DNA of 64,000 nt from contig RSEE01000012.1 of assembly GCA_003971905.1 (NCBI GenBank), forward strand, positions 186,001-250,000. Reading direction: 5' to 3'. Origin of the DNA: Moniliella sp. 'wahieum'. Taxonomy: Eukaryota. Both the position numbers and the translations under genes were made by a program. Numbering within the stretch: the first letter of the stretch is position 1; every line of letters begins with the position of its first letter. The notes under the pieces were generated by a model. The model did no database searches. It worked only from the letters and a program-made list of their open reading frames with translations, and was not told where the DNA came from. Shown piece after piece: positions 1-64,000 of the stretch.

Positions 1-3000
1 CAGAGAACCGGAGGGCTTCACGAACGCTGCACATGGCTTCGTGAATGTCCTGTTGCTCGGCGTAGCCGCATTGCCGCTGGAAAGAAAGGTCCAGAGGATG
101 ACCACTAACCAACCGGTCTCCCTCAATCACTCCAATCGTCTTCCGGTCGGCCAGCACATCCAGCAACGTCGTCTTACCTGCCCCACTGGCGCCCATGACT
201 GCGGTGCGCCCGATCAGAGCAAAGGAGAGAAGAGAAGAAGAAGAGGGAATTGTTTGGTAGTTAGTTCGATCTGACCAACCAACAACCCAAACACCCTCCC
301 TATCAAAGGGGGATCTAGGGGAAGAGACGAACAGGAGCAATACGTACGCGCAGTGACGGTGCCCGGCAGACGTATCCATCCACGTTATTGGCAAGCGACG
401 GTGGCCACCTGGGACGGGCACGGTGTATTGAGGTTGGACCAAGTGTAAGGTTGGCCGACGACTTTGAATTCGTTATCTCGACGACTCGCCTCTCAGGGCT
501 TGCTCGACGTTCCTCCAACCGAGCATTCAATTCCTTTTCCTCCTTCGAAGGTGGCTTGGCCACAATCAACGCACTGGCAAACGAGCCTTGGTCTTGCATC
601 TCGATCGCGATGCACGTCATGGCCATAAGCCCACCAACTACAAATAGGATCCCCACGTCGCGCCAGAGGTGGCCGCGCGAAACCCAAATGCGACGTCGAG
701 TACTTTTGGCCTTGGACCGTCGTCTCGCCTTGCGTTGCGCCAGGCAGCGTGCATACCTGGTTCGGGCCCAGACCATGAGTATTCCGGCCCCGAGGAAACG
801 ATTTGGCCGCCATCGCAAGAGAAGGTCAAGTACGTCAATTCGTTAATCAGCAGCGACTCAAAACTATAGTATATACCGCTGCAAGAATTTGAAGAAGAGA
901 AGAGAAGAAGACAAGAGGAGAAAAAAAAGAAAAAGAAAGAGTACCAGGGGGGCTGTCAGTACGTATGCACAAAAGGGGGACGGGACGCAACCCAACCGCG
1001 CAAATGAGGAGAAAACGCACGATCAGGTAGGTGTGAGCCACTTGACGTAGCCGTGCTGCAACTTGAGTGGCTGCACGTATCCGCCCATTGGACCATGATG
1101 AAATCAAGACGGCGGCGAGACGTGCTGCGCCGTAAAGTCGCGGCACATGACACCAACATGGTAAACAGCGTCTTGAACAAAGTAACTGACACGATGATGA
1201 GCCCAGCCGTGAAGAACGCCCGCATTAGACCTAGAACAGGGAATCACCCCACAATACAGAAAAAAAGGAAAAGAGTTAGCGGAAAACCATGGACACACCC
1301 CACACCCAAAAACCACAACAGAATTGCTGGGCAAACCAACCAAAAGCTGTGTTGGGGTGGAGGAGAAGGAGGGGATGAAAAAAACGTACGCAATCCCGCC
1401 ATGAAGTAGAGAATGATCATGAAAATGGTGACGCGCGGAACGGCGATGGGTACATCGGCCAGAATTTGAGACATGGTGCTGCGGCTGGACGGTACATAGT
1501 AAAGGTTAACTGTCGTGCGAGCACGGGCCGGACTGCATTTGAGACGAGAGTTGAGCAAAGGTAGAAAGACTTTGGGTAAGCAACAGAATAAAGATCACGC
1601 GCCGCCTCGGGTAAGAGACCGTTGCTGGTCTGTGGCAACTTGAAGAACAGACCGCCCGTCAAGAGCGCCAATGTGATGGCCGTTGTGTTCCATGAAAATA
1701 TCAAAGGGTCGCCAAGCAAATCTTCATTTCTCGCTGGAACAAGACGTAGACTTGTGTCCAAACGGTACGTTGTACAGACTCTTCCCGCCGGCGTACTTTT
1801 GTTTGCCCTCGCGCACCGATTCGCGGAACTGGACTTGGTTATGGGTATCGTCGCTCACCGATTCGTTGTACCCGTCCCGTTCGGCCACCGTGTTGAGGTA
1901 GGCCTTGCTGTTGCGGTACGCATCCCAGTTCTTCCGGGGTAGAGGGAACATCCTTTTCAGTTTTGCCTTCTTGGTACTCGCGCGTCTTGGGGTCAAAGCA
2001 GGTCGTGATCCAATCGCTCGAGGTGGACCGAGGACGGTCCAGGTAACCGAGATTGACAAAATATTGGCGAGCTTCGTTGCGTGGCCCGTAAAACACGCAC
2101 CGACCTCCTTCGATGACCAAGATCTTGTCGCAAACGTCAAAGATGCCCTCGAGCCTGGTAGGCCGTGAGGAACGAAGTCGTTTGCAGTACATCCGTCAAC
2201 ACCCGAATCGTCTTGGTAAAGTCGAGGGCGGTCGAGGCGTCCAATCCACGCGTCGAATTGTCCCAGCACAACACCGATCCATTGGTGCAACACGTTTCCA
2301 GAATCGATACGCGTTTGCGCTCGCCGCCCGATACGCCGCGCACGGTGGCGCTTCCGACAAGCGTGTTGCGCGTGTGCTCCATGTGGAGCATTTTGAGAAG
2401 CGTAGTGAGCACTTCGGCACGGAACTGTTCCTGCGTGTAGCCGGGGAAGGATCGAGCGGGTTGCTTGAGGCGCAAGATGGTGTCCAGCGTTTGGGCAACG
2501 GTTAGGGTGCATGGTGGTTGTCGTCTTCTTCCGAGTAGACAATCTCGCCGGCATAGTGCTTTTTCACCTCCTCGGGGCTGATGCCACCGTAATTGACTTG
2601 ACCGTCGACGCCCAAAAAGGCATTGCGCTTGTTGGCAATGGCTTGGAGAAAGGTGGAGCACCCGGCCCCGGGACGGCCAATGACCAGTACCAATTCGCCC
2701 GGTTTGGCACATCCGTCAAAGTTTTGAATCAAGAAGCGTTCCTTGGGCGGGAAGGGATTGAGGTGGATGGCCTTGAGAATGGCTAGGAAGGGGCCAATGA
2801 TCTCGTAGAGAGCCATGCTGGGGATGGTGGGCACTTTGAGGTTCTGGCTCGCGGTGCCACGGACCGAGAGGTCGGTCCAGGAGACGCCCAAGCTGCGGAA
2901 CTTCCAGTCGGCCTGCTTGGCATCGTCCGCGTGGCTCAGCAGATAGTCGCGCAGATCAAACTGGCCTTGCTCCTCTGCGTCAGCCTCAATGTCGCGGTCT

Positions 3001-3316
3001 TCGGACTTGAACAAGGAGCGGAAGTGCTTTTGGGCATTGGCAAACGTCTGTTTGGCCTGGGCGACATTGACAGGGTGCGCCTCTTGTGACTGCTGGCGGT
3101 CCAGGGGCTGCTCGTGACGCGGGGAAGAATCGTGGTGGGGCTGAGGAGGGGCGAGACGAGGTGGGCAGGGGTCTTTTCGCCGGTCGGGGTTCTCCATGAT
3201 GGTGGGAGAGAGGGTGCGCCGGGTGGGCTGGGGCTGGGCAAGAGGGTGGTGGGCTGGTGCTGGTCGGAGAGGGTGCTGCCGCCGGGGCTGGATGAGGGCC
3301 TGTTGTGGGTGCTCAT
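1..3316 (-). CDS. PDR/ABCG-family full-size ABC transporter (5' part; runs off the left window edge; introns and apparent frameshifts)
   Basis: Walker A variant [11 protein letters not shown], signature [34 protein letters not shown]1 segments, PDR_CDR-like extracellular loop, start of NBD2 (LTALMGAS-like) near 200; ATG at 3316. Confidence 0.92.
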
Positions 3317-3489
3317 CCTGGCGGGCGGGCGGGCGGGCAGCGGGGGATGGGGATGGGGATGGGGATGGGGATGGGGACGAGGCAGCAAGGCGGAGGAGGG
3401 AGAGGCGGCGCGGTTAAAACCAAACGCAAGGGGTCGGATGGGCGAGAGGCGCGTGGCGCGAGGGAGGCACTCTAAGCTGCCAGCGCCGC

Positions 3490-3505
3490 TGCCTCCGCGG
3501 AGGCA
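3490..3505. promoter_or_regulatory. Perfect 16-bp palindrome TGCCTCCGCGGAGGCA containing PDRE-like TCCGCGGA
   Basis: Read directly; about 175 bp upstream of the ABC transporter ATG. Confidence 0.5.
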
Positions 3506-6272
3506 CCAGAGTGGGGCGCTGCGAGGATGCTAGGACACGACTGGGAGCGCATTGGGCGCCCGTGGGCGTCGCAGCGCGTGTTTGGGGCTGCAGGGGGCAG
3601 CCGCCTACCCATCGAATATCGAATCCACCCCAGGCGCCCGCCCGCCTGCCCCGCTACTTACACTTGCGCCCCCGCCTGCCCGCACATGAGCGCCCTGGTG
3701 CGGCGCTGGCCCTGGATGCGGGCGTGGCACGGGGCAGTGCTGCGGGCGTGGGTGGGTCACATGTCACTCCCGCCCCCTAACGCCTGCCGCGCGGCACAGG
3801 AGCACTGTGCGGCTAAATCCAGACACGCCTGACTCCTGAGCGCCAGCGCCAGACTAGGACTGGCCTGACATGTGACATGTGACAAGAGTACTACACACGA
3901 GGGCGCTAACGCTAGCTGGTCCCTGGCTGATCACGACGCTCATGCGTCGCAGCCATGGCACATGGCCCATGCCCACCACACCTGCCCCTCCCAACAAGCC
4001 CTCGTTGGGTCGCATCGTGCTGCCTCCCACTCCCCCTGGGCCATCATCCCCTTTGAGTTGCTGATTCGCATGCGCCCGCATCGCAGCCACGCCACCGGCA
4101 CGTCCCAATCCACACTGGCCCCCGTCGACGGCCCCATGATAGATAGATTGGATCCACATTTCGCTTGTAGCTTGTGGTCCGCCATCCGTCTCGCAAATAA
4201 ACGCGCGACACCAAGCCTATACCCTTGGCCCAGCAGAGCCCCATCTGGATATGACAAGCGAACAGTGACGAGCGGCAGCGATACAGCCGCCTGGTGCCAG
4301 CCCATCTGCTCTTCCCGCAAGGGCTTTCCATCAGCGCATCAGCCCTATATATACACCCCCTGGTCCATGCCACATGGAGCGGCGTCGGCATCTCTATCCG
4401 AATAGTGGGTGCTCTGATCCCCTCCGAGATAATGCAGCTATTATCATTCGGCGGCGGTGCCTCTCTTCTCCCATCTACTGCTACACCAGCGAATGATAAC
4501 TCTCTTCTCATATTCACGCGCTCACCACACTCATCGAGACCACGGACTCCTTAGCGCTGCGTATCTCTCTTTTCATTCTTCTCGCTCTCTGCTCAGGCAT
4601 GTCCACATCGCATCGATCCTATCTACGCACAACTCTCTTTTTGCCGAAAAAGGTAGATACATACATGGAACCACACAGTACATTATAGCCCACACAGTGA
4701 CCCCACCCCCAGCACACCACACTGCACTCCATGGCACCGCACACCATATCCCGGCTCTCATCTTCCTTAGTTTGTTATTGTTTCTTACTTCACCAATTAT
4801 TTTTGGTCTTTTCGGCCTTGGACGCAGCAAGAGAGCTTTTTAAGTTGAGAGAGCTTGCGGATCTGGACGTCAGTTTCCTGGTCTGTGCGTCTCGTTGACA
4901 TTGTGAGATTCTCTTCCGCTCGCGCCTTTCTCGTTTCTGGCCGAGGGCCGAGACCCTGCCCAATCCTTTGGGTCTTTCTGGGTTGGACTGTCTCCTCCGG
5001 CCTGTGGCTGTGAGTGTGGGAACCTTGCCCTTACAGTTGGTCTGTGCTGCTTTCGGAGAGCCACTTATCTCGATTCCTTTTCTCTTTTCTTTCGTTGTGT
5101 GGTGTCTATTTCGTATAGTTCCTACCTGTATATGACCCTTGATCCATATATATACCCCTTTCCTGGCAGTAACCGGTCATTTCGTCTTCCTTTCGTCTCT
5201 TCCTTGGTCGTCCGTCCTTGTACAACATCCTTGCCAATCTATCCTTGACCCACCAGGCACCTTCCATGTACAATTCATCAGCACAATCCCACCGACTATA
5301 ACTCCAACGACCACTTCTTGGCCCTTGTTTCCAATACCTTTCGACCGGGCACCCATTTGCGTCTCTCTTCAAACTTCAGCTTTCAGCTTTCAGCGTTCAG
5401 TCTCTCCTCCGTACGGGCCTTGCGGTGATCGAGGTGATCCTATATACAAGACTATCTACAAGAAGTTTGAGTTTGAATATCTATGACAGGACCTGTGTGC
5501 TATCCCCTGTCATTTCCTGCGTCAAATCAGCGCATCAGCCGTCAACCTTGCGTCCAACCCTTCAGGACCACAGACTACAGGCAAGCTAGTTTTGCTTCAG
5601 CCGACGATTAAGCCTCAAAGTGAGACGTCTCACCTCGTCTCTATTCGCTCCGTTTGGATCTGCCAGTATAGCTTTCGACGTTCAGGACGCTCAGCGCGCT
5701 CAACGTGTTCAGGCCTCAGGCCTCAGGCCCGACCAACCGTGATGCGTGAGTGGCCTGGCCTCCTTAGGAAAGCACACCTCTAACCTGTAGTCCAGGCTCC
5801 AGTGTGAGGCGCGCCCGTCAAGACACTATCATCGACGCTCAGTCTAAAGAGTAGTATCACGACGAGGCTTACGGAAACGATGCTTTCCCCCTGCCAGATG
5901 CTGAAAGAGAACCCGTTCCGGATTCTAAATAATTGCATTATAGTCGGAGAGTGGTTCCTCTATCGATCTCGACCACCGCCAGCCGTGTGCGACGGTATTT
6001 GCCTTGAATACATTGCGCTCTGTGCACGGGAGCCTGCCCATCCGGACATGCATCCAGTACTCCGGTGGCAACACGACACTGAGCTTGGTCGCCATTTTTT
6101 GCATGATCTTTGTTCTCATGGTACGCGCTTTGTCCGCCGCCTGCCATGACGAGTCCCAGTATAGTACCAACAAATTCAGGGGTTGGTCTGTGGGCGCCCT
6201 ACCGAGCCGCGACCCAGTCACGAACCTATGGACTTCTGCTGTAGATCTCGCTGGCTGCTCGAGTGAGCATCG

Positions 6273-6373
6273 GGGTTCGTGGTGTAGTGGTATCATGCCT
6301 CTTTAGGGTTCTTCCGCGCAGCGCGGTGAAAGACTCGTAGAGGTGGTCCTCGGTTCGATCCCGGGCGGACCCC
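6273..6373 (+). tRNA. tRNA-Pro(AGG) with 29-nt intron (6309-6337)
   Basis: Acceptor stem GGGTTCG/CGGACCC, anticodon stem CCTCT/AGAGG, loop TT-AGG-G, T-loop TTCGATC, oligo-T terminator directly after. Confidence 0.93.
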
Positions 6374-6696
6374 TTTTTCCCTTTTTACGGAAGACACTTC
6401 TTCTGGTAAAGCGAGCGAGCAGCATGCTTGTCGTAACGGCATGTACAGACTAGTACTGGCCAGCTCTACTTAATTCAGCTCAGGTCTACCCCGTACCTAT
6501 CCGATGGTCTGCTCTGGGCTCCGAACCGACAAAAAGGACAAATGACACATAGCTACCGCCCCGATCGCACCTGGCCCATCTCGCGGAACAAGCTCGGAAC
6601 CGAGTGGGGGAAGATGAGCAATGTAGTACGACCAAAGGCGGGGGAAGGGTGGGGGTGAGGGATCAAGGGTAGATCCAGGATCATGTATGTGATCGA

Positions 6697-6776
6697 TCAA
6701 AGATCAAGAACCAAGAACCAAAAACCAAGAACCAAGGATCAAGGATCAAGAACCAAGGATCAAGAACCAAGGATCA
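6697..6776. repeat. 7-bp tandem repeat (YCAAGRA)x~11
   Basis: tcaaaga tcaagaa ccaagaa ... ccaagga tca; abuts the SF3B6 stop codon. Confidence 0.9.
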
Positions 6777-7348
6777 TGATCGTGTCTCGTCAGGAATGTG
6801 GTGTTGGGATTTCAGTGCAGCCAAGTCTGCTTGTCGTTTGGCCAGTTCGGCTTTGGCGGTGAGACGTTGGGGCATGTGATAGAGGACGACGATGTAACGG
6901 TCTTGGAGGTGAAATCCATTGAGTTGGTCGACAGCGCGTTTAGCGTCCGCCTGGTCTTCGTATACCACATACGCTGTTCCGCGCGTCTTGGGTCCCGTGC
7001 CCAACCGAATTTGCCGAATCAGTCCGTACCGCCCAAACAACTCGTACAGGTCCGATCCTACCGGGAATCGGACCGATGAATTGGCAACGTACCCCGGCAG
7101 CCACTCAGTCAGCCAACTTGTCCCTCAGCCCACCCAACTTCACTTCACACTCCGCACTCTGCCTTTGGAGAAGAACGAGAGGGAAAGGGGGAGAGAGGAG
7201 AAAGGGGAGAGGAAGGAAGGGCGACGAAAGAAGGGAGAGAGAGAGGAAGGAAGGACAAGGAAGAAAGGCAACGTACCTTGGATGGCATAATTCAAGTTTT
7301 TAACAAACAGCATCCGGGAGTGATTGCGGCCCGCATCGCCAACGACAT
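6774..7348 (-). CDS. SF3B6: Pre-mRNA branch-site protein p14 (SF3B6/SF3b14), RRM; intron 7058-7276
   Basis: LFVKNLNY...DLYELFGRYGLIRQIRLG...TRGTAYVVYED...FHLQDRYIVVLYH; the GTACGT..TAG intron joins the frames. Confidence 0.92.
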
Positions 7349-8428
7349 GGTACGGGGTTGGGGCAGCGACGTGCCTGGGGGGGGGGGGGGGGGGGTAGAG
7401 GAGAAGGAAGGGTGCGGCGGGGGGGGAGAGCAAGAGCAGTGGAACAGAACCCCACGAGAAAAAACCAGTGGTAGGACTGCGGGTTGTGTTGTGTTAATGG
7501 AAGTGGACGTGGAAGTGGAAGTGGTGGTGGGGGTGGTGGTAGTTGGGGTGGCGGTGCAGAGACGAGCAAGAAGGCGGAGGAGGCAACCTACCTTGCTACT
7601 CCCACTCGCGATGGTGGCACTGAAAAACCCAAAAGAGGGCAGATTGAAATGTTGACGGACATGCGCCTCCATCACGTAACACTCGCCCCCTTGCCCTGCC
7701 TGCCCTCTCCCCCCACCCTACTGCAACTTGTGGCGCCTATATAGATACTCTCCCTCCCCCGTCCGCGGATGTTAGATCGTATGGTAGACCTTGGTGGAGC
7801 GAAGGGACATGTGTAAGGACTGGAGCGTGGTCGGGAGCTCGGGGTGCCGGCAGGTCGAATCTTACGATGAGGTCGATTGTTTGGTACCCAAAGGGGGATG
7901 GACGGATGTGCGTGAGTGGGGCTGGCAGTCCTGCGTCCCAGTTCGGTTCAGAGTTTCGGGAGGCACTAGCAACTCTTAGTGATGCGTTACAGGGTCCAGA
8001 AACAGTGACCAGGGAGAAGGGCGCAAGGGATGATGCGCATGCGAAGTCAAGTCGCTCGACTGAGGATGAGAGGCTAAGGGTGAGGATAAGGCTGAAGCAC
8101 AAGGACCTCTCGGCCTCTGTGTCTTTCTACAAGTCAGAATCCTGACCTGACCTGACGTATTGGGGCGGAAGAGCAACCAAGCAACGGGGCAAGTGGGTGT
8201 GCAGAGGCCTCAGACTGAGGATTGAGATGGTTACAGTGGAGCGGTACAAAGAACAAAGAAAAGAGAGGAAAAGTCAAACCAAGCAAAACTCAGGCCTCAG
8301 GGAGGGCAGCAGGCGCGACCGCGAAACAAGACCCGGACGAGACCAAGGGGCGTGGGCGGGTAGGGCAAGGCAGGGCAGGAGTATCAGGTCATGCAATATC
8401 GGGTCCGGGGGGGGGGGGGGGGGGTTGG

Positions 8429-10590
8429 CTACCTACGTCGGCCCGAGGAAGCGGGGAGACGGTCGTGCGGTGGGTACCGGCGGATGCAGAGGAGGATGCT
8501 AAGGACGGCTGAGCAAAGCTGCGAGCGTGGTGAGGCGGAAAGTTTCGCGGTAACACGTTTCGCCTGCCGTGCACTCGGTCGAGGTGCGCGGCGCGGCGCG
8601 ACTTGGTACTGCCGATTGCGAGGGGAGGGGGAGGGGCAGGGCGGAGGTGGCGTGTTTGTCGTACACCCTGGATTGGTACGTACGGTACGGTACGGTGGCA
8701 GTATGATACGTTGGGTGAGTGAGTGAGTGAGTGAGTGAGTGAGTCAGTACCTTACTTTCGCTACGACTGGCCTGGACCTCCCGCGTGCGGAACGTGCGCT
8801 GGCCGACGCACGGTGGGGCAGGACGAATGTGAAGAAGGGACGTACCATCCAAAGTAGAGGTTGAACACGTTACCGCCTGCGGCCGGGGAGAGGGACATGA
8901 TGCCCAATTGGAAGAGAATTTGCTGAGGCCCCAAAGATCGATGGTGAGCGTTGGGCAGAGACCAAAGAGTGTTCCGTACGTGACGCCATTCAAGGCGGAG
9001 ATGAGGCGGAGAGAAGGGACAGTTTGGATGTGGGGGATGTCCAGCCAGGGTAAGATGGCTGTGCCACCGAATGCCATGATGGTCTGGGTGACCAAACAAA
9101 ATACACTGACGGGCACAACGAGGAGGAGGAACTTGCTTGTTTCGGCCTGAGAGACGTACCACCACATCGGCCAACGTACCGTCATCAAGCGGCCCACGGC
9201 ATTGCCTACCGAGATGGAGATGACCTGGCGACCTTGCCACAGACGAAGCGCTTCGTTGTCCGCCTCGTCCCCGACGGCGCGGGGGAGAGAAGGGTCAGCC
9301 TGGCGGAAACGCCATAACGTCTTGGTGATCGTACCGACATTGTTAATCATCAACAGACCACTTCCCGCTACACCCACCATGATCGTAAACAGCAGCACAA
9401 AATCCAGCGTGCGCACCACATCCAACCCACTGATGCTCCGATCTAGAGGGGAGAAGGGGGGGTAGACAGAGGTGCATGGGACGGGAGGGAAGGAAGCAAA
9501 GGCTGGGCATGCTCTGCCTCCACTGCAGTCAACTCGTGCGACGGCGAGGGGACAGGTCTCGTGCGTCCCCGTCTGCCTCGTAGGTGATATGGGAGGACAT
9601 GTGGAGTGGTGACGAGGGGGTACGGAGCAGGAGCAGGATCAGTGATGATCTCCGTCAAGCTACGTGATCCTCGATGGCATGACACGGAAGGAGAGCGAGG
9701 CGAGGAAGAGGAAGAAGAGGAGGAGGAGGTACGAATCGGAGCCGGGCCCGGGCTGTGGGAAAGCCTAGGCCGGACCTGGACCATCTCGTGCCTACGTCCC
9801 TGTGCTGGCTGTATGGTTCCTCGTCCTGTCCGTCCTCAAGAAAGGGGGGAAGGCCGGGCGCGCAGGGGGCGCGGAGGGGTAAAAAGGATGGGGAGGTTGG
9901 TCAGGGAGGTCAAGGGGGACGATGCGTATGCCGCCTGCAGCGCCAATGGCGAAACTGGTTGCGCTGCGAACGCTACGAGCGCAAGGTATTGGCTGGTAGT
10001 GAGGCGCAAGACGTTAGCCATCGTGCTGTACGAGGCGCTCAGTGCATAGCCAGCCAAGGCGATGCCCAGTGCGGTGCCCTGCCGTTCCGGGGCAGCCGAG
10101 CGGGCCAAGGCGTTCATGGCGGCGCCCGAGGCGCCCGAGTTGGCACGCCAGTAAGACAGTGCAGCAGCAGCAGCAGCACATACGTCATCTCGCCCGCCGC
10201 CTTGCCCAGCTGAGCCAGCAGGGCCAGGCCGCCATAGCCGAGCAGGATCAGAGAGAGAACATGCATACAGCGGCCTGGCGGGGCCGGCGCGGTCCAGCAG
10301 AGGGCCCCAGAGGGGCGAGGAGATGTACATGCCGGCATTTCCGGCGAGGCCAAGCAGGTTGATCTGCACGCCGCTGAGGGAGAGCGCGGACTGGAGCTGC
10401 GGGGCCCAGGCGGAGAAGGGCGTAGTTGGAGCCGGCGGACATGGACACGAGCACGGCGGCGGCGAGGAGGAGGAGGAAGGCGTGCTTGCGCCTGCGGGTG
10501 TGCATGGGGTGCATGGGGGCGGGGGAGGGCGCGGGGGGCGGCCGGGGGCAGGCGCGGAGGCGAGCGGGACATACTCCACGCGGGGGGCAT
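8429..10590 (-). CDS. Mch1/nodulin-like MFS transporter
   Basis: SAGSNYAFSAWAPQL, INLLGLAGNAGMYISSPLWGPLLD, GSGLLMINNVGTI, GVTYGTLFGLCPTL, C-terminal CYRETF. Confidence 0.8.
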
Positions 10591-11298
10591 GGCGAGGCGG
10601 GGCGGCGGGCGATGGGGGCGGCGAGGCGGGCGGCGGCGGTGCACTCAACGTGGCGCCCCGCGGGTGCGCAGGCGAGGCGGCGAGCAAGCAGCTGCTCGCA
10701 GCCGCCTGAGCATGCCAGAGCGTGCCAGTGCCCCCTCCACGCAGCCCCCCATCACGTGCCCCGCGGCACGTGACCAGGTGTTGCTTGCCGGTGGCACGCG
10801 TCGGCTGCCGCTGCTTGGCCTCCATCGCCACCGCCACCGCCTCCATGTCCACCTCCTCCCCGCGCTGTCGACCAAGGCACGCCACTACCAGCACCTCGGG
10901 CCCGCCTCGTCGCCCTCACCGCCGCCGTCGACACCGCCGCTCCACCATCGACACGGCGGCAAACCAAACGCAGGTGATGGCCGAGAGGCGACGTACCAAG
11001 CCAGTCTGTGCGTAGCCGTCCTCGTCTCTGGCTCCTCTGGTCTCGCGTCTCGCGTCTTGCGTCTCTCATCTGACCCGGCCCGTTCCCAGGTTCATGGCCT
11101 CTCTTGACCAGGTCGACGAGGTGGCCGCCACGTCGGCCGCCGCGCATCCCACCGCCGCACCAGCGTTACTTCATGAATCCTCTCTCGTCCTGCACCCATC
11201 CCCGCCTCATCACACAAACCTAACTCCATAGGGAACCAGAACTACCCGCCGGACGGACGCGCAGGGAAAGCGATTGTATAGCGTAGAGTCTGCGAGTG

Positions 11299-12631
11299 CT
11301 ACCGTGACGGAGACCCGACCGGCGCTTCTAGCACCGCCAACACTTCGTCCACATCTCCACCATCGCCATGCGCGTCTCTACTTTTCGCCGGGTCCAGTCC
11401 ACCAATAGCTGTGCCAGCTCCTCCTCGCGCTCGGCCTGCATCCACACTGCCTCGTCCGTGTCCAGCTGCTGCACTGCTGGTCCAGCGCGTGCTGCGCGCG
11501 ACCCAGACACTGGTCCAGCTCCTGCTGCTCGGCCCTGTGCTCCCGCAGCACCTCGACCGACTGCTTGCCCCAAAACGTATCCCACCTCTGCTGCAGCATG
11601 GCGGGCACGCCTTGTCCTGCAGCGAGCGCTGCATCGACAGCACCTTGGCCTGGTATCGTCCGGCCCGAGCCAAAGCCTCTTCGCCAGCGAGGAGGAGGTG
11701 CACCAGGGCCGCCACCTGCTTCCCCACCTCGTCCGTTGCCCTTGCTTCGCCACGCAGCAGCGCGCCCATGCGCCGCAGTCCATCGGCCAAGTTGAACAGT
11801 GCGGGGCTCATCCCCCGCTCCATCCCGCCGAGCAACTGGATAGCTCCAGCCATCTCGTCATAGTCCTCCTCCAGGTCGTCGGGCGGGGGCAAGTCGAGGC
11901 CTGGAGCAAAGGGGTCCGGGGTATCGGAGAAAGGGAAGCGGTGGGCGGCGAGGTGGTTTCGTTCGCGCTGGAGAGCGCGCTGGGTTGTTGGAGGGTGCGA
12001 CGAGTGGCGATCCACGCGTCGCGTTGGTGCTGGAGTTGTGGAATCGGGGCCGGTGCCGAGGGCCACTTCCACGCGGGTCGGGGGGGGGGAGAGAAGAGTC
12101 CAATGGGGCGCAAGGAAATCGAGCAGGGGGGGGAGAGCGCGCAAGGTGCGGGTGGCGGGCGAGGCGGTGAGGAAAAAAGGTTGAGCTCAGCTTGCCTCTC
12201 ATGTACAAACGGATCGTCGAACCGCTGGCTGGAGAGGTGCTTGATCTGCCGTGCGGGCGGGAGTGGTGGCACGACCCGTCCGGGCTGGTGGCGGATGAGC
12301 TGGGCGTGGAGCGTGGCAAAGTCGCGATAACGGCGGTAGATGTGGCTGGAGCGTTCCAGCGCCGGAACGTCGGTCTGGCGCGCAAGCCCCGTCAGCTGGG
12401 CTGGACGCCGGGGGGGAAGGGGACGGGGCACGTACCTGGATGAGATGCCATACACGACAAAGGCGCCTTGGGCGTCTGTCTCCTGGCGTGTGTCGGTGAT
12501 GCGGAGGCGGAGGGAGGGGGCCAGGGGGGCGGGCAGGGCGGAGGTCGAGGGCTGCTGCCACCACGCGTGGGGCGGGGGCGGGGCGGGGGGGCGCCGTCGT
12601 CGAGGTCGGCCTGCCATGGCGAGTCGTCCAT
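11299..12631 (-). CDS. PX-BAR sorting nexin (Vps5-like)
   Basis: PX motifs FVVY, RRYRDFATLH, PGRVVPPLP, RFDDPFVHERQAEL, followed by a helical BAR-like region. Confidence 0.75.
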
Positions 12632-12939
12632 GACGGGGGGGTGGGGGGGCAGCCGAGGCCGTGCTGAGACGGGGGCTGCCGATCCTCACGCTTGGGGGTG
12701 CTTCTGCGGACAGTACTTGTGCGCAGGTCAAGGCCTAAGGGCAGAGTGGCTGCGTGCGAATCGACGGAGCCAGTCTGAGTGGCCCCGTGACAAAATTAAG
12801 CGGCCAATGCGTCACGCGTGACCACCCCCCATCCATTACGTCATAGCCCCCCACTACGTACCGCCCGCGCCAGCCCCCTTGGCCTCCGCCATCCCCCCCC
12901 GTCCACACCCGCCCCCACCCCCACCCCCCCCCACCCAGC

Positions 12940-14791
12940 ATGGCCGTCGCGGGCCTCCCCGTGCTCGCCGCCATCGCCGTCGGCCTCGTCATGTCCTTCG
13001 TCCAGAGCGTCGGCCTCACGCTCCAGCGCAAGTCCCATCTCCAACGACCGTCTCCCGCCCCAGCAGCGCCGCCCCGCCTCCCGCCGCCCACTCTGGCTCG
13101 CCGGCTTCTCCATCTTTATGCTGGCCAACCTCGCAGGCACCGTCTTCCAGATCGGCGCGCTGCCCATCGTCATGCTCGCCCCGCTGGGCGCCGTGTCGCT
13201 GCTGTACAATGCGTTTCTCGCGCGCATCCTGCTGGACGACATGCTCTCGCTCCAAATGGTCCTCGGCTCCCCCTCATCGCCCTGGGCGCCGGCACAGTGG
13301 GCTACTTTGGCGCGGTGCCCAGTCCGCCCATACCCTCCCCCAGCTCCTTGCCCTGTACGCGCGTCCGCCCTTTGTGGCGCTGGCGACGCTCTTGGCTGTG
13401 GCCTGGCAGCGGCCCTGCTCACGGCGCACCTGACCGAGTGGAAACTGCACCACCCGTTCCCGCGCCGTAAGCGCCGGCGCCGTCGCACCCACCACACCAA
13501 CCGCCTCTCCACCCTCGCCGAGGTCAACGAGAACCCGTCGGGCATCACCACCCCGATCCTCACCGTCGCTGACGAGGCGGCGCGCCGGGGCTTGCCCACC
13601 GACCGTCTTGTGGCCGCTGCGCGCGAACAGGGGCTCTTGCCCCAACACCTTTCGTCCACACCCCTCCACCCCGCCGGTCGCGGGAGGCAGTACCGCTCTG
13701 CGCTGGCCGTGTTGCGCGTCAAGATGTCTGGTGGTGCGCCGGGCAGCAGCCGATGGGTACGGCACGTTGCCGCGCTCGGTCTGGATGTGCTCGAGGCGCG
13801 CCGGACGCGGCGCACGCGGCTGTGCTGGGTGTGCTGTATGCGGGGCGAGCGGGACCTTATCTGGAGTGTGCCTTTGCTGGCAAGACGGCGGTGGAGCTGC
13901 TGCTGGTTACTCTGGACGGGAGAGTCAGTTGCAGTTCTACCAGACGTGGGTGCTGGTGGTAACGTTGGGGGTGTGCGCTGCTACAGCTGTGGTACTTGAA
14001 CAAGAGTCTGCGTTGGGCCGACCCGACGATCGTTTGTCCCCTTGCCTTTGCCTGTACAACTCGACGTCGATCCTGTTGGGTCTGGTGTACTTTGACCAAG
14101 TGGATGTGCTGACGGCGTGGGACCTGCGCATGGTGCTGCTGGGCACGGCTGCTGCTCGCCGGGGTCTGGCTCATCTCTCTGCACCGCCAATCCGCTGAAG
14201 ATGCGCTGCTGGCACTCGACCCAGAAGAAGCTGCTGCGTTACTTTCGTCGCCTGCCTTTCACCTTGTTCCCCGTCGCTCGGGCATCGGGACCTGCCTCCA
14301 CTCGACACGCAACCGGGACCCTCACCACCCGCCCCGGCCTCATCTGCTCCACCTCTACAATCGATCGAGCCGTACGTGGCTCGCGCGCGCCCGCGGCCCA
14401 AGCTGAGGCGACCAGCCCTACACCAACTTCTGGGACGGCGGATTCAGCATTGGTCTCTCGCCTTCGTCGCCAGGCTTTCAATTTGCGCATCGGAGCGGCC
14501 CAAGCCAAGCTCGTCCATTCCCCCTCTCCCACCTTCCCTTCCTTCCCCCCATCACCACATCCCCTCCTTCGCCTACCTTCTTCCCCGACCGCTCGCCCAT
14601 ACGAGCCAGGGGAAATGTACCCTGCGCTGTTTCCCTCTGCGCCAGCTGCTGCGCCAGCTGCTGCCGCCCGTCCTACCCGCCGAGGAAGAGAACAGTTCGG
14701 CATGGGGCGTGGAGTTACCTTCGCTCGACCCATCTCCTTCGAGCCGCCTGGCCGCGTCTTACCGCGGCCATGGTGGGACGGGGGGTGGTAG
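12940..14791 (+). CDS. NIPA/DUF803 magnesium-transporter-family membrane protein
   Basis: SFVQSVGLTLQRKSH, RRPLWLAGF, GTVFQIGALPIVMLAPLGAVSLLYNA, CLYNSTSILLGLVYFDQ. Confidence 0.85.
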
Positions 14792-15136
14792 ACTGGGGCC
14801 TGGGCCGTCTCTCGCTCTTCTTCCGTCCGAGGCTCTTCGCCCTTGCGCGAGCATGGGAGAGAGGCGAGCGGAGCGCGCATTTAACCTTTCCATTCTACCA
14901 TCTCCACTATCCATTCTACCTCTCCATCTACCTCTCCACTCTACATCCCCCACCTCCAACCTCCACACATCCACTCACTCCACTTCACTCCACTCCACTC
15001 CACTCGCCTATCCGCTTCATCCTCTGCTGCGCATCGCTCCGCTCTCTTTTCTAACCCTCTGTTGTGTATCGTGTGATGGCAAGATGGATGGATAGTCAGA
15101 TCTCAGATATCAGATCTTAGATCTCAGAGCAAACAG

Positions 15137-15720
15137 TTACACCTGGATCAACCGATCGTTCTCCCCTCTCGTGCGCGAGCCAGGTGCGGCGGCACATCCA
15201 CCAACCTGCCACAACAGATGCGAGTTGAGGAAGTTCAGTGGACCTCGGCGGCGAATAAACGTAGGTTGCAGACGTAGCGTTCTTGCTCTTGCTCCTTGCT
15301 CTTGCTCATGCTCTTGCTCTGTGCTGGCACTTGCGCTGGCACTTGCTCGGTGGCCGACAGGGGTGTGGGTGGGGGACAGTGAGGTAGTGGCAGGGTAGAC
15401 CAGTCCACGATTATGAATCAAGACAGTTTGACCTTCGTCCGATCGGAGGCGGTACATGGCATCTACCACTTCTGTCCCATCAGGGCGGAGGATGGGCAAG
15501 TCCGCTCCGCCAGGTAGGTCGACGGTACGCCCACGCGTTTCCAGAGGGGGATACGGCGTCCAACGACCACCTACGATGGGCCAAATTTCGGTCCGGTGGC
15601 CGTCCGAGGTGAGCCCCGAAGTGGGGAGGGAACGGCTGCTCCACCGCACTGCACGTCACGACCAAGTTCATCACTAACTTCAACGTAGGACGATCATGTT
15701 CTGCCCCGTCTCCCAGACGC
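15137..15720 (-). CDS. DUF3237 (UPF0311) family protein, core domain; low-complexity N-terminus may extend to about 16630
   Basis: WPIVGG, PGGADLPILRPDG..VDAMYRLRSDEGQTVLIHNRG, RLQPTF, LNFLN. Confidence 0.75.
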
Positions 15721-16959
15721 TGCGGGCGCGAAAGCGCCCTAGCGCGCGGGGGACAGAGCCGCAAAGAAGGCTGTGACGCCACGCCCTCCTCCGGCTGCCC
15801 CGATAGGCACAACGACAGGGCACTGGGCTGAGGCTGGAGCTGAGGCTGAGGCTGAGACTGAGGCTGAGGCGGAGTCTGGAAGTGAGGCTGAAGCTCGGCT
15901 CAGATTCGGGCTGGGCAGAGGATCGGGAACGAAAAAGCGGTCGTCCTTACCGGTGCGAATCGACTGATCGAGCGGACGGGAGTGGCGCGCCCGGTCGAGC
16001 GGGATGGGCGGTAAGGGCTGGGCGCAGCGTGGGCGTGGCAAAGTCGCGCGAGACACGGTGGCAATGTGGGGTGTGGGTGTGGCTTCGTGCGAGAGAACCG
16101 AGGCCTCTCGACGGGCGAGAGGAGCTTGCGCGGCAACACTCCCGAGCTAGGCGGGGGCTTGCCATGGCCCGGCGGGAGAGCAGGGTGGGTGGAGCCAGCG
16201 TATGTGTGTGTGCGTGTGTCTGGGGCAGCGTCTGGGACTGCGTATGGAGTTGGAGGTGGGATGGGGTCGGGTCTCGCCTTTCTTGGACGGCGGCTGCAGC
16301 GGCGGCGGCGGCGGCGGCCGAGCCCGCCGCGTCTGGCCCTCATGCTCGCGGTCGTACTGGACCCTTCCAGTCGCCGTCCGAGTCGCTGTCGGATCGGCGG
16401 GCGCATGGGGAAGGGGCGAGAGGTCGGAGGAGAGGGAGGCGGTGTGGGCGGGGGCGAAGGCCGTGGGGCGCGGGAGGGCGTGCGCTTGGGGGGCGAGGGC
16501 GGGCCGGGCACACAAAGGGCGCGAGGCGCGGGTGCGGCGGGTGTGGGGGAGGAGGCTGCGCTGCTGAGGAGGAGGAGAGGTGTAGCCGTGCCCGACGGCG
16601 TCGATGCGTACTCGCTGGTCCACTCCATCGGCGACGGCAGCCAGCACAGCGGACACGGCGACGGCAGCGGCGAGCTGGGCGCGCGGGCTCTTCCCAACGT
16701 TCAACGCCACCGCCGAGGCAGAGTTCGAACGCGCACTCAGTATCACTATCTCACTGATCTCAGCACCGGCCTCAGCCTCACCCATCCTGATCTGAGATCT
16801 TATCGCCTCGCACGTCCGTGCCCTCTTCCGTTCCCACGGTCACGTGCCCCGCCCGCGTCAACCGCGTCACACCCGCCGCCCATTCGCGGCGTCTCGCGCA
16901 GCACACCTCGCCCACACGCACAACACCACCAACACCACCACCCAGCCACCACCACCAGC

Positions 16960-18288
16960 ATGCGCACCTTCTCGCTCACTCGCGACGACAAGGAGAACGC
17001 AATCTCGCCTCTCCGACTCCCCGCCGCCGCGCAAGCTCTCCAAGCCAGCCCGCCCAAGCCCGCGCCCAAGCCCAAGTCCAAGACCCTTCCCCCCCGAAAG
17101 CCAAGCCGGCATCCAGCAAACGTGCGCCCAAGCCGGCCGCGTCCGCCGCTCGCAGTCCGCCCACGCGCAAGCGTCCTCTTCCCGACGCCGACCGAGACGC
17201 GTATTCAGAGGAGGACGGGGAGGGGCAGACGTCGGTGCCGGTCGAGGACGAGGATGAGGACGAGGACGAAGAAGAGGACCCAGATGCAGCCCAGTGGAAG
17301 ACCAAGTTTGACCTGCTGGCACGGGAGAAAGAGGAGTTGCAAGCGCAGTTTGACCAGCTTTACGCGCTTCGTCACACCAAAGCTGAAGCGCTGCTGAAAC
17401 AGCTCACCCAGGCTGCCGAGGAGCGGGACCGGCATGCACGCGAGACGATTGCTGAGCTGCGCAAGCAATTGGCGAATGGGTATGGGTCGCACAGTTCCTC
17501 CTCTCTCTCTTCTGCCCGACCTTCTACAGCAGCCGAAGGAGATCGTGCGGTCGACCCAGAGACGGGGGAGCCGCTCTCGGCGCACGAGGCAGTCCAGCTC
17601 CTGGAACTTGCGAGGCAAGATAAGCAGGAAGCACTCCAGGCACAAGAGGCGCTCGCTGTTGAAGTCCGGGAGACGCGCAAGTTGCTCGATGCGGAAGTGG
17701 CAAGTTCCAAAGCGCTTCTGTCACGATCGCGCGGCCCGGCGGCCGTGTCGGTGGCCAAGACCAAGACCGATGGGTCAGAGGAAGAGCGTGCGGTGCGACG
17801 ACTGTACGAGGATTTGACGGGGATTGTGTTACGTTCGGTGGAACGTCTTGAAGAGGGAGGATCAACGTCCCCCCTCTCTCCTGGCGACGACGTTGACGCC
17901 AGCTCGCTGCGGTTCAAAGGTCTATTCGCCTCCAAGGGCTTCTTTTGTGCGTTTCCTTACCTCCCCCCCCGCCCCCCCGCCCCATCTTGTTCCGCATTTC
18001 GTTTTTCTCTCTCGTTTTTCTCCCCTGCAGGCTGCTAACCTGTGCTTCTGGTGTCAAACACAGCTATCGAATTGTCCTGCAATCTTTCCCTTCGGACACG
18101 AGTTCACCTCTTGGCAGACTTCGCTTCGTGCCCTCGCTTCGTCCCGAGAGGCACGAGGATGCCGAGTTGATCCAATGGCTCAAGCAGAATGGTGCGCCGT
18201 TCCTTACCAAGCCACTTTCGTTGGACGCGATACCGCCCCTCGCTTCCTCGCCCATTTCCTCAATGCCTACGACGCCCAAGACGAATAG
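16960..18288 (+). CDS. Monopolin subunit Csm1/Pcs1-like (coiled coil plus C-terminal RWD-like domain); intron about 17947-18063
   Basis: N-terminal KEN box (DKEN), coiled coil, RLYEDLTGIVL motif, C-terminal FVPSL...PFLTKPLSF. Confidence 0.65.
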
Positions 18289-19259
18289 TGAGTACTGGGT
18301 GGGATGGGACCGAAACACGGCGGGTCACACTGGTCGCCGTGACCGTCTGACCGTTGGACGGCACGGAGGGGCGGGTTGCATGTACTTTTTTTTTGTTATA
18401 GAAGAGATGGAATGTGCTTGATGCACGACGCCAATGTGAATACTGTAGTCCTGCTGGTGCAGGGACTGCCAGATGAACCCGAGTGTTTGCTGCCGGGTTG
18501 GCCAGGATAGGCCACTCCTATAGCGCCTAGGGAGGCGTTTAGATCCTGAAAAGGGAACAAGCGAGACTCCCCTGCAGTTCCATGATCATTCAATTGACGG
18601 GAACGTCAACGTTGGCGACACTGGTTCAAGCTTCAATCTTCAAGCTTCGACTCGTCATGCGTCACTTGAGCCGGAGAGAGTCTGAAGACCAGGAGGCAAA
18701 CGACGCCATTGATATTGACCTGCGACCTCCTGGTTGGATATCGAGTACGAGTATCCAAATTGCGCCAGCCCCCTCTGTAACCGGTAACCCTACCTTTCAA
18801 ATGTACTGGATGAGTTCAGCTAGGAGTTTGAAGTTTGAAATTGGATGGAGGCTGAGCGCTCACAGCCCCCCCGCCCCGCGGCAAAGCAAAGTTTGGCGCT
18901 CGCCACGCCCAGCACCAAGCTGATCAATTAAAATTGATGCCTTGGCCAGGTTGCTACTTTGGCAGCTTGATTGCTTTTGCTGCTTGGGGCTCGGGCCAGC
19001 GCTCGGTCCGTGGCCAGCAACCCACCAACCGAATCTGCCCATCTGCCCATGCCATCTGCCCATCGTATCAATGGCATCCATCGCACATCTCAGATCTCAT
19101 TAACTCATTCGACATCTCTTCATTAATCATTGAGCTAATTGATCTCATCGATTTCATCGATCATCTCGCATCTCCGTCGAGGTGTTGCTGGCATGTTGCG
19201 ACGGAGTACTGATTGTGAGTACGAGTGGACCGGGGAACGCCGTACGCGGTACGCAAGAC

Positions 19260-19357
19260 ACAGGACACAGGACACAGGACACAGGACACAGGACACAGGA
19301 CACAGGACACAGGACACAGGACACAGGACACAGGACACAGGACACAGGACACAGGAC
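19260..19357. repeat. Perfect 7-bp tandem repeat (ACAGGAC)x14 with degenerate flanks
   Basis: Read directly. Confidence 0.97.
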
Positions 19358-20162
19358 GCAGGACGCAGGAAGCAAGACGCAATATGCGCCCCGCTGAACG
19401 GTCAAGTTGACCCAAATGGGCTGCTCGGGTTCATCTGTTGCTCTAAGCCACTCCTTTAGTGGGTATAGCTAGGAGCCCGACGGGGGAAAGGCCGGGTATC
19501 GAGTCATCGAGTCATCGCGTCACTAGCTTCACTGGTCATCCGGTTTCGGTTCGGATGGCTCAAATGTGCTACGAACGTGGACGAGCCTGCTGGGGCCTGA
19601 TGATGCAGATGAAGCTGATGAAGTGCAGGCTTGATGCACAGACACCTTCTGCTACAGGCGTCGGGCCGAAGGATTAATGATTCCTCACTTGAAGTGCATC
19701 GTCCTTGCTTGGCTTTTGGTTTAGGGACGGAGATAAGCTGGTGCGCTTCCAGTATTCAGTACTCCGTCCCGTCTCTTGCTCCCTTGTTGCAAGAGAGAGA
19801 TGGGGAACGTCAGGAAGCGTGAAGGTATGCTGGGGAGGGGAGAAGACCAAGAAACCAAGATCGAAACGCGGAGGAACGCACGTGTCTGTCGAGCAGGATG
19901 GTCACTAGGCCACTAGGGTCGTGGGTCACCGATCACCGGTCACGGTCACCCCACTGGTCAGTAGCGTCACTGCGATGGTTCTTGGCTCCCGCTTGCCTCA
20001 GCTCACGCTCACGGCTCACGATCCCGAAGCAAATTGAGGCGAGTTGGCAGGTACGGAATATATATAGACCCACCCCTGCTCTCCCCCGAGCGCGGGCGGC
20101 GCCAAACACACCCCACACCACACCACACACCAGACACCAGACACCACATCCTGTTAGTGATC

Positions 20163-21442
20163 ATGCCACGTGTCGCCACCACCACCCAACTTCAACCCCA
20201 ACGCCGGCGCCGACGCCGACGCCGACGCCAACCCCAGCCCGGCCGGGGCACGTCAAGCTCGGGGGCCGGGTGTGAGCCATCGATTGACCTAAGCAACAAT
20301 CTTGCGGCGGTGGTGTACGGAGCGCAAGATATGCGAATTGAGAGCGAGCGGTGGTTTGCCTGGTGCGGGGGAAGCGTTGGTGCGGGTAGTGGTGCAAGGG
20401 ATTTGCGGTACGGACGTGACGGCGTTCATGCGTGGAGCGGTGGGGGGACGAACGATCCAAGAGCCCATGACGTTGGGGCACGAATGTGCTGGGGAGCTAA
20501 TTGGGTTACCTGATGGGGTGGAAGAGGTTCCTCAAGCGGATGGACGACCGAGTGCTCGGATCGGGGACCGCGTAGCGGTCAAACCAGGCATTCCGTGTTT
20601 GACGTGTCGCCAGTGTTCTGCCGGGCACATTAATCGGTGTGAAGCCGAACGGTACTTTGCCAAACCGCCTACGAACGGTAGCATGGCGCAGTACATTTGT
20701 GTGCGACAAGATGCGTTGGTGCGCTTGCCGGATACAGTAACCTGGACCACGGCCGGGTGCATGCAACCGCTTGCGATTGGGGTGCAAGTGGCACGGCGAG
20801 CGCAACTCAAGCCGTGTCAGACGGTCGCCATCTTTGGCTTGGGTCCAGTGGGCCAGATTGCCACGGCGATGGCCAAAGCCAATTGCGCCAAGACGATCGT
20901 GGCGATTGATGTGGACCCAACCCGGGTTGCCTGGACGCAAAACAAACCCCCTCACTTGCGTCCGGACCATGTATTTCTCAGTCCGTGGAACGCCGAGCGC
21001 TGGGCCGAACTCGCCATGTCTCGCCACAGGAAAAGTTGGCCGTGTGCCAAAAGCAGGCCCAGGACTGGCTCCGTCAGGCCGGCTTGCCCCATGGTGTGGA
21101 TGTGGTGATTGAGGCGTCGGCCGCGGAAGCAGCCAGCATGCAGGGCATGGAAATGCTCGATTTTGGTGGGACCTACACCCACGTTGGCATTTCCAGCTTC
21201 CCGCTGTCGAGCATTTGCTGGTACCGCGTAACAGGACGCGAGTTGACGCTCCATGGGGTTCTGAGGTACGACCGCGGCTGCTTGAGGATGCACTGACCCT
21301 CTTGGAGCAAGGCAAGATTTCCGCCGACGACTTGGTAACCGACCATTACCTCCTGCCCCAGGCTGCCGAGGCCTTCCGTGCCGTCGCACAACACAAAGGA
21401 ATCAAGACCTTGGTTTGGATGGACGAAATCCGGAACGATTGA
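20163..21442 (+). CDS. Zinc-dependent medium-chain dehydrogenase, sorbitol/xylitol (polyol) dehydrogenase-like
   Basis: GICGTD, LGHECAG, structural Zn site CLTCRQC...NRC, Rossmann motif IFGLGPVG plus AIDVD, C-terminal HGVLRY. Confidence 0.88.
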
Positions 21443-21889
21443 ACAATGCATATCCTCTGCCCATGCAACGCGCTACCCATAGCCTCATTGCAGGTAGCAC
21501 ACAGCATCGCGACGATAAAACTAGGCGCATGTCATTAGGGTGAGAGGGCGTGAGTGGCTGATGTGCATTCCATTAGGGTGAGAAGGGGTGAGGTGCATTT
21601 GATTAGGGTGAGAGGGAGTGAGAGGGTGCAACGGCGGGGGTATTGATACAAAAAGTGCATAAACGAGCACTGTGGATTCAAGCTTCAACAATAAACAGTA
21701 CCCAGTACTGAAAACGTTTCAGCCGAGGCAAGGGGCCAAGCCCGACCAAAGCCAAAGCCAAAGCCAAAGTAAAGCAAAGCAAAGCAAAGCAAAGCCAAAG
21801 CAAATAAGGGTATAACGGCGGGTGTGATCGCTGATCCCGCACAGAGGGGTAATGGGGGGGGTTATCGGTTACATGTTACATCCCGCATC

Positions 21890-24217
21890 TCATCTTCTCA
21901 TCAGTCGATCGAGCAGAGCATGGGGGCAGGGTGTGCTGGGAGAGGGAGGTGGGGAGGATGGGCGCAGGGGGAGAGAACCGGCCCGATCCGAGGAGGGTAG
22001 GCGATGGGGACTCCACTCGTCCCAGGCTGGAGCCGAAGGAAGCGGAACGGGATCGACGGCGGCAGGACCAGGGGCAGTGGAGGCGCGCAGGAGGATTGCC
22101 AGCTCCAATTTTTCCTCGTCCTGGTAGGGGGTTGAGAGCGGGAGGTGTCGGCACTTTTGTGGATCAGGCGAACAGCTAAGCGGCAAAGGCGAAGGAGATG
22201 GAGAAGGCGAAGTGAACGCATAAGCGTACGGGTAGACGTAGATGGAGGCACAAGTCCCGACCCCGACCCCGACCCAGACTCAGACGTATCCAAATGCGGA
22301 GGGACCGAGGATGGGGCCAGACGAAACGAAGGCTCGTACCGCGTGGGAGGGGAGGGCAGCAAGGCCAGCGTTAACCCCGACATTGACGTGGATGCCGACG
22401 TTGGCGCCGACAAAGCCGGGTGGGCTTCGATCGCTTTCCCCTTTCCCAGCGCCAGGGGGCGCAACTCGAACCCGTGCGCATCGGGAAGGGGCGGGGCAGT
22501 AGGTGCAGTAGGTGCAGTCAAGTCTGCCGAACCAACCAGGGGAGACGGGTGGGAAGCGGCAGCGCGCAACGTGGCCAAGACACGTTATCGTCCGTAGCAA
22601 CGTGTGCCGTGGTAATGGACCCAGGCACAGGCAGAGGCACAGGCACCTGACCAGAAAGAGAATGAGGATCAGAAAGAGAATGAGGAAGAGGAGTCAAAGC
22701 CGAGCCCAAAGGTGGGGGGAGCAGCTGTGGCGACTTGACGTCCAGCGCCCCAACCTCACCCGCTTGCACCGGGTGAGCAAGCGGGACCGGAGCAGCGGTC
22801 GAATGGGAAGGGATGTAAGCGGGTGGAGAGAGGTCAGGGGCATCGTCACCGTCATCGGCGCCGGCACTGGCACCGGCATCGACGTCAACGTCAACGTCGG
22901 GGCCCCGCGTGTCGACAGCAGCGGCCAAAAGGGAAGGTGGACGTTCCCGCGCCCGTCGGGCTAGGGACAAGAGTCTCGACCTGGACTGGTGTGGGGCGGA
23001 AAGGTCGTATGGATACACTGTTGATCCGGACGCGGTCCTCTCGGGCTCGGTACGACGGCGAGAAAGGTCCACCCCCTCCGTGTCCTCTTGGAGCTGGCGC
23101 CACTCGGAAATTTGGGCCTTGAGCATGGTAATTTGGTTGAGAATGTACCTCTGTGCCAGGTCGCGCTCTTCCTGCGTAAGAGGAACTTCGTCCCGCGCGA
23201 ATGCCCCGGCTGCAGTGGGCTGTGCGGGCGGCGGTCCGGTCGGCGCGGGCGTCAACACGATCGAGGGACGGGGGGGGGAAGTCATCGAGCCCACCGCTTC
23301 TTCCGGCGGATGATATGGCGAGGCGGCGTCCGGGTCCGAGTCGGAGCTTGGGGAAGATGAGTCGGAGGCGCAGGTGGAACAATTCCTCTGGTCCAAATCG
23401 GAACTGGCAGCATCGTCTTGGCCAGGCGATGGGGTTGGATGGATACCGTCGCCTGGAAGACACAGACGAGGCGGAGATGCGGGGGGCATCGGGGCTGTCG
23501 TGGAGCGAAGCAGAGACATGACCATCCTGCGATGAGGCGGCGCGGATACTGGGAGGGGAGCGAAGACGACGTTCGGAGGACGTGTGAGGGGAGCGCGTTT
23601 TGTTCCCGCGCCAGGCGAGACGGGGTGGAGTAGGGGTGGTGGCCAGGGAGCTGGCGGGGCACGCATTTCTCAGTCGATCCCATCGATGTGTCTTGCGTTG
23701 GATATGGTGCTGCATCTTCTCTTCTGCGCGCTGCATGCGAGTGCGGAGGACACGCTCTACCACCTCGGTCTCGGTCTCACCCGCTTCCATGGTGAGGGAA
23801 CGGTCGCGGTCAAAGATGATCACCACGGCGCCAATAATGAGCAAAATGATGATGGCGAGAAAGAAGGAGGTGATAAAGACAGCCTTGCGCTGGTACCACG
23901 GCGTTCGTGCGCGGGGAATCCAGCCGGCCTGGTTGTCAGGTAAGCCGGAGGCGCTGGTCTGGAAGTGGGCGGTCTGGGTGACCCAATGGGTAGAGATGGC
24001 ATACTAGGCATGGCAACGCGCGAGGGTCAGGATGGGCCAGACAGGGAAGGAAGCAAAGACGCACGGAAAGGCTATGGGAAGGCTGGGTGGAGGTGCTCGA
24101 GGTGGGGGCTGATGATGAGGTGAGCACGGGGGGGAGGGGAGAGGCGAGGGCGAAGGTGAATGCGCACAGCAGCCCCAGGGCGAGGAGGCATGAAGACAGG
24201 CGTCGTCGTGGCCGCAT
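21890..24217 (-). CDS. Hypothetical single-pass membrane protein with signal peptide and long Pro/Ser-rich cytoplasmic tail
   Basis: N-terminal hydrophobic stretch (LLALGLLCAFTFALA), WYQ motif then TM (VFITSFFLAIIILLIIGAVVII), PPAY motif in the tail. Confidence 0.6.
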
Positions 24218-25185
24218 GGCCAGAGCGTGCCGGACGGAGGCAGGCCGTGAGTGGTGGTGGTGATGGTGGTGGTGGTGATGGTGGTTGTGATGGTGATCGG
24301 TGCCAATGGTGGGGGCCGGGCCGAGGGGCAGGCGAGGGCGAACTGCGAAGTGCGAGCATGCGGGGGGGGGCGAGAGCAGCTGAGGTAAGAGCAACCCTAG
24401 TGGCTTGGGGCGTTTACCTTGTTGTTGATTAATGATGGGCGCTGGGCAGGCAAGGGGCCACAGGATGTGCAGCGGTAGGGTTCTGTGGTAGGTACACTAC
24501 CACAGTGCCTGGGGGGTGCGGCGCGCGTGCGGCCGAGGAGGGCGTGAGCGCGGGGTCACGTGGCGCGGGGAGAAGGCCGCGGCGAGTCGGGCGGCTGGGG
24601 CGGGCGGGGGAGAGGCGCCGGCTGGTCTCGGCTGTGGACGGCGCCGCACACCCACACTGGCGCGGTGCTGGCTGGGGTAATGGGGCGGGAGCGGGTCACG
24701 CGGTCGCGCTGCAGCGCTGCAGCAGCCTCGGCAGGTGTACGCAGAAGCACGCACTACGCAGGCCAACGTCCAGCCCAGGCGACCGATTCAAGCGGTGCTG
24801 GGCTGCAGTGTGGTGCGGGCGCTGCTGCTCGCACGTCACGTGGCGTGCAGCCACCAGGATGGGAGATCGATATTCGATTGGGTGATGCCTGGTGCCAGCT
24901 CCGAGCTCCGAGCGTCGGAGGCCGAGCCGAGGCTCACATTCTCAGTTGTCAGTCTCGCGTCCCACGCAGCCTCCCACTATCTCGGCCTTTTTTTCGGCCC
25001 AGCGCCAAGCCAGGCCCACGGGTTGCATGCTTACATCCACGCCCCCAGCCGCTACAAAAGCCGCCTCCCGCCCCTCCATCCCCACTCTGCCCCGCCCAAT
25101 CCCCCCGCGCGACAGACGGCCACAGTCTGCCACATAGTCTGCTGCTGCGACACCCCCGGCGCCGCCTCTCTCGTGCCAGCCCACC

Positions 25186-26967
25186 ATGCACGCCCCCCCT
25201 TCCCCGACGGCTCGCTCACCGCCACGGACGACGGCGATTGCGCCTCTGTCCGCGCCTGCGACGAGGACATTGAGCGCACCGCCGTCTACCTCCCGCAGCA
25301 CGGCCAGCCCACCCCCCCACGGAGCTGACCAAAACCCTGTCGCTCGACGAGAAGGACAAGGCGTCGCTGGCGCTGCCCCCCGACGGCGAAAAGCCAGATC
25401 CCAACTTGGTCACCTGGGACTCGCCCGAAGAGAACCCGCGCAACTGGTCTTATCCGCGACGGTATCGGGTCGCGATGATTGTTGCCATGTATACCTTTCT
25501 CAGTCCCTTGGCCAGCTCGGCCATCGCGCCTGCCTTGCCCACGATTGCCAATACGTTTCATGTTCAGGACGGCACCCAGACCAACTTGCTAATGAGTCTC
25601 TTGTTCTTGCCTTTGCCTTTGGTGGGTACAATCCCCCCTGCCATGGCTCTTTTACTTGCCTCTTGGTGGTCCTGAATGAGTACTGACCCCCACCCTCTTC
25701 CTTTTCTGTTAGGCCCCATGCTTTGGTCCCCATTAAGTGAGATGTATGGCCGCAGGGTGGTGCTGCAAGGGACCAACGTCATCTTTCTCATCTTCAACAT
25801 GGGCTGTGGCTTTGCGCAGACCAAAACGCAGTACTTGGTTCTCCGCTTCTTTACCGGGCTGTTTGGTTCGGCACCCTTGTCGATTGGCGGGGGCGTGATT
25901 GCAGATATGTTTGAGCCAGAGGACCGTGGGTCGGCCATGTCGTGGTACTCGCTCCCCGATGCTGGCGCCGTGTGTGGGCCCGATCATTGCCGGGTGGATG
26001 GTGGAGAAGAACGTGTCGTGGCGGTGGATCCATTGGCTATGGGCCTCCTTTGGCGCTGTGGTAGCCGCGATCGGGTACTCGATTGTAACGGAAACGTACC
26101 AGCCTCGGTTGCTGCAAGTGAAACGCGACCGTTTGGTACGTGAGACGGGCAACCAAGCCTTGTACACCATCTACACGTCCAAGACACTGAGTCGCAGCCA
26201 ACGTTTGTCCAAAGCGCTCTTCCGTCCTATGATCATGCTTAGCACCGAGATCATTCTCATTCTCATTTCGTTGGCCATGATGCTGGTGTATGGGCTGATG
26301 TACTTGGTGCTCGCGACGTTTACCACCGTCTTTGAGGGCACGTACCACGAGTCGGTGGGCATTGCGGGCATCAACTATGTTTCTCTCGCATTGGGGTACA
26401 CGGCCGGAGGTCAATTGGGGGGCCGGATGCTGGATCGGATATACCTCGCGCTGCGTGCGAGGAATAGAGGAAAGAGCATCCCGGAGCACAAGCTCCCTCT
26501 CACTGTGGGTGGGGTGTGCCTCATTGCTGGAATGCTCATCTACGGTTGGTCGGCAGAGAAAAAAGTGCACTGGATCGTGCCTAACATTGGCGCGGCGATA
26601 TTTGGGTTTGGGAGTATCAACTCCTTTGGGTTTTATGAACGTACGTCTGGTTCTCTTCTCTTCTTGGTATGAAATGCTGGGCGGTACGACTAACGAGCGG
26701 TGACGGTCAACAACAGTACGTGATTGATAGCTACGGTGTCTTTGCCGCTTCGGGCATTGGGGCGCCGTATTTCTTCGGTCGATCGCTGGGTTTGCCTTCC
26801 CCCTGTTTGCCGATCAGCTGTACAATGCGCTTCACTATGGATGGGGCAACACCACTCTGGCCATGATCTATCTTGTGCTGGGCATTCCGTCCAGCCTGTT
26901 GTTTCTGCGCTACGGGCCGTACCTCCGCTCCAAGTCGCCCCACCAAGCGGGCCGCAAAGCGCTGTGA
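25186..26967 (+). CDS. DHA1-family MFS drug:H+ antiporter
   Basis: VTWDSPEENPRNWS, GPMLWSPLSEMYGRR, RFFTGLFGSAPLSIGGGVIADMF, VHWIVPNIG, YVIDSY, RYGPYLRSKS. Confidence 0.92.
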
Positions 26968-29900
26968 AAATGGACAAGACATCCATCGGATCCTGTGTCG
27001 CATGTTTGTGCGCGGAATAAAGGGACAATGTTGATTTGATTCTTTCCTTTCCTCCTTCGTGGTGCACCGATCACTTGGATCAAGCTTCAAGCTTCAATGA
27101 TCGATCTGATCGTAACTGATCGCCTCCAAAAACGACAAGCAGCTTACATGTGACTGCGCCGTTTAATTCTTTTGTTCGCCAAGTTGACATTTTATCGTCT
27201 TTCGCCGCGCCTCATCTTTTTTTGGGCGGCCCAGGCCACTTATCGGCACTTCCATATTTTCCTCCTTACTTCATGCCAACCCCCGTCCCTTTCGCCCTCC
27301 CCATTCCCCATTCCCCTACCCCATGCCAACAGTATCCATACCACAGCAACTCGGTTCAAGGCTTGTTAATGTCATCCCAGTGGAGCCCAGGTAAATGCAC
27401 CTGCAGGCCGTCGGACCCTGTATAGATCTCTCAAATCTCGCAGACGAGTGTAGTTGCTTGCCACGCGTTCCTCGGGCTCCGACGCCCGAACGAAATGCTC
27501 ACTATACTGCACCCCCCATGCAACCGATTTCAGTCCACTGTACCGTCGGGCTCGTCTGAGTGTGCGAAAGGGACAATTAATTGGTGGATGAGCAGAGCAC
27601 ATTCTGCAGCCCGCTTCGCCTCTTGCGCTTGCGCTTGCGCGTTTCTGGCCGAAGCAAACACGGTATCCCGCCCCGGTAGGCAACATCCGGGGGGGGGGTA
27701 TAGCATCGACAGCCCACAGGGTCGCAGAACTACTGGAACAACTAAGGAGGGGTTTCCCCGATGAGTAGAAACAACAGTGGACAGAGACAAAAGTCTTCAT
27801 ATATCGTAATCGCATCATAAATAAAAGGGTACACCATGATACTGTGGAAGAGGGAACGCAAGCAGGAACTAGAGTAAACAAAGCAACAGAAGAACCTTCT
27901 CTTCTCTGCCCATACATGTCGCAGCGAGATAAGGAACCGAACCGAACCGAACCGAAACACAAACAAAGAGCAGAGGATGACAACCGGACTGTCCATAGCT
28001 GCCAGGGGGGCCTTGGACGGCGTCCTGGACCGAACAAAACTCATTGGGGAGGGACGAAGGACGATGTGGATCCAGAGACCCAAAACATGGTACACGATCC
28101 GACGAATCCAACCAACTGAACAAGAACGAAGCGCGTCGATATAACGGACTGGGGTCCGTCGAACCAAAAGCAAGACAAATAAGGGGTAGAACGAGAGGAC
28201 CGGCGGGGACGTGGGTGTGGGGGGGGGGGGGGGGGGGCACTTCACGTTACGCGGTATGCGATAACACAAAGTGCCCTATTGGTATACGAAGGGTACGCGG
28301 TCGCGGTCCGAAGAGGCGGGGGAGGAAGGGATGCGCGGAGGGTACGGGCTACACGTGCCGCCCTTACGACGGCGACGCGGGAGCGAGACCTTGGTCTCTC
28401 TTTCGTCAGGGGTAAAGGAGGAGACCGAGCAGGACACGGCAAGAAGCGGAGGCGAGGAGGACCAACACGTGCTTGTTGGCCAAGGGATAAAGTTAGTTCG
28501 ACGCGGGGTGGGATGATGGGTGGGATGGGCGGGAAGGTGGAGGCGAACCCCATGGCGGAAGAGAGATGGGCGAGAATGGGCAGAAGGGATAGAAAGGGTA
28601 GAATGGGCAGAAGGGTAGAAGGGGCAGAAGGGGCGGAATAAGCAGAATGGGTAGAATGGGCAGAATGGGTAGGCAAGACAAGAGGCACGGACGAAACGTC
28701 CTCGAAGTGGGTAAAAGAGGATCAGAGTGGGAAGAAGTGTTAGGGGGGTTGAGGACAAGCCGGGTGACCGAGGCGTGGTTGGCGAGGAAAGGAGGCCAAT
28801 TGACGTTGACAGTGGAAGAGGTGTTGTTTGTTGGTAGACCAACAGGCTCCGCCAATGGCTGCACCTGTAGCACGGTCCACGTGGGGCCCCAATCGACCGC
28901 ACGACCACGAGGCGGACTGCCAGTGGGTAAAACGGGAACGGTGCGTTGCAGCGCGGGGGGCTCGAACAAAGGGTCGATCAGCGGCCCGGCGGCTGTTGTT
29001 GGATCGGAGAGAAGGGCGCCCCGCTGTGGGGTCCCAACGGCAAAAAGGGAAGCCTCGGGGGACCGATAGGCAATGGGGTCGTGGGCGGAGAGTGGTGCGT
29101 CATGTGGCTGGACGTCGGGGGTGGCGTGATGCATGTTAGGGGAAAGGGTATTCAGCTCGAGGGAGCGGTGCAGAGGACACGGGATCAACGTAGTCGGCAG
29201 CCAGGGGGGAGGGCGTGCGTTGGATGGGCGCAGCCGGTAGGGCAGAGGGAGATGTTGGGGGTTGAATGGTGACGGGGCACAAGGGTCTACTTTGGAGCGC
29301 ACGGACGGGGGAGGGGACATTATCGGAGGGAGTCGAGCCAGGAGATGAGCAAGGAGACAAGGGGCAGGTGGCTGCGAATCTACCCCGGCCACAATGGCGA
29401 GACAAGAAAGAGAGTCGGCAGCAACCGTCCGACGAAGAAGGAACGACGGTGGTGGCGAGGAGAACAGGGGAGAAAAGGAAAACAAGAGGGGCTGATACGG
29501 ATGTCACAAGACCCACAAGATGCTGAGAGTAGTTGTCTGAGCCAAAAGGCATCGGTGCTCCCCGTCGCTTAGTATTTCCGATTACCTCCCCCCGTTCCGA
29601 GAGGTAGCCGAAAGAGATGACATCGATGACATGATGATCGATGACATGATCACACATGCAGATGTGACGTGCGTGACATGTGACAATCTGTGACAGAGGA
29701 CCCCCCTGAACGTACTGAGGGCTGAACCAAAACAGGCAAGTGCGGTTTATTATTGCGCGCCTTGTTGCCACAGCAAAGCCAAAACGGCTGGAATATGAAA
29801 CAGCAGTAACATATCAGTCAAGTATGTTCCTCTTCCCCAGCTTGAGTATGTAGAAGACCAGAGAGAGCAGGCAGTTGATGCATGATGACGTATGGCATCG

Positions 29901-30150
29901 CACATGAGCGCATGAGCCACATCAGGGCTAGAGAATATTCCTCTGCCAACCGAATATCGGAAGGGATGAACCGGAGGGTTTCGGACTTTGGGCTACCTGC
30001 GCCACCAGTGTGGCGCCACTGTACTTTCGGTAGGCTACCCTCTTCTATCTCTGTGATATATGATGGCTTCAGCGCTTCAGCCCGTATCTCTGATGATCGA
30101 TGATCGATGATCGATTATCGATTATCGTTGGATTTTCATCGATCATCATC

Positions 30151-30353
30151 TTGATTCGATGATTCAGGGAGAAGCCGATCCATAACATGTTCACAACGTT
30201 TACACGTTCAGCACACCTCGTTTAATTCAACCCCATCTTGTGTTGATTCGATGATTCAGGGAGAAGCCGATCCATAACATGTTCAAACGTTACACGTTCA
30301 GCACACCTCGTTAATTCAACCCCATCTTGGGTTACAAGATGGGGTTGAATTAA
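30151..30353. repeat. About 90-bp tandem duplication ending in a 19-bp perfect inverted repeat
   Basis: Copies at 30151-30240 and 30243-30329; hairpin arms 30311-30329 and 30335-30353. Confidence 0.9.
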
Positions 30354-32622
30354 ACCGGCTATTGAAGCTGTTGAAGAGTACTCAGTCCAAGTACACTCGG
30401 TACTCGAATTCCAAAACTCAGCTTGAACATGTGGCGCATGTTGTACGTGGCATGCACTTTCAACGTTCCACACTGCGTCGCCATCCCCCGCCACCGCGTA
30501 CCCCACTGCGTCGGCAATCGATCTGAGAGAGAGATTTGGACGCGCTCCATGTAGCTTCGAGTCAACTTGAGTAGTTGGAGCAGGCACTCGGCACTCAAGC
30601 CACTCAGTGGAGCAAACACATACGGCTTGGTAGCAGCTCGTTGTTTTCCCCATGCCAAGCGTTGATGCATGATGAATGATGAATGATGCATGAAGCGTGA
30701 CGGTAGTCACTTGTTGACTCTCAGATCTCAGACTGAGATCTCAGATCTCATTAAGCATTTCCCATTTCTCTTAAGCTTTACCCGGTTATCAAAAGGTAAT
30801 TGAGTGGTTTTTGGCATCGACATCGGTGTACCGCCGCGCTATCTCCGCTCTCTGACATCTACTGGATTCGTTGGGGGTATCGGTTACCAGCTACTAGTTA
30901 CCAGTTGACCTATACGTTATCGCTTCTCTTCTTGTACCAGCTCTCTCTCGTCGTATGCGAGGCTGCGTTTTATTGGCCTACGACCCTTGTTAACCCTTGT
31001 TATGGTGACCGCAGCAACCACCGCGCTCTCATCTGGTTGACCGTTATCGATTATCGAGGACAGATCGGGCTGGATCATCGATCCGGCTGGATCTCCATCA
31101 AACCCCGTTACTCCAAACCCTTCCGCATCCCGCCTCCTCCCTCCCCAGCCCAATGTCACATGTCACATGTCACATGTCACACGTCAAGCCCCCACATGTC
31201 ACATGCTCAGCCTGAGGGCTCAGCAGCGCTGAGGCTAAGCGCGCCCCAGCTCACATGTCTCCGATCCCCCTCCCACCGCCTTTCGCACAGCTCAAAGAGC
31301 GCTGAGCCACCGTGCGCGCGCGTGCTTCGGACATCGATGTGCCAGTGTTTACTAACCGGTAACCCACAGTGGCCGCACCGCCACACTCACTTGTGTGGCG
31401 AACCCATCGACCTTCAGGCTTCAAGCTTCACTATAGCTTCAAGCCATGTCGCCCCACTCCATTATAGATTCTTTTAGGGATGTGACCCCCCTGCCCCCCT
31501 GCCCCCCCTGCCCCCTCCCTGCCGAGCTTGCACCGATCGAAATCAGTGTTGCTAGATGTACCTCTACCTAATGTGGCCCGGCCTGTATACTTGGTTGCTT
31601 AACGTTTAACGTTTAACGTTTAAAACCCTGTTCCCACATTAGTTGGGGGGTGTCACGGGCGGGCGCCGCCAGGGGGCCCGCCCTGGGGTTTTTTGGGGTA
31701 CAATCCCTTAGGCGACGGTAGGTCGACTCACGGTAGTTTCGGGATTAGGCTGGTTGGTGTGTCCGAGCGGAGCTAGGGACGAGGAGAGGCCTTTGGTGGG
31801 GCGGCTGCACGTGTGGCAAGGCTGCGTCTGCGCCGGCTTGGGCCGTAGTAACGTGTCTGAAGCCTCCGGGACTTAGGGACGGGAGGAGGCAGAGGGGGAC
31901 AAACACTGCCTCAACTGAGACTGGGAATCGCCGCGACCGAAGGAGGGCTCGCGCGATTGGACTGACGAAGGGCTGGAGGACGAGGCCGGAGGAGATGTCG
32001 GACGCTAACAAGAGGAGCTGCCTGTACTGGATCAATTGGCTGGAAAACGGGCAGGAGTCGGACAGGATAGGCGGGAAAGGGACGAACGTGGAGACGAGAG
32101 GATGACGAGAGTGGAAGGTGGGGGAAAAGATCCCCATCAACCAGGGGTACAGGCAGGATCAAAAGGGAAACGGATACAAGAGGGGGTGTAGAAAGGAAGA
32201 CATGTCAAAGCGGGGTGGGTCGCCACAGGCGCGACCGAGAAAGGAAACGGAAACGGGGACGGGACGGCAGATGCCGCCACGGCACTGGAAGCTCGGTGGC
32301 CTTATTTAGGCCGGCCGACTTGGACTTGGGCGGGGGGCGACTATTGTCGCGCGGAGCATGGCCCTTCGGCCACGATACTTAATTTAGCCAACCATCATCA
32401 CACTTGGTTGGCCTGCGGAGCACGCTCTACTGGGCATGTGCGGAGCAGGCGGGCCTTAGCTTGGGTCGGGCCATCTCGTGTCCGCCGCAGCCCGTGACAG
32501 GGGGGGGGGGGGGGGGTAGGGTCAGTGGTTGTCCTGCACGGTCGCTGTCGTTCGACCTACCTACCCCACCTTCCATCGCTCTGTATCCGCGCCCTTGATC
32601 GCCATTCATCATATCATCATCA

Positions 32623-35600
32623 TCAGCAGCAGCATTCGCCGGGTCCGATCCCGCCTGCAGCTGCGCCTCCTTGGTATCCCCCTACCCCCGAGGGGGGGGG
32701 AAAGAAAACCAGCTCTGAGGTGTGCCGTAGGTAGTCGCGTCCGTGACACCCGCAACGCGTGGCCAGAGGGACGGCTGCGAGGAGGAAGAGGCGGTGGAGG
32801 ATAGGCGTGTCTGCGCCTGTGGTTGCGCCTGTGATTGCGCCTGCACCTGAGCTTGTGCTTGGGCTTGGGCTTGTGCGTGTGCAGAAGCGGGGGGTAGCGA
32901 AGCGAGCGAACCAGTAGGATCGGGGGTACCTTGTCCCGTGCCTGGACCGAACGCGGCAAATCCAGAGGCAAGTAAGACGACCAAAACGCATCGTTGCGCG
33001 TCAGGCTGTCCGGGTTGGCGGGGACGGGGAGAGCAGCTGGGCAGGCTGGTGGGAGCGCCGGGTACAACGCAGTGGGGTCAGGAGGGGCTGAGATGGGCCA
33101 GGTGGTAGCAGGGTGTGCAGAGGGGCCGGGGGCAGAGCAGGGTCCAGGCCGGGTAGGGTAGAGGGCATACTGTTGTTTCCCCCGGGGCGGGAGGAAGCGG
33201 GCCCGAGGGGGCGGGGTGCACGGGTTGTGCGATGGGAGGGTTGGCAGCGGAGGTGGTAGGAGGCGGGGCGGCGGGATCGATGCCGTCCTCATGGGCGGCG
33301 AGAACGGTTTTGAGAAAGGTGGCGTAGAGGTAAGGCGTGTGGGATTGGTTGACGGCAATCGTGGCCAAAAAGTGGCGAGGCGCAGGACCAAGTCGAGCAA
33401 CTCGGCTGAGTTGGTGGTCTTGGCAAAGACGGGGCGGGCCAACTACGGGAGCAGAGAGGGGGTAAGCACAGCGAGTTAGTTACCTTGGAACACCAACGCG
33501 TCCTAGGCCCGGGCCAACGCACCTTGATCAAAAATACAGCTGCATACGCAATCATGAGGAACTGCGTGTCGGGCGCGTAGCGCAATTCGGGCCCTAGACT
33601 AGCGGCGCACTTGATGATTGACAAGGCAGCGCTTTTGCACAGAAAGTAGTCTAGTAGCCACAACAGAGACAGAGACGCAAACAAACGTTAGATGAAAAAT
33701 GGGTAGCCGCAGGGCAGCACTACAGTAGGGCAACTCAACGTACACGTTAACATCTCAGTCTCGTTCTTCGATGGCTCATCCAAAAATCGTTGTAGGCCAA
33801 ACGAGTTGAGCAACAATACTCCATAGTGGTACCGCAAAGGCCCGACCCGAACCAAAAAGTAAAGTGCCCGAGCAACCATTTGGGTTTCGGGCGGCGGTGT
33901 GCCCAGAGTGAAAGAGGGATCGTCTGTGTCCCGTCCCAGAATTCGTAGGATAGCCGATGCTGCCTTGCGGGCTGCTTCGTTGCTCTCAAGGGAAAAGAGC
34001 CGAGGGTATCGTTTGCGTCTAGCCCGCCCAAGGAGCCGGGAGGAAGGTCTTGGAACCCATTGGCAGTGTACACAGTCTGTGTTTCTGCTTCGCCCCCAGG
34101 TCGCCGCAAGTGGTACTGTTTCAGCAGATCTTCAAAGTGCCATACCTGTCGCCACTCGTCCAGCTGGCGATTGAAGACACGAAGAATTGATGCCAAGTCT
34201 GCCTCGCCTCCGAGTGAGGGTAAGTAGGATTGGAGAAACTCCATCTGCTTGGACTGGATCCGATGGAGTTCGGTCAGCCCAGCCACACCCACGTCCCATG
34301 GTTGGGAGAGATGTTGCATGCACCACGTCCGGACCGACCCAATTATTTTGTCTTCTCGTACCGTGTAGGACTTGCCCATGTGCGAGGCCATCATCCGGTC
34401 CACGATAAAGCAGCCCAACCAGGTCCGTTCGCGATTCAGCACGTCGCGTTCTTGGGTCAGCGCATCGTCCAAGGATGAGGAAGGGCGCGTTCCAGGTGGA
34501 AGAGGACGGTCGAGGTTGATATCAGTGGCCATGCGGATGGCCAAGCCCGAATGAAGCCACGTCATGTCCTGTTCAAAGCTTGTTGAAGTTTCGCCCCACA
34601 GAGAGAGGAGAGGAACGCTTGGGAAATCTCCATGCTCTTCCACCCATACTCAAGGGCCATGGTACGGCACCGCCTCACGTACTCCTGTGCCTTGCTGTAC
34701 AGATCGGGGCGCTGGGAATAAAACTTGGAGCCAATCATGGCAATCACCGCCAGCAAGAAAGGGGAGCGAGAGCGGACAAAGTTGGGTGTGTGCAGCTGGG
34801 ATCGAGGACCGCAGCAAAGTGATTGCACGTGGCGAAAATGCGGAACAAGTCTGTCAATTCGTCCAGGGTTACTACCCCATCGTCCAGCAGCGTCGGCGGT
34901 AGCTCATGTTCAATGATGAGTTTGCGCACCGGAAGCTGCTCGATAAACCCGGGGCAAAAGTAACTGCGATTTGCCACGCCCAGCGGTACAGAATGCTGGG
35001 AGGATGTGGCAGCTCGGCCTCGGGGGTGATCTTACCTGCGCTGCCATCCCTCCTGGGAAGGGACAGAACCAGGTTCGGTGGGCTTTGGCAAAGCGCTTAA
35101 GCTGGCTTCAGCCAAGAGGCTCAGTGGATTCAACCCTTGGTCGTCCACCAGCTGTAACGATGGCTTGAGCGGATTCCATCAACCTTGGTAGGCGAGGCGG
35201 ACAAATGTTCATATGCACGCATGATTGGCTTCCTCGATGATTCGAGAGAGTCGGCAGCGGATTTGCCATTGTCACTCTGGGTGGGAGAAAATGTGAAATG
35301 GGGCTGGTTGCTGCTTGGCCGGGCGGGGGGTCCATGGAGCAGGAAGGATTGTTGGGTCCCAGGGCCAGGCGAGGCTGAGCCAGCTTGAGGATTGGGTGTA
35401 GCAGCGGAATGCTGCCGCAGGGAAGCCTGAGATGATCCAGTTTGCGCGCTTATTCGACGTGATGGCGAGCAATAGGCTCGGGCGGTCCGGAACGAGAGAT
35501 TTGATTGGAGGGTGACGCTTCGTAGGCAAAGGTGGCGGCGGTGGGGAAGTGGAGTGCTTGTATGGTGGGGGGTCGGTGGCAAAAATCCCGTTCCACCCGG

Positions 35601-36195
35601 TTTGGGGTCGATGGACCGGAGCACCTTGGCCAACGTGTGTTCCATCTCTCTGCAGCGATGCTGCCATGGCCTCGACCTGTTTGGCCTTGGACCCTTTGCG
35701 AACACGAGTCGGCACCTGGAACACGCACTCCGTTTCTGATGCCCTACAGCGTGCACAGGGAGGGCCCTTGTCAATGCCTGTGCAACGCATTTTGAGCCGG
35801 CGGCAGGCGGTGCATGCTGCTGGGCCCCGGCGGCGCTTGGATTTTGGGACGGGAGAAGCACGGCTCGCTGGGGTGGCGTTGACGGCAGAGGGTGATTGTC
35901 TGCCCTCACCACTGGTGTCGGCGCGGCAGGGTCGTCTCCAGGAGGCGAGGAAGCGGGTGGAGCGGGGGGCGAGGTGGAGGCAACGCGTTTGCGGGGGAGG
36001 CGGTGGTGGTGGATGTCCTGGTGCGGCTGATGCGGGTACTCCTCTGCTGTGGTGGAGGGCTGTGGCGTTCGAGGGAGGCATCCGAGTTGCTTGCGCCGCT
36101 GTCGCTGCCGTCGTCGTCGCTGGCATTGGGGTGGGGCAAAACATACGATGGGCCGCTGGGTTGACAGGAGGCGCTGGAGGCTGCGGATTCGGCAT
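32623..36195 (-). CDS. Zn(II)2Cys6 transcription factor with fungal-specific middle homology region; 3' end approximate
   Basis: ACTACRRLKMRC...PPCARC...CVF; SPFLLAVI, GLAIRMATDINL, RERTWLGCFIVDR, LRYAPDTQFLMIAYAAVFLIK. Confidence 0.9.
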
Positions 36196-36480
36196 GGCCA
36201 GCACACGGGCGAGGCTGCGAGGGATGGAGACGAGGATGGAGATGCAGATGGAGATGCAGATGGGGATGGAGATGGGATGGAGATCAGGACGGGATAGGCG
36301 TGGATCGACTGGTTGAGAGAGCCTCGCTGTTAACACGCTAACGTTTTGCGTCTCTCGGCCGAAACGCCGATTGAAGCAATTGGCCCCGGTGAAATGTTCA
36401 GTGTTGTGTCACGGCGGTCAAGGGCCAGCTCCTGAAGCTTAGTAAGTCAAATAGTTCCAATCGTCAATCATTGTCGATTA

Positions 36481-36564
36481 TCCTCGATGGTCCAACGGCT
36501 ATGATGTGACGCTCTCATGTACTTGTGATCCGTCAAGACCCGGGTTCGACTCCCGGTCGGGGAA
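36481..36564 (+). tRNA. tRNA-Glu(CTC) with 12-nt intron (36518-36529)
   Basis: Acceptor TCCTCGA/TCGGGGA, anticodon stem TGACG/CGTCA, loop CT-CTC-A, TTCGACT T-loop, T6 terminator. Confidence 0.9.
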
Positions 36565-37335
36565 TCCTTTTTTCTTACGACCAATCCATCCTCTTGTAGG
36601 GGCTTAATAAGCCTTAGCTTCCGCAGCTCATGTGCAATGCACTACGCCATCAATGGCCTGCTCTCTGGTCTTTAACACTTGTGCAACTTCGTTGCGTCGC
36701 CAGTGATGTAGCGCACCATGGAATGCGCCAGACAGTTCAGAAAGGAAGAGTGGAGTTCCCCAGGCGAATTTACCGCTGTCGATACATTTTTCCATTATGT
36801 TGGACCCGCACTGTGTGTATGGTAACATTAGGCTGTCCTTTCATGTCTACAGGCTGTGTCGATAATCGGCTTTCGCTGGAAACCCCGGGAAAGGTGGTGG
36901 TGGGTCCACATACCCGCCCCCGCATGTTAACCAAAAAGGTTTACTACTAGTCACTCCGCATGCCAGTGTGCAATGCCAGTATGCGGTGCGTACGAGATGT
37001 TGCATTGAATGTTTTGTGAACGAGGCGCACAGCCGAAAAGGAGCGTGAGTAAGAGAGGTGGGCAGTTGATCAGCGAAGATTGTCGCCAGGACGAACCCGA
37101 TCAGCCATGATCAACGACACGTGGGAGGATAATAAGGTATAGAGAGCAAGAAAAGGCTTGCAGTTGCAAGCGGGGGAGATGGGTAGAGGTTGGGGAGGGG
37201 GGGTTCAAAAGTGAAGGTGGGAGAGGAGGTACACACTCGAGAGGAAAAAGTACGGATTGGGCCGAAGGAGAGTGGAGAGCCCGAGAGGGTAGAAAAATGC
37301 AATGTGGTCGCCCAGCGTTCTCCACCATGGCATTC

Positions 37336-39368
37336 TCACGTCGTAGAAGGGAGGGGGATGGGGAGCAAAGGGGTAAATGTGGGTGTGGTAAGTGTCATGC
37401 GTTTGGGAGCTTCATGGGGCCGACGAAGGGGAGACCGTCCGGTGGGCCCTCGACTCGCCTGGACCGATTTCAAACGGGCGGCGCACGAGGATCGCCATGC
37501 TCGACAGCCCTTTCGAGCCAAAGGGTGGCCATGGTCAGATCAACGTCGGTGCCCACGCCAGCCTGGCAAAAGTAGCCCATTGCGTACTCGGCTTTGGCCA
37601 GGTTCTGTTCCGCGGCCTTTTTGGCCCAGAGATATGCCTCGGTATCGGACTGGGGCAGGATACCTGGCACACCCACCATGTACCAGGCCGTCAGGCAAAG
37701 CACGCTTCGGCATGATCCTGTTGAGCTGCAATGTTGTACATGTGCACGCTCAACCCCCCATCCACCGGACAGCCCATCCGACCATACTCGTAATTTTTCC
37801 CCATGAGGTAGGCAGACGGGGCGAACCCGAGCTGGGCAGCGCGGGTCAAGAGGTTGCATGCGTAGGTTGGATCGGTAAATACCACGCCTTCGATGCCTCG
37901 GTTGTGCAGCAGCCCTAGCTCATGCAACGCGCGCGGCCATTCAGGCGTGGCGGCTTGGGCGGACAATTTGAGGTACTTGACGCCCTGCCGGGAATTCTTG
38001 GTTCGTCCCAACTCGCCATTGAGTTCGGCCATGCCTAGGCGGTAGAGCGCACCAGGGTGGCCGGCGGCAGCGGCCTTACGGAGCCATTTGAATGCCTTGC
38101 TGGTATCTTTCAGACAGCCCCAGCCTTGCTCAAAGCACCGTCCTACCTTGAAGGAAGCGTCGGCATGGCCATGTTTGGCGGCTAGGACGTAGAGTGCATG
38201 CGCCTGGACCATCTGTGGCTTGTTGTCCGGATGCCCCACTCCTGCCGCCAAGCATTCGGCCAGGTAGAATTGAGCTGCGACATGACCTCGGTCAGCAATC
38301 TTGCGCAGCAACTCCATGGCCCCCCGAACGAGGTGGTGGTGCTCGCCAATCGGCAGGTCATCTCGTACTTGCGCGGCCTCCAAGATGAAAATGGCCAGCT
38401 CATACACAGATTGAGGATCCTCCACTTTGCTCGCATTGCGAAGATAGAGTTCCAGGGTCTGGCTGTGCGAGAGAAGTCGAGGTTGTCGCCAAGATGAAGA
38501 TGGGTGTTATCAAACTTGGCTGCGCTCGAAGCGCTAGGGGAGAGAACGGCAACAGAGCGCCGGGAGCCAGCCGAGTAGTTGCCAAACCTATCCGTTGGAT
38601 GGGACCAAGCGGATCCGCGCACACTCTTACGTCGGTCGCTGGGGGAGGAGAGGGAAGATCTAGATGCGGAAGAAGCATCATGAGAGGGTGCCAGGTGAAC
38701 AGGGGATACCTTGCCTTTCCCAGCTGCCAAGGCCTTTGTCGTAGGCACTCGATTCTCATCCTCGGAGCCAGGCATCAAACCCGTATCGGATGGCAAAGCA
38801 ATTGAGCTTGCTGTACCGTACCTTACTTTTGGACCGAGTGTGGACGGTGAAATAAACCTGATCCGATTCAGCCATACTAGACCGTGGGAGCGCTGCAAGA
38901 GAAGGGGGGCTCCAGCTGATGAGGCCGTCATGCTCCCCCGTCTGGACGGATTGGTGGCACTTTCTGCATCGGTCGATCTGTGCGACAAGGGGATACTGTG
39001 CTGTTGACGCTTAGGCGCCGACTGAGCCCGCTGAGCAAAGACGAGGCACGCTTAGAGTAGCGTTGGCCGAGCCTGTAGCTGGATGGAGGAGGCGGAGGGT
39101 CAGCTCTCGAGAAGCCCCCAGGACCTTGTTGTCTTCCCCAGCGGGGGGGTCCAGTGGTACCTTTGCCTGCCAGACTGGCGCTGCTCAGGCTGCCGGCGCG
39201 GGAGGTGAAGGTGGTAGCCGTGGTCGAAGGCGGAAGTCCGGTCGAAGGCGGAAGTCCGGTCGAGCCGGAGTGCCAGAACGAATCGGTGGAACCATAGCGG
39301 GAGTTCCAAGGGTAAGAACTAGGTGGGCTAGTTTTGGAGATGGCTGGGGAAGAAGATGTTGAGTCCAT
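37336..39368 (-). CDS. Sel1-repeat protein, chitin synthase activator Chs4/Skt5-like
   Basis: Serial Sel1 repeats: AQFYLAEC, AAKHGHADASFKVGRCFEQGWG, ALYRLGMAELNGELG, YEYGRMGCPVDGGLSVHMY, AWYMVG, AEYAMGYF. Confidence 0.88.
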
Positions 39369-39873
39369 GGCGTCTATACCACAGCGGTGACCAAGCCGTA
39401 GAGTGGAAGAGCTGCGGTACTAGGAATAAGAAAGAGGTTAGAGGAGCAGGCGGTGGTGGTAGTGGTGGTGGTACAGGAGGGGAAGGCAAGTCAACCTGTG
39501 GCTTTTTGCAATTATCTGAAAGACGTGAGGCCGTGTGGTTTGATGGAGCTGTGGGGCGGGTGGAGTCAGAGAAAAGCAATATGTACCCCCTTCAACCCTA
39601 AACCCCTTTATGCTATGCTAGAGACTGCTAGAGGCTTGGCCGACTTTGATCGAAGCCTGGTGCATGATGCATGATGCATGATGCATGGTGGTAAGTGCAG
39701 CACGCTCAGTACGTCAGTACACTCAGTTGAGTCGATGAGAAACCCTGGCGGTAAATCGGTTTAGAGCCAGGTACGTGACAGTATTGCAAACGAGACATAG
39801 TAGTACGGTACTAGCTGCAGAGATATAGTATTAGGCCTGCGTCACGACGATCCACATTATAGGGACCACAGGC

Positions 39874-40084
39874 TGTTGACCACCAGTGGTCTAGAGCCCA
39901 TCGGCCTTCAGTGACACGTGGCCCGATCCACACAGTGCACCGGGGCAGTGAGTTCCGACCCTTCCACGGGTCTCCACTGGCCTCCAGGCCAGGAGCCTAT
40001 CAAGGCCCATAGCTCTAGCTCTCCTTAGCTCTTGAATGCCATCTCCATCGACCATCGCCAGCATCGCTAGCTAGGCCTGTGACA
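39874..40084 (+). repeat. 5' LTR
   Basis: TGTTGACC...CTGTGACA; matches the 3' LTR except one C/T. Confidence 0.97.
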
Positions 40085-40230
40085 GAGCTACAATCTGAAG
40101 CACCCCACTGGCGCAAAGGATCAATACTCAGCACCACCATCGGCGCCCACCGTCACCACCCCACCCCAACGCCACCATCGGCACCACACACCAACCAATT
40201 CAAAAAAAAACAAAGGAAAAATCAGCCACC

Positions 40231-41457
40231 ATGCCCCCCGAACTGGAAGAAAACACCCCTCCTCCCGAAGTCTCTGTCATCGAAGAGGCGCAGACATCGA
40301 CGAACCGACCACCACCCCTGTCTCCGACCCGACCTGGCAACAGGCCCTCACCCCGTCAGAGACAACCTCCGCAAGCACCCGCGCGTTCAAGCCCACCAGC
40401 GCTGACAATCTCCGCTCCACATGCCGCTCGTTCGCTACGGATGCACACACGGCGGCGTATGGACCGAAGAGCAAGAAAACACCGGGCGGAAAGGAAAATT
40501 GGATCTACACGCTCACCCTCGCGTTGGAGAAATATGTATTGGCCGTTGAATTCACGAAGCCGCAAAACACCCGTGAGGCCCTTGCATCCGCGAGTGAGGA
40601 CATGGCCGAGCTTCGCCACGCTGAGAAACGCGCGTCAAAAGAGATCGAGCGTACCAACGCGACGCGCAAGGACGCCTTCCGCGACCCACCGAATATGTGC
40701 TCTGGGAGCCCTCCATCCTCAACATCCTGGACCGCATCCACCCCGCCGCGAAGGACATCGTTCGCTCCGGTCCATCGTCACCACACTACGACTCGTCCCT
40801 CGATCTACGCCTCCAGAACCTTCTGTTGGTCCCACCTCCCGAACGACGTTCAATCTGCCATTATTGCACAGGACAACGTTGACACGTCAGCTGACTTGCT
40901 CCGTGCCCTGCGAAACAATACGGTACGGTCGACTGCAAGACGTATCATGAATTGTCCAGTCGCTTTCACCACTGCTACCAAAACCGGCGCAGCGGAGCGC
41001 GTTCCTATCTGAAATGGGGACGCTCCGCAACCGGATCAGCGCAACCACACCGATGTCGGACGAGCAATTCCGCCGTATCCTCGTCGGGGCCCTCCGCGAC
41101 CCTGGTGACCGTCGCCGCCTAGAGCACATGACTCTGGCGGAGACAATGCAAGACGTGGAGAGAATCCCAGCGGACCCAGAGTACAGAATTCCGTACCGGG
41201 GCCGTCACCCCCGGACCGCCAACTCGGGCGCTGGCAAACACGACAGCGCGGGATCCCAGCAGCATAGCGGGGGTCCTCCTGCCGGTGCATCTCCCCGTAG
41301 CGGGGGTGCTCTTGCGAGAAAGCCGTCCGGCCACACCGGGGTTCCTTCGAACAACAAATGGCACCGCAACAGCTCCGCGCGAGCGCACATTGCCACCGAA
41401 GACGACGTCTCCGAAGGGGAGACCCTGTCTGTGGACCTTGCCCTATCTGACAAATAG
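40231..41457 (+). CDS. Retrotransposon Gag (several apparent frameshifts), ends at TAG 41455-41457
   Basis: GCCACCATG start after an A-rich leader; helical capsid-like segments; position between the 5' LTR and the protease. Confidence 0.7.
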
Positions 41458-44400
41458 GAACTCGCGGGCAACCAGGACATCCAGTCTCGTCACGACTCGG
41501 GCGCGGATCCTAGCATCTGGAAGGATCTCAGGGTATTCAAAACCCTCAAGCCCAGCAACCGCTCAATCGAAATCGCTGATGGAAAACATATTAAAGCCAG
41601 TGGACGCGGAACATGTAGCATCGGTATCAAGTGTACCGACGGCAAATGTATCCATGTAGACCTACCCGGCAGTCTATACGTCCCCGGCATAGCAAGCAAT
41701 CTCACGAGCGTAGCGCAAATAAGTGACGCAGGCCACGCATCCTGGTTCGCCCCCCACCGAAAAGGTATCTGGTTAAATGACAAGCATGGCAAATATCACC
41801 AAATCGCGGATTCCTCATACAAGCTGAACATCGTCCCGAAACCGACACCCACAAACGAACACGCGGCCAAAGCTGCCGTCGCCACCCAACACACCGCAGC
41901 CAACACCATCGAGCACGTCATGTACGTTCACCAACAGTACAACCACGCCGCGCTAGACCTACTCCCGACACTAACCGCCAACGCGCGAGCGAGCCTCCGC
42001 GTCAGCCCTGCCCAAATCCGACGCATCCGCCCCTTCTGGCATTGTCCCACCTGCACAAAAGCTCTGGCCAAAGCGCCCAGCCACCCTTCGCGCCACGGCC
42101 GCCGCATTTCGGAACGTCCTTTCGAAGTACTGCACGCCGACGTAGTCGACCTCCCTCGCATCACTGGCATGGGACATGGATACGCCCTGGTCGCGGTTGA
42201 TGACTGGAGCCGTTACACCTTCGCTGTTCCCCTAAAGACGAAAGGACAAGCCACGGCGGAGCTGAAAAAACTCATCACCCGCGAGCAACGCATCGGAAAG
42301 GACCGTCTGCTTCGCATCTTGAAGACAGACAATGCCCCCGAGCTCACCAGCGCACTCCGTCCGTTCCTTGAATCCGAAGGTATCACGACGGAAACCACCA
42401 TACCAGGCCAAAGTCAATCAAATGGGGTGGCCGAGCGAGCCATCCAGGCAATCACCACACGCGCGCGCCAACTCATCATCGCCTCGGGCCTCCCGACATC
42501 AAACTGGTGGCAGGATGCCTTGCTGGCAGGGTGCTGGACGCACAACCTCATGCCACCGACATCTCCACGCCAGGGCACACAATCTCGGGCTGAGCTGTAC
42601 AAGGGGTCACCCCCACCGCTGCCAATGCACGCCTTCGGATCCTTGGCGTACCTTCACCTGGCCCAGGACCAACGTGACCATAAGCTCAGTCCGCGGGCTG
42701 TCGAAGCCATGCTCGTCGGGTACGACGCAGGTCGAGGTACAAAGGGTTGGCGCTGGGCTGTGTACGACCCGTCCATGGGCACGTTCCGATCCCAATGGGC
42801 AAAACCATACAAGTGGACCCAGCGCCAATACCACGAGGTTTTCCCCGACCGCTTTCCGCCTGACGTATCTCGCTTCCCCGCTCAACCCCTGCCTGACAGA
42901 ACTATGACTGACACTGAAACCAAAAAGGGAGAAGAAAAAATGAACAAAATTGAAGTTGCAAATCCCAACACACCACCGAGAATCAACACTGATACTGACG
43001 CGACCATCGCAAGACAAAACGACACCCATCCAACCACCCCCACCACCAGACGGTACCCCGCCCGGACCCACCAGCGCCGTTTTGACCTTGACTGGGCACA
43101 GCTCCCCGTAGCGGACGACCCTCATGATGGTGACTTCCACGCACACGCTGCCGCGCTGCCTCCGGTTCCCCTCCCTGACGGTAGTCGTAGTCCTGCGATC
43201 GGCCTACGCTTCCCACTGCCCGACACTGCCCTGCCCGCGTACAGCGACGGTCTCCATCCGCCTGAATACAAGGCGATGATCGCCCTTAGCGAGCCAGGGC
43301 CGCACGAGCGCATCCAGCTCACCAAGGACGGAGTACCTGTTGCACCCAAGACAATGAAGGGCCTCCAATCACACCCCTCATTCGAACCAGTGCTGGAGGC
43401 GATGCGCACGGAAATCGACACCCTAGCCCGCTACGGCACATTCGAAGTCGTCACGCCCCCTCCAGACGCGCAGCTGCTGATTGGTCTATGGCGCATCAAC
43501 ACCAAAACGGACGCGGACGGAAATTTCCTACGCTACCGAGCCCGTCTCGTTGCCGGGGGCCACCAGCAGGATGCTGACACATGGGGACAAACATTCGCCC
43601 CTGCCGTGCGCACTCCTGCCATCCTCAGCCTTATCGCCCTTGCTGGAAAGTTCGGCCTCCACCTCTTCACTGCTGATGTGCACTCTGCCTATTTGAACGC
43701 TCCCCTCACGGAAAAAGTGTACCTCCGCCCACCCCCATTCTTTCCCGAGGAAAAAGGCAAGGTCTGGCGTCTCCGGAAAAGCCTATATGGCCTCCACCAA
43801 TCCGGCGCAAACTGGGCGGTATTCATCCGTGACTTGCTCCGCGGAGACATGGGTTTTGTACAATCTCTGGCTGAGCCGTGCTTGTTCATCCGACCCCGTA
43901 AAGGCGACACGGTCCTCCTTGCCGTGCACACCGACGATCTTCTCATCGCCTGCACGTCTCACGCACGCTACGATTCCTTCCTCACTGAGATCAACACCCA
44001 TATCGAGGTGCGGGGAAACGGCCCCCTACACTACCATCTTGGCTGCCAGTACGACACCATAAACGGGAAACTGTACCTTAGCCAGCCAAAATTCATTGAG
44101 GAATCCATTGCCAAACATGAGGTTCCGCCACCCCTGGTTATGGGCCTCCCCCACCCCAGCAAGATGATCCCCGCGCGCACCGACCCCGAACCGCCCGCAC
44201 TGCCCGCCGAGAGACGCGACTATCAAGCCAAAGTAGGATCTGGGCTGTGGGCTGCCCGCATGTGCCGCCCTGATGCGCTGTTCGGCATCTCAGCTCTAAG
44301 CCGAGCAACTGCCGATCCCTCCAAGGCCCACCGCGCTGCGGCAACAAACTTCCTCCGCTACCTCTACGGTACCAAGGGCTACGGTCTCCGACTAACACCC

Positions 44401-44934
44401 GAGCCTAACGCACCCGCTCTCGCGCTATACACGGATGCCGACCTGGCTGGAGACCCTGACCAATGGCGTTCCACGTCGGGATGCCTGCTTTTCGTCTACG
44501 GGGTTCCAGTGTCCTGGAGGAGCGTGCGTCAACCCAAGAGCGTCACCAACACTGCTGCGGCCGAATATACGGCGGGATATGAGGGCCTCATTGATGCGAA
44601 CTACGTTAAAAACATCTTACTGGAGCTCGGTGCCATCACCTCAGACGAGCCCATACACTGGTACTGCGACAACATGGCGGCACTTGCCTTGGCCGAAAAA
44701 GTGGGCAGCACGGGCAAACTACGTGAGCTGAACATCCGGTACCACAACGTACGCCAGCATGTCGACTCGGGCGAAGTCAAAATCGCGCACATTGCTGGAA
44801 ACGAGAACCCGGCCGACATCCTCACCAAACCAGCCACTAAGGTCTCACTCCTGGCCAACTTGCCTCGCCTCAAGCTTGAGGACGTTACAACCTTCCATCG
44901 TGCCACTGAGACCTCTGGCCAGCGGGGGTGTTGA
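41458..44934 (+). CDS. Retrotransposon Pol (protease, integrase, RT, RNase H); open from directly after the gag TAG
   Basis: PR HDSGA...IEIADG...LYVPGIASNL; IN HQQYNH..CPTC, LHADV, KTDNAPE, NGVAER; RT RYRARLVAGG, LRKSLYGLHQSG, HTDD; RH YTDAD, YCDN, ENPADILTKP. Confidence 0.96.
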   Translation, partial: ELAGNQDIQSRHDSGADPSIWKDLRVFKTLKPSNRSIEIADGKHIKASGRGTCSIGIKCTDGKCIHVDLPGSLYVPGIASNLTSVAQISDAGHASWFAPHRKGIWLNDKHGKYHQIADSSYKLNIVPKPTPTNEHAAKAAVATQHTAANTIEHVMYVHQQYNHAALDLLPTLTANARASLRVSPAQIRRIRPFWHCPTCTKALAKAPSHPSRHGRRISERPFEVLHADVVDLPRITGMGHGYALVAVDDWSRYTFAVPLKTKGQATAELKKLITREQRIGKDRLLRILKTDNAPELTSALRPFLESEGITTETTIPGQSQSNGVAERAIQAITTRARQLIIASGLPTSNWWQDALLAGCWTHNLMPPTSPRQGTQSRAELYKGSPPPLPMHAFGSLAYLHLAQDQRDHKLSPRAVEAMLVGYDAGRGTKGWRWAVYDPSMGTFRSQWAKPYKWTQRQYHEVFPDRFPPDVSRFPAQPLPDRTMTDTETKKGEEKMNKIEVANPNTPPRINTDTDATIARQNDTHPTTPTTRRYPARTHQRRFDLDWAQLPVADDPHDGDFHAHAAALPPVPLPDGSRSPAIGLRFPLPDTALPAYSDGLHPPEYKAMIALSEPGPHERIQLTKDGVPVAPKTMKGLQSHPSFEPVLEAMRTEIDTLARYGTFEVVTPPPDAQLLIGLWRINTKTDADGNFLRYRARLVAGGHQQDADTWGQTFAPAVRTPAILSLIALAGKFGLHLFTADVHSAYLNAPLTEKVYLRPPPFFPEEKGKVWRLRKSLYGLHQSGANWAVFIRDLLRGDMGFVQSLAEPCLFIRPRKGDTVLLAVHTDDLLIACTSHARYDSFLTEINTHIEVRGNGPLHYHLGCQYDTINGKLYLSQPKFIEESIAKHEVPPPLVMGLPHPSKMIPARTDPEPPALPAERRDYQAKVGSGLWAARMCRPDALFGISALSRATADPSKAHRAAATNFLRYLYGTKGYGLRLTPEPNAPALALYTDADLAGDPDQWRSTSGCLLFVYGVPVSWRSVRQPKSVTNTAAAEYTAGYEGLIDANYVKNILLELGAITSDEPIHWYCDNMAALALAEKVGSTGKLRELNIRYHNVRQHVDSGEVKIAHIAGNENPADILTKPATKVSLLANLPRLKLEDVTTFHRATETSGQRGC

Positions 44935-45139
44935 CCACCAGTGGTCTAGAGCCCATCGGCCTTCAGTGACACGTGGCCCGATCCACACAGTGCACCGGGG
45001 CAGTGAGTTCCGACCCTTCCACGGGTTTCCACTGGCCTCCAGGCCAGGAGCCTATCAAGGCCCATAGCTCTAGCTCTCCTTAGCTCTTGAATGCCATCTC
45101 CATCGACCATCGCCAGCATCGCTAGCTAGGCCTGTGACA
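44929..45139 (+). repeat. 3' LTR
   Basis: Direct repeat of 39874-40084; contains the pol stop TGA. Confidence 0.97.
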
Positions 45140-47006
45140 CAGGCCTCCGAACACGAGGTGGGGCCGGTACTTGGGGTGCTGTGACGCTCACACGCACCCG
45201 TGTAGCAGAAACGCCGACTCGTAAGGGGGTGCAGCAGCAGAAAAGGGAAGCGGTATAAGCAGGTTATAACCGGCTGGTACTCTCGTTGCGCGCGTTATTG
45301 CCGGTTAGGGCGATTATACCATGGTAACAGACCGGTAACAGGTATCTCAAACGGCGCCACCGACTTCCGCGGGTCCTGCTTTGCTCGCAACCATCCCGTG
45401 CCCCACACCTCTCACGCGGAGGAGTGAGCTAGTGGCTATACTGGGGACGATGATCGATGAGCGATGATCTCGATGATCAGGCTATGAGCGCCTGAGCGCC
45501 TGAGCTCCGTACATCCGCGCTGCACTGCCTCCGGCAAGGGTGTCGTCCATGTCATGATGCACCATGCAATACTTCCTCAGTACGTCGCCGAGGGGGGCGG
45601 GCGTCGGAGATGTGTGTAGGTAAGTGCACGCGTCCGCACTGGCATCAGCTGTGGCTGCTGTGGCAGGTGTGCGCAACGCCCCGCGTATGTTGATCGCGCG
45701 CGCTTGGCAGCCAGCGCCCAACCCAGCATCGGCCAGGGCGGGTGGGTTGTAGGGCAGACAGACAGCGCACGCGCTCACGCGCTACAGACGCTGAAGCGCT
45801 GAAGGGCTTGAAGCTTCAAGCCAGCTACGATCTACGAGAGGCGCACGCGCGGATGAGATCTCATCTGAGATCTCTGACATGGTGGGGCTGAAACCAAAGT
45901 CGCATGTGGCACCTACGTAGACCGCAAGAAAGGCCCCGCTCCCGTGCAGGGCCCATGGCACCATAGTGCGCACAATGCCCCGCCACTAAACGTTTCAGTC
46001 GTCACGTGGACAGAGCTCTCACGTGACCTCTCTTGACCCTGCTCCCATCGCCTCTCTTTGCCCACACCGCATTGGTCTCGCCGTGTGTGCTCGGCATAAT
46101 GCATAACAAGAGGAAACGGCGGCGGAAGAACGCCAATCCTACGGGCTACCAGGCCGTGGCAACAATAGGAGCGCTTGATGGATCCGAGACGAAGATGAAG
46201 AAGGTGGAGGGAACCACACCTGGCGCCTTTTGAAGCATGGCGTCATGTGGAGAGAGGACGAGAGTAGCCAAAAATGTGCGAGATATACTTTCCCGAAGAT
46301 GGTACATGGGTGAGGAGTGATATCCTCAGTCGTCTCAGGCACGGCGGTTGAAAAACAACTGAATCAGCTGCGTTTGAGCAAGTGAATAGCAGGACGATGG
46401 CCAAAAGTACTAGAGTCGCATCCTCAATCCGTTCTTCTTTTCTCTTAGCCCATCATGATGACGTGCGAGAGGGTGCAAAGCCATCAAGAAAGGGGCGGAT
46501 ACTAGTCCACACTATGCTCATCCTACCCGCTCGCGCTCCACCCTAACCGGTGGCTAGGGTCAGAGGCTCTCTAATATTGATGAGACCTGGAGTCCTGATG
46601 GTCCTCCAGGGAGATGCAACGCACTAGTGATGGTATCGGTGATGGTGGTTGAAGCCAACCTGCAACACCTATACTACAAAGGTGCTCCAAGCTACCACAG
46701 TCGCCCCGCAGGCTAGGCTAGGCTGCGGAACAAGGAAAACAGAAGCGAGAAGATTATATTGGAAGAAACCTAGGCCTACTGAGGAGGGATTGTGAAGGGA
46801 TCTTGACCAAACACACGAGCCACCCCGCGGCTCAACACCTACCTGCTGGTCACGCCGTTGGGTTTTGATGGGGTGGGCTCGAGCTGTCAACAGCAAACGT
46901 CGATTATGCGAGTTTAGATCTTAGGGGGCGAAACGGTAGCATGGCTTTGTCACTGGACCGCAAAGAGAAGCCTAAGAGATTCACAATTTACAAACATTGA
47001 TATAAA

Positions 47007-47078
47007 GCCTCTTTGGCTCAATGGTAAGGCGTCGCACTCGTAATGCGAAGATTAGTCGTTCGATTCGGCTAGGAGGCA
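47007..47078 (+). tRNA. tRNA-Thr(CGT), intronless
   Basis: Acceptor GCCTCTT/AGGAGGC, anticodon stem TCGCA/TGCGA, loop CT-CGT-AA, TTCGATT, T6 terminator. Confidence 0.95.
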
Positions 47079-49614
47079 ATTTTTTGCTGTTTTATTTATT
47101 CGGGTGTAGTGTCTTATTGCAACCTAGGTCGAAGCAATCTCTCTGCACTCTCAAAGTGAAGCAACAACTATCAACCTTTAGCAGGCTTTAGCCTGGCCGT
47201 CTAGTCCAAAACTGAACAAGTGTTGCCATTGTAAATGTTTTGTACTGTGTGGATAATATGACCGACAGCGCTGCACTTCAGCACAGCAAAAAACCCCGCC
47301 CTTAGGCCTTAACCCTTATCCCCGGTTTTCGCCACCCCACACACCCGGTACCCATTATGTGACGACACGCAGCTATGGCTTGCGCTGCATCAGCGCCGTG
47401 CCCGCTTGGTAATTCTGTCCTCTTGAGACGTTTGCGCAGCAACCTCTATTATAATATTGCGTGACATTGTCCCGACCCTACACTTCTTCGTCTCCGCCAA
47501 TTGGCCGAGACAGATGGACCCAACACCGAATTCGACTCCTAGGTCTTACGCCTCTCGGTCGCCCGCGCGCATTTTTGCGTTACTCTTCTGTGGTGGGGCG
47601 TGGGGCCCCACACTTTTTTCCGAGGTCCGTGGTGTACCCCTTGCGCTCACGTTCAGATTTGAGAGGGGCAGAGGGCGGAGACGGGGGGGTTATAAGTTTC
47701 GGGGAGGGAGAGGGGGGGCGATCTCAGATCTCATCTCTATACCCCTTTTATTATTTGCCCTGGCACCAAACCTTGTTTGCGCACAACCATATTATTGCGC
47801 ACGTCCATTGCGCACGGCCCTCTTTCCCACCAACACGTCAACCACACCCGAACGGTGCACTTTTCTTCCGCCTCACATCGGCGCACGGAGAGCGATCAGA
47901 TCTTAGATCTGAGAGAGGGTACGTGGGGTGGTATATAATACCTACGCGTTACACCTTATTAGTATAGCAAGGGTGTTGCGCTGTTTTGTCCCCATCAGAT
48001 GTCAACACCTCGGTGACTAATAATGTAGTGAGAGTATATTGGTCCCTGTGCGCTGGCCGCCATCGGCGCACGCGACGGGGACGATACGCAGGGGTGTTGG
48101 TCCCTTGAGGAGATGAGTCTCTGCTTGGTATATTGAGAAAGACAAAAATTATCTGTATGAAGAGACAATGTCATCACAGCTTAGAGCAGAGGTGATGATA
48201 TTATGTGCGTTTGACGTGATCGATGATCCCCCGGGATCTGCTCTCAATCCGCTCTTGAATCTCTCTGCTCTTGAAGTGGCAAACGAAACAACAAAGGATA
48301 CACAACACCAGATTTTCTGGATTTTCTATACTGTTGGAGGTCTCGGCGCGTCCACATTTTCAAAAAGAGAAAGGATGCTGAAGAGATGAGTTCGACGTTG
48401 ATCGATGAAGAGAGGAGAGGAGAGAAGAGAGGTCGAAAGGTTTTATTCAGTGATGAAGTTCATCGACTTATATAGTAGTCACTAGTCCCGTGTCCCGCCA
48501 TGCACCGTGGAAGAACCCATTTTTTGACGTATGGCGTGCGGCACACATATACGTGCCCGTTTCGATGGGCACATTTGCCATGCGATGGCGAAACGGAGGA
48601 CCATCGCGTCCTAGCCGTAGTATGAGGTTCGCGGGCACCGAAGGTCTATGCACTTCCACCAGCGCACCATTGTAACGCGTATAGCGCACGGGGACCATCA
48701 GGAAGGAGAGATTGTGGGCAAAGGGTAACTTGCCACCTGGACCGATGATGCATGAGAGACAAAAAAGGGTACTTCACGCGTCACGGCGAAAGAGGAACGA
48801 ACGTTGGATGGAGTGTGGGGAGCGGTGCTTGTTTGCCTTGTCCCATATGCATAAGCAGTAAACGTGTTGAGCCGATGGGCCGATGACGAGTTACTATTAG
48901 TTACTGGCTTTGCTAGGTAGCATGCCAAGCCCACCACCCGGCCTGCTGAATACACAGTGGCCGGGTGGCGTGCCTGCCCCCGCATACTAGAGGGTGCGGG
49001 GGAGGGCACTGGGGCACTCTGGCACTAGGGGGGGCACGGATTTATTTGGCCGAGCTAGGCACGCGCCATCATCGACCAGCACGCATCATGCATTGCTGCG
49101 CCTTTTCTGCTGCGGCTCTCCTATAGCGTGGCCTGTGGCAAAAACACTGGCCGCAGCCCCGAGTGGTGCACAGGCCATGGAGGTGCATCGGCCCAGAAGA
49201 AGAGCGCCCATCCCCCGGTTTATCCCCGCCTGCCTCTCATCCACCCCCTCTCGTCCGCGTCACCGCTCCCCCAAACCCGCACCGACGCGGTCAGGCAGGT
49301 TATTCTTTTCCGAGGGGATGACTGTGATGCACAGCGCCTCAAGCAACCGATGATGTGCGGGGTCGCAATCCAATACCCAGCCCACCCCCATATACGCTGG
49401 GCACAGGGTCCTGTCGCCCAACCGCCGATCTGCATGCTCAGAAGACGCCTCTTTTCACCCTCTCTTTATATACCCCCCCGCTCCGGCGCTCTTTCTTGTC
49501 GCCCTATACCGCCATCTGTCCACTGGCCGCGCCAGCACCCGTCCCGCTCCTCTGCCTTCTTTCTCTCGGGATCGCCCTCAGCTCAGGCCTCACTTCGCTT
49601 GATTGTTGAGCACC

Positions 49615-52084
49615 ATGAACGGGCGTAGTAGCTTGCAGACGTTGCCGGCCGAAGTGCTGCTGCAGATTGTTACCTCTCCTCCATTCTGGGCCGCAAGACC
49701 TGGCCGTTTAAGCCAAACCTGCAAGGGTACGTTTTACGCCGCTCCTCTCTCCCGCCGCTACCTCCTTCATGTCCCGATCCTCCTACCCACCCTGTCGTCT
49801 TTACTAACCATCCGCAACCATGGATACCTCTCACTCTCTACATCTATACCTTTATTCGTATTCCACCTTCCTTTTTCCCTCTTGGACACCTGATGGCCAG
49901 TGTTGCATGGCTTGCTCTGCGACCCGCTCATTTGGCATGCACAAGCACAACGTGCACGCCTTGTCCCGTTGCACACCAAGGTCAACCACGAACTTCCCCG
50001 TATGCTTTTTGGACGTGCGCCGCCGCCCCTCACTTGGGCTCACCTCGTGGTCCAAGCCGAGCTATTGGAGCACCAATTCGGATGGACGATTCATGGGGAA
50101 CCGAGACGGTCGCGGGCCAACATTCCTCTTGCTCACGCCTGCCTTGCCTCGGTGTCGCTGGCGTGGGGCGACGAGGTGCTGGCGCTGGCACCGGACCAGA
50201 GGGGCGTGTTGGTATGGCGGACCGATCGACGGCGGCGGGTGGTGTTGGTAGACGAAGACAGTGGGAGGGCGCTGTGGTCCTATGCGCCCTCGCGGTGGAC
50301 TGAGCCGTCGTCCGGGGTGCACACTTCGTTGGGTGCGGTGGTGCGCGGAGACTGGGCCGTGCTCGGATGGGAATGTACGTGTGTCCCGTGTCCTTCTTGG
50401 GAGAAATTCGAGAGGGGCGCACGTCACTTGTCACATTAAGTGTACTGAGGATACTGATCATCTTGTTGTCGTTTTGCACAACAGGGGTGGACTTCCCGGC
50501 TCAGCGGAACGAACGCTGGCTGTCGATTCATCACGCCGAGCACGGTGGTACGGCGGCAAGTCGTAATGGAACGGGAAGCCAGTTTACATGGAAGTTCGAT
50601 GTCGAGTTACCTTTGACCAAACAAGTTCCCCAGCTGTCACTCGACTTGCCTTGGCTTTACATTCTGTACGCTCCCCCCACGCCCGAAGTTATACTTTTTG
50701 CTGGCTTGCTGTGGTTTGCACGCTACTAACTTTCCTGGCGATTTCCTGCCGTGCCCTTAGCGACGCCGGGCGCCACGTTCTTTCCCGTGTGAACCTTGAA
50801 ACAGGGGAAACCACACAGTGTGCAATTTCGCTTCCTCTTGCTCTTCCTGTGCCACACCTGGCACCCACGGTGACCCCGCTGAACGGGCAGCCTCGAGCAT
50901 CCGGGCTGACCCAGCACCTGCTCCCCAACGACGGCCCGCTTTCTCTTTGTCCCACGTCGGACGGAAGAGACTATGCGATTGTAGACCTGCAGCACGGCTC
51001 TGTCGTCCCGTCCTTGGTACACGTACTAAGCACCTACGATCTCCCGAGTTTACCGGTTCGCGTTGGTGGTCCTACTCCACCCCATGATCAACTGGATTCC
51101 AAGTGCTCCCAAGCCAGGCCTGGGGCCAAGGTACGTTGCGTATAATGTCACATGGCACACCTCAGTCGCGTGTTGGAGCCGAGAGCGGAGACTGATTCAA
51201 TGGGTGGGTTTTCTGGCATGCGTTGCGTTGCGTTGCGTTTGTGTGTGGTGATGTTTGCGGGAACCTTTTGCATGGGACAGTTCCGGATCAGCCTGTCGGC
51301 CCAGCTGCGCACGTTGTCCCTCTGCGCCGCGACCCACACCCTGATTCTGCACATTCACACTGAGGGGGAAGGGGACCAGCTGGTTCTGATTGGTGCGTAC
51401 CCGGCCCTACCCGTCCGTTCTTTCCCTTGGCGTCGAGTTCGTGCTTCTCGCCCGTTGTAGGCACAGCTGAAGCGCCCAACGAGGAGAGAGTGCGGGGGAC
51501 AGGACACCTACCCCCTCATTGGCCTTGCGCGCATGAGGACGCGTGGATGGGACACTTGGCTCTGCCCGAAGCGCCGTTCCGTTCCTGCTTGCCTCTTGTT
51601 ATCTCTCCGACGGTAGGTCGGGCATTTGTCTTCCTGCCCTCTCAGCGGACAAAGCGACGATAGGCCAAGCGTTTGTGATCGATTGGAAGTATGCCCAGCC
51701 GAACGGCCAACAGAGCCAAGCCGTGCGCGTTACTGCGCTTTCGATCGGGCCTTTGGCTCCAGCTCAGCTGCCATCGGCGAGCCAGAACCATGGAGCGCGG
51801 CACGACGCAGTCGGAGTGCCGATGCGTTCTCCCCGTCGGGCCAGAAGCGGGAAACGGCGATGGTTGCGTGTGCTATGGGGCCGACCGGGGCGAGCCTGGT
51901 CCTGGACCCGGCACAAGAATTGGGAGGGAGGACGGGAAGACAGATGAGCCGGACAACCAACAGGCCATCGCCGTGCCAAGTGCGGTTGACTTGGTCCTGG
52001 CGCCTTGGGGGAGGAGGGAGGGAGGTGACCGACCAGAGGGCGCTGGAGCGTAGATACGAACATGGCAGAAGAAACTATATCTGA
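49615..52084 (+). CDS. F-box-like domain protein, multi-exon; 3' end approximate
   Basis: N-terminal LQTLPAEVLLQI...LSQTCK|intron...CDPLIW; several GTACGT donor sites. Confidence 0.55.
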
Positions 52085-52178
52085 TGGTTTTTGCAATCAA
52101 GAGCGCGATCTCTCAGCGCTCCCACTTGTGAGGGGAGGGAGGAAGGTAGTGCGAGTGGGTTATGCTGGAGGAGTAGAA

Positions 52179-52517
52179 ACGCGTCAGGTAGGGCCGGAGA
52201 TAAGCGCCAAGGTCCATGTCGGCTACGATGGGAGAGGGGGATGGAGATGATGGAGGATGGATGATGGCTGGCGCGTGGGCGAGGGGCTGCGATGGCCGAT
52301 GGCGTAGCGAGCAAGGCAGTGCCGAGGGGCGACGCGTTGCGGATTGGCGTGGGATGGGCGAGGGGCGGGTATGCGTGCTGGGGCGTGCTGGTGCTGCTGT
52401 GCGCCGCCGGCCGAGACGCGTCGCGGGTCGCCGCCGAACGCGCGTCGGAGGCAGGCAGGGGGGCAGTGGTGGAAACTGTGTGTCCACGCGCTGGCGACCG
52501 GGCGTCGGAGGACGCGT
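52179..52517. promoter_or_regulatory. Cluster of MCB-like elements (ACGCGT) upstream of RNR1
   Basis: ACGCGT at 52179, 52332, 52416 and 52512. Confidence 0.6.
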
Positions 52518-52725
52518 GATGGACGTGATGGGTGCTGCACACTGGCCTGGTGCGGCCGGGCGGCGTCCGCAGCGTGTTTGGTGGCCGAAGCGCGGCTGGT
52601 TTTAAGGCGCGTCGCGTGCCAGCCATGCCTTTTCCTTCCTCCTCCCACCACCACCCGCTCCCCCATCTCATCCGGGCACCCACCTTCCTCGCCCCGCCCC
52701 TCCCTCGCTGCTGCCCCGACGCACG

Positions 52726-55374
52726 ATGCTTTACGTGTACAAGCGCGGTGTGTACCCTTCCCATCTCTTGCGTTCGCTGCCGCGCACTCGCTTTCCATCC
52801 CGGCGGCCTGCTGACGCGCCCCCTCCCCCTCCAGACGGCCGCAAGGAGTCGGTCAAGTTCGACAAGGTCACCGCCCGCATTAGCAAGCTGTGCTACGGCC
52901 TCGATGCCAATTACGTCGACCCCATCGAGATTACCCGGCGCGTCATCGAGGGCATCTACGACGGCGTGACCACTGTCGAACTGGACAACCTCGCCGCCGA
53001 GACGGCCGCGTACAAGACCACGACCCACCCCGACTATGCTGTCTTGGCTGCGCGCATTGCGATTTCCAACCTGCACAGGAGACCAAGAAGCACTTTAGCG
53101 CGGTTATCCAAGACCTCTATGAGTACATCAACCCCAAGACCGGCAAGCGCTCGCCCATGATCTCTGACGAGACCTACCAAGCCGTGATGGCCAACAAGGA
53201 CCAGCTCGACGGCGCCATCATCTTTGAGCGTGACTTTCACTACAACTTTTTTGGATTCAAGACGCTCGAGCGCTCGTACCTTCTCCGCATCAATGGCAAG
53301 GTCGCCGAGCGGCCGCAACATATGCTGATGCGCGTCGCCGTCGGCATCCACGGCACCGACATTGATGCAGCGATCGAGACGTACAATCTCATGTCTCAGC
53401 GCTACTTTACCCATGCTTCCCTACCCTTTTCAATGCCGGCACGCCGCATCCCCAGATGGCCTCCTGTTTCCTCGTGGCGATGAAGGACGACTCGATTGAG
53501 GGAATTTACGACACGCTCAAGACGTGCGCCATGATCTCCAAGACGGCTGCGGGATTGGGTTGCACATCCATAACATTCGTGGTACCGGATCGTACATTGC
53601 CGGCACCAATGGCGTCAGCAACGGTATTGTGCCCATGCTTCGTGTGTTTAACAACACTGCTCGCTACGTCGACCAAGGTGGCAACAAACGTCCTGGCGCG
53701 TTTGCCATCTATGCTGAACCCTGGCACTCGGACATTTTCGAGTTTGTCGAGCTGCGCAAGACGCATGGTAAGGAAGATTCCGTGCGCGCGAGCTTTTCTA
53801 CGCACTTTGGATCCCCGACTTGTTCATGAAGCGCGTCCAGGCCAATGGGGAGTGGTCACTGATGTGCCCGAACGAGTGCCCTGGGTTGTCGGATGTGTAT
53901 GGAGACGAGTTTGAAGCATTGTACGAGCGGTACGAGCGCGAGGGCCGGGCCAAGCGGACAGTCAAGGCACAAAAGCTGTGGTATGCCATTCTGGAGGCCC
54001 AGACCGAGACGGCAATCCGTTTATGCTCTACAAGGACGCAGCCAACCGCAAGTCCAACCAGAAGAACCTCGGCACCATCAAGAGCTCCAACTCTGCACGG
54101 AGATTATGGAGTACAGCGCGCCCGACGAAGTGGCCGTGTGCAACCTCGCTTCCATTGCGCTTCCTACGTTTATCGATCAGGAGACCAAGACGTACGATTT
54201 TGCCAAGTTGCACGAGGTGTCCAAGGTTCTTACCTCCAACCTAAACAAGATCATCGATGGCAACTACTACCCCGTCGAGGAGGCCAGGCGGTCCAAATGC
54301 GCCACCGGCCGATAGGGATTGGAGTGCAAGGTCTGGCCGATGCGTTCCAGATCCGGGGATGCCGTTTGACAGTCCGAGGCACGCAAGCTCAACGTGGACA
54401 TTTTCGAAACGATCTACCATGCCGCCTTGGAACGTTCGAGCGAGATTGCGGCCGAGCTAGGGCCGTACGAGACGTATGCTGGCTCCCCGGTCTCGCAGGG
54501 CGAACTGCAGTATGACATGTGGGGTGTCCACTCCGTCGAAGCGGTGGGACTGGGCCGGTTTGAAGGCCAAGATTGCGCAACACGGTGTGCGCAACTCGCT
54601 CTTGCTGGCACCTATGCCCACTGCCTCGACCTCCCAAATCCTCGGGTTCAACGAATGCTTTGAGCCGTACACGTCCAACATTTACTCACGTCGTGTGTTG
54701 GCGGGCGACTTTCAGGTGGTCAACCCGTGGCTGCTGCGGCAGCTCGTCGAGGCTGGCTTGTGGGATGAGACGATGAAGAACCGGATCATTGCGCATGGCG
54801 GCTCGATCCAAGGCGTGGATGGCATCCCGGCTCACATCAAGGCCTTGTACAAGACAGTGTGGGAAATCTCGCAAAAGGCCATTATCGATATGGCAGCAGA
54901 CCGGGGCGCGTTCATTTGCCAATCGCAAAGCATGAACTTGCACTTGCAAGCACCTACTTTTGGCCAGCTCACTTCGATGCATTTTACGCATGGAAAAAGG
55001 GACTCAAGACCGGAGCCTATTACCTCCGCACCGCCCGGCCGCCAACGCGATCCAGTTCACGGTGAGCCAAGAAGAACAGAACTTGGCCAAGGCCAAGGCC
55101 AAGGAGAAGAACGGGCGGCCCAAAAGGCCAAGCAGGCGGCTCAGAAGAGTGTTGCGGATGTGGCCAAGCTCGGCGACGATGCGACGGGCGGGCTGGCGAG
55201 TGTAGCCGCTGCGCCTGCCCGGCGCCAGAAGCACCGTTGAACGCCAGTGAGGACCCGAGTCAGGACCCCGGCTTCCTTGCTGCGCTGGCACGGCAGAAGC
55301 AGCGCCAACTCGAGGCGGAGAAGTTGGCGTGCAGCTTGGAGAACCCGGGCGCATGCACCATGTGCTCGGGCTAA
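52726..55374 (+). CDS. RNR1: Ribonucleotide reductase large subunit; intron 52748-52834
   Basis: ATP cone ([15 protein letters not shown]), [41 protein letters not shown]-terminal ACTMCSG*. Confidence 0.98.
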
Positions 55375-55976
55375 GCCGCTCGGCTGAGAGTCTCTGCGGT
55401 AGCGTCAGCCTGAGCGTTCAGGCTGCGCCGACTTGGTGCTGCAGTGGCTGTGTGGCACGCCGCAGGAAATGGGGAGGTGCGGGGATGCGTACTCCGATCC
55501 CCCCGTCGTCCGACGTGCCCGCTGTTCTCTCGCCTGTGTTTCTGTTTATTTTGTTTTGCCCCGTTCCATAGCCGCTGCTTTGCTTGTATTCGATCGCCCC
55601 TTCTCTTTTGCTGGTGCCGTGCAGATCGATAGACGTGCCCGACGAGGCTGAGAGTGGCAGGCTGTGGTTGAGGGTTGGATGTGGAGGCCTGAGGGCTGCG
55701 TGCGTGACTCGTCAGAGACTATTAGTGCTGGTGATAGGTGACTGAAGACGCGGTGAAATCCGAGGCGCGACGCGAAATTTAAATGACGGAAGGACGCGTC
55801 CAAAACACGTCGCGCTGAGCCACGGCGTGTGGCGGCGGGCGGAAGCATGGCGGCAGGGACGAGTGACGAGTGACCGGTGACCCGTGAGCATTCGTGGACA
55901 GCCAGCCCACCCTCCACTGGCAAAAAAATAGATGCTGCGGCCTCCACCCCCCCCCCACCCCCCGCTCGCCATCCCC

Positions 55977-58900
55977 ATGGCCGATGTGTACGAGCTGGCA
56001 CGCGCCGCTCTGGAGCGTCCCCGCGAGGTCGCGCTCTACAGCCGCCTCGTCACCAACACCCTCCGCCGCCTTCGCACGCACCGCAGCACCGACCCCAACC
56101 CCAACCCCGACGCTTTCCTCCACCTCTTTTGCCACCACAGCATCTTTGCCGACTGCGCTGCGTTGGATTCCGTGTCGTCGCACCCATCCAGCGACACGGA
56201 GAAGCAGGAAATGCCGCCATACGCCGTCATCCAGTCTGCCATGCTCCGTATCTTTTCGTTCAAGGACAAGGAGGAGACGCTCGAGTGGATCCGGATGCTG
56301 TGGCAGTGCATCTTTGCTTGTCCGCACTGCTACCGCGGCTACCTATCCGGACGCAGCTTGCTCTACACTTCGTGCGTTCTTTTGCCCCTTGTCCTCCCCC
56401 CCCCCCCCCCCTTTCTGGCATGCTGACCTCCCCATACCATTGACCATGGCAGGCTGTCCAAGACGTATCCAGCCAAAAACATTGGTGACCTCCTCAACTT
56501 TATCGATCGCTCGGAACAGGTCGCCATCCTTGCCCGTCTTGTCGCAGCTGGGGTACTGGAGCCCGTGATTGACGTTGAGGCGGAAGCGGCGAGCAAGCAG
56601 TACCGCCCTCGGACTCGCCACCCCCTCCACCCCTCGGCCAAGCCTTGAGCTCCGCCGAGGCGTTGGCGTTGTGCCAGATGCTGGGTGTGCCCGCGGCCAG
56701 CGAACTGCGGCATGCTCTTGCCCTCCTGTTGGAAGCGGACCCAGATGCGCATGTACTCCCTGCATCGCATGTAGCCTGCGCGCCGGGCTTGGTTGCTCTA
56801 CTGGCTGATGCCAACCCTGTGCTGCAACGCTGGGCCGAACAGTGCCTGAAACAGCTTCCTCTTCCGCCCAAGCTCCAGCTCCATTCCCATCCCAAAGCGC
56901 AACCCACATCCTCTCCGCCCACCTCGGACATTCCCTTGGACTTGGACGATCCGGACGCATGGCAAGAAGGTGGCGACACGCTTCGCTGGCAACAGACCTT
57001 TCGACCTTGGTCCGAATCACTTTCGGACCCTACAACGCTACTGGAGCACAAGGTGGCTCTGTGGCATCATCTTACTCTCCTCCTCTCTCGCGCCTACGGC
57101 AGTGGTGCGATTGGCCGTTCCTCTCTTTTTCCCGGCTACTCTGCAATGCCTCAGTGACTCGGCGCTCTACTTTCCCGATGTGCTTCAGACCTACACCCTT
57201 ACCCTCCAGCAGCTCGGCCCCAGCGTCTGGTCCGACCGCAACGACGATCCCGAGTACCCTTCTGTCGTGCTTTCTTCCCTGCTGGACAACCGTCAGCTCA
57301 CTGCGCTGCTCCAACAGTCCGGCAAGGAACCTTGGACATGGGCCTGGGCATCCGCTCACCTCCACTCTCTCCCACCGGGCCAAACCCAGTTTGCTACCGC
57401 GATCAAGACGTTGGCCCAGTGGATCTTTGAAGCCATGCAGCTTCCCTCCATTTCGGACCCACTCAAGACCTGGGCCATCGAGCATGGCTCGGACTTGTTC
57501 TTGGCCTGCTTCGCCACCTCCGCTTCGGATCCTTCCGCTCGCCAAGGCCAAGGGCACCAAGAAGAATCGGCAGCGGTCGCACAGGCCTTGACTTTGCACG
57601 CCTCTGCTTGGTCTCTGTCGGGTTGCATGGCCGTCTTCCCAATGCCACAACTCACGTTGCCTTGAGCAGTACCGCGAGCCAGTCGTGTCGCCACCTCTTG
57701 TCTCGCCTTTTGCTGTTTGATGCGTGCCAGGTTCGCGACGCCGCCGTCCTGGACCTGGCCAAGATCCTCCAAGCCCACCTGAGCAAATGGAAACGCCGTC
57801 CCAAGCTCAAGTCCACCCCGGACCAAGTTGATGCATCCGGCAAGGTGACCAAGTCATCCAAGGAGATTGTCGCGGAGGCAGCCAAGGCACTGATGCGCTG
57901 CGGCACAGCAAACTTACCCCCAACCACATGTAACAAGAAGCGTATGGGAAGCATGTTACGCTGCGGTCCACACACCTTCTGCTGCCAGGGCTGCCTTTGC
58001 TCTGTTGGCCCCACCTCTCTGTGCAGTAGCGGCCATCATGGAGCCCACGCCGACCTGCTCAACTTTACCCAAGGAGAGGCAGATTATGACCCCGCCGAGT
58101 TCCACACGTACAAAGTGGTCGTTCGTCGCTCCATTCGTGCCATCAGCCAAGCTCTGGACGATATGCGTGGACCGACACAAGAATTGCTGCAGGAACTGGC
58201 CACAGGTTTGTCGGAATCGGATCTGAACTTACTGTGCGCACAACACGCAGGCCTTGGTCCAACTCAACCTGAGCCCGGAAGTGTCGACGCACATTGGGGC
58301 CCAGAACATGGTGCGGGCAGGATTTGAAGATGTGGCGGAGCGGAGCGACTGTTTTCGGGCGCTCTTTGTGCTGAGTCCTGCCGATGCGTTGAGTGGACTG
58401 GAACGTTCCTGATATCCTTTGTGGATGTGGCGGATCGGTCGATGGAGGCCAACAAGCTTGCCGAATGGACGGTACGCAGCTTGGCGGACATTCTCGACGT
58501 CTTGACCAACATCCGGGACGGTCTGTTGCGTCCTGGCACACCCCACTCCCTCCTGTCCGACCCAGCGACCAAGGCGATCGTTTCGCGCCATCTGCCTCAA
58601 ACTGGACCCTGATGGCCCGGTCACTGGCTGTGATCTTTGAGCGCACAGCACTTTGGTCCCAGCTGCTCAACCGAGAGGCCATGGTAGTTTGGTTCCGCGA
58701 CGTGAACTTGTTTGCCATTGAGATGGTCCAGCAATTGCAGACGATCCAAGATGCCGCCGCGCTCAGCCTTCCTGCCTTATCCCCCGATCAATTCGCGCTC
58801 GCCATGGTCTCGCCCCTGCAAAAGGCCGTTCAATGGCTTCGGCTCAACGACAGCGAAATCATGCACGAGACACTCTCCTTTGTCCAACAGGCTGCTCATC

Positions 58901-61900
58901 TTTTCTCCCGACCTGCCCTTGCCGGCATCCGCGAAGGCCGGATGCTTCATTGGGTCAATGGCCAGATGGCCGTCAAGGACGCAAGCAAGCGCTTCACTCT
59001 CCTCACGATCGATCAACTTGCTGCACTCAAGTATCAGATCGATGTGGGTCGTGTGCCAGAACGTGTGGAACCGGAGCAAGAGGAGGAAGAGGAGGAAGAC
59101 AATAGTGTGCAGCTCATCTCGGCTCCCGAAGCGAAACGCAAACGGGCAGAGGTCGTTGCGCCTACCAAAACCAGCTCTGTGACCTCCAATCAAACTCAAA
59201 AGACGTCCAAGACGTCAGTTGGTGGGACAAGGCAGTGAGTACGACCAAGGCTGCTTCCTCTCGATCTCCCGCCTCTTCCATCTCCCCCTCCCCTGCGCCT
59301 GAGCGTCGCGTGTCGTCACTGGTGAGCAAACCGGGCAGCAAACAACAAGCTCTCAACTTCTCCCGTGCCTCCGGGCCATTCGCCAAGACCGAAAAGGTCG
59401 AGTTGAACCTAACTCGTCCGCCAGGGGCAGGCCCTTCGGCCACACCAGGGGTGGCGCCCGGACAACCGTTGGGGAAGATGCAACAAATGCGTCAGCAATT
59501 TCGTGCTACGCATGGTCGTCCCGTCTCTAACACGGCGCGGCCCATCGCACGAGCCCAGCAGGGCCCGGCATGGGAGGTGCCCGACAAGGCCCTGTTGCCA
59601 CTACCACGGCACCCATGTTGGCCTCTGCCTTGGGCGCCCGTCGACCTCCCACTCACATCAGAAAGCAAGGTCGTGAGAGCGACAGCGACAGTGACAGTGA
59701 CTCCTCCTCCGATGACGATTCCGATGGCGAAGGGAAGGTGCGGCGAGGGATTGCTGCGCTGCGTCAACGCCAACCTGCTGGAGGTGCTGCGCCAGCAGCA
59801 GCTAAGATCAAGATGATTGAAGATGAAGAGGATGCTCGGCGAAAAGAGCAGGAGGAGTTGGAGCGGAAGCGTCGGTTACGCGCCACGCCTGATCTTACTC
59901 TTCTTCATCGGGCCATTCTCAGCTGGGAGCTGTCTTCTGAGGGCGACACACCGCCTCTTGATAAGCCCCCCACTCGGATTCCCAAACGCTTTTCCTCCTC
60001 GAGGGAGTACATGGAAGTGTTCGGACCTCTACTTCAGATGGAGTGCTGGTCCCAACTTCAACAATGCAAGGAACAGTACGACGAGCGGCGCACCGTCACG
60101 GTCGAGATCACTTCCCGCTCGGTGGTGGATGGGTTTGTGGATGTGAATGCCGTGTACACTACCGAATCGCAGAATTCGCAGATCAACCTCAGCGACACGG
60201 ATTTGGTTTTCTTTCGTTCCGAGGCGGATCGGTCCCACGAAGTGCTGGCCAAGGTTCACTCGTACCGCCGCCATCCACGCGGAAACCAAGTTGTCTTCCG
60301 TCTCTTTCTTCGCAACCAGGGCCGCATCAATGCGCGCGAGCTCAACACCGCCATTGCTCCTCGCACGCGCTGGCAAGCAGGCAGCCTCTTTTCCCTGTCC
60401 ACCTTCCATCGCGAGTCGGTGGCGTTACTGATTAGCCAGTACCTTGATCTGCGCCAGGAGATTTACTCGGGCACCGTGGCTCCACATCCCAAGGTGTCCG
60501 CAACTGACTTGGCCCACGCTCAAAAAGTGTATCAATTGAACGAGCCCCAATCGCAGGCCGTGCTGGGTTCGCTTGCTACTCCAGGGTTCTCTCTCATTCA
60601 AGGTCCCCCCGGAACAGGCAAGACCAAAACAATCGTCGCCCTTGTCGCACACTTCCTCTCCGCTCGTCCCCCGGTACCCAAGGTGGATCCCCGCGCGGGC
60701 AAACCTTTGCCGCCACGAGCCAAGATCTTGCTTTGTGCCCCGTCCAATGCGGCTATTGACGAAATTGTCCGTCGTCTCAAGGATGGTGTTCCCGATGGGG
60801 AAGGAAAGGTGGCGCACCCTGTCGTCATTCGGTTGGGCCGAGAAGACAGTATCAACTCGGAGGTTAAAGACGTTTCTTTGGAGGCACTGGTTGAACGTGC
60901 CCTCTCCACTGGTGGGGATGCACAGGGAGACGTGAGCGCACTACGAGAAGAAGTGCGGCAGCTGCAGCAGCAACGGCAACTGCTGCAAGCCGAAATGGAC
61001 GCCTGCAACCAAGCGGGCGACAAGGTCAAAGCCACCGCGGCCCAGACCAAGCTTCGTTCGGTGATGGCCAAGCGGATGACAGTCATGTCTAAGCTGGACG
61101 ATACGCGGGACGCACAGCGTGCGCAAACACGGGAGAGAGATGCTGAGCGCCGTCGCATGCGGGCTCAAATCGTTTTGGGCGCTGATATTGTGTGCTCGAC
61201 CTTGTCGGGTGCCGGACAAGAAACGATCGCGGCGCTCAACATTGACTTTGAGACGGTGGTGATTGACGAAGCCGCCCAGGCAGTGGAGTTGTCGACGTTG
61301 ATCCCGCTTCGGTATGGGTGTAAACGGTGCATTCTCGTGGGTGACCCTCACCAGCTTCCCCCGACGGTCATCTCCAAACCGGCTGAGAAGGCTGGCTATT
61401 CGCAGTCGTTATTTGTTCGGCTCTTTAACCCGTCGAACGTGTACCTTCTTTCGTGCGTACCCCCACCCCCCACTCAACCCGCGGTCTAACCGTCGTGCTT
61501 GTGAGATCCAAACTAACGCCTTCATTCACTCCCTTTCAGAATCCAATACCGTATGCACCCGTCGATCAGCAAATTTCCCTCGGCGTCGTTCTACCAGGGC
61601 AGGCTGGAAGATGGACCGAACATGGCGGCCAAGACCGAGCGTGTGTGGCATGGAGACGGTCACCCCGCCCTTTTTCTTCTTTGACGTACTCGGTTCCGAG
61701 GCCGCTGGCCGATCCCATTCGTTTATCAACCGACAAGAGGCCCAGGTGGCTGTGGCATTGTACCAGCGTCTCCTCCACTTTTCGCCTCACCACGACTTTA
61801 CCCACCGCGTGGTGTGGTGACCTCATACAAGGCCCAGGTGGACGAATTGCGCAGTGCATTTGCAGCCAAGTATGGGTGGGACATTACGACTACTGTTGAC

Positions 61901-62809
61901 TTTGGTACGGTCGATGGGTTCCAAGGCCAAGAGAAGGACATTATCATTCTCTCCCTCGTTCGTTCCTCCAGCATCGGTTTCTTGGCCGATATGCGCCGTA
62001 TGAACGTCGCTTTGACACGTGCTCGTGCTAGTCTGTTCGTGCTGGGCAATGCGAGCAACTTGCGCAAAAACACGACCTGGAGTGCGCTGATTGATGCTGC
62101 CAAGTCCGCGCACTTGATCAAGGCCGTCACTGCCGAAACAATTCGCAACATGCCCATCCAACGCCCCAAGGCGGGCACCAAGCCAGCCACAGCCGTCGCC
62201 CGCCTTTCCGTGGATGTGGCAAAAGTCAATCCGATTGATTCGCCCGAGGTGGAGGATTCCGAGGGCAAACGGCTTCGGCCGCCAAAGGCCCAGAACGGGG
62301 CCAATGAGACCACCAATCATCCTCCGGCTAAAAAATCAAGAAGCGAATCGTCAACATTCCTGAAAGGGGGAAAGCCGGTCCCAAGACCCCATCTGAGCGG
62401 GTGGGTTCCCCCCAGGCCGGTCAGCCTCCTCGCGAGATGCTGCTTCGCCACCTGCCCCTCCTCAGGGTAAATCCGAGGATGCACGCAGAGATTCCAACCC
62501 CCGCCCAAGCATCCACCGGGACCTCTTCTTCCCAAACTTCCCGCCCCAGCCCCATCCAAGACCATCATGATGTTGGACGATGAGGATGTGCCTGTGGCAA
62601 AGAAACCTAAGATGGATGCGGGCGGTGCAGCCCGGGGTGCCCCTTCGATCCCTCGACGAGACGCTGCTCCTCAAAAAGGCCGTGGGAGTGCTGGTCCCGG
62701 TCCCAGTGGATCGGCTGCCGGTCGGCCTGGCGGAGCAGGGCCTGCGCCACCCAGAACCACCGTCTCCAAAGCCGCGCGGGCTGCTATCTTTGCTCCGCGT
62801 CGTCGGTAA
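55977..62809 (+). CDS. SEN1: Sen1/senataxin-like Upf1-family helicase
   Basis: SEN1 N-terminal region (H.F.. and CPHC), LIQGPPGTGKT, CAPSNAAIDE, VIDEAAQ, LVGDPHQLPPT, QYRMHP, TVDGFQGQEKD, RRMNVALTRAR. Confidence 0.95.
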
Positions 62810-62829
62810 GCGATAAAACTCCCAGCGTG

Positions 62830-64000
62830 AGCCCCGGCGGCAAGCTACTTGAAGTAGTTGGCTCTCGTAGCTGCTGTGCTGCCCTTCTCCCATTTCCTGC
62901 ATGTCCCGCTTAGCAGACTGCCACACTGCTCGGAACCACTCTTCGTTCCTCATCACTGGCACCCATTCTATCCCCCTCCTGCAATTCAATGCATACAACA
63001 CTTTGCGCATCCTCCCTCACCATCCCCGCACTGGAACTACAGTAGATGGAAGAGCAAATCGGGTCGTGTATTTTGACACAAAGGCGTGTACGTGAGGTGG
63101 GAGGTGGAAGTAAGTTCCATCTAGGCTGGCCTGGCGGCGGCAAGTACATGAGACCGAACCAGATCCTCTTCTTGCATGAGTTCGCCATCCCCCACAGGCT
63201 CTTCGACCCTCGCGCCCGCCACGGCACCCTTAGTGTCCAGGGGGGCAGGGGGCCTCGGGGGGGGGGGTGGTTACATCGTCCCTTTCCTGGGTGGCTAGCG
63301 GAGCAAGGGGACGCACCGAGGCTGTGGGAGTACTAGGGTCGTAGGATGTGGATCCATCCAGAGCTTCAGGGGAAGAAGATGGATGAACCGACGCACCGCG
63401 CTGTGGATCGGTTACCTCCCCGTTCCCGGGTTGAGAAGGCGGAGAATCTTAGCCTGGTGCACCACACGAGCGGCGAGCTGCGCATCGTCAGGCTTAAGCG
63501 TAGCCAAGAACCGAAGTACCTCAAGGGCGCGAGCTAATTCCCCCGCTCAACCGCGGTCCGAACCAAGTCACTGTCGCTGACTCACTGGTCCGGAGCGAGA
63601 AAAGACGACGAGCAAGAAGGCGACGGCAGTACGGGTATCGCCTTGGTGCAAAGCCATGCCCAGAAGCGGCGCGGGGGCCCGCAGCAGCAAACAGGGTGGG
63701 CCATCGCGAGGCCTCGGTTTTACGCGCGCAGTTGGCAATCACCTAATGCAGAGGGGAAAGACCGGACAGGCCGATGGTCCGACGCAGCTCCTCCACCCCT
63801 CGCGCAGCCTGGTCCGCGCCTGTGCCTTGCGTGTCTCGGAGCGCAGCACGGCCATACGAGCCGGTCGGGACCATCCGGATCAGTCAGCGCCGTGGGTTCT
63901 GTAGTAGAGCGGCGTTCCCGGTGCAGACGACGAGGGTGGCGTGCTGGTTGCCGCAGAGGTGGCAGGAGAGGAGAGGGCCTCCATCCGCCGCATCCTCCAG
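62830..64000 (-). CDS. 3' part of a hypothetical protein convergent with SEN1
   Basis: Chain of protein-like minus-strand ORFs (LWGMANSCKKRIWFGLMY, KVLYALNCRRGIEWVP); family not recognised. Confidence 0.4.

Follow-up and report, generated by a model that had tools for sequence, protein, structure and literature searches.

A conserved in-frame UAG and a predicted downstream helix at the gag/pol junction of a basidiomycete copia clade: a probable case of programmed readthrough

A complete LTR element occupies positions 39874-45139 of the window, by which we mean the whole 64,000-nucleotide stretch of DNA that was analysed. The features of the element are listed here in the order in which they occur.

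39869..39873, + strand: target-site duplication CAGGC, 5 bp, with its second copy at 45140-45144 (sequence read directly)
39874..40084, + strand: 5′ LTR, 211 nt, TG...CA, sharing 99% identity with the 3′ LTR (a single difference, counted by eye)
40085..40098, + strand: primer-binding site, complementary to the anticodon arm of host tRNA-Tyr(GUA), to about nt 40
40231..41454, + strand: gag, 410 codons in unbroken copies, starting at ATG 40231
41455..41457, + strand: in-frame TAG separating gag and pol, preceded by GAC AAA
41458..44934, + strand: pol frame, 1158 codons, ending at TGA 44932-34 inside the 3′ LTR
41494..41733, + strand: protease, D-S-G-A at codons 13-16 (Pfam Pol_BBD, E 2e-11)
42112..42411, + strand: integrase core (rve, E 2.6e-9)
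43435..44121, + strand: reverse transcriptase (RVT_2, E 6e-36)
44917..44928, + strand: PPT candidate, a purine-rich tract preceding the 3′ LTR
44929..45139, + strand: 3′ LTR

The LTRs, primer-binding site, PPT, target-site duplication, PR-IN-RT order of the pol domains, copia-type RT and Gag capsid fold all agree with the description of Ty1/copia elements (Pseudoviridae), and we conclude that this is a young Ty1/copia element. A search of Rfam over the whole element gave no match at E<=1. Because the host eRF1 is closest to named Ustilaginomycotina proteins, with an identity of 91% or less, the host is, judging from this protein sequence, a Ustilaginomycotina-like basidiomycete.

The gag gene starts well upstream of the segment from 41014 that the earlier note had taken for its last part, and in the window copy it is broken by copy-specific indels that shift the frame. 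In 7 of 20 genomic copies the gag frame is intact and runs for 410 codons up to the TAG. The protein has a Gly/Arg-rich tail, and no CCHC knuckle was seen in it. Its Pfam match is weak, a sequence search of the PDB with the gag alignment returned nothing relevant, and Foldseek with the Gag model returned nothing at E<=0.001. In pairwise comparison, residues 236-318 of the model (pLDDT 52 for the whole chain and about 80 in the CTD) superimpose on the Ty1-derived CA-CTD 9rxy with Z 9.1 and rmsd 2.7 over 83 aligned residues, and the model matches the Drosophila Copia capsid 8vvw with Z 8.9, rmsd 11.5 and 157 aligned.

As the earlier note had read it, the TAG follows GAC AAA and the same frame then stays open to 44934. 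The protease motif does come soon after the stop, with D-S-G-A starting at codon 13, and the first in-frame ATG of pol is indeed the one at 41920, codon 155. Between the TAG and the catalytic Asp there is no in-frame ATG, CTG, GTG, TTG or ACG. In four long open reading frames of the elements TAG appears as a sense codon in 0 of 4947 codons, and the host eRF1 carries the motifs TASNIKS and YLCDNKF, which we take to be the usual eRF1 motifs. TAG is evidently not a sense codon in this genome.

The element has 21 matches in its own genome, and all 20 that cover the junction read TAG with the same 3′ context. By the comparison of genomic copies that the earlier note had proposed, the TAG is not an assembly error, and we regard it as real and inherited. 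Logan contigs, which show the position of the stop only and not the identity of the codon, give the same picture. A contig of 5089 nt encodes a 410-aa gag that is 94% identical and ends at the same residue, with pol called separately from the same downstream ATG; this contig spans the junction without a joint there and differs by 179 substitutions and 14 gaps. A second contig of 5549 nt, which belongs to family D (see below), has the same split of gag and pol.

The window element, which we designate family A, has further copia relatives in the genome, families B to J, down to about 31% Pol identity. They came from genome searches that used Pol or the Pfam protease model as the query, and a subset of loci was fetched. 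TAG-G stands at the gag/protease junction in all ten families, A to J. In families B, C, D, E, F, G and I it is in frame, 13-54 codons upstream of the catalytic Asp, and families H and J are single copies in which the TAG-G has a frame break nearby. Family B, with 61% Pol identity to A, reads TAG in 28 of 28 fetched loci, and the same stop is found in family G at about 31% identity. In the unrelated copia copy K the frame runs across the junction without a stop. In an RT tree (FastTree), which omits H, K and the two AGG copies of family D (no RT match) and copy L169 (short match), families A to G and J form one clade with support 0.94 and family I joins weakly at 0.58. This clade stands apart from 17 distant proteins, several of which are single gag-pol ORFs. 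Apart from close strains, protein searches returned distant copia proteins of no more than 36% identity, again including several single gag-pol ORFs, and named relatives were 30% identical or less. No relatives with DNA context were found among the metagenome and viral contigs scanned. Together this supports lineage-wide conservation of an in-frame UAG in a basidiomycete copia clade, with all families drawn from one genome and close strains and with kinship leaving about 4-5 independent groups.

Conservation extends beyond the stop codon itself. Family A reads UAG-GAACUC, every family has G at +1, and the motif TAG-GRN-NNC-GNG is present in 8 of the 10 families, compared with 14 of 4939 codon triplets (0.3%) in the pol background. 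Family J is without the GRN-NNC-GNG motif. Families A and G share all ten bases after the stop despite their protein identity of about 31%. The conserved C(+6) is the third position of Leu, Ser, Gly, Tyr or Cys codons and the conserved G(+9) the third position of Ala or Gly codons; since both fall at the wobble positions of differing codons, this points to a constraint on RNA rather than on protein.

The first of these bases form a spacer that leads into a predicted long-range stem.

41458..41465, + strand: 8-nt spacer GAACTCGC, identical in family G, the first part of TAG-GRN-NNC-GNG
41466..41477, + strand: 5′ arm of the predicted stem, +9..+20, pair probabilities 0.96-1.0
41740..41752, + strand: 3′ arm of the predicted stem, +283..+295, within codons A-S-W-F-A-P

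In a duplex search the predicted stem has an 8-nt spacer, 12 bp, a 1-nt bulge and a 262-nt loop, and it appears in both the MFE and the centroid folds of 341 nt. The helix that the earlier note had proposed, from TAGGA with TCCTA and TCGCG with CGCGG, has a pair probability of 0.00 in the 121-nt and 341-nt ensembles alike. Families A, B and C are each predicted to pair with the homologous distal site even though the sequences differ, and one base pair of the stem is swapped, G-C in B versus A-U in C. The predicted helix starts at +9 in families A, G and H, at +8 in B and C, and at +5 or +6 in D, E and F. In G and H it is a local hairpin starting from +9, and in D, E and F a local hairpin starting from +5 or +6.

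The statistics behind these predictions are uneven. The global 341-nt fold has a z of -1.4, the local 121-nt fold is no better than shuffles (z -1.3), and among local 70-nt folds no family is significantly better than shuffles (z +1.1 to -1.5). Synonymous resampling gave 35/2000, 19/2000 and 18/2000 per family, values that best-partner controls matched: p<=0.02 was reached by 2 of the 20 control windows for A and by 4 of the 20 for B. With cut-offs chosen after the data had been seen, and among families that are related, a helix over +9..+13 at p>=0.85 is predicted at 8 of 10 junctions (families I and J fail) versus 5 of 90 control windows, and the agreement of partners between A and B, judged by cut-offs chosen in the same way, also arises in 22 of 154 ordinary windows. 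In the A/B comparison, energies at or below -21 kcal/mol in both families occur only in the window after the stop.

Some copies have lost the stop. In family D it is absent from 22 of 28 loci, with TAG in the other 6; among the stop-less loci, 17 share one 81-nt in-frame deletion, three have TCG and two have AGG. The shared deletion starts with GA, ends with CT and extends past the TAG, and it removes the stop together with the first arm of the hairpin. One stop-less family-D copy has an open frame of 1504 codons. In family G, one of 6 loci is without the stop and the hairpin. A sense codon at this place in other copies, which the earlier note had named as telling against readthrough, occurs in none of the 20 family-A copies that cover the junction. 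Since the stop-less copies that can be placed in the RT tree nest inside TAG families, they are best read as secondary losses. They show that the stop is dispensable for the multiplication of copies, at any rate when relatives that retain it are present in the same cell, and the losses in family D count against a strict requirement for it.

Tca2, VdLTRE5, Tj1 and MuLV likewise have one conserved in-frame stop that separates gag from pol. Tca2 (pCal), a Ty1/copia element of Candida albicans, is described as having a UGA that divides gag from pol within a single frame (PMC2194720). We compared Tca2 by its published description. In that description it shares with family A a fungal copia background, a stop-split gag and pol in one frame, and an 8-nt spacer followed by predicted structure, and it differs in its UGA, its spacer AAAACAGG, a proposed local pseudoknot and an ascomycete yeast host. 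The families described here have instead UAG-G followed by GRN-NNC-GNG in many families, a predicted distal stem, a tRNA-Tyr-type primer-binding site and a basidiomycete host. A Tca2 reporter with 150 nt on each side showed no readthrough, and a published account regards the mechanism as unsettled (PMC7175516); as the reporter carried 150 nt, a 3′ arm at the family-A distance would have been left out. VdLTRE5 of Verticillium dahliae is likewise reported as a fungal copia element with an in-frame UGA between gag and pol and, like family A, without a CARYYA motif; it differs from family A in the UGA and in its two copies, and the description identifies no signal (PMC3441728). The earlier note had therefore made the arrangement out to be more unusual than it is, given that gag-UGA-pol copia elements are described. 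Among Ty3/gypsy elements, Tj1, Tosmo1-3 and Tcry1 of fission yeasts are another fungal LTR clade with a conserved in-frame stop and flanking bases, and differ in belonging to Ty3/gypsy, in a GAA-TGA-CT context and in that the preprint's account describes no structure (bioRxiv 10.1101/2022.12.06.519325).

The closest parallels to the signal itself come from viruses and from one fly gene. Like MuLV as described in PMC13517186 and PMC3159437, family A has UAG followed by G and a purine, an 8-nt spacer and structure from G9 at a Gag/protease junction; MuLV has a compact H-type pseudoknot where the copia families have a predicted long-loop stem or hairpin, which in family A is nested and already takes up +9..+20, and the family-A spacer is not purine-rich (4 of 8), unlike that of MuLV. 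The type III readthrough hexamer is given as UAGGGV, UAGGUA or UAGGAU (PMC13517186); family A, with UAG-GAA, departs from it, whereas F (UAG-GGA) and I (UAG-GGG) fit. The 8-nt spacer of type III agrees with the predicted +9 start in A, G and H. The type I and II contexts (CARYYA; UGA-CGG/CUA) do not occur in UAG-GAACUC. In VEEV, Sindbis virus and Drosophila kelch, stems of 11-14 bp with a 1-nt bulge and a 101-268-nt loop are reported after 8-12-nt spacers (PMC3159437). The predicted family-A stem (8 nt, 12 bp, 1-nt bulge, 262 nt) is alike in these respects, while the stems listed there follow UGA and none belongs to a retrotransposon, a word with 0 occurrences in the main text of PMC3159437.

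We consider it likely that the UAG, read directly at the junction, is passed by programmed readthrough with the help of the predicted 3′ helix, and we infer the decoding from this arrangement. Readthrough is favoured because no start codon precedes the catalytic Asp, and because the geometry of the stem matches stimulators as they are described in PMC3159437 and PMC13517186. Of the earlier note's proposal, readthrough in a basidiomycete copia element, the UAG holds up clade-wide and the decoding stays inferred, while its structure gives way to a different stem from +9. We propose that the clade sets its ratio of Gag to Gag-Pol through a programmed leaky UAG. Most ribosomes would terminate there and release the 410-aa Gag. 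A stable helix beginning 4-9 nt after the stop, which would be a long-range stem (about 12 bp, about 260-nt loop) in family A and its two sisters and a local hairpin in other families, would slow the ribosome at the mRNA entry channel. A few percent of ribosomes would then decode the stop with a near-cognate tRNA (precedent suggests Gln or Tyr), and the readthrough product would be a Gag-Pol of about 1570 aa that is subsequently cut by the protease. Stop-less derivatives would make Gag-Pol only. More tentatively, an old basidiomycete copia clade may have independently evolved gammaretrovirus-style UAG-G readthrough, with the register of the helix fixed after the 8-nt spacer while the 3′ arm shifted between a nearby position, giving a local hairpin, and one about 280 nt inside the protease gene; we hold this broader history to be possible.

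The stop could also be bypassed in translation without the stem, through the short context, through sequence lying far away or through a factor acting in trans (RT bound to eRF1, for instance), leaving the stem with a role in packaging or replication or as a product of chance. The silence of the Tca2 junction when placed alone in a reporter, the modest per-family structure statistics and the variation of stem type among families all speak for this. However, the helix begins where the MuLV (G9), alphavirus and kelch structures are reported to begin, its register is kept whether the partner is local or distal, and family G has the 8-nt spacer of A together with a hairpin from +9, and we therefore think stem-independent bypass unlikely. 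A quite different possibility is that TAG|G is a 3′ splice acceptor and that an intron removes the end of gag with the stop, fusing gag to pol. At all ten junctions YAG|G matches the acceptor consensus, families A and B have CTGAC 3 nt upstream of the TAG, and a motif scan of host loci, itself unverified, put 21 of 98 spacings between branch and acceptor at 0-3 nt. In eight host introns examined by eye, though, the branch-acceptor spacing was 7-37 nt, a branch-like motif is absent in 5 of the 10 families, and a pattern-limited search of A, B, C and G found no in-phase donor-like site within 600 nt. Moreover, no copy among 20 A and 28 B loci is missing a TAG-ended intron, the family-D deletion, with its GA start and CT end, runs past the TAG, and an acceptor would leave the conservation to +9, the stem and the absence of CAG unexplained. 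Splicing, the chief rival that lends itself to testing, is accordingly a distinctly improbable account of the junction.

Two further readings would keep the stop and explain Pol differently, and we rate both as very improbable. Stop-bearing elements might make Gag only and obtain Pol from stop-less copies, which in family D are numerous and in one case have the 1504-codon frame. Every one of the 20 family-A and 28 family-B loci, though, carries the stop, the open pol frames of the two families, 1158 (A) and 1146 (B) codons, are kept at 61% identity, and the stop-less copies nest within TAG families. Stop-correcting editing of UAG is known in some filamentous ascomycetes, and A-to-I editing could turn the UAG into UGG (Trp) in a fraction of the RNA molecules, a view for which the constancy of the codon as TAG might be taken to argue. 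The host is a basidiomycete, however, and reverse transcription of edited RNA would leave TGG copies, none of which occur in the fetched loci, where the variants are TCG and AGG. Finally, the assembly is error-rich, with indel frameshifts in most copies, and the TAG could on that ground be put down to an assembly error or a chance nonsense mutation; its presence in 20 of 20 copies and at the junctions of nine other families, and the stop in the independent contigs, effectively refute this. Programmed readthrough aided by the helix is the reading we favour.

The literature searched, which covered few subscription papers, yielded neither a UAG-split copia element nor a retrotransposon with a distal stimulator; UAG copia elements may be listed in Gao et al. 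2003, the main survey of gag-pol recoding. The gag-stop-pol layout is known, while the UAG, its clade-wide conservation and the predicted distal stem look new. If the proposal is true, the stem would act as a long-range stimulator of readthrough in a retrotransposon, and a distal arm could explain the failure of the Tca2 reporter with 150-nt flanks; reporters with only about 150 nt downstream are predicted to miss the signal. The clade offers ten natural junctions, a motif at wobble positions and a two-arm structure open to compensatory mutation, and its stop-less derivatives would show transitions between readthrough and a single ORF inside one genome. Annotation would score such elements as dead because of the stop, even though they are young and multicopy.

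The predicted primer-binding site pairs with the anticodon arm of tRNA-Tyr and not with a CCA end, in agreement with Hemivirus-type priming, in which a short tRNA segment serves as primer (ICTV Pseudoviridae profile). Internal tRNA primers are also reported among C. albicans elements (PMC2194720, PMC7175516, PMC4139406). An initial tRNA pattern search gave chance matches only. Against the intron-containing host tRNA-Tyr(GUA), whose identity was assigned by eye after ARAGORN without intron mode miscalled it, 13 of 14 bases of the site match, provided that the intron is at the canonical 37/38 position. A pattern search for the site gave 29 matches versus 0 in the control. The elements that carry the UAG thus appear to prime on half of tRNA-Tyr, and tRNA-Tyr is a classic natural UAG suppressor.

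In family D, one of the host copia families with TAG-G at the gag/protease junction, an 81-nt in-frame deletion removes the stop region, and this form is found in 17 cases versus 6 for the stop-bearing form (L052, L055 and L187-L197). The breakpoint has no exact microhomology, and the ends of the deleted segment are not GT-AG. The deletion is a natural change to single-ORF organisation.

The anticodon arm of the host tRNA-Tyr(GUA) (L226:1472-1570) pairs with the element's primer-binding site at window 40085-40098. Families B-E carry a near-identical site, whereas the family-G copy L176 carries a site of the initiator-Met half-tRNA type. Our literature search found no report of a tRNA-Tyr half as a copia primer. 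A short LTR element with a period of ~1.15 kb, frequently in tandem (L074 and many of 109 matches), has the same primer site and purine tract as family A, to which the copia element belongs, and is probably a non-autonomous TRIM-like passenger.

The window also contains the following:

37691-39400, minus strand: Sel1-repeat gene (Pfam Sel1), which we take to be chitin-synthase-activator-like, adjoining the element's insertion site

47007-47078: tRNA-Thr(CGU) gene, 1.9 kb from the element

19223-19390, 28555-28695 and 6695-6790: short-unit tandem repeats with 7-nt and 9-nt periods

Besides the tRNA-Thr(CGU) gene, ~40 tRNA matches of equal score (L113-L135) suggest either a tRNA gene present in very many copies or a repeat derived from a tRNA.

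Elsewhere in the host genome, actin, eRF1 and pelota are each present as several diverged copies (L200-L225), which suggests a hybrid or duplicated genome; many of these copies contain indel errors. At L073:1225-1610, ITS1 and ITS2 are very short and the 5.8S rRNA is divergent, and many contigs have rDNA matches close to their ends.
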